Source of the DNA: Candidatus Aenigmatarchaeota archaeon | GTDB lineage: Archaea; Aenigmatarchaeota; Aenigmatarchaeia; QMZP01 | Assembly: GCA_038999435.1 (NCBI GenBank) | Contig: JAVZYR010000004.1 | Coordinates: 1 to 26,515 of the forward strand | Direction: 5' to 3' | DNA length: 26,515 nucleotides | Shown here: piece by piece, positions 1 through 26,515 of the stretch | Layout: each line of letters starts with the position of its first letter | How positions within the stretch are numbered: the stretch's first letter is position 1 | The notes under the pieces: generated by a model | What the model was told of the DNA's origin: nothing | Database searches by the model: none | The model's input: only the letters and a program-made list of their open reading frames with translations | Translations under genes and position numbers: made by a program

Positions 1-2329
1 CAAGCCAAATCTTTTCTGCAATAAAGGGCACGAATGGAGATAAAAGTTTTAGCAGCCTTTCCATGACCTAGAAAAGGCAATAGGCTGCGCTGCTATCTTT
101 TTGTGCAAGCCTTGACCGTATAAGCTTTATATAACATCTTGAGAGGTCTTCAATCACAAACTCAACAAGCCCTCTTGCAGCATGATGGAATCTGAAATCT
201 TCAAGTGCAGATGTTGTGTCAGCGATTATGGTGTTTATCCTTGAAATTATCCATTTGTCCTCAAGTGCAGAAACTTTTGCTTCCTGCCTCTTTGCATAGA
301 GTTTTATGAAATCACAGCAGTTTAGAAGTATGTTGAAAAATCTCTTGAGCTCTTCTGCAGACTTTAGATTGAATTTTTGTGTATTCCATGGCGGCACATC
401 ATAGCAATAGTAAAGCCTTAGCATGTCTGCACCAAGCCTTGCCCATGCATCCTCTGCCCACACAACATTGCCAAGCGATTTTGACATCTTCTCGCCCTTT
501 TCATCAAGTGTCCATCCATTCAAGCACACGGTTTTATATGGACTCTCACCGAATGTTGCAAAAGCACAAAAGAAAAGTGTATAAAACCATCCTCTTATCT
601 GGTCCTGTGATTCGTCAATAAGGTCAACAGGCCACAAGGCCTTGAAAAGCTGTTTGTTTTTGAATGGATAACCAAGCGATGCCCATGGCGCGATCCCAGA
701 ATCGAACCATACATCCATTATGTATGGATATCTGCTCATAACCCCACCACAATCACATTTCAGTTTTATTTTATCCACACTATCCTTATGCAAATCAACA
801 TCATCTGCTAATGGTTTTACAGACATCTTTTTCAACTCAGCCACAGAACCTATTGCCATCCTTCTTTGGCATTTTTGGCATTTCCATATCGGTAATGGAA
901 TGCCCCAATATCTCTGTCTTGTAATTGCCCAGTCCGGCGCATCTGCAAGCGTGTTCAAAAATCTTTCCCGTGCAAATTCAGGCAACCATCTCACATTTTC
1001 TGCCTCTTTCATCATGATATCCTTCAGCGTATCAATCTTCAAAAACCACTGATGCGATTTTCTGTATATCAATGGTGTTTTGCATCTCCAGCACAAAGGA
1101 TAGGAGTGTATTATAAATCCTGCATAAAACAATTTCCCTGTTCTTTCCAGCTCTGCAATGATTTCTTTATCTGCATCCTTAACAAAAATCCCTGCAAATT
1201 TACCTGCCTCGCTTGTCAGCTTCCCCTCTTCATCAACTGGTGAGGGCTCTGGCAGGCCATAATGCTTTCCTGCCCTGTTGTCAACATCACCATGTCCTGG
1301 TGCGATGTGCACAAGCCCTGTTCCTGTCTCCATATCAACAAGATGGCCAAATTCTTCCTCTTCAGCAGCCCCCTTCATTGCAACCTTTGATGCAACCCTT
1401 TTCTTTATGATTGGTATCGAGGCAATGACCTGATGTGCGCTGTCCTCTTTTGTAAGTTCTCTCTGCAGTGGTACATCCAGCACAGGCTCGTATTTCAAAC
1501 CTTCAAGCTCCTTTCCATAAAATTCATCTATAATATTGTAATCCAGCCCTAACTCCTCAAACACAGAAACCCTTTTCTTTGCGACTATCAACTTCTCCCT
1601 TCTTACATCCACAACTGCGTATTTCTCATCAGGCCTTACAGCTATCGCCACATTTGCAGGAAGGGTCCATGGTGTTGTTGTCCATACAAGAAGATGCATA
1701 TCCCTTTCCTTTAATTTGAATTTTATGTATATAGATGGGTCTTTGAGATTTTGATAAGAATCTGAAACTTCATAACCTGCAAGTACTGTTTGACATTTTG
1801 GACACCAATAGCCTGGCTTCTCACCTTCAACAAACAGGCCTTTTTCATAGATGCGCTTTATTGTCCACCATCCAGACTCTATATAATAATTCTTATATGT
1901 CATGTACGGCTCGAGCCAACCTCGCCATGCACCGAGCTTTTTATAAAGTGCCATCCAAAGCGGTCTATTCGTCTCAGCAAGTTTTTTGCATTCAGCAATG
2001 AAACGTGAGATACCTATTCGCTCTATATCTTTTTTTGTGGTTATCCCAAGTTTTTTCTCAACTGCATTTTCTATCGGAAGACCTGAACAGTCAAAGCCTG
2101 GTTGCCACCACACAGAAAAGCCTTGCATTGCCTTGAATTTGCCCCACACATCCTTGAATGTTGTTGTCTTTACATGCCCGACATGTGGGATGTGATTTAC
2201 ATATGGCGGGCCATCAAGGAGATAGAATTTTTTCCCTTTTTTAAATTTCACAATACGCTGTGGTATTTTTTCCTTTTCCCAATAATTCAATATCTCACTC
2301 TCTATCTTTTTTGCATCATAAAATGCCAT
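1..2329 (-). CDS. ileS: Isoleucyl-tRNA synthetase, with an in-frame TAG at 68-70; the frame continues off the window edge
   Basis: Motifs DGPPY..PHVGH (HIGH), WTTTPWTLP, GTGLVHIAPGHG (CP1 editing domain), DWAITRQRYWGIPLP, DQIRGWF and KMSKS. After the TAG the same frame reads VMERLLKLLSPFVPFIAEKIWL, matching the class Ia anticodon-binding motif. Confidence 0.95.
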
Positions 2330-2391
2330 ATTAAAAAGTTTGAGCCTGCGAATTTAAATTTAAAAGACTTATTTAAAATAGGAGGTTGTAA

Positions 2392-2652
2392 ATGGAAAAA
2401 AAGAAGCTTGTAGGAACCATAACACATTACTTTACAAACCTTGGTGTTGCAGTTGTACAGCTTAGCGACACAGTCAAAAAAGGTGATGAGATAAGCATTG
2501 AAGGTGCAACAACAAACATAAGACAAAAGATAGATTCCATGCAAATAAATAAAAAGCCTGTGGAAGAGGCAAAAAAGGGGCAATCAATAGGGCTTAAAGT
2601 ACCAGACAGGGTCAGAGAGAACGACAAAGTATACAAGATTATTGCTGCTTAA
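2392..2652 (+). CDS. Small translation-factor-like beta-barrel protein (EF-Tu domain II / U32 C-terminal-like)
   Basis: VGTITHYF..LGVAVV.L...VKKGDEI.I.G......QKIDSMQI......EAKKGQSIGLKV..RVRENDKVY pattern; GGAGG Shine-Dalgarno upstream. Confidence 0.8.
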   Translation: MEKKKLVGTITHYFTNLGVAVVQLSDTVKKGDEISIEGATTNIRQKIDSMQINKKPVEEAKKGQSIGLKVPDRVRENDKVYKIIAA

Positions 2653-2673
2653 TCTGAGTTTAAAAATTAAAAA

Positions 2674-2774
2674 GCAGATTTAGTTTAGTGCTCAGTCTTT
2701 GAATGCCCGAAGGCATACCGTGGCCCGCATCATATAGATACTGCCACTGAATCTGAGCTGCACCCTAAATCTGC
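2674..2774 (-). ncRNA. Unclassified structured RNA: three-way junction closed by a strict bulge-helix-bulge motif
   Basis: 10-bp outer stem GCAGAUUUAG/CUAAAUCUGC; 4-bp GGUG/CACU helix with 3-nt bulges CAG and AAA; CUCAG/CUGAG stem; GUGGC/GCCAC plus GUAUC/GAUGC arm; AUGCC-UUCG-GGCAU hairpin. G-U pairs and the cUUCGg loop favour the minus strand; a U-rich tract follows. Confidence 0.7.
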
Positions 2775-2783
2775 ATTTTTTAA

Positions 2784-3758
2784 TTATTTTTGGTATTTAA
2801 ATACCTTTTCAGGCCATTCAACATCATCTGTCCTTTCATTAGGTCTTGGATTTGTGGCTATTTTCAGCCCTGATGTATGCGTAATAAAACCTGTAACTGC
2901 AATCATCGCACCATTATCACCAGCATACCTTTTTGGTACCCTCGCAAACCTGCATCCTCTTTCCTTTGCCATTGTTTCGAGCATCTGTGCAAGCCTTTCA
3001 TTTGCAGAAACCCCGCCTGTGAGAAGCAGCTCTGATTTGCCAAGATGCGCAAGTGCACGCTCAGCAACTTCTGTTATCATTGCAAAACATGTCTCTTGCA
3101 AAGAAAAGCACAAATCGTTAAGGCTAATCCCTGCGCGAAACTTTCTTATTGCCTCTGTAACGATACCAGAAAAACTCAGGTCCATACCTTTTACTGTATA
3201 TGGCAAATCTATCCATTTCCCCTCTTTTGCCATTGTCTCTATCTCAGGTCCTGCTGGAAATGTAAGCCCAACAGCCCTTCCAAACTTGTCAAGTGCATTG
3301 CCTATGCCCATGTCCTGTGTTTCACCAAATATGCGATATCTACCATCTACCCATGAAACAATTTGTGTATTTGCACCTGAAACATAAACTGAAACAGGAT
3401 CTTTAAGTCCTGTTAAAAATCTTCCAATTTCTATGTGAGCGACACAATGATTAACACCTATCTTTGGTTTTTTAATTCTTTTCAAAAATTCATACCCTGC
3501 CCTAAGACATGGCGGAAGCCCTGGCCCACGCGAAAATGCAATCAGCTGTACATCAGTCATATCTACACCTGCCTGCAAAAGGGCATCCCTCACAACCTTA
3601 TCAGCAACTGCCCTATGATGTGCTGCTGCCTCTAACGGAACTATACCCCATCCTTTGGCTGGTCTATACACATCTTTAATCTCTGATAGTATTTTTTTCC
3701 CATCAAATACACCAGCACCAAATGTATGGGCAGTTGACTCTATGCCAAGACACAGCAT
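2784..3758 (-). CDS. kae1: tRNA t6A threonylcarbamoyltransferase Kae1/TsaD
   Basis: Motifs LGIESTAHT, FSRGPGLPPCL, VNHCVAHIEIG, VSGANTQ, GETQDMGIGNALDKF and DNGAMIA. Start moved to the ATG at 3758 (MLCLGIES) to avoid overlap with the divergent gene. Confidence 0.95.
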   Translation of the reverse strand: MLCLGIESTAHTFGAGVFDGKKILSEIKDVYRPAKGWGIVPLEAAAHHRAVADKVVRDALLQAGVDMTDVQLIAFSRGPGLPPCLRAGYEFLKRIKKPKIGVNHCVAHIEIGRFLTGLKDPVSVYVSGANTQIVSWVDGRYRIFGETQDMGIGNALDKFGRAVGLTFPAGPEIETMAKEGKWIDLPYTVKGMDLSFSGIVTEAIRKFRAGISLNDLCFSLQETCFAMITEVAERALAHLGKSELLLTGGVSANERLAQMLETMAKERGCRFARVPKRYAGDNGAMIAVTGFITHTSGLKIATNPRPNERTDDVEWPEKVFKYQK

Positions 3759-3790
3759 AAAAGATTTAAGTTTTTTGATTAAAAATTGTA
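3759..3790. promoter_or_regulatory. 32-bp bidirectional promoter, probably giving leaderless transcripts
   Basis: AT-rich gap between divergent ATGs, with TTTAAG (+) and TTTTTAAT (-) each roughly 20-27 nt upstream of a start codon; no SD. Confidence 0.55.
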
Positions 3791-5122
3791 ATGGGAATAG
3801 CAGCTGTTTATAATCCTGATAAAAGTGATTGCATCGATTATCTCCACACAGCAATCTTTCAGATAAATCACACAGGACAGGAATGTTGCGGTATTGCAGT
3901 TTATGATAACAAAAAAATCAGCTCACTTACACATGCAGGGCTTGTTCGAGAGCTGAAAATTCCGGAAAATATGCATGGTTGGTGTGGTATAGGAAATGTA
4001 AATAAATATGTTGACCATCAACCAAGAAAATTTAACTCACCGAAATTAGGTGAATTTGCAATAACATTTGATGGCTATATCATAAACAGAAAGGAGTTAA
4101 AAAATAGGGTTGGTGGGGTTTTTTCAAGCCTATACGATGTTGAGCTTGCTGCTCGGATAATCTCTGATGGGAAAGATTTTCCAGATGGTATAGAACATTT
4201 GGCAAGAAATATCAAAGGTGCTTTTTGCATCAGCATACTTACTGAAAATGGCGAGATTTATGCATCACGTTGTCCCCTTGCACTTAAGCCATTGATATGG
4301 GGACAAGGTAAGAACAGCTATGCTGTTATAACAGAATCGCGGGCATTTAGAAAGGCAGGCATGGAACCTGTAAAAGATATAGAACCTGGAGAGATTGTGA
4401 AGATTGATGATTATGGGATACATACGGTCAAAAAAATTGAGGGAAAGGGTAGAAAACATTGCTCATTCCAGTGGGGCTATTTTGCATGGATAGATTCTGT
4501 GATTGAAGGTATACCAGTTTCAAAGGTCAGGGAAAGGGTTGCTGCAATCTTAGCAAAAAAGGATAAGGATGCAGGTCTTGATATAGACCTTGTTTGTGCT
4601 ATAGAGGATTCGGGAAAGGCATATGGTGAGGGCTATGCTATGGCATTCGGTGCACCATATCTAACCTGTATACCAAAATATCCCTATGCAATCAGAAGCT
4701 ATGAGAGGCCAAAAGAATCCAGAGAAAAGGAGGCATATGTTAAATTTTCAACTGTCGATGAAAGGATAAAAGGAAAAAAGGTAGTTGTATGTGATGATTC
4801 GATAAGAAGAGGGACTGTAACAAGAAAGGGCCCATTAAGATTTGTGAGGGCGGCTGGTGCAAAAGAGATTCACTTAAGAATTGGAACACCAAAGAATATA
4901 GCATATTGTAGATTTGACGATAGAGATGCAGGGGATGAAACACTTCTTGCAAATCAACTTAAAACTGATGAAGAGATTGCAAAATACCTTGAGGTTGATT
5001 CGGTAAAATTTCCTGAAGTAGATGAATTTGTTAGCGCAATTGTCCAAGGCAGCAAGCTCAAAGCAGATGATCTCTGCCTTGGTTGTTATACAAAGGATTT
5101 TTCATTTTTGCTTGATGATTAG
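3791..5122 (+). CDS. purF: Amidophosphoribosyltransferase (PurF)-like protein with a degenerate glutaminase domain
   Basis: PRPP motif VVVCDDSIRRGT, AGAKEIHLRI, and Fe-S-type Cys positions (CSF, YCRF, CLGC) are present. The N-terminus MGIAAV lacks the catalytic Cys. Confidence 0.85.
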   Translation: MGIAAVYNPDKSDCIDYLHTAIFQINHTGQECCGIAVYDNKKISSLTHAGLVRELKIPENMHGWCGIGNVNKYVDHQPRKFNSPKLGEFAITFDGYIINRKELKNRVGGVFSSLYDVELAARIISDGKDFPDGIEHLARNIKGAFCISILTENGEIYASRCPLALKPLIWGQGKNSYAVITESRAFRKAGMEPVKDIEPGEIVKIDDYGIHTVKKIEGKGRKHCSFQWGYFAWIDSVIEGIPVSKVRERVAAILAKKDKDAGLDIDLVCAIEDSGKAYGEGYAMAFGAPYLTCIPKYPYAIRSYERPKESREKEAYVKFSTVDERIKGKKVVVCDDSIRRGTVTRKGPLRFVRAAGAKEIHLRIGTPKNIAYCRFDDRDAGDETLLANQLKTDEEIAKYLEVDSVKFPEVDEFVSAIVQGSKLKADDLCLGCYTKDFSFLLDD

Positions 5123-6268
5123 ATAAGAAAGCAAAGTGATTGCCATCAAAAATGCCAATATAACAAATATCCATAAGATTAGGATCCACTCAACCTTTGG
5201 CGTTTCAACCTCAACTTTTAGAGGTGTACAGTTCTGCCATAAAGATGGCATTGTACATGTTGTGTTGCACTGATTTACATCAATACATTCTCTAAATTGT
5301 ATGCCTGGCTCAAGACATGGTCCCCATTCCTCGCATGTCCAATTTTCAACACAAGGCCTTGGGCATGGCGGGCATGGTGCACCTGGTGCTCTGCAAGGTG
5401 GGCATGGCGGGCATGCTGGACAGGGTAGACATGTAAACTTGATGAAATCGTCATAGGCCCATTCAGAGCATGCACCATATACATCACATGTCCGTGCACC
5501 CCAAACATACAGCGCAAAATCTGACAGATTTTGTTCAATCTGTGGTGGGCTTGCAGGTGATTTTATACTTCCATTGAATGTATATTCATCGTATGTTCTG
5601 TCATTGTCAGGGTCACTACCGGATTCCCATCTCAATATCACATACTGCTGGTTTGTATGATTTTGGCCATAGAGCACAGGTTTGCTTGGTGGATTATTAA
5701 AAAGCAAAAAACTATCTGTTGCCCAATCTGAACAGCATAGCTGATTGCATGTTCGTACAGACCATGTATGAGGGCCAAAGCTTAGCTCGATTTGTATTGG
5801 CGGGCTTATCTGGCTCTGATTTCCATCAATGCTAAATATATCGTATGTTGGAAGATTGTTCGGGTCTTGACCAGATGTCCAAAAAAACATTATAGTTCTG
5901 TTGTGGCTGTCAGGCACATCCTGTAAGGTTGGCTTACTTGGTGGTTGGCATAGGGTGACATTGACCTCTGCTGCATAATAATCATCAGCAATCCCTTCTG
6001 CCTGACCATATGCCATGTCCTTTTTTGCCGTTACAAAAACCCTTCCTCTTGCCGGTATGTTTAGGTTTGCAACAACATAGTAGCCATTTTCATCTGTGTG
6101 TGTTGATTGAAAACAACCATCGACACAATTTGCAACCGTTATGTTTACATCTGCCCCGGAAATCGTGTTTCCAAATTGGTCAAATATCCATCCCTCGCAC
6201 GTTCCCATGTAGATGGCACCTACATTTGGTATAAGAAGGAAAAAAGTAGCAAGAATTGCCCATTTCAT
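5102..6268 (-). CDS. Cys-rich membrane-anchored surface protein
   Basis: Signal peptide; carboxypeptidase-regulatory-like domain (G..ISGADV....TDENGYY); two FN3-like repeats (PPSKP.L...W..G.DP......YD...W..RTC.....CS.WA.D.F); CPPCPPC tract; CVENWTCEEWGPC..Q.R.C module; C-terminal TM helix; many N-x-S/T sequons. Confidence 0.8.
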   Translation of the reverse strand: MKWAILATFFLLIPNVGAIYMGTCEGWIFDQFGNTISGADVNITVANCVDGCFQSTHTDENGYYVVANLNIPARGRVFVTAKKDMAYGQAEGIADDYYAAEVNVTLCQPPSKPTLQDVPDSHNRTIMFFWTSGQDPNNLPTYDIFSIDGNQSQISPPIQIELSFGPHTWSVRTCNQLCCSDWATDSFLLFNNPPSKPVLYGQNHTNQQYVILRWESGSDPDNDRTYDEYTFNGSIKSPASPPQIEQNLSDFALYVWGARTCDVYGACSEWAYDDFIKFTCLPCPACPPCPPCRAPGAPCPPCPRPCVENWTCEEWGPCLEPGIQFRECIDVNQCNTTCTMPSLWQNCTPLKVEVETPKVEWILILWIFVILAFLMAITLLSYLIIKQK

Positions 6269-6270
6269 GT

Positions 6271-6915
6271 TTATGATTGGAGATAACTTTTATTATACTT
6301 TAGCATGCCTTCTGTTTGCATAAGGATAAATTGCCCCTCACCTTTGTATATGAGCCAAAATGGCTTTGTTGCCGAATGATTGGAGAATATGTCAAATTCC
6401 TGTCTGCTTGTATTCCATTTCATAAGATATCTCCAATTAATACCATCGAGATATCTGCTAATGTTTGTTGAAAATGTGTAAGGATATGTCGGTGCATTCC
6501 AACCAACAAGCAAGCTTATGTTCATATCCCCAAATTCGTCTCCACTAATCTCAAGCCAACCACTGTCATTTTTGAAATATATAAAGTAACTTTCATTCAG
6601 ATCAAAACTATCGAATGGATTTTGGCTTGTCCTTGGCGAGTATATGTCAAATTCTTGTCTGCTCCTATTCCATCTGAGTACGTATCGATAATCGATATCT
6701 TTTAGAATATGTTCCACTGATAGATTTTGAGGTTGAGCACAGACTGAAAAAAGATTCCATCCTTTGTAAAATTTTATCGAACAGGGCTGAAGGACATTCA
6801 GGCCAACAGTTCCTGAAACATAAGATGTTAATGTAAAACTAAACCACAAAGTAAAAATAGATTGCAGAACACTGAGAAAAACATAGACATAAACAAGGAC
6901 AACAAGTTTTCTCAT
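6271..6915 (-). CDS. N-terminally anchored extracellular protein with two internal repeats
   Basis: N-terminal hydrophobic helix; repeats GWN..YRYVLRWNRSRQEFDIYS..PF and GWN..WRYLMKWNTSRQEFDIFS..PF. Confidence 0.75.
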   Translation of the reverse strand: MRKLVVLVYVYVFLSVLQSIFTLWFSFTLTSYVSGTVGLNVLQPCSIKFYKGWNLFSVCAQPQNLSVEHILKDIDYRYVLRWNRSRQEFDIYSPRTSQNPFDSFDLNESYFIYFKNDSGWLEISGDEFGDMNISLLVGWNAPTYPYTFSTNISRYLDGINWRYLMKWNTSRQEFDIFSNHSATKPFWLIYKGEGQFILMQTEGMLKYNKSYLQS

Positions 6916-7082
6916 TTAGATTTTTTTGGTTTTGTCCACTTAAGCTTCTTTGGGTCTCTTCCTAACAAAAAATTCCTTTCGCATTTTGAGTTACAAAAAT
7001 AGAGTATTTTACCTGAATTTCGCACGAGCATTTTACCTCTCCCTTCTGGAAGCATGCTTGAGCAAAAACTACATTTTGGCAT
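6912..7082 (-). CDS. rpl24e: 50S ribosomal protein L24e (56 aa, absent from the ORF track)
   Basis: Manual translation MPKCSFCSSMLPEGRGKMLVRNSGKILYFCNSKCERNFLLGRDPKKLKWTKPKKSK, with CxxC...FCxSKC; canonical position after rps28e. Confidence 0.95.
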   Translation of the reverse strand: MPKCSFCSSMLPEGRGKMLVRNSGKILYFCNSKCERNFLLGRDPKKLKWTKPKKSK

Positions 7083-7083
7083 G

Positions 7084-7284
7084 TTATTTCCTCTGCAATC
7101 TTGTTTCAGTCTCCAGCTCTATTTCTTTTAGCATGAGTATATCCCCAATCTTTACAGGCCCAGAGACATTTCTTATGAGAATTTGTGGCCCTTCTTTTGT
7201 CTCTTCGAGAAGGCGACATCTAACCCTTGATACGCCTTTAACCCCTAACTTCCCCATTATCTGTATAACTTCTGCCGGAACCAT
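7084..7284 (-). CDS. rps28e: 30S ribosomal protein S28e
   Basis: [13 protein letters not shown]...VRCRLL...[20 protein letters not shown] pattern. Confidence 0.95.
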
Positions 7285-7655
7285 TACTTACTAATCTCTT
7301 TGAATTTTTTACCCAGCTCAGCGACAATCTTTTTTGCATCCCCTTCTTCTACTATTGCAATTGAGGATGAACCCACTGCAAGTCCTGCTGCCTTTCCTAA
7401 CTCCTCCTTCGATGGCACGAAAAGATACGGGACTTGTTTTTCTTCACATAGCACTGGAAGATGCATTACAATCTCTTCAGGACTGACATTCTCTGCTATG
7501 GCGACAAACTTTGCAATCCCTCGCTCTATTGCCTTTGTCGTTTCATTAACACCTTTCCTAATCTTTCCTGTCGTTTTTGCGATGGATATTGCCTCGTAGA
7601 TTTTTGGCACTAATTCAGCTGGGACATCAAACTTTGCATATGTTGGTTTTGCCAT
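7284..7655 (-). CDS. rpl7ae: 50S ribosomal protein L7Ae
   Basis: [53 protein letters not shown] at 7659-7664. Confidence 0.97.
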
Positions 7656-7732
7656 ATTACCTCCACTTCATTTTTGCTTAAGTGAAGGTGAGAAAATCTC
7701 ACCTCCTCTTCTCATCGGATCGATTGATGAAT
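7656..7732 (-). promoter_or_regulatory. Structured 5' leader of the rpl7ae operon
   Basis: Hairpins UCAUC/GAUGA and GGAGGUGAGA-UUU-UCUCACCUUC; an alternative CUUCACUU/AAGUGGAG pairing covers the SD. Confidence 0.55.
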
Positions 7733-7743
7733 AAAATTTTATT

Positions 7744-8070
7744 TTATAATTTAAATTTCTTAAAAATCTTTAAATCCTGCCATATCCTTTCTGCCTTTGC
7801 CAGCTCAGCCCTGCCCTTATCGGTTATAGCATAATATGTTCTTGGAGGACCATCTGCTTGTGCCCTCTTTGTTATTTTTATATAACCTCCAGCACATAAC
7901 CTTTTTAAAACAATATACGCAGTTATCTGTCCTGGGACAAATCCGAAATTTTTCTTCACCTCTTGCCTAATCTCGTAGCCATACATCTCACGAGATGTTA
8001 ACAAAGATAGTATATAAAGCCAAAGATTATCTTTTGTGATAGATTTTTCAAATCTCTCGCTTGGTTTCAT
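7744..8070 (-). CDS. PadR-family transcriptional regulator
   Basis: ILSLL...MYGYEI...Y..LKRL...GYI......GPPRTYYAITDKGRAEL; start moved to the ATG at 8070. Confidence 0.9.
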   Translation of the reverse strand: MKPSERFEKSITKDNLWLYILSLLTSREMYGYEIRQEVKKNFGFVPGQITAYIVLKRLCAGGYIKITKRAQADGPPRTYYAITDKGRAELAKAERIWQDLKIFKKFKL

Positions 8071-8073
8071 AAC

Positions 8074-8120
8074 TATTTTAAGATATAAAATATTTAAGTG
8101 GTATTTTACAATATAAAATA
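8074..8120. promoter_or_regulatory. Two palindromes TATTTTA-N5-TAAAATA, candidate PadR operators
   Basis: Identical half-sites at 8074-8092 and 8102-8120 within the 52-bp divergent padR/ino1 gap. Confidence 0.6.
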
Positions 8121-8122
8121 GT

Positions 8123-9220
8123 ATGGGGGATATTCGCATAGCCATTGCAGGTATTGGTAATTGCTGTTCAAGCTTGATTCAGGGCATATTTTATTATCAA
8201 AATGTTGACAATAATGATAAAACTATACCAGGGCTAATGCATAATATTTTAGGTGGTTATAGAATATCAGATATTAAACCTGTTGCAGCATTTGACATAG
8301 ACAAAAGAAAGATTGGAAAAGATTTATCAGAGGCTATATTTTCAAAACCGAATTGCACAAAAATATTTTTCAAGGACATCCCAAATCTTGGGGTTGAAGT
8401 CCACATGGGTCCTGTGATGGATGGTTTTTCACCTCACATGGCAAACTATCCTGAGGATAGAACATTTGTTATATCTGAAAAAAGGCCAGTTGATGTGGTT
8501 GATGTGTTGAAAGAGACAAAAACAGAAATTCTGATAAATTACCTTCCTGTTGGCTCAGAGAAAGCAACAAAATATTATGCTTCTGCTGCACTTGAAGCAG
8601 GCTGCGCATTTATAAATTGCATACCTGTTTTTATCGCATCTGATGATGCCTGGTCAAAAAGGTTTGAAGAAGCAAGGCTGCCTTTGATTGGAGATGATAT
8701 AAAATCTCAGATTGGTGCAACAATCCTACATAGAACCCTTGTGCGACTTTTTTCAGAAAGAGGTATAAAGATAGACAGAACCTATCAACTTAATACGGGT
8801 GGAAATACAGACTTTCTGAATATGCTCGAGCGCTCGCGACTGAAATCAAAAAAAATTAGTAAAACACAATCCGTACAATCTCAGCTTCCTGTGCCTCTCG
8901 AGCCTGAAAATATACATATAGGTCCATCTGATTACGTGCCGTGGCAAAATGATAATAAAGTTTGCTTTATTCGTATAGAAGGTAGAAAATTTGGCAATGT
9001 GCCGGTTGAACTCGAATTAAGGCTTTCTGTTGAGGATAGCCCAAATTCAGCAGGTATCGTTATCGATGCAATAAGATGTGCAAAGATTGCGCTTGATAGA
9101 GGTATAGGCGGACCGCTTATAGCTGCAAGTGCATATTTCATGAAATCTCCTCCCAAACAGTACCCAGACTGGCTTGCAAGACAGATGCTTGAGGATTTTA
9201 TAGGAAATGAAAAGGCTTGA
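8123..9220 (+). CDS. ino1: myo-inositol-1-phosphate synthase
   Basis: [66 protein letters not shown]. Confidence 0.96.
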
Positions 9221-10073
9221 CCTTGTTGTTGTGGGTTATCTTTTACATGATGTTATAGAAATAAATGGGAAAAAGTATTTTGCACTTGGTGGGCCTGCTG
9301 CATATACATCCCTTGCAGCAAAAGCACTTGGACTAAATGTAGGTATCGTCTCAAAGGTTGGGCCTGAATTTAAATATCATAGATTGATCGAAAGTATAGA
9401 TAGAGAAGGTGTATCAATCCAAAAGAGAACAACAACATTTTACAATATATACATCAATGGAAAGAGATATCAGTCAGTAGAAAATATCGGCGAGCCTATA
9501 TCTGTACAAGATTTTCCATCATCATATCTTGGTGCAAGATTTATTCACATAGGACCTGTGATATGTGAAATAGAAAAAGACCTGCTGAAATGGATAAAAC
9601 AAAAATCAAATGCAAAAATAATACTTGACCCACAAGGTTTTTTGAGAAATGAAAACAATGGATGGATAGAAAGGGTCAAATTTGATTTTAGTATGCTTGA
9701 GTATGCAGATATCATAAAGGTATCTGAAGATGATATTGATGATGAGAATCTTTTAATAAAAAAATGCAAAGAAATGGAAAAAATCTTGATCATCACAAGA
9801 GGAGAAAAAGGTTCTGAGCTGTTTTATCCATTCTATGCAAAAATCGATGCATTTCCTGCAAAGGTTGTTGACCAAACTGGTGCTGGCGATGTGTATGTTG
9901 CAGGACTTGTCTATGGCCTGCTTCAAGGCTTTGAACTTCAAAAGGCATGTTGGTTTGCATCTGCTGTCGCATCTTTTTCTGTTAGCAGACAAGGGCCCTC
10001 ACATTCTCTCGAGAGCTTCGATGCCAAGAAGGTTGAGACAGAGCTTGAGCATCTCTGCCACACAAAAAGTTAA
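9207..10073 (+). CDS. PfkB/ribokinase-family sugar kinase, possibly acting on inositol
   Basis: [19 protein letters not shown] and DQTGAGD anion-hole motif; start overlaps the ino1 stop. Substrate is inferred from context only. Confidence 0.88.
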
Positions 10074-11627
10074 TGCTAAACGGGCTTGAATATTTTCAGA
10101 TTTTAGTATTGGCACATTCTGATAAAATTCATTGAATGCATCGGAGAGGTCAAGTGCATAGTTTGCAATGTAATGTGGTCTTAGGTCTCGCTCAGCTTTG
10201 AACAGCACCCATCCAAACTCTGAAAGAAGTTTTAGAATGGCAATTTCTCTTTTATCGTTCAACACACCTACTTTAGGTTTCACATCACCTGCATTTCTCA
10301 GTACAGACCTTGCCCTTGCATATGTGTATTGCACGTATGGTGCTGTATCGCCATCAAAGCGTAATGCTTCGTCTGTCCACACACAGCCCTTTTCAGGACT
10401 GATACGTAGCATTGTCCACTTTAGCGCGCCTATACCAACAGCATCGGCAATTTTCTGCTTTTCAACCATGCTATAGCCTGGCATCTTTTCTTCTACAATT
10501 TGTGCTGCAATTGATTTTGCTTCCTTAACAAGCTCATCAACAGAAATGAAACTTCCTTTCCTTGTTGAAATTCTTCCTTCAGGTAATTTTAGATGCTCAT
10601 AGAAAACAATCTTGTATCTCTTTATCTCCTCAGGATAAATCAAACTTAACGCATTTTTAAGTTGCTCAAAATAAAGTTTTTGGTCACAACCTATCACAAC
10701 AATGTTATATCTTGCCCTTTTGAATTTGTCTGCATGGTATGCAAGGTCACGTGCAGGATATATTGTTGTGCCGTCTGATCTTGTAAGCGTAAATTGTCTT
10801 TCAATTCCCCATTTACTCATATCAAGCCATGCCCTTTTTCCATCATATCTCAAATGTCTCTTGAGTTTTGCTAAAATGTTTTTGACATCCGTCAAGTATG
10901 TACTTTCTAATCTGAAATTATCAATCTTTATTCCAATCTCACTGAGTGTTTGCCTATGTCCATCAAGACATGCATCAACGATTTTTTTGTAGCAGGCCCT
11001 GATTTTTTTATCTCCTGACTCAAAAAGTTCCATTAACCTTCTTATCTCTTCTTCGAGCATCGGATTATCTTCAATCCTTTTGTTGCCTTTAACATACATG
11101 TCTACAACCCACCAATCTGGTTTTTCTTTTCCCCTCTCTTTTCCATGTCTTAAATACTCAAATACTGCTATTGCAATCTGCCTTCCCATATCATTAACAT
11201 AAAACTCTGTTCTTGTTCTATAACCGCAAAATTTCATTATCCTTGCTATTGAATCACCAAGCACACTATTTCTGAAATGACCTATATGCAGTGGGCCATC
11301 AGGATTTGCAGATGTATGTTCAACCAACAATGTGGATTTTGGTTTGCCTTTGCAATAGTTTTGTTTTTTTCTCAAAATCTCAGATAATATTTGTGGACCT
11401 GCCTTTTCCCAATCAATAAATATATTCAGATATCCGCCTTTTGGTTCTGCCCTTTTGACAATATCTGATTTTAGCAAATTAGCAATCTCTTCTGGTTTTT
11501 TTCTAATCTTAAAACATGGCAATGCAAAATCTGCCCCTATATCCTTTGGTGGAATTTCAAGTAGAGCTACTGCTTCTTTTATTCCAATCTTCTCAAAATC
11601 TTTTGCAAGTTTTTCTCTTATGTTCAT
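9999..11627 (-). CDS. argS: Arginyl-tRNA synthetase
   Basis: VEHTSANPDGPLHIGHFRN, YVNDMGRQ, RSDGTT.Y..RDLAYH, ISTRKG, GDTAPYVQYTYARARS; C-terminal ERM. Confidence 0.97.
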   Translation of the reverse strand: MNIREKLAKDFEKIGIKEAVALLEIPPKDIGADFALPCFKIRKKPEEIANLLKSDIVKRAEPKGGYLNIFIDWEKAGPQILSEILRKKQNYCKGKPKSTLLVEHTSANPDGPLHIGHFRNSVLGDSIARIMKFCGYRTRTEFYVNDMGRQIAIAVFEYLRHGKERGKEKPDWWVVDMYVKGNKRIEDNPMLEEEIRRLMELFESGDKKIRACYKKIVDACLDGHRQTLSEIGIKIDNFRLESTYLTDVKNILAKLKRHLRYDGKRAWLDMSKWGIERQFTLTRSDGTTIYPARDLAYHADKFKRARYNIVVIGCDQKLYFEQLKNALSLIYPEEIKRYKIVFYEHLKLPEGRISTRKGSFISVDELVKEAKSIAAQIVEEKMPGYSMVEKQKIADAVGIGALKWTMLRISPEKGCVWTDEALRFDGDTAPYVQYTYARARSVLRNAGDVKPKVGVLNDKREIAILKLLSEFGWVLFKAERDLRPHYIANYALDLSDAFNEFYQNVPILKSENIQARLALTFCVAEMLKLCLNLLGIEALERM

Positions 11628-11631
11628 AGGA

Positions 11632-11979
11632 TAGCCCGGGGCGGATTTTCTTTTTAGTGCGTGGAAGCGTAGCCTCGCACGCTTTTTTGCCTGAAGCGTG
11701 CCGTGGAAGCGGTTAGCTCCCTCTTGCTCGCACGCTTCTGTTTGGGAGCAGGAGAAGCGTGCATTCGAACCGCCGTCAGCGGGTCTCTTTATCTATCATT
11801 GCTCATCAGCTCAAAGCTTTGATTTGCTCCACCACAGCTCTAAAGAGCTCTGCAGGTGGTTTCTGCTCCACCGCTCTTTGCATGAAGCGGTAGCTCTAAA
11901 GAGCGGTGATACCAAAGCCCGCTATGCTTGACCATTTAGCACACACAGCCTTTTGGCTGGTGTTCTACACCACCGGGCT
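11632..11979 (-). tRNA. tRNA-Gln(UUG) with three introns: D-loop ~15/16 (11935-11964), canonical 37/38 (11785-11911), T-loop 59/60 (11646-11763)
   Basis: Removing the three inserts gives 73 nt: AGCCCGG UG GUGU AGUGGUCAA GCAU A GCGGG CUUUGGA CCCGC UGAC GGCGG UUCGAAU CCGCC CCGGGCU A. All four stems pair; A1-U72 and G37 are typical of archaeal tRNA-Gln; no encoded CCA. Confidence 0.92.
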
Positions 11980-11990
11980 ATATTAAATAA

Positions 11991-12206
11991 TTAGGGTGAG
12001 AGATTTTTAACTACGTCTAAACCCTTTTTTGTTATTACCCAACATGTTCCAAGTGACTCAATCTTTTTTATGAATCCTTCCTGTCTCAACCTTGCAAGCG
12101 CTGTGTCAACGCCATCACTATCTCCTAAAATTTTGCTTAGCTCAGCTGTTGTTATCAATGACTGTTTTTCTAATAGCACGAGTATTTTCTGCTCTACCTC
12201 TTTCAT
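11991..12206 (-). CDS. Small winged-helix protein
   Basis: IL.LL......TTAELSK.L.....V..AL.RL..EGFI......W.ITKKG pattern; ATGA overlap with the upstream gene. Confidence 0.7.
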   Translation of the reverse strand: MKEVEQKILVLLEKQSLITTAELSKILGDSDGVDTALARLRQEGFIKKIESLGTCWVITKKGLDVVKNLSP

Positions 12207-12712
12207 GTCTTCAATGCCTTAACAACCTCTTCTCCAAACTTTTTTGCGGCATGAGGACCATTTGCAGTTACAATCTTTCCATCCCTCACAACATCAGAGC
12301 CCTGCCATATCGCTCCTGCAACCTTCAGCCTCTCCTTAAATTGACCATTCCAGCACGTTGCCTTTTTGCCATTCAACAGACCTGCATTTGCAAGTATCAC
12401 AGGTGCAATGCATATAGCTGCAACAACCTTTCCTTTTGAGGCAAATTTTTTGGAAAGCTCGTGTGCCTTTTTGTCATTAAAATATACCTGAGAACCTGTA
12501 CCACCAACCCAAACTATACCATCAAAGCCCTTTTCATCTATTTTGTCAATGCTCATCTCAGCAACAGCAGTCCCTCCTAACATGCCTCGCTTTTCGCCTA
12601 TGCTTTTTGATGCTGTGCTGATGCTTATGCCTGCCTTCTCAAGAACTGCCTTTGTTTCAAAATACTCTTCATCTCTGAAATTTTCTGGTGCAATAACCAT
12701 TAAGACCTTCAT
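12203..12712 (-). CDS. DJ-1/PfpI-family protein
   Basis: FRDEE, VGGTG, AAICIAP (nucleophile Cys), DGKIVTANGP. Confidence 0.93.
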   Translation of the reverse strand: MKVLMVIAPENFRDEEYFETKAVLEKAGISISTASKSIGEKRGMLGGTAVAEMSIDKIDEKGFDGIVWVGGTGSQVYFNDKKAHELSKKFASKGKVVAAICIAPVILANAGLLNGKKATCWNGQFKERLKVAGAIWQGSDVVRDGKIVTANGPHAAKKFGEEVVKALKT

Positions 12713-12747
12713 AAAAAGTATTTAAGTCTATTTGTTTAAATCTTTGT

Positions 12748-13170
12748 ATGCCCGTAATAGGTTTGACAATAAAATCGATGTCTGCAACAAGATATGGTAC
12801 TGCAACAGGTGAGATTAAGATAAATTCCACACCAAAAGTTAATGATGTAAAAGAAGTGACTGTTGGTACACTAAACAGAAAGGCCCTGTCTTTTGAATTT
12901 GAATTTGTTACAAAATACGAGCCGGACATGGCTGAGATGAAGATAGAAGGTGAGCTGTTGTATCTTGCTGATAAAAATGAGCCGATACTCAAGCAATGGA
13001 AAAGCAAAAAAACGATACCAGAAAAGGTTTCTGTTGAGATATTGAATCATTTGTTCAGACGATGTCTTTTGAAGATGGCAAACTTTGCCGATGATTTGCA
13101 GCTGCCACCTCCAATCCAGATACCGAGAGTAACAATTAAAAAACAGCAAACACCAGAAGGTGTTGGTTAG
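12748..13170 (+). CDS. Conserved archaeal hypothetical protein, possibly SecB-like fold
   Basis: Beta-rich N-half (FEFEFVTKYEP...MKIEGELLY), then ILN..F..C helix and LQLPPPIQIP. Fold is inferred. Confidence 0.65.
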   Translation: MPVIGLTIKSMSATRYGTATGEIKINSTPKVNDVKEVTVGTLNRKALSFEFEFVTKYEPDMAEMKIEGELLYLADKNEPILKQWKSKKTIPEKVSVEILNHLFRRCLLKMANFADDLQLPPPIQIPRVTIKKQQTPEGVG

Positions 13171-14180
13171 AGCCACCTACCAAGGCCAGGTTTTTGTCTA
13201 ACTTCTTTTAGTTTAGATATAACGCTGTCTATTCTCTCTTCTGAGAAGTCATGCTCTTCGACCATAATCTTTTTGACAGCAATTTCATCAAATCTTGTTT
13301 TTGGTATCTCCACTTTCTCAACAGGAGGATTTATAAAGAAATCAAAAATCTCATCAAAAGCAACATCAAACGGCCATCCTCTTTCTGCGATAATCTGTTT
13401 TATATCCCTTTCTTTGACAAGCTTTAGCGCGGTCTTTGGCCCTATGCCTTTTATGCCACCTGGATTGTAATCAGTGCCTGTGAGTATGCCAAGTACTATT
13501 AGCTTTTTTCTATCGATGCCCAATGTATGAAGCACATCCTTCAACTCAACAATCTCTGGTTTGATATCTATCCATTTTTCTTTTTTTGGCAACTTTCTTC
13601 GCCCTGTGATTGTGAGATTTCGTACAAGACGCTCAGCACCAAAAAGGAGGCAATCCCAATCTTGTGAACCAACAGCCCATGCAAGGCCGTTATTTACCAT
13701 CCATGCAGCTTGTGCCTCACCCTCTGATGGTGCCTGAATCCATGGAATGCCCATCGCCGTTAATAATGATTTTGCATCATCTATCATCTCATCAGTAAGT
13801 CGGGTTGCTGCCTGTGCATAGAGCCTGATTTTTTCAACATCTCCTGCTTCTATTGCCTCTTTCCAAAGCCTTTCTGCCTCTTCTCGCGCTCTTTGTCTTG
13901 CCTCAGCAGTTGCAGCCTTAAATACAGGAGGCTCGCCATCGAATACATATACCGGCCTTATACCTGCCTCGATGAGCCGGGCTGTTCTATAGAAAAGGCC
14001 TGAAAGATGGCTTGTTATCCTTCCTTTGCTGTCTCGCAGCGGCTCTCCTGTAAATCTGTCACGAATAATTGAAAGGAATTGATAAAGGCTATTGAATGCA
14101 TCAATGGCAATGGTCTTGCCATTAAGTTGCTCAAGTTCTATGTTTTGACCAGACACAAGCTCGCCAAGATTGACGCCCAT
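13167..14180 (-). CDS. fen1: Flap endonuclease 1
   Basis: IDAFNSLYQFLSIIR, TSHLSGLFYRT, YVFDG, APSEGEAQAA, SQDWD.LLFG, GTDYNPGGIKGIGPK; C-terminal PIP-like box; start MGVNL at 14180. Confidence 0.97.
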   Translation of the reverse strand: MGVNLGELVSGQNIELEQLNGKTIAIDAFNSLYQFLSIIRDRFTGEPLRDSKGRITSHLSGLFYRTARLIEAGIRPVYVFDGEPPVFKAATAEARQRAREEAERLWKEAIEAGDVEKIRLYAQAATRLTDEMIDDAKSLLTAMGIPWIQAPSEGEAQAAWMVNNGLAWAVGSQDWDCLLFGAERLVRNLTITGRRKLPKKEKWIDIKPEIVELKDVLHTLGIDRKKLIVLGILTGTDYNPGGIKGIGPKTALKLVKERDIKQIIAERGWPFDVAFDEIFDFFINPPVEKVEIPKTRFDEIAVKKIMVEEHDFSEERIDSVISKLKEVRQKPGLGRWL

Positions 14181-14207
14181 TTTGATTATAGGAAACAAAA
14201 ATAAAAT

Positions 14208-14990
14208 ATGGGAAAGAGACCGTGGGAATATTACAATCTCCCACCGCCAAAAAGTGAGGCGAGCAAGGGTCCACTCAGCCTTGTTGATTGGGAGATATTC
14301 TCAGGTCTTGAGGTACCAACGCTGCCATTCTGGGTAAGGCTGGATGGTTGGGGCTTTCATACTTTAGCAGAAAAACTACAAAAACCGTATGATAAGAACT
14401 TTGCAAAAATTTTAGTTGGTATTGCAAAAGATTTGATGCAGATGTTTAATGCACAGCTTGCATACATATTTTCAGATGAAATAAATCTGCTCTTTACACA
14501 CTTTACTGCATTCAGACGGGTTGAAAAGATCGATTCTGTATTTGCTGGCATTGCATCAGCAAGATTCAGTCTTACATGGAAGACACCTTGTGCTTTTGAC
14601 TGCCGAGTTATACCTGTTCCAAAAGGAAAAATCCTATCATATCTACAATGGCGACAAGCTGAATGCTTCCGAAATCACAATAATGCCTGGGCATACTGGC
14701 TTCTGAGACAGGCTGGACTTTCTGCAAGACAGGCTGCAGATTTTCTTGAAGGTCTAAAAACCCAACATCTCGTTAAACTGTGCAGGGCATGTGGAAAGGA
14801 TCTTAGTAAAACACAAACATGGCAAAGGCAAGGTATAATGCTTTATTGGAAGAAATACAAAAAATCTGGTTGGAATCCGATAAAAAAGAAAAGGGTTGTT
14901 GCACAAAGAAGAAGGGTTGTGATTGAATGGAACCCACCAAATTTTACAAAAAATAGATGGTTGATCAAAGAGCTTTTATCTGATATATGA
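14208..14990 (+). CDS. thg1: tRNA(His) guanylyltransferase / Thg1-like 3'-5' polymerase
   Basis: VRLDGWGFH, YIFSDEINLLF, FDCRV, YLQWRQAECFRN, WQRQG. Confidence 0.92.
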   Translation: MGKRPWEYYNLPPPKSEASKGPLSLVDWEIFSGLEVPTLPFWVRLDGWGFHTLAEKLQKPYDKNFAKILVGIAKDLMQMFNAQLAYIFSDEINLLFTHFTAFRRVEKIDSVFAGIASARFSLTWKTPCAFDCRVIPVPKGKILSYLQWRQAECFRNHNNAWAYWLLRQAGLSARQAADFLEGLKTQHLVKLCRACGKDLSKTQTWQRQGIMLYWKKYKKSGWNPIKKKRVVAQRRRVVIEWNPPNFTKNRWLIKELLSDI

Positions 14991-15601
14991 GCTATAAAGA
15001 ATTGCATGCAGCTGCAGAGGATTTTTTGGTAAAAAGGCTGACTGCACAGGGCCATGATGTTGAGAAAGAAAAGGCAAGAAATCATGATGTACTTTTCGAT
15101 GTCTATGATGTCAGCACCGACACAGCCTGGGAGGTGCTTACAGCTAAGATTGTCCGTTCAGCACATGAACAGGATGAAGCAATCATCGCAAAGATTTTTC
15201 GATATCTGCTGTTTGTGAAAAATCTAAAATTCCTGATAGTAAGTTTTGGGCATGAAGAGATTGAAATGTTTCATAGGCTTGGTCTTGAGCATTGGCATTT
15301 GCATAATCATTGGTGGCATATAGGAGAGCTAAAAGGCTGGAGTTATCATCGAGGAAAATCTGCAAGAGAGATTGCAAATAGAATTTTTAAAGTCATGACC
15401 AATTATGCACCGATTTCAGAATGGTGTCGTGAAGGCCGAAGAAAAGAACATCCAAAAGCAGATGTGGCCGAAGATTTTGAACGGATGACAAATGAATTGG
15501 GTCTGCCAAAAAATTTTCTCATTGGACTTTGGCGAGATTGGAGACTTAATTGGGTATGGAAGCTTGAAAATATTTTACCAAAATGGAAAATCAGAAAATA
15601 A
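14987..15601 (+). CDS. Hypothetical protein, possible PD-(D/E)xK nuclease fold
   Basis: H......L...G..VEKE.....FDVYD.....AWEVLT resembles a restriction-endonuclease-like core; ATGA overlap with thg1. Confidence 0.5.
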   Translation: MSYKELHAAAEDFLVKRLTAQGHDVEKEKARNHDVLFDVYDVSTDTAWEVLTAKIVRSAHEQDEAIIAKIFRYLLFVKNLKFLIVSFGHEEIEMFHRLGLEHWHLHNHWWHIGELKGWSYHRGKSAREIANRIFKVMTNYAPISEWCREGRRKEHPKADVAEDFERMTNELGLPKNFLIGLWRDWRLNWVWKLENILPKWKIRK

Positions 15602-15610
15602 AATATCAAC

Positions 15611-16306
15611 CTATTCTTTAAATTGGCTTAAAAATTCCTTTTCATAAAAGCTTATCCTTCCAGGTAAAATGATAACAGCAGGCTCACATTTTAACTCTTT
15701 GTTTTTTACAAGCCTTTGCGCTCGATCATATCTTATAATTGCATCACCGCCAAGTCTACATGCAACAACAACAGGACTTTTTACTCTAAGCAGCATTAGC
15801 CCATCAGCTGCACTCAGCCCTGGCTCGAGCAAAATTAGTGTATGTAGGCCTGCCTTTTTATTTTTCTTTACAACCTCCCAAAAGCTTTTTGTAGGGCCTG
15901 TTTTTGGCAATGTAACTGTTGCGCCGAATTTGTATAATGAAAGTCCTGTTTCTGCAACTGCCGTGAAGATGGACGAGCCATGAACAACCTTTGCAGCAAC
16001 ACCCGCCTTTTTCGCATCTGCCAATAAAGAGATGTGTGTTGTTGCTGATAACGCATCTCCGCTTATAAGAATGCCAACATCAAACTTTTTTGCCTCTTCA
16101 ATGATTTTGTCGGATTTCTCTTCAAGGTCTGACCTGTTTAGCTCAAAAACAGGCCTTCCTATTAATTTTTCAAGCCTGTCTATGGTCGCAAAGGTTCTGT
16201 TTGTGTAGAATTCAACATACAGCTTTTGGCATCTTTTTGCTGTTTCGAGGGCACGAATACTCATATCTTTTTCATCATATAGCCCGATAGATATCAGATA
16301 GAGCAT
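15611..16306 (-). CDS. dph5: Diphthine synthase
   Basis: MLYLISIGL, YVEFYT, GDALSATTH, GLSLYKFGATVTLP, GLHTLILL; start moved to 16306. Confidence 0.93.
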   Translation of the reverse strand: MLYLISIGLYDEKDMSIRALETAKRCQKLYVEFYTNRTFATIDRLEKLIGRPVFELNRSDLEEKSDKIIEEAKKFDVGILISGDALSATTHISLLADAKKAGVAAKVVHGSSIFTAVAETGLSLYKFGATVTLPKTGPTKSFWEVVKKNKKAGLHTLILLEPGLSAADGLMLLRVKSPVVVACRLGGDAIIRYDRAQRLVKNKELKCEPAVIILPGRISFYEKEFLSQFKE

Positions 16307-16307
16307 A

Positions 16308-17462
16308 TCATCCTTTGAATAGTATTTCAACTATATCGCCATCCTTTAGCTCATAATCAGCACCAAGCCTTTTCTTATCAAGCCCAAGCCCGCCGATAAA
16401 CTTCTCACCTATCTCTTTATGTACCATGTATGCAAAATCTCTCAGCTTTGTTCCCTTTTTAACAAGAAATGCATCAGGCAACACATTACCTGCATTATCA
16501 GTCAACTTGCTGATATTTGCAACAGGATAGACAACAATGTAGCCGAGTATATCAAAAACGACATGATTTAAAATTCTCTGTACGCCTGTTGAACCAAATG
16601 GCTTTAGCACACTCTCTCTTATATAAAGTAAGACTTTTTCTTGGCCAGGTTCTATGCTCTTTATGATTTTAAAATCGCTATCCCCTGGTCTGTATTCTAT
16701 GATTCCTTTCTGTGCTGCCCTAATAAGAGCAAGTTCTGCATCAGCAGAAACTGGTATGGCATTGACATTTTTCAGATTTTTCTTTGCTTCAGGCATATCA
16801 GCTTTGTTTCCAGCAATAACAATCGGCTTTGAAATTTTTCTAAGAGAACTAACAAATTCTGCCTTTTTGTCATTCAAAGAAAATCCTGTGCTTTCAATTG
16901 CCTTCTTCACAGCATCTCTGTCAATCCTTATTCCACTGAATTTTTCTGCAATTACATCTTCTAATTTCTTTTTTTCAAGGGTGACCTTTCTTTTTATGCT
17001 ATCCCATGCTCGCTCAAGAATCCCTAAAAACCAGAAATCGATTTCCTGCTCAAATGTAATTATGTCATCATTAGGGTCTCTTGTGCCTGGTTTTATAGGA
17101 TTACCATCTTGGTCAGTTCCACCCGAAAGGTCAACAATGTGTATGATGGCATCGGCATCCATCATTTCATCGAGAAATTGATTGCCAAGCCCTCTCCCCT
17201 CATGTGCACCCGGTACAAGCCCTGCAACATCGAGAAGCTGAATAGGTATATATCTTATACCATTAATACAACGTGAATTTTTTGGAGCACATCTTACACC
17301 AAGCCTTTGACATGGGCATGCCTTCTGAACCCATGCAATGCCACGGTTTGGTTTTATAGTGGTAAATATACGATTTGAGATTTCAACTTCATGGGCTGTT
17401 GCTGCGCTGAAGAATGTTGATTTACCTGTATTGCTCTTCCCGCCAATTGCGATGAGCACCAT
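16308..17462 (-). CDS. Obg/YchF-family translation-associated GTPase with a TGS domain
   Basis: GKSNTGKST, FTTIKPN, DVAGLVPGAHEGRGLGNQFL, NKAD, LPDAFL...H; archaeal Cys-rich insert. Confidence 0.92.
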   Translation of the reverse strand: MVLIAIGGKSNTGKSTFFSAATAHEVEISNRIFTTIKPNRGIAWVQKACPCQRLGVRCAPKNSRCINGIRYIPIQLLDVAGLVPGAHEGRGLGNQFLDEMMDADAIIHIVDLSGGTDQDGNPIKPGTRDPNDDIITFEQEIDFWFLGILERAWDSIKRKVTLEKKKLEDVIAEKFSGIRIDRDAVKKAIESTGFSLNDKKAEFVSSLRKISKPIVIAGNKADMPEAKKNLKNVNAIPVSADAELALIRAAQKGIIEYRPGDSDFKIIKSIEPGQEKVLLYIRESVLKPFGSTGVQRILNHVVFDILGYIVVYPVANISKLTDNAGNVLPDAFLVKKGTKLRDFAYMVHKEIGEKFIGGLGLDKKRLGADYELKDGDIVEILFKG

Positions 17463-17511
17463 TTAACCTCTTTAAAATTTGTTAATAAAAATATTGATTA
17501 AAATGCATATT

Positions 17512-19221
17512 ATGGCAAGAATTGCTGTTGTGGAAAAGAAGGTTTGCAATCCAAAAAAATGTGATTGGTTGTGCAAAAAGGTTTGCCCTGTGAACAGGGC
17601 TGGTAAGGATTGTATAGTGCAAGGAGAAGATGGAAAGCCACTCATAGCTGAGGAGATATGTATAGGTTGTGGGATATGTGTTAAAAAATGCCCTTTTTCT
17701 GCTTTATCTATTGTCAATCTTCCAGTGATGAAGGAAGAGGTGATGCATAGATTTATTCCAAATGGTTTTTGTCTGTTTGGTTTTCCTGTAATAAAAAAGG
17801 GTCATATTACTGGTCTTCTTGGTCCAAATGGGATTGGAAAAACAACAGTCCTTAATATAATGGCTGGTCAACTTAAACCAAATCTTGGAAAGGATGGTAC
17901 GGGTTGGTCTGATGTGCTTGAAAAATTTAAAGGGACAGAGATGTTTGACTATATGCAAAAACTTGCAGCAGGAGAAATAAAATTTTCATATAAGCTACAA
18001 AAGATTGACGCAATACCAAGTTACTGGAAAGGTACGATTGAGGGGCTTCTGTCAAGATATGAAAATTGGGAGATGCTCACCAATGAACTTGGATTGGATG
18101 CGAAAAAAGATGTCAGCCAACTTTCAGGTGGTGAACTTCAGTTACTTGCAATTGCTGCTACGATGCTAAAGGATGTAGATTTCTACTTTTTTGATGAGCC
18201 CTCAAGCTATCTTGATGTAAGACAAAGATTAAAGATTGCGAAAATGATAAGAGGGCTTGCAGAGAAAAAATGGGTTGTTGTCGTTGAGCATGATCTTGCG
18301 CTGCTTGATTATCTTGCTGACAGTGTATGCATACTATATGGCCATCCTGGCGCATTTGGTATTGTCTCAAGGCCCTATCCTGTGCGTAGTGGTATAAATG
18401 CATATCTTGAGGGATATGTAAAGGATGCAAACGTAAGGTTTAGGCAGGAAGCGATAACCTTTGCTGTCCATGCAAAGATTGCTACAAAACCTGAGCCATT
18501 TTTAACATATCCTGCTATGCAAAAGACATTCCCGGGCTTTAGGGTAGATATAGAAACTGGTGAGATAAGGCGAGGTGAGATTATCGGCATACTTGGGCCA
18601 AATGCAACGGGCAAAACAACATTCATAAGAATGCTTGCTGGTGAAATCATGCCTGACAATTGCGAACTGAAACAAAGATTTCAGCTTGCATACAAACCAC
18701 AGATGATAGAACCAAAAGAAAAAGAGATTACAGTAAGGGAATTTGTTTCTGATAAAAGGCTTTTGAGCTATCTTGGACTTGAGCTATTGTTAGAAAGAAG
18801 GCTTGGTGAACTTTCAGGTGGGGAATTGCAAGCAGTTATGATTGCTCAATGTATCTCACAGCCAAAAGAGCTTATGCTACTCGATGAACCGTCGGCATTT
18901 CTTGATGCAGAACAAAGGCTGAAGGTTGCAAAACTCATAAGAAGTCATTCAGAATCAGAGCGCATACCTACATTTGTTGTTGACCATGACCTGCTTTTTT
19001 TGGATGCGATATCAGACAGGCTCATTGTTTTTAAAGGGGAGTCAGGAAAATGGGGTAAGGCAAGCATGCCCCTTGAACTAAAAAAAGGTATGAATACATT
19101 TCTTGCAGATATCGGCATCACATTCCGCCGTGACCCTCAGACTGGTAGGCCAAGGGCGAACAAGCCAGGCTCTCTGCTTGATAGGGAACAGAAAGAGCGA
19201 AGAGAATTCTATTATTTATGA
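17512..19221 (+). CDS. rli1: Ribosome recycling ATPase ABCE1 (Rli1)
   Basis: N-terminal Fe-S Cys clusters (C.PKKC...C...CP, CIGCGICVKKCP), two ABC domains (GPNGIGKT, GPNATGKT, LSGGELQ twice), TFRRDP..GRPRANK. Confidence 0.97.
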   Translation: MARIAVVEKKVCNPKKCDWLCKKVCPVNRAGKDCIVQGEDGKPLIAEEICIGCGICVKKCPFSALSIVNLPVMKEEVMHRFIPNGFCLFGFPVIKKGHITGLLGPNGIGKTTVLNIMAGQLKPNLGKDGTGWSDVLEKFKGTEMFDYMQKLAAGEIKFSYKLQKIDAIPSYWKGTIEGLLSRYENWEMLTNELGLDAKKDVSQLSGGELQLLAIAATMLKDVDFYFFDEPSSYLDVRQRLKIAKMIRGLAEKKWVVVVEHDLALLDYLADSVCILYGHPGAFGIVSRPYPVRSGINAYLEGYVKDANVRFRQEAITFAVHAKIATKPEPFLTYPAMQKTFPGFRVDIETGEIRRGEIIGILGPNATGKTTFIRMLAGEIMPDNCELKQRFQLAYKPQMIEPKEKEITVREFVSDKRLLSYLGLELLLERRLGELSGGELQAVMIAQCISQPKELMLLDEPSAFLDAEQRLKVAKLIRSHSESERIPTFVVDHDLLFLDAISDRLIVFKGESGKWGKASMPLELKKGMNTFLADIGITFRRDPQTGRPRANKPGSLLDREQKERREFYYL

Positions 19222-19547
19222 TGTTTAGGCTTCCTCTGGATTTTTTTGTGATAAAAGTAGGCAAAAGCAAGTAGGCAAAAAAAGAGATAAGGTATGTCTG
19301 TTTTAAAAACAAGCAAAGCATAATAGAAGATAACCCCTAATACAAAACATATCAAAATCGTTGCTGAATAAAGTGGTTTTCCAAATGGAAATATGTGGTC
19401 AAGAAATATAAACAAACCAAGTAAAAAAAGTAAAATCTGAAAAATAAAACCATACCAGCCAAGAAATGCTGCTGCAATGAAAGAACCAGCTATCCAACCA
19501 CATATAATTGCTTCAGGGCTTGTGATGGGCAACTCATTACCTTTCAT
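19212..19547 (-). CDS. Small multi-pass membrane protein
   Basis: About four hydrophobic segments and a basic tail; overlaps the upstream stop codon. Confidence 0.7.
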   Translation of the reverse strand: MKGNELPITSPEAIICGWIAGSFIAAAFLGWYGFIFQILLFLLGLFIFLDHIFPFGKPLYSATILICFVLGVIFYYALLVFKTDIPYLFFCLLAFAYFYHKKIQRKPKHHK

Positions 19548-21052
19548 TTTACCCCCATATTTGATCTGAAAAAGTTTGTTATCGCGCCAAAATCACCTGC
19601 ACAACCACGTGCAAACATTTTTGTTACACGCTCATAGAAAACAGTCTCGTATGGTCCCTTTCTAACCCAGAAATAGAAAAAGCGCTCAAGGCCTGACCTG
19701 AGCATCTTAGCAATCTGCTTTGCTTTTTCAAACCTCTTTGTCTTTTCTGGCTTTTTCTCTTCAAACTCCTTTTCTATGCTTTTTAGCCTCTCCTCCTCTA
19801 TCTCCTTTGCACCTATCATCTCATTTATATATTTTTCAAACACCTTTTCCCTTGCATAAAGCTCGAGCAAATGAATAAGTAGAATATTCTGCGACATAAA
19901 CCATGTCTCTATGTTAATCATTGGATTGTCCGTCTCTATGCCTTCAGGAGGAGGTGAACGGTAGAAATTGACAAGATATCTTATGTCAAAAAACATATAG
20001 TATAATCTATCCTTTTTCATATCTCCGCTCTTTACTGCATTGTTTAAGATTTGGTTTACCTCATCATCCGTTATTTCTATGCCATACTTGTCCTCTATCT
20101 TCTTTTTCCATTCCTTGACAAGGTCATCATATGGGTCTACAACAAAACCTCTTGCCTTTTTTGTCATTACTGCAGATGGCTTTCTTACCTCTTCAGGAAC
20201 AAGTGGCTTCCAGAGCCAAATCCTGATCTCTGTATAGCCCTGTGTCTGTCCGCCGAACCCTGGCGTCATAAGAGGGTCAGTGATAAAAGCTGTCGGTTTC
20301 TCTTCTGTTTTTTCTCTTATCATTTTGTATCGTGCTATGTATGGCTTGAGCCAACTTCTATATTCATCGACAGATTTCTTTCTCGCCTCAAGTTGGGCCA
20401 AAATCCTTGCATATCTCTCCTTTACTGTTGGAAAGAATAGCTTCTTCCATTCTTTGTATAGCTCATTCTTTGTTTTAAGCACTGTTGCCTCGGCTTGTGA
20501 AACATCAAGCTGTCGCCTTATCTCATCTATATCTGTCCAATCCTCTTTCATGCGAATAAAATCTGTTATGATTGTTGGCCATCTCCTTGCCATGGTTATG
20601 AGAGAGTAGCCCTCCCCTGTGTATGCATCAACCCTGTCAACAAACATCGACCTCAGCACAGTTTCATCTGTCCTTCCAGCTATGAAATAATCAAGTATCT
20701 CTCTGTAACGACGTGCATCATGGCTTATAAGCTCATAATCAGCAACTGCCTGTGCAGCAGATGCAAGACCAGACTTTATTGCAGCTTCAAGCTTCTGTTT
20801 CTGTCCAATCGTCAGGCTGTAATATTCAGACCAAAGTGGTGTTACCTCAATCCACTCATCAACCTTTTTAATTACAAAATCCTGCTTTGCTGCCCATGAT
20901 ACAAAAGAGAGGTATAGATTCGATGCTCCACCTCTAAGACATGTATAATCAAAAAGGATCTTCATCTCTCTTGGAGCGCTACAAATACCAATACCAGTAA
21001 GCCTTTTGCTCGCGCACCATGCCCTTAAATCATCCGAAACTAGCTGTTCCAT
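19544..21052 (-). CDS. Hypothetical 502-aa protein with long amphipathic or coiled-coil helices
   Basis: Long ORF tightly packed between neighbours; no catalytic motif recognised. Confidence 0.8.
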   Translation of the reverse strand: MEQLVSDDLRAWCASKRLTGIGICSAPREMKILFDYTCLRGGASNLYLSFVSWAAKQDFVIKKVDEWIEVTPLWSEYYSLTIGQKQKLEAAIKSGLASAAQAVADYELISHDARRYREILDYFIAGRTDETVLRSMFVDRVDAYTGEGYSLITMARRWPTIITDFIRMKEDWTDIDEIRRQLDVSQAEATVLKTKNELYKEWKKLFFPTVKERYARILAQLEARKKSVDEYRSWLKPYIARYKMIREKTEEKPTAFITDPLMTPGFGGQTQGYTEIRIWLWKPLVPEEVRKPSAVMTKKARGFVVDPYDDLVKEWKKKIEDKYGIEITDDEVNQILNNAVKSGDMKKDRLYYMFFDIRYLVNFYRSPPPEGIETDNPMINIETWFMSQNILLIHLLELYAREKVFEKYINEMIGAKEIEEERLKSIEKEFEEKKPEKTKRFEKAKQIAKMLRSGLERFFYFWVRKGPYETVFYERVTKMFARGCAGDFGAITNFFRSNMGVK

Positions 21053-21053
21053 A

Positions 21054-21221
21054 TCAGATAAATATCAACAAAGCACCGATAACCAATGCTATGACACCGA
21101 GTAGTACACCCCTCCAGCTAAATTCTGCCTGATGCTCTATTGTAGATGGAAAGAAAAAAATCATATATAGACCAAATATTATCAGAAGGATGCCTATAAT
21201 CAAACCAGCTAGACCAAACAT
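21054..21221 (-). CDS. 55-aa two-TM membrane protein (absent from the ORF track)
   Basis: Manual translation MFGLAGLIIGILLIIFGLYMIFFFPSTIEHQAEFSWRGVLLGVIALVIGALLIFI; its stop lies 1 nt before the next ATG. Confidence 0.8.
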   Translation of the reverse strand: MFGLAGLIIGILLIIFGLYMIFFFPSTIEHQAEFSWRGVLLGVIALVIGALLIFI

Positions 21222-21256
21222 ATTAATAATTTAACAAATAAAATTAAAAATTGAAT

Positions 21257-21778
21257 ATGGTATTCGCACGAACAAAATTGGTTCTGGAGGATAACTGCTT
21301 CGAAGAAGAGCCAGGTGTGATTGAGATAAAGCTTGTTGGTCCGGGCGTAACAAAGTTGTACAAAAAAATGTATGAGATGATGCAAAGCATATTCGGTGTT
21401 CCTGATGTAAACATACAAGAGACAACATCGAGTTGGGGCAAAACAAAAGCAGGGACTGAAAAATTCAAGGTAAGATGGTGGTTGCATAAAGATATGGATG
21501 TCTACTCCTACCTATACATAAGATTTGACCTTTCCGGTGAAGGGAATGAAAAGGAAGGAAATGCAACCATAAGCATAAAACCAATCTTAAGAACAGAATA
21601 TCCACAAGATACGGTATGGCAAAGGAGCATAATCTATGAGATGTTGAGAACACTATGGCATAGGATATTCTATTATAGAAAAAGGGAACAGTATTCTGAA
21701 GAATGCCGGCGTGGGACAACGCTGTTTCAGCAAAAAATAAAGGAGTATTTTGATTCTCTTAAACATGGCGAAACTTGA
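21257..21778 (+). CDS. Hypothetical protein, paralogue A
   Basis: Collinear similarity to the next ORF; ATG at 21257. Confidence 0.8.
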   Translation: MVFARTKLVLEDNCFEEEPGVIEIKLVGPGVTKLYKKMYEMMQSIFGVPDVNIQETTSSWGKTKAGTEKFKVRWWLHKDMDVYSYLYIRFDLSGEGNEKEGNATISIKPILRTEYPQDTVWQRSIIYEMLRTLWHRIFYYRKREQYSEECRRGTTLFQQKIKEYFDSLKHGET

Positions 21779-22277
21779 GATTGTTGATGACTGCCTTGCG
21801 CCTGAAAGGCATATCTGGCTTGCATATAGTGGGCCAAATCCATGGAGCGTGGCTGAAAAAATATCAAAAAGCCTCGAGCCCTTGCTGCACATATCAGGCG
21901 CAAATACAGGAAATAGCCGTTTGAACTGGGATGCATTAGGGGATTACTATTCATTCTATGCTATATGGTGGGCAAGAAAGAAATTCTCAAAATACTCTGA
22001 GATGTGGGTTGATATAAGAATAGTTGGCAAAGAACATAAAACAACAAAAGAGGGAGAATTCACGCTAAGGGTTAGAGCTGAACTTAAGACAGAGTTTGAG
22101 ACATTCAACATCATATTAAAGCCTCTGTGGTATCTCTATTCCTATATATTTTATGATAGGGCAAGAAGACGATTCATTGAACAATGCAGGGAACTGATAC
22201 ATACATTTAGAAATGAGATAAAGGAGCACTATGACCTGCAGATAACAGAAGCACCGGTTAGTGTTGCGATGGGATGA
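21765..22277 (+). CDS. Hypothetical protein, paralogue B
   Basis: Collinear similarity to the previous ORF; ATG at 21765. Confidence 0.8.
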   Translation: MAKLEIVDDCLAPERHIWLAYSGPNPWSVAEKISKSLEPLLHISGANTGNSRLNWDALGDYYSFYAIWWARKKFSKYSEMWVDIRIVGKEHKTTKEGEFTLRVRAELKTEFETFNIILKPLWYLYSYIFYDRARRRFIEQCRELIHTFRNEIKEHYDLQITEAPVSVAMG

Positions 22278-22278
22278 T

Positions 22279-24090
22279 ATGCCATTCAAAGTTGGTGTAA
22301 CAACAGGTCTGTATACAATTGCACGGGCAGAGGAGTTGGCAACTTCTGTAAAAAAGTTAGGCTTTGCACTCACAAGAGGGACATCTGTTATTGAAATAAG
22401 TGGTGATGTGCCACATGAAATAACAGAGACTGATGGAGAGGAGATCAGACATATGGCAAAAAAACAGGGTTTAGATATAACATTTCATGGTTCATTGACC
22501 GTCCCGTTAGACATGCCGGAGCGTGGAGAATGGAGGGATGCACATGACCATATGCAAAAATCAATTCGTTCAGCTGTTTTTTGTGGCTCAAAATATGTCA
22601 ATTTCCATGCATGCCTAAACATCTGGCCTGAGTTGATGACATATGCAGGTCGAAAGTTAACGATGTCATTCTGCGACCATGAGGGCAATTTCATTTCCAA
22701 AATACTAAAAGAGTGTGAAAAGTTGAGAAACTGGTTTGTTGAGAATAGATGGGATGTCTATGCTGGAGATATTCTAACACAGCAGGAGCGCGTAAAGGTT
22801 TCTTCAAGGGCAGAACTTGATGCTACATCATGGCGAAGAGAAGAGATTATAAGAAGGATAAGAAAAGATATAAGGATATCTGAAGAAGAAAAGGAGGCTT
22901 TGATAGAGTTTATACAGGCAAGAGAGGCAATACCTGCTGTATTCGAAAAGAAATATCCATCAGAGGCAAAAAAACTTGAAAGAATATTTGATGATGTAAG
23001 GGTTGATGCTGCTGCAAAGCATGCCGAATTGTATGAAAAATATCTCAAAGATATGATAAAAGATAAGCTTGCAAAGGGTAGTGAGTGGGATACAGAGGAG
23101 CTAAGAGGTGTTGTTGGTATTGTTGATGGCGCGCACATACTTGCACACTACGTCTTTTTTACACAGGATATGATATGGACAGAGATGATCAAGATGTATC
23201 CTGAGGTTTCAAGAAAATACAAGCTTGACCCAAGCGATATAAATTCATTGATGAAAGCATGGGAGATTGCTGAAAAAGAAAATGACAGGAGATTTAAGGA
23301 ATTTTATTATGGCGTGGTTGGTGCAAAGATGCTTGAAGGCCATACGAAAAAAATACTTGAATGGATTGAAAAGGAGTTAATAGCAAAAGAGTTCAAAGGA
23401 AAACCTGAGTTGCAGGATATAGCAAAAAAGATTATAATAACATATGAAATGCCTGATGCACGAGACCCCATGCATGCTGGCCTGCACATACTTTGGTCAC
23501 CTCGCCAGCTTTATGTTGCGATAAAAGCTATCAGGTCAAAGCTAAAGGCAGATAGGGTTTGGATGTTGATGGACTATGAGCATATCGCAACACAGGGCAT
23601 AGACCCGATAAAGGAGATGGAAGAAGTGATAAAGATTGCACCTGATTTTGGAAAATATGTCCTTGCTGTGCATTCAAACACACCAAACCCTCTACATGCA
23701 CATGAGCCGATAGAGATTGGTGATGAAAGGGTTTATAAGCTGCTGTGGTTTTTGAGAAAGACTGGCTTTGGAAGAGATAAAACTGTCTATTTAATTTTTG
23801 AGCGTGGAGGTGCAAAAGATCCATTCCAGCGCTCTGTTGAGGCACTGCGGCTTGTTGCTGAATATCTTGAAAAGGATGTTGAGCCAAAAGAACTGCCAAT
23901 GGAGTTTTATGGTATGAAAGGGCCTGTTGCTGGAGATATAAAGAGACAGATGCAGATAATAAGGGAACATGCATGGGAGCCGCTAAAAGATTTGTTAGAA
24001 ATGCCAGAAGAGGAATGGACACTTCTTGGCCAAACAGTGATAAAGAAGGGTAAAAAGCCTGAGTTGTGGAAGAAGGAGGAACTAAGATAA
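22279..24090 (+). CDS. Xylose-isomerase/AP-endonuclease-2-like TIM-barrel metalloprotein with a large helical insertion
   Basis: Strand-end motifs IEIS, TFHG, VNFH, TYEM, MDYEH, VHSN, HAHEPI and IFERG in family order; a long charged helical insert lies between VNFH and TYEM. Confidence 0.75.
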   Translation: MPFKVGVTTGLYTIARAEELATSVKKLGFALTRGTSVIEISGDVPHEITETDGEEIRHMAKKQGLDITFHGSLTVPLDMPERGEWRDAHDHMQKSIRSAVFCGSKYVNFHACLNIWPELMTYAGRKLTMSFCDHEGNFISKILKECEKLRNWFVENRWDVYAGDILTQQERVKVSSRAELDATSWRREEIIRRIRKDIRISEEEKEALIEFIQAREAIPAVFEKKYPSEAKKLERIFDDVRVDAAAKHAELYEKYLKDMIKDKLAKGSEWDTEELRGVVGIVDGAHILAHYVFFTQDMIWTEMIKMYPEVSRKYKLDPSDINSLMKAWEIAEKENDRRFKEFYYGVVGAKMLEGHTKKILEWIEKELIAKEFKGKPELQDIAKKIIITYEMPDARDPMHAGLHILWSPRQLYVAIKAIRSKLKADRVWMLMDYEHIATQGIDPIKEMEEVIKIAPDFGKYVLAVHSNTPNPLHAHEPIEIGDERVYKLLWFLRKTGFGRDKTVYLIFERGGAKDPFQRSVEALRLVAEYLEKDVEPKELPMEFYGMKGPVAGDIKRQMQIIREHAWEPLKDLLEMPEEEWTLLGQTVIKKGKKPELWKKEELR

Positions 24091-24112
24091 AGATTTAAAT
24101 TAAATTAATAGT

Positions 24113-25291
24113 ATGGCACGAGAAAAAGAAAAAAAATTAAATCAGGAAAAAGAAAAGGCAAATAAAAATATTGAAAAGGACAGCAAAGTAGAAAAGGCAG
24201 TAGGAAAGAGTAGGGTTGAAATAGTAAAAAAGTTTGCTGCTGAGATTCTTAAAAAGCATGGTGATGTTATTCGGTCCATTGTCCTTTTTGGCTCAACAGC
24301 ACGTGGTACTGCAAAAAAAGAATCTGACATAGACATATTTGTTATCATTGATGATACACGCCATCACATCACACCAACACTTAAAGATAGACTGGAAGAG
24401 GATTTTGATAAGATTGCAAAGGAGATATCACCTCAGCTCTCCATTCAACAGCCATATCTTTTGACAGAATTCTGGGCACTTGTAAGAGAAGGTCATCCTA
24501 TCATATTCAATTTCATCCGCGAAGGGGTGCCTGTATTTGACAGGGATGTCTTTTTGCCGATAAAGAAGTTGCTTGAGATGGGTGAGATAAAGCCATCACG
24601 TGAGGCTGTTGAAAAATTTATGGAAAGAGGGCCAAAGCGGATAAGTCGTGTCGAATCGGCAAAGATGTACATGATAGCTGAAGACTGCTACTATGCAATG
24701 CTTGAAACAGCACAGGCAGTGCTCATGTTTATGGGCATATCTCCACCAAGACCATCAGAGGCACCATCAGTTCTCAGAAAGGCCTTGAGCCCAAAAATGC
24801 TTGAAGATAGCTATGTAAAGGATTTGGAGGATGTGATTGAGCTAAGAAAGAAGATTGAACATCATGAGATAAAAAGTATACCAGGTGAAGAGCTTGATAA
24901 ATGGATTGAAAAGGCAAAGGAATTTGTCAAAAAGATGCAGTCATTGATTGCGAAGATAGAAATCATGAAACGTATATCCATGATTGAGAAATCCTATTCG
25001 ATTATGAGCGAGACGATTGTTACATTACTTAAGGCATTGGGTAAAGAACCAAAGCCAGAGGAAATTGGAGAGGCTTTCAAAAAGGATGTTATCGAGCCTG
25101 GCTTGTTGCCAAGTCATTATCTTGATGTATGGAATGACCTCATCTCCATGCGAGAGGCAGTTGAAAAAGGAAAGCTTATGGATATACCTAAACAGGATAT
25201 AATTGAGAAAAGGGAATATGTGAGAAAGTTTATCAGAGAGGTCTCAAAATTGTTAAAAACGAAGATAAAAGAAGATTCGAGGCTTGAATAA
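24113..25291 (+). CDS. Minimal nucleotidyltransferase fused to HEPN domain(s)
   Basis: LFGSTARG.....SDIDIFVIIDD; HEPN-like CYYAMLETAQAVL and RKKIEH (Rx4H); a further helical C-terminal region. Confidence 0.82.
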   Translation: MAREKEKKLNQEKEKANKNIEKDSKVEKAVGKSRVEIVKKFAAEILKKHGDVIRSIVLFGSTARGTAKKESDIDIFVIIDDTRHHITPTLKDRLEEDFDKIAKEISPQLSIQQPYLLTEFWALVREGHPIIFNFIREGVPVFDRDVFLPIKKLLEMGEIKPSREAVEKFMERGPKRISRVESAKMYMIAEDCYYAMLETAQAVLMFMGISPPRPSEAPSVLRKALSPKMLEDSYVKDLEDVIELRKKIEHHEIKSIPGEELDKWIEKAKEFVKKMQSLIAKIEIMKRISMIEKSYSIMSETIVTLLKALGKEPKPEEIGEAFKKDVIEPGLLPSHYLDVWNDLISMREAVEKGKLMDIPKQDIIEKREYVRKFIREVSKLLKTKIKEDSRLE

Positions 25292-25305
25292 TTTCATTAG
25301 AAGCA

Positions 25306-25848
25306 TTAATCATTTAGCCTGTCTATAATCTTTTTTGCTGCCTGTCTTGCTGTCATACCGCTTGTATCTAACACAAGGTCTGCCTCATCCTTTTGCTTAA
25401 AATAATCAAAGCCGTACATCCTTTGCCATTCAGCCCTCTCAATCTCCTGTCTTCTTTTTATGCTCTCATACGCCTTTGCATAGCTTATACCATCCCTCTT
25501 TGCTGTTCGCCTTGCCCTCACAGATAGAGGTACATCAAGCCATACAGTCAAATCTGCAATATCTTTTAGAAAATGCACTGAGAGCTTTCCGCATATAACA
25601 ATCCCTCCCCTTTTTGCAAGTTCTATCTGCTCTTTATCAAGGTGTTTGTGAAATGTCTTTGACTTGCATCTTCTTGTTTGCCATGCCTTTATCGACGCTT
25701 CAGACTGATTTTTACCTGCCACAAGCCCTTTTTGAATAAAGCCTGGTGAAAATGTCTTCAGCCCGAGCTGTTTTGCAACTTCATTTGCAAGGGTCGTAGA
25801 ACCAGCACCAGGAGGGCCTGATATTGCAATGACGGGCCTTCTTCTCAT
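25306..25848 (-). CDS. cmk: Cytidylate kinase, archaeal type
   Basis: IAISGPPGAGSTT, LD..Q, GKLS, VWL..PL.VRARR..KRDG, R...E......YG.D, DLVLDT. Confidence 0.88.
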   Translation of the reverse strand: MRRRPVIAISGPPGAGSTTLANEVAKQLGLKTFSPGFIQKGLVAGKNQSEASIKAWQTRRCKSKTFHKHLDKEQIELAKRGGIVICGKLSVHFLKDIADLTVWLDVPLSVRARRTAKRDGISYAKAYESIKRRQEIERAEWQRMYGFDYFKQKDEADLVLDTSGMTARQAAKKIIDRLND

Positions 25849-25878
25849 TCATTTTATTCGGATTTGTATTAAAATATC

Positions 25879-26514
25879 CTATCTCACCATGTCAGCAAGT
25901 TGGTCAAGTATGGCAAGGAAGAACTTCTCCCGTTCAGGGTCTTCTAAAATCAGCGTGCCCCTTGCAGACTGCGACATACACTCCCTTATGAGATGTTCGA
26001 TGCGTATATCAGCCTTTCGATATGGTATATGTTCTATCTCGCCTTTCAGTGAATATGATATACCTGAAAAAAGGAAATATATATCACGCAGGCATGCAGG
26101 CCCAATCTCCCTCTTTATCTGCTCAAATACCTTTCTAAAGTCCTCCTGCCTTTTTAGACTTCCTGCACCACGTGCATGTATATGTGCCCAGTTTATCACA
26201 GGTTCTGTTGAGTGGGTCCTTTTTACTATTTCAAGCACATCTTCGAGGTCGCCAAGCTCATCAGTCCGACCTGTTACTTCAATGCCAATCTTTGTCTTGA
26301 GTTTAAGCTCGCCTACTATCTCATTGATTTTGTGTACAGTTAACTTCAGTGCCTGGTCAAGAGGCATACGACGGTAAAAATTTGGATATATTATGAAAAG
26401 TCTGCAGTCCATAATCGAGGCAATGGTACAGAAAAGCCGTAGTGTCTCATCAGGCATTTCAGGCAGGTCAGGATATTCAATGGCAAGCTCAATGTTCAGC
26501 TTCTTTGCTTCTTC
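25879..26514 (-). CDS. Endonuclease IV-like TIM-barrel protein, 5' part outside the window, several metal ligands missing
   Basis: GIEVTGR..ELGDLEDV, PVINWAHIHAR, FSGISY..KGE..H, ILEDP; the frame is open to the window edge (EEAKKLNIELAIEYPDL...). Confidence 0.8.
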   Translation of the reverse strand, partial: EEAKKLNIELAIEYPDLPEMPDETLRLFCTIASIMDCRLFIIYPNFYRRMPLDQALKLTVHKINEIVGELKLKTKIGIEVTGRTDELGDLEDVLEIVKRTHSTEPVINWAHIHARGAGSLKRQEDFRKVFEQIKREIGPACLRDIYFLFSGISYSLKGEIEHIPYRKADIRIEHLIRECMSQSARGTLILEDPEREKFFLAILDQLADMVR

Positions 26515-26515
26515 C

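Follow-up and report, generated by a model that had tools for sequence, protein, structure and literature searches.

The archaeal splicing endonuclease EndA cuts after the second nucleotide of each bulge in the bulge-helix-bulge motif (BHB), and RtcB can circularise the excised piece. To our knowledge, its known substrates comprise the introns of tRNAs, the processing stems of rRNA, very few mRNA introns and, in Thermoproteus, a permuted SRP RNA. In archaeal pre-16S and pre-23S stems, a leader-trailer helix of about 10 bp carries a strict 3-4-3 BHB and encloses a whole stable RNA; EndA cuts this BHB, and pre-rRNA intermediates are circular. Full-text searches of the literature gave no description of a stand-alone small gene whose product is a ring excised at a BHB.

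According to the sections cited here, EndA recognises the BHB by its shape, irrespective of context (PMC4731332, PMC7714728), and the permuted SRP RNA of Thermoproteus becomes a functional circle by way of a BHB that its leader and trailer form and EndA cuts (PMC4731332). For Haloferax, the cited part of a study combining circRNA sequencing with a knock-down of EndA reports that the circles flanked by a BHB came solely from tRNA introns, 16S, 23S and a single mRNA 5' UTR (PMC7714728). The same part describes HVO_1309 of Haloferax volcanii, whose 5' UTR contains a BHB intron that was seen as a 46-nt circle by circRNA sequencing and cut by EndA in vitro (PMC7714728). Surveys of Sulfolobus and Halobacterium, as far as their cited portions extend, contain tRNA introns, rRNA intermediates, C/D RNAs, RNase P, 7S and omega RNAs, along with some circles of unknown function, these without a BHB (PMC3326292, PMC12558985).

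The locus described here occupies positions 2774-2674 on the minus strand of the window, by which we mean the whole 26,515-nt stretch of DNA that was analysed: contig C4 of a 549-kb assembly (30 contigs, 86% complete) of a Candidatus Aenigmatarchaeota archaeon. Position 1 of the RNA is window position 2774. On re-reading, the strand is letter for letter the sequence quoted in the first-pass annotation, and the strict hBHBh' geometry seen there (10 bp, then 3-4-3, then 5 bp) is indeed in the sequence (Table 1). In geometry it is like a canonical EndA substrate: two 3-nt bulges on opposite strands, exactly 4 bp between them and flanking helices on both sides. The bulges are staggered, each lying 3' of its own strand of the central helix. 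The arithmetic of the two proposed cuts, the resulting length of 74 nt and the predicted junction strings is also correct; the piece between the cuts contains the inner helix, a three-way junction and hairpins B and C. The RNA had been placed between two convergent genes, outside any tRNA, rRNA or ORF, and so it lies: an 86-aa ORF stops at 2652 on the plus strand and kae1/TsaD stops at 2784 on the minus strand, the RNA, on the same strand as kae1, begins 10 nt past that gene's stop, none of the six frames is open across it, and it has no tRNA or Rfam match.

Table 1 Features of the candidate RNA locus and of the other strong BHB motifs in the genome; positions are those of the window unless a contig is named.
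Feature	Position	Strand	RNA positions	Remarks
TATA-like box TTTAAATA	2794..2801	-		20-27 nt upstream of the first helix nucleotide
Outer helix, 5' strand	2765..2774	-	1-10	pairs with 2674-2683, all 10 Watson-Crick
Central 4-bp helix, 5' strand GGUG	2761..2764	-	11-14	pairs with CACU 2687-2690, one G.U
5' bulge CAG	2758..2760	-	15-17	predicted cut 2759/2758
Inner helix, 5' strand CUCAG	2753..2757	-	18-22	pairs with RNA 80-84
Hairpin B	2720..2747	-	28-55	GUGGC/GCCAC stem, 1x2 internal loop
Hairpin B, upper part				GUAUC/GAUGC stem (one U.G), loop UAUAU; bears the AUGAUGC string
Hairpin C	2703..2716	-	59-72	AUGCC-UUCG-GGCAU, c(UUCG)g tetraloop
Junction strand UCAAAGA	2696..2702	-	73-79	the same in the sister-species copy
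Inner helix, 3' strand CUGAG	2691..2695	-	80-84	CCGAG in the sister species
Central helix, 3' strand CACU	2687..2690	-	85-88	CAUU in the sister species, could still pair with GGUG
3' bulge AAA	2684..2686	-	89-91	predicted cut 2685/2684
Outer helix, 3' strand	2674..2683	-	92-101	poorly conserved in the sister species
T5 run	2669..2673	-		directly after the helix; another T5 at 2662-2666; probable archaeal terminator
74-nt piece predicted to be excised and circularised	2685..2758	-	17-90	predicted from the motif
Other strong BHB motifs	C19; C3 (two); C4:8072			inside long open frames

The candidate shares its general plan with the processing stems of archaeal rRNA. In the 16S stem of this organism, helices of 11 bp (outer) and 6 bp (inner) flank a GUGA/UCAU central helix with the bulges AAU and AAA; the candidate has the same build, the AAA 3' bulge and the adjacent G.U pair. 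Unlike pre-rRNA stems, it encloses 74 nt that are not rRNA and has essentially no leader or trailer beyond the helix. Like the SRP RNA of Thermoproteus, as presented in the cited part of that work, it is an RNA other than tRNA or rRNA with a leader-trailer BHB in a lineage rich in tRNA introns (PMC4731332). That RNA is recognisable there as SRP RNA, whereas the candidate is far smaller and shows neither SRP features nor any sign of a permutation of a known family. With the HVO_1309 intron it has in common a BHB outside tRNA and rRNA and, as predicted, a small excised circle, but the intron sits in an mRNA leader and, in the section cited, the spliced mRNA is the presumed product (PMC7714728). 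The flanks of the candidate would ligate to a bare 27-nt hairpin; the excised piece would therefore be the product, if anything is. Circular tRNA-Trp introns and other circular non-coding RNAs of archaea are, like the predicted ring, small, structured circles made by the splicing machinery and stable in thermophiles, but they are hosted by a tRNA and, in some species, are C/D guides, as the cited portion has it (PMC3326292); the candidate has no host gene and does not pass the C/D tests given below.

We consider the locus very probably a real, previously undescribed orphan small-RNA gene on the minus strand, because several independent signals agree: its fold energy, a TATA-like box, a T5 run, the lack of a hairpin-terminator habit in the genome and a gap in strain variants. 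The minus strand folds with a z-score of -6.63, none of 200 shuffles being as good, and the plus strand with a z-score of -5.79. The fold energies are -46.6 kcal/mol (minus) and -37.9 kcal/mol (plus, 8.7 worse), since G.U pairs and the cUUCGg loop occur on the minus strand only. The TATA-like box falls within the last kae1 codons, with a purine-rich stretch just upstream. Its octamer occurs 125 times in the genome, both strands counted, which gives a chance of about 0.001 that one starts within a given 10-nt segment (0.009 for a loose, W-rich version of the pattern); the tRNA and 5S genes of the genome bear similar A/T boxes at about -33 to -20. A run of at least five T starting within 3 nt of the helix has a chance probability of about 0.014. 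This T5 is kept in the sister species; in one strain a single nucleotide is deleted at 2669. The genome shows no enrichment of hairpin terminators (7 against 8.9 expected, in 12 kb). The public runs listed for the locus are four, all of them hot-spring metagenome DNA from one study and none of them RNA; across these, the region 2300-3200 has 19 variant sites and one indel, and 2674-2774 has none, a weak signal (P about 0.09). The locus is single-copy, with no paralogue or shared module in its own genome.

The first-pass annotation could not assign the RNA to a known family, and in the Rfam search of the window no family was found at the gathering score or at E <= 5. The sole low-score match, to the long hairpin, is a chance miRNA-like one with 21.8 bits where the cut-off is 66. 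Searches of relatives gave no homologue outside the genus. In 40 of them, blastn of the locus returned short chance matches only, the best one, in the sister species, being the start of a protein gene. A single-sequence covariance model of the locus, R1, gave no match at E <= 1 in 60 relatives, none in the sister genome searched genome-wide and none at E <= 10 in 150 genomes of the class; the prefilter of the genome-wide search passes few candidates, and it missed a truncated sister-species copy that cmsearch found. A 20-nt core pattern matches only the two members of the genus among 371 class genomes, the rest being at control level: hits carrying 2-3 mismatches turn up as often as they do with the reversed control. 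The pattern of the two junction strands occurs at 35 loci in genome contigs, 80 in metagenome contigs and 4 in viral contigs, all by chance. Over the 115 genome and metagenome loci the best local alignment score is 25, that is, the pattern itself, and R1 gave no match on the 100 of them to which it was applied. A core 21-mer has no match in viral contigs.

The convergent pair of kae1 and the 86-aa gene is widespread in the order. The first-pass annotation had proposed looking downstream of kae1 in related genomes for covarying homologues; outside the genus none was found. No BHB RNA lies within 730 nt downstream of kae1 in 29 relatives, and two of them (G018, G023) have gaps of 218 and 233 nt that appear to be coding or to lack structure. 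Distances of 1, -14 and 29 nt separate the two stops in three relatives, where the genes thus abut or overlap and leave no room; the RNA gene is therefore an insertion specific to the genus, or was lost elsewhere. A strict BHB scan over 400 kb of a family member with 51% GC (G002) yielded nothing comparable: the best motif outside a frame reached 15 Watson-Crick pairs and lacked a T-run.

The only other species of the genus carries a partial orthologue, at G001:C82:1-30, corresponding to model positions 72-101. The match scores 13 bits, with an E-value of 1.6 in 191 kb, by cmsearch with R1 over loci fetched around the neighbouring genes. The copy is cut by the contig start: its 3' 30 nt are present and the 5' 71 nt are unassembled. 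Synteny is retained, as the orthologous 86-aa gene lies beside it at 47-292 on the opposite strand; Kae1 of this species is 72% identical, and the contig with its kae1 ends at residue 237. A search of the sister assembly for the predicted 5' strand returned only the copy itself and a chance match. Compared with the RNA of the window, the copy is identical at 7 of 7 positions of the junction strand, 4 of 5 of the inner strand, 3 of 4 of the central strand, 3 of 3 of the AAA bulge and 4 of 10 of the outer strand, without indels and with a T5 run next to it. The change in the central strand, C to U, would keep the pairing with G and is compatible with both registers discussed below. This comparison covers the 3' strand of each helix; its identity pattern is what one would expect of a constrained RNA whose outer stem co-varies freely.

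Other identities were tried and set aside. For tRNA, ARAGORN finds no gene in the window and none of the Rfam tRNA matches of the genome is on the contig; the loop of hairpin C has 4 nt, and a circularly permuted order was judged by eye only. For SRP RNA, its permuted form included, RF01857 gives nothing at E <= 1 in the whole assembly, and the window nothing at E <= 5. RNase P RNA has no model match. In the incomplete assembly, SRP RNA, RNase P RNA and 23S rRNA were found nowhere. The 5S rRNA gene is elsewhere, at C11:9914-10027 (66.7 bits). A miniature inverted-repeat mobile element (MITE) was rejected on the single copy and on a terminal helix only 4/10 identical in the syntenic orthologue; a hammerhead-type junction, a K-turn and a 13-codon ORF inside the RNA were rejected by inspection.

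The machinery that the motif calls for is encoded in the same genome. EndA is represented by two PF01974 nuclease-domain matches (62 and 18 bits) in one frame at C7:3-455, at a contig edge, and RtcB by a PF01139 match of 568 bits at C15:747-2054. The motif had been likened to the anticodon intron of a tRNA-Gln in the window. This tRNA-Gln(UUG) is real, although both ARAGORN and Rfam missed it: it lies on the minus strand at about 11970-11750 and has a strict BHB in its anticodon loop, with a GCGGG stem, a CUUU/AAAG central helix and bulges GGU and AGA. The intron of a tRNA-Ala downstream of 16S has a strict 3-4-3 motif as well. Cuts after the second nucleotide of each bulge restore the 7-nt anticodon loop CUUUGGA in tRNA-Gln and the T-loop UUCAAAU in tRNA-Ala; the cut rule thus holds in this genome. 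ARAGORN detects 10 tRNA genes in the genome and Rfam 27 partial tRNA matches, few being detected because many carry large introns at odd places. The genome is also, in general, rich in large modular tRNA introns.

How much the BHB itself means was judged from its frequency and its energy. A strict scan of the 549-kb genome, with distances up to 400, gives 5 motifs with at least 18 Watson-Crick pairs, and the same scan of four Markov shuffles gives 2, 1, 2 and 0; BHB geometry of such quality is therefore expected about once per genome by chance. Four of the five lie inside open frames of 144-2901 aa, and the candidate is the only one outside. A further BHB match, at C1:66954, was rejected as part of a zinc-ribbon coding region. 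Where a 7x7 region separates two helices, 2.1% of random draws produce the BHB register, as do 0.5% of the shuffles made from the actual 7-mers. The minimum-energy fold is not the BHB but an alternative 6-bp register, GCUCAG/CUGAGC, a preference for which the first-pass annotation had counted, together with a lack of EndA cleavage, as speaking against its proposal; the energy model does favour that register. The BHB conformer is 3.0 kcal/mol worse than the minimum at 37 °C and 1.5 worse at 75 °C, with an ensemble share of 0.5-2.3% (0.5% at 37 °C, about 2% at 60-75 °C). The same calculation gives the BHB of the 16S stem a share of 17% at 37 °C, where the candidate has 0.5%, and of 4% at 70 °C, where the candidate has 2.7%. 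As modelled, the candidate BHB is clearly weaker than the 16S stem at 37 °C and only comparable at 70 °C. The 70 °C shares being close, the energy model does not separate the two at the likely growth temperature.

Our preferred reading, to which we give a probability of about 45%, is that the locus is a stand-alone gene of a genus of DPANN-type hot-spring archaea, whose RNA would be cut at the BHB to yield a 74-nt ring. We infer transcription, cleavage, ligation and any function of the ring, as follows. The gene's own TATA box would drive transcription from a start at, or next to, the first nucleotide of the 10-bp terminal helix, and the transcript would end at the oligo-T run right after this helix. 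The terminal helix, built like the organism's pre-16S processing stem, would serve as a canonical BHB site, where EndA would cut both bulges. Ligation by RtcB would then give a 74-nt circular three-way-junction RNA and a 27-nt hairpin of the ligated flanks. The ring would be the product, an RNA resistant to heat and exonucleases, and the conserved junction and arm segment its likely working surface. The first-pass annotation had gone as far as suggesting that the locus could be a dedicated circular-RNA gene. On such a reading, a minimal hairpin would exist solely to be matured by EndA and RtcB, like a miniature pre-rRNA, into the 74-nt three-way-junction ring. The first-pass proposal is supported in part: the RNA is free-standing, gene-like and structured, EndA and RtcB are encoded, the motif occurs in true substrates and a partial homologue keeps the 3' half of the motif in register. 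The ring is a prediction, and we would put the dedicated gene at somewhat under even odds.

A genuine stand-alone small RNA could instead stay linear, its 7x7 region being an internal loop or protein-binding site that fits the BHB by chance and that EndA does not process to a useful degree; this is a serious possibility, somewhat less probable than the ring. In the energy model the BHB loses out to a 2x2 / 2-bp / 2x2 arrangement or to an open 6x6 loop, BHB-like geometry with as many pairs arises by chance about once per genome, the sister-species changes suit both registers, and the conserved loop sequence (AAA, CAYU) could equally mark a protein-binding site. Yet the register fits only 2.1% of random 7x7 loops, and the architecture mirrors that of the organism's own 16S stem, including the G.U pair beside the AAA bulge. 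The modelled share of the BHB at 70 °C is close to that of the 16S stem, and EndA, according to the sections cited, recognises the BHB shape whatever its context (PMC4731332, PMC7714728). We think it unlikely that the structure is instead a 3'-end element shared by the two convergent genes, be it a structured 3' UTR, a terminator-insulator that acts in both directions or, within the 3' UTR of kae1, a BHB intron. That it starts 10 nt past the end of kae1, on the same strand, would fit, as would the A-run and T-run that flank the helix on both strands and the plus-strand z-score of -5.79, and a BHB intron borne by a UTR is known from the 5' UTR of HVO_1309 in Haloferax, in the section cited (PMC7714728). 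Against such an element stand the well-placed TATA-like box, the lack of hairpin-terminator enrichment (7 against 8.9 expected) and the gaps of 1, -14 and 29 nt in three relatives, where the gene pair needs none; a GC-rich three-way junction with a UUCG loop far exceeds what termination needs, and the G.U pairs favour one strand.

A selfish or relic BHB intron-like element between the two genes, transcribed but without function in the cell, is in our view very improbable. It would explain a genus-specific insertion between genes that are adjacent in relatives, in a genome with many large modular tRNA introns; but the element is single-copy, without paralogue or shared module in the genome, has promoter-like and terminator signals of its own, and keeps its place in a species with a 72%-identical Kae1, its core conserved and without indels. 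Least plausible of all is an atypical modification guide of the C/D-box or H/ACA type. The consensus of box C is RUGAUGA and that of box D is CUGA. The RNA contains AUGAUGC (RNA 42-48), which agrees with the former at 6 of 7 positions, and CUGA (RNA 80-83), and circular and permuted C/D RNAs exist in Nanoarchaeum, according to the part of the source cited (PMC3491384). The weak resemblance to C and D boxes noted at first reading did not hold up, however: the flanks of the boxes are unpaired and form no terminal stem, C' and D' boxes are lacking, only 31 nt separate the two boxes, and there is no Rfam match. In a guide-target test that covered 16S, its flanks and 5S (23S rRNA being absent from the incomplete assembly), complementarity was at chance, the longest being three overlapping 8-mers in 16S and its flanks against 2.7 expected, and 7 nt in 5S. 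No RNA gene offers a target for the 12 nt before CUGA at up to 2 mismatches, and a 13/14 match at window position 12741 is AT-rich DNA, not an RNA gene. An H/ACA RNA is no better a fit: UUUUU rather than ACA follows the lower stem in both species, and inspection revealed no K-turn signature.

If the preferred reading is right, and a 74-nt ring is cut from the RNA of this locus, a free-standing gene with an excised ring as its product would be a new use of the splicing machinery, and the RNA would offer a minimal scaffold of natural origin for circular RNA that is stable at high temperature. Should no ring be made, the locus would still be a new orphan small-RNA family of a poorly known lineage.

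Introns split the tRNA-Gln(UUG) gene within its D-loop region, its anticodon loop and its T-arm region, and the gene was missed both by ARAGORN and by the Rfam tRNA model. A scan for bulge-helix-bulge (BHB) motifs, the cut sites of the splicing endonuclease EndA, places a strict BHB around the anticodon-loop intron, with a span of 127 nt. The introns contain the hairpin modules GCUCUUUAGAGC and GAGCGGUGGAGCAGAAACCACC, found again on contigs C1 and C16 of the same genome.

Features in the window and elsewhere in the same genome (C, contig).
Feature	Location	Strand	Description
tRNA-Gln(UUG) gene	window 11750-11970	-	interrupted by introns at three places
86-aa protein gene	window 2392-2652	+	weak likeness to EF-Tu domain-2 / U32 C-terminal barrel
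EndA gene	C7:3-455	+	at contig edge; two tRNA_int_endo matches, single open frame
tRNA-Ala(UGC)	C8:927-1010	-	directly 3' of 16S gene; T-loop intron
Pre-16S processing stem	C8, 16S flanks, about 1030-1060 and 2780-2810	-	textbook BHB
Paired A/T-rich palindromic units	C17:6236-6316 and C17:9007-9087	-	near-identical

A strict BHB (GUGGG UUCA AAA ... UGAA CAU CCCAC) also surrounds the intron of tRNA-Ala(UGC); cutting after the second nucleotide of each bulge, as is usual, restores the T-loop UUCAAAU. The neighbouring pre-16S stem is built of an outer helix of 11 bp, a GUGA/UCAU central helix and the bulges AAU and AAA.

Next to kae1, the 86-aa protein is conserved in 30 of 40 related genomes, with 51-74% identity among the loci listed. 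Its gene is often convergent with kae1 in these relatives, and in three of them the stops overlap or abut. In the sister species, the assembly breaks twice here, inside the candidate small-RNA gene (C82:1) and inside kae1 (the end of C101): the about 430 nt between these contig ends, exactly at the RNA-gene locus, are unassembled.

On C17, the palindromic units are ~40 nt long (UUUUCUUUUAGAAAAAGAAAA, then CGCUUGCGAAAAGAAAACUACA) and are spaced at ~60 nt within a pair, with 2.8 kb between the two sites. These pairs might represent mini repeat arrays, or else the ends of elements.

Across the whole 86%-complete assembly, the models of archaeal SRP RNA, RNase P RNA and 23S rRNA gave no match. The three genes may lie in assembly gaps, or may be broken up like the tRNA genes; RNase P is known to be lost in Nanoarchaeum. 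As for the splicing enzyme itself, both tRNA_int_endo matches share one open frame, which suggests that the predicted EndA is a two-unit enzyme, alpha'2- or epsilon2-like.

Follow-up and report, generated by a model that had tools for sequence, protein, structure and literature searches.

The window, that is, the whole stretch of 26,515 nucleotides analysed here, comes from the genome of a hot-spring archaeon of the Aenigmatarchaeota (DPANN), which measures roughly 0.55 Mb and whose assembly is 86% complete. On the minus strand of the window, between positions 11632 and 11979, lies a tRNA-Gln(UUG) gene whose four exons are separated by three putative introns that take up 275 of its 348 nt, about four fifths of its length. 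A first-pass annotation of this DNA had placed a tRNA with three inserts of 30, 127 and 118 nt at exactly these coordinates, and the three lengths and their sum all hold; it had left the strand unstated. In window coordinates, the 5' end (A1) is position 11979 and the discriminator base (A73) is position 11632. The features of the locus are the following.

11632..11979, minus strand: tRNA-Gln(UUG) gene, 348 nt including the discriminator base A73; CCA is not encoded
11965..11979, minus strand: exon 1, 15 nt (AGCCCGGTGGTGTAG); 5' strand of the acceptor stem, U8 and G9, 5' strand of the D stem, A14 and G15; identical in the same-genus ortholog L010
11935..11964, minus strand: intron 1, 30 nt; in the D-loop between G15 and U16, with a hairpin from its second nucleotide and an A-rich 3' end; boundaries set by homology
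11912..11934, minus strand: exon 2, 23 nt (TGGTCAAGCATAGCGGGCTTTGG); rest of the D arm, 5' strand of the anticodon stem, C32 U33 U34 U35 G36 G37
11785..11911, minus strand: intron 2, 127 nt; canonical position 37/38, strict hBHBh' motif
11836..11910, minus strand: cassette A, 75 nt (nucleotides 2-76 of intron 2); a repeat also present in T-loop introns of three further tRNA genes
11811..11822, minus strand: core of intron 2; UCAAAGC, antisense (7 nt) to anticodon-loop positions 31-37, then one nucleotide and a D'-like box UUGA
11792..11808, minus strand: two C'-like boxes, UGAUGA (11803-11808) and UGAUAGA (11792-11798), upstream of the AAAG strand of the splice motif; putative role
11764..11784, minus strand: exon 3, 21 nt (ACCCGCTGACGGCGGTTCGAA); A38, 3' strand of the anticodon stem, variable region of 4 nt, 5' strand of the T stem, T-loop U54-A59
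11646..11763, minus strand: intron 3, 118 nt; T-loop position 59/60, relaxed hBH motif, two related hairpin units (cassettes B and B')
11632..11645, minus strand: exon 4, 14 nt (TCCGCCCCGGGCTA); U60, 3' strand of the T stem, 3' strand of the acceptor stem, A73
12003..12010, minus strand: TATA-like box TTAAAAAT, read from the sequence 24-31 nt upstream of the mature 5' end; putative promoter element

When the exons were joined by these coordinates, ARAGORN recognized a 73-nt tRNA-Gln(ttg) with a perfect cloverleaf, in agreement with the identity and anticodon that the first-pass annotation had assigned. The spliced stems comprise 7 bp in the acceptor, 4 bp in the D arm, 5 bp plus a 26-44 pair in the anticodon arm and 5 bp in the T arm, and the product has U8, A14, G18-G19, U33, G37, the T-loop UUCGAAU and the discriminator A73. 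Its 7-nt anticodon loop, with U33, the anticodon UUG and a purine at position 37, displays the features of an archaeal tRNA-Gln(UUG). The acceptor arms are palindromic, and a plus-strand reading was therefore considered, but the GGTTCGAATCC T arm and the UGG motif of the D-loop exist on the minus strand only. We also took as spurious a 77-aa plus-strand open reading frame (11698-11931) that falls wholly within the tRNA gene.

The gene is closely packed between its neighbours. The open reading frame of ArgRS (9999-11627, minus strand) has its start codon 5 nt beyond the tRNA discriminator base; on the other side, a 71-aa open reading frame encoding an HTH protein stops 12 nt short of the tRNA 5' end, so that the TATA-like box is located inside the end of that frame. 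Co-transcription of the tRNA and ArgRS is possible, in which case 3' processing would leave the ArgRS mRNA with almost no leader.

Standard tools overlook this gene, as the first-pass annotation had expected. ARAGORN reported no tRNA gene in the window and Rfam no match at its gathering threshold. When Rfam was searched at E values up to 10 over positions 11560-12050 (491 nt), no tRNA was found, the only matches being chance ones to mir-22, U12 and ar14.

Intron boundaries and splice motifs

The six intron boundaries are fixed by homology with the ortholog found in a genome of the same genus (L010:260-360, genome G001). The exons of the two genes are identical at 72 of 73 nt, the sole difference being a C in place of U16; the D- and T-loops of the ortholog are uninterrupted exactly at the predicted junctions, and it carries a single intron, of 27 nt, at 37/38. 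Comparison of the whole 348-nt gene with the same genome (71% complete) by BLAST gave matches in the exon regions only. A multiple-intron tRNA gene being one with at least two introns, of which at least one is non-canonical, the present gene has three, at 15/16, 37/38 and 59/60.

Only intron 2 displays the strict hBHBh' motif, made up of two 3-nt bulges, a 4-bp helix and flanking helices. Its central helix CUUU/AAAG, formed by C32-U35 and AAAG, has 4 of 4 pairs, its bulges are GG|U and AG|A, and it is flanked by a 7-bp helix on the exon side and by a 3-bp inner closing helix, AUC/GAU; this is the strict bulge-helix-bulge already described at 37/38 in the first-pass annotation, which we reproduced in its central helix, bulges and closing helix. 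The relaxed motif that it had read at 59/60 (UUCG/AGAA, AA|U) was recovered as well. In intron 3, the 5-bp T stem serves as the outer helix, the central helix UUCG/AGAA has 3 of 4 pairs and there is no inner helix; the 3' bulge is AA|U60, and the 5' bulge AA|U is directly followed by a stable hairpin. Four placements of these boundaries yield the same product, and the motif forms at 59/60 only, where it constitutes a relaxed hBH motif at a non-canonical site.

The D-loop insert is structurally the weakest of the three. At its 5' site, the 4-bp D stem is followed by A14 G15|A and then by a hairpin from intron nucleotide 2; its 3' site is an A-rich single strand with no proper bulge, and a central helix with the 3' end of the intron has 2 of 4 pairs. 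If a GUGU/GUGC helix formed instead, the cut would fall 2 nt earlier and the D-loop would come out longer. Deleting segments of the D region by brute force and submitting the products to ARAGORN -i turned out to be too permissive to fix boundaries. The first-pass annotation had considered this boundary uncertain by a few nucleotides on account of the imperfect motif: the orthologs without an intron there settle the position at 15/16, the motif remains imperfect and, on structure, the 3' cut keeps a slack of 1-2 nt. We prefer an intron of 30 nt at 15/16, since this restores the 9-nt D-loop found in orthologs; on structure alone, a 3' cut 1-2 nt earlier (an intron of 28-29 nt) would be possible.

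tRNA-Gln genes of the order

We collected the tRNA-Gln genes of the order with a spliced-alignment script, which recovered 31 distinct genes (29 UUG and 2 CUG) from loci L002-L061. The script gives intron lengths that are one short and misplaced the second intron in L057 and L059; its counts per gene are usable and its positions approximate. Across the 31 spliced genes, standard pairs occupy 641 of 651 stem cells, and compensatory double changes occur in 7 of the 21 stem pairs, which indicates that the exons evolve as a tRNA and that the inserts vary freely. The A1-U72 pair is found in 31 of 31 genes. Position 16 is variable, and U is its commonest base.

The intron sets of these genes differ. 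Nine have an anticodon-loop and a T-loop intron, four a D-arm and an anticodon-loop intron, 16 an anticodon-loop intron only and one has none; three introns are found in the present gene only, and its D-loop intron is absent from the other 28 UUG genes compared. Judged by these sequences, the 37/38 intron is the ancestral one. As a separate observation, seven Gln(UUG) genes of relatives (L034, L036, L037, L040, L051, L053 and L061) have C33 instead of the nearly universal U33 (loop CCUUGG), and the initiator tRNA of the present genome (G000:C26:3232-3637) has an apparent C33 too (loop CCCAUAA).

tRNA genes across the genome

We surveyed the genome with a structural scan anchored on the pairing of the T stem and the acceptor stem, which does not detect genes interrupted at 53/54 or truncated at contig ends. 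The scan returned 38 candidates, of which 33 were kept; the five dropped comprised a chimera of two genes, an alternative 5' end and three candidates with implausible stems. ARAGORN, by comparison, finds 10 tRNA genes in this genome, and Rfam 10 over its cut-off. Genes of the present kind explain the apparent lack of many tRNAs in tiny DPANN genomes.

A T-loop intron at 59/60, 11-306 nt long, is present in 25 of the 33 genes, and exceeds 100 nt in 17 of the 33. All 25 introns share a common 59/60 geometry, with at least 3 of 4 pairs in the central helix and the 3' end NGARAA|U60, a splice geometry that the gene-finding scan does not use. The first-pass annotation had called two introns over 100 nt in one tRNA unusual. 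This stands when measured against the literature, and Gln(UUG) is alone in this respect among the 33 scanned genes; it does not stand for the lineage, where the 17 long T-loop introns make such lengths routine. By inspection, the hairpin starts at intron nucleotide 1 or 2 in all seven D-loop 15/16 introns of the genome, and by eye, six other genes and the tRNA-Gln(CUG) paralog have a 15/16 insert in which a helix is followed by two exon nucleotides and one intron nucleotide and then by a hairpin. Three introns also occur in Lys(UUU) (C11:11978-12421) and Arg(UCU) (C14:3961-4258), so that the genome holds at least three such genes including Gln(UUG); brute-force deletion was used only to confirm that a third deletion is needed in these two.

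We then asked how far the genome depends on this gene, the first-pass annotation having proposed a check for another tRNA-Gln(UUG). BLAST with the ortholog, the structural scan and a pattern search found no second one in the 86%-complete assembly. The pattern search revealed a second Gln gene, tRNA-Gln(CUG) (G000:C1:73522-73642, minus strand, 121 nt), with introns of 26-27 nt at D-loop 15/16 and of 21 nt at 53/54 and none at 37/38. Its D-loop intron shares the site and not the sequence of that of the UUG gene, and the same-genus genome G001 has an intron-less tRNA-Gln(CUG) gene (L029). In 221 long open frames, CAA accounts for 1802 of 3149 Gln codons (57%), and tRNA-Gln(CUG) cannot read CAA.

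Composition of the long introns

Introns 2 and 3 contain sequences that are dispersed in the genome. Cassette A recurs with 97-100% identity in the T-loop introns of tRNA-Ser(GGA) on contig C1, tRNA-Arg(UCG) on contig C11 and a truncated tRNA-Gly(UCC) on contig C16, one further copy being found at the opposite end of C16. The first 71 nt of intron 3 match, at 100% identity, a stretch of the tRNA-Ala(GGC) T-loop intron (C3:7761-7831), and the initiator tRNA, Lys, Leu(UAA), Thr(CGU) and Ser(CGA) have T-loop introns with units related to intron 3. Another cassette of this genome is present in D-loop as well as T-loop introns. For intron 1, BLAST found no other copy in the genome. In two relatives (L005 of G024 and L004 of G015), cassette A is found directly after a complete tRNA 3' end and, elsewhere, with no tRNA exon within 45 nt upstream, which implies that the cassettes are not confined to introns.

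It is conceivable, if on balance doubtful, that the long introns 2 and 3 are recent composites from an active family of hairpin cassettes that would settle at endonuclease splice sites regardless of their position in the tRNA. That cassette A occupies an anticodon-loop intron in this gene and T-loop introns in three others, and that another cassette is shared by D- and T-loop introns, suggests insertion at splice sites of any position, and the same-genus Gln gene, whose 27-nt intron lacks cassette A and which has no cassette at all, suggests that the composites are recent. If this reading is true, intron gain and growth would be in progress in this lineage, perhaps through a reversed action of the splicing endonuclease and ligase, and cassettes would be accumulating next to an old intron, itself retained for its role in guiding wobble-base methylation.

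The cassettes are also where the assembly breaks. The contig ends C16:1-250 and C16:13700-13963 both stop within the cassette-A repeat, and one of them cuts tRNA-Gly(UCC) in its T-loop intron. At the present locus, we examined four DNA runs of one study. The short-k contigs obtained independently from them end within both long introns, and the lengths of 127 and 118 nt are therefore as assembled, along a path that runs through repeats. Within the four runs, we found no contig joint that skips an intron and no intron-less variant. In run X1, unique pieces at flank-like depth (11300-11722, 11743-11865 and 11879-12300) cover all exons and the six junctions; the piece 11743-11865 has a depth of 10.7 versus 12.4-13 for the flanks.

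Splicing endonuclease and ligase

The only tRNA_int_endo match of the genome lies at the start of contig C7. This EndA fragment of 174 residues aligns with residues 219-387 of PDB entry 4fz2 (E 4e-55), and it retains the catalytic Tyr/His/Lys as well as the D-S-E dimer loop. That structure is the three-unit epsilon2 EndA of ARMAN-2 (PMC3488258), an enzyme described as cleaving, in vitro, a strict motif at 37/38 as well as an intron at 59/60 with the relaxed hBH motif (PMC3239211, PMC3488258). The gene is cut by the contig end: a tblastn search of the genome with the full-length EndA of five relatives returned the C7 fragment only and not the N-terminal ~225 residues, a part that would include the specificity loop (K161 in ARMAN-2). 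In one relative, labelled Aenigmatarchaeota, the full-length EndA (394 aa) aligns over residues 12-387 of 4fz2; both this protein and the same-genus EndA fragment have the lysine of the specificity loop. By homology, the EndA of this genome is of the broad-specificity epsilon2 (ARMAN-2) type, with its C-terminal part assembled, which supplies the typing that the first-pass annotation had recommended. The RtcB ligase is encoded at C15:747-2054. Both a broad-specificity endonuclease, as a C-terminal fragment with its triad, and an RNA ligase are thus encoded.

Homologues of the three-unit epsilon2-type EndA were seen in 63 loci (L062-L124), 51-88% identical to the fragment and many of them labelled Aenigmatarchaeota, those labelled Micrarchaeota being 51-58% identical. 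In a 2018 paper, Micrarchaeum and its relative Mancarchaeum are named as the only known carriers of the epsilon2 type (PMC5829648).

Proposed splicing and alternatives

In the pathway that we propose, a precursor of ~350 nt would be transcribed from the minus strand and cut at six sites by the epsilon2-type endonuclease. The enzyme would recognize the strict bulge-helix-bulge at 37/38, the relaxed helix-bulge-helix (hBH) at T-loop 59/60 and, at D-loop 15/16, a helix-bulge-hairpin (HBh'-like) in which the 4-bp D stem acts as the central helix. RtcB would join the four exons into the 73-nt tRNA, and CCA would be added afterwards. We infer from sequence that all three introns are spliced, and that the locus is, very probably, the functional and sole tRNA-Gln(UUG) gene of the genome, its introns being removed by these steps.

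Alternatively, the locus could be the remnant of a tRNA-Gln gene that insertions of repeat cassettes have destroyed and that no longer yields a tRNA. Introns 2 and 3 are indeed largely dispersed repeats, and the splice motif of the D-loop insert is poor. However, the four exons are intact, differing from the same-genus ortholog at the variable position 16 only, and the inserts are placed exactly where splice motifs can form; by the same logic, moreover, 25 of the 33 tRNA genes of this genome would be dead. Since no second UUG gene was found in the assembly and the CUG tRNA cannot read CAA, the codon used for 57% of glutamines, we regard a pseudogene as scarcely credible. It is also unlikely, with somewhat more in its favour, that the gene is real and introns 2 and 3 owe their sizes to assembly errors, tandem cassette units having been collapsed or expanded. 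The breaks of the short-k contigs of all four runs in both introns, a summed depth over the cassettes of ~10x the flanks, and the tandem cassette A in the tRNA-Gly of C16, both ends of which stop in that repeat, would fit such an error, but the exon order and the six junctions are covered by the unique pieces of run X1 at flank-like depth, and an artefact of this kind would alter the lengths only, not the number or place of the introns.

The D-loop insert might also not be an EndA intron, and instead be kept as an extra hairpin in the mature tRNA or removed by another route. Its 3' site lacks a bulge flanked by two helices and it has no sequence relatives; yet 30 nt between G15 and G18-G19 would break the interaction of the D-loop with the T-loop if the hairpin were kept, and six other genes and the CUG paralog share the 15/16 site and its architecture. 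Relaxed motifs without one bulge are, besides, described as accepted substrates of broad-specificity EndAs (PMC3488258, PMC3239211). We therefore consider this improbable to a high degree, and retain EndA-dependent removal of all three introns as the preferred reading.

Relation to known systems

The structure of a three-intron tRNA gene is already known in archaea, and this lineage has it unusually often. According to reviews, an archaeal tRNA gene contains at most three introns (PMC3239211, PMC4033280); the present gene equals that maximum and, as a single gene, leaves existing knowledge unchanged. A literature search covering titles and abstract openings found no publication on multi-intron tRNAs in Aenigmatarchaeota.

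Close parallels are found in the Thermoproteales, where, according to the cited accounts (PMC4033280, PMC3239211), up to three protein-spliced introns per gene occupy canonical and non-canonical sites, introns are shared among tRNAs and the endonuclease has a broad specificity; similar introns across different tRNAs were read there as intron transposition (Sugahara 2008; Fujishima 2010; PMC4033280, PMC3239211). Compared with the Thermoproteales as portrayed there, the present organism is a DPANN Aenigmatarchaeota and not a crenarchaeon, its endonuclease is epsilon2 and not (alpha-beta)2, its introns are tandem composites of hairpin cassettes (118-127 nt in this gene, up to 306 nt in the genome) and 25 of 33 genes are interrupted at T-loop 59/60. 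With ARMAN-2, in which 56% of the tRNA genes are reported to be disrupted, it shares the 59/60 position, the relaxed hBH motif and the family of the three-unit endonuclease (174 residues, E 4e-55, catalytic triad). The ARMAN-2 intron whose cleavage is reported measures 13 nt, whereas the intron here consists of 118 nt of repeats, and the cited accounts describe no three-intron gene for ARMAN-2. A eukaryotic nuclear tRNA gene likewise has three introns, with one intron in each of the three arms that are interrupted here; unlike in the present gene, they are short, and the endonuclease differs.

The same-genus relative, with one 27-nt intron, and the present gene, with three totalling 275 nt, form a before/after pair that could be used for studying the gain and enlargement of archaeal tRNA introns. 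The gene could also serve to test an epsilon2 endonuclease on very long repeat-built introns and on weak D-loop motifs.

A putative methylation guide in intron 2

The last ~50 nt of intron 2 correspond to the short intron of the relatives. We looked there for the antisense element followed by exactly one nucleotide and YUGA, and found it, with at most one mismatch allowed, in 20 of the 27 UUG orthologs that could be parsed out of 29, two being unparsable; among the other seven, five show 2-3 mismatches and two were without a regex match. The element occurs in neither of the two CUG genes. GAUGA or GUGA is found at the equivalent place of the C'-like boxes in orthologs. In the seven orthologs with C33, the opposite nucleotide is, as read, G in four, is kept as A in two, hence uncompensated, and is unclear in one.

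A box C/D guide has a box C (RUGAUGA) and a box D (CUGA) that can fold into a kink-turn, and the fifth paired nucleotide upstream of box D or D' marks the target. Applied to the spacing of the antisense element, the single nucleotide and YUGA, the fifth-nucleotide rule predicts U34 as the target. Fibrillarin and Nop5 are encoded in the genome. The conserved core thus likely guides the 2'-O-methylation of U34 before splicing, within the limits of a complementarity of 7 nt, a UUGA in place of CUGA and one pair of boxes instead of two.

An intron with such a role is known from the euryarchaeal pre-tRNA-Trp, where it is described as a box C/D guide for Cm34 and Um39 (PMC6313347). Both are canonical 37/38 introns with an antisense to their own anticodon region beside C/D-type boxes, and in both position 34 is targeted, by prediction in the present case. 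Unlike the pre-tRNA-Trp guide as described, the Gln core has one D'-like and one C'-like box with a 7-nt complementarity and UUGA, its methylation is predicted, and it sits behind an inserted 75-nt cassette. By eye, analogous antisense elements were also noted in the introns of Lys(UUU), Glu(UUC), Arg(UCU) and Leu(UAA) of the present genome; the spacing differs in Lys(UUU), whose antisense would point to C32 rather than U34.
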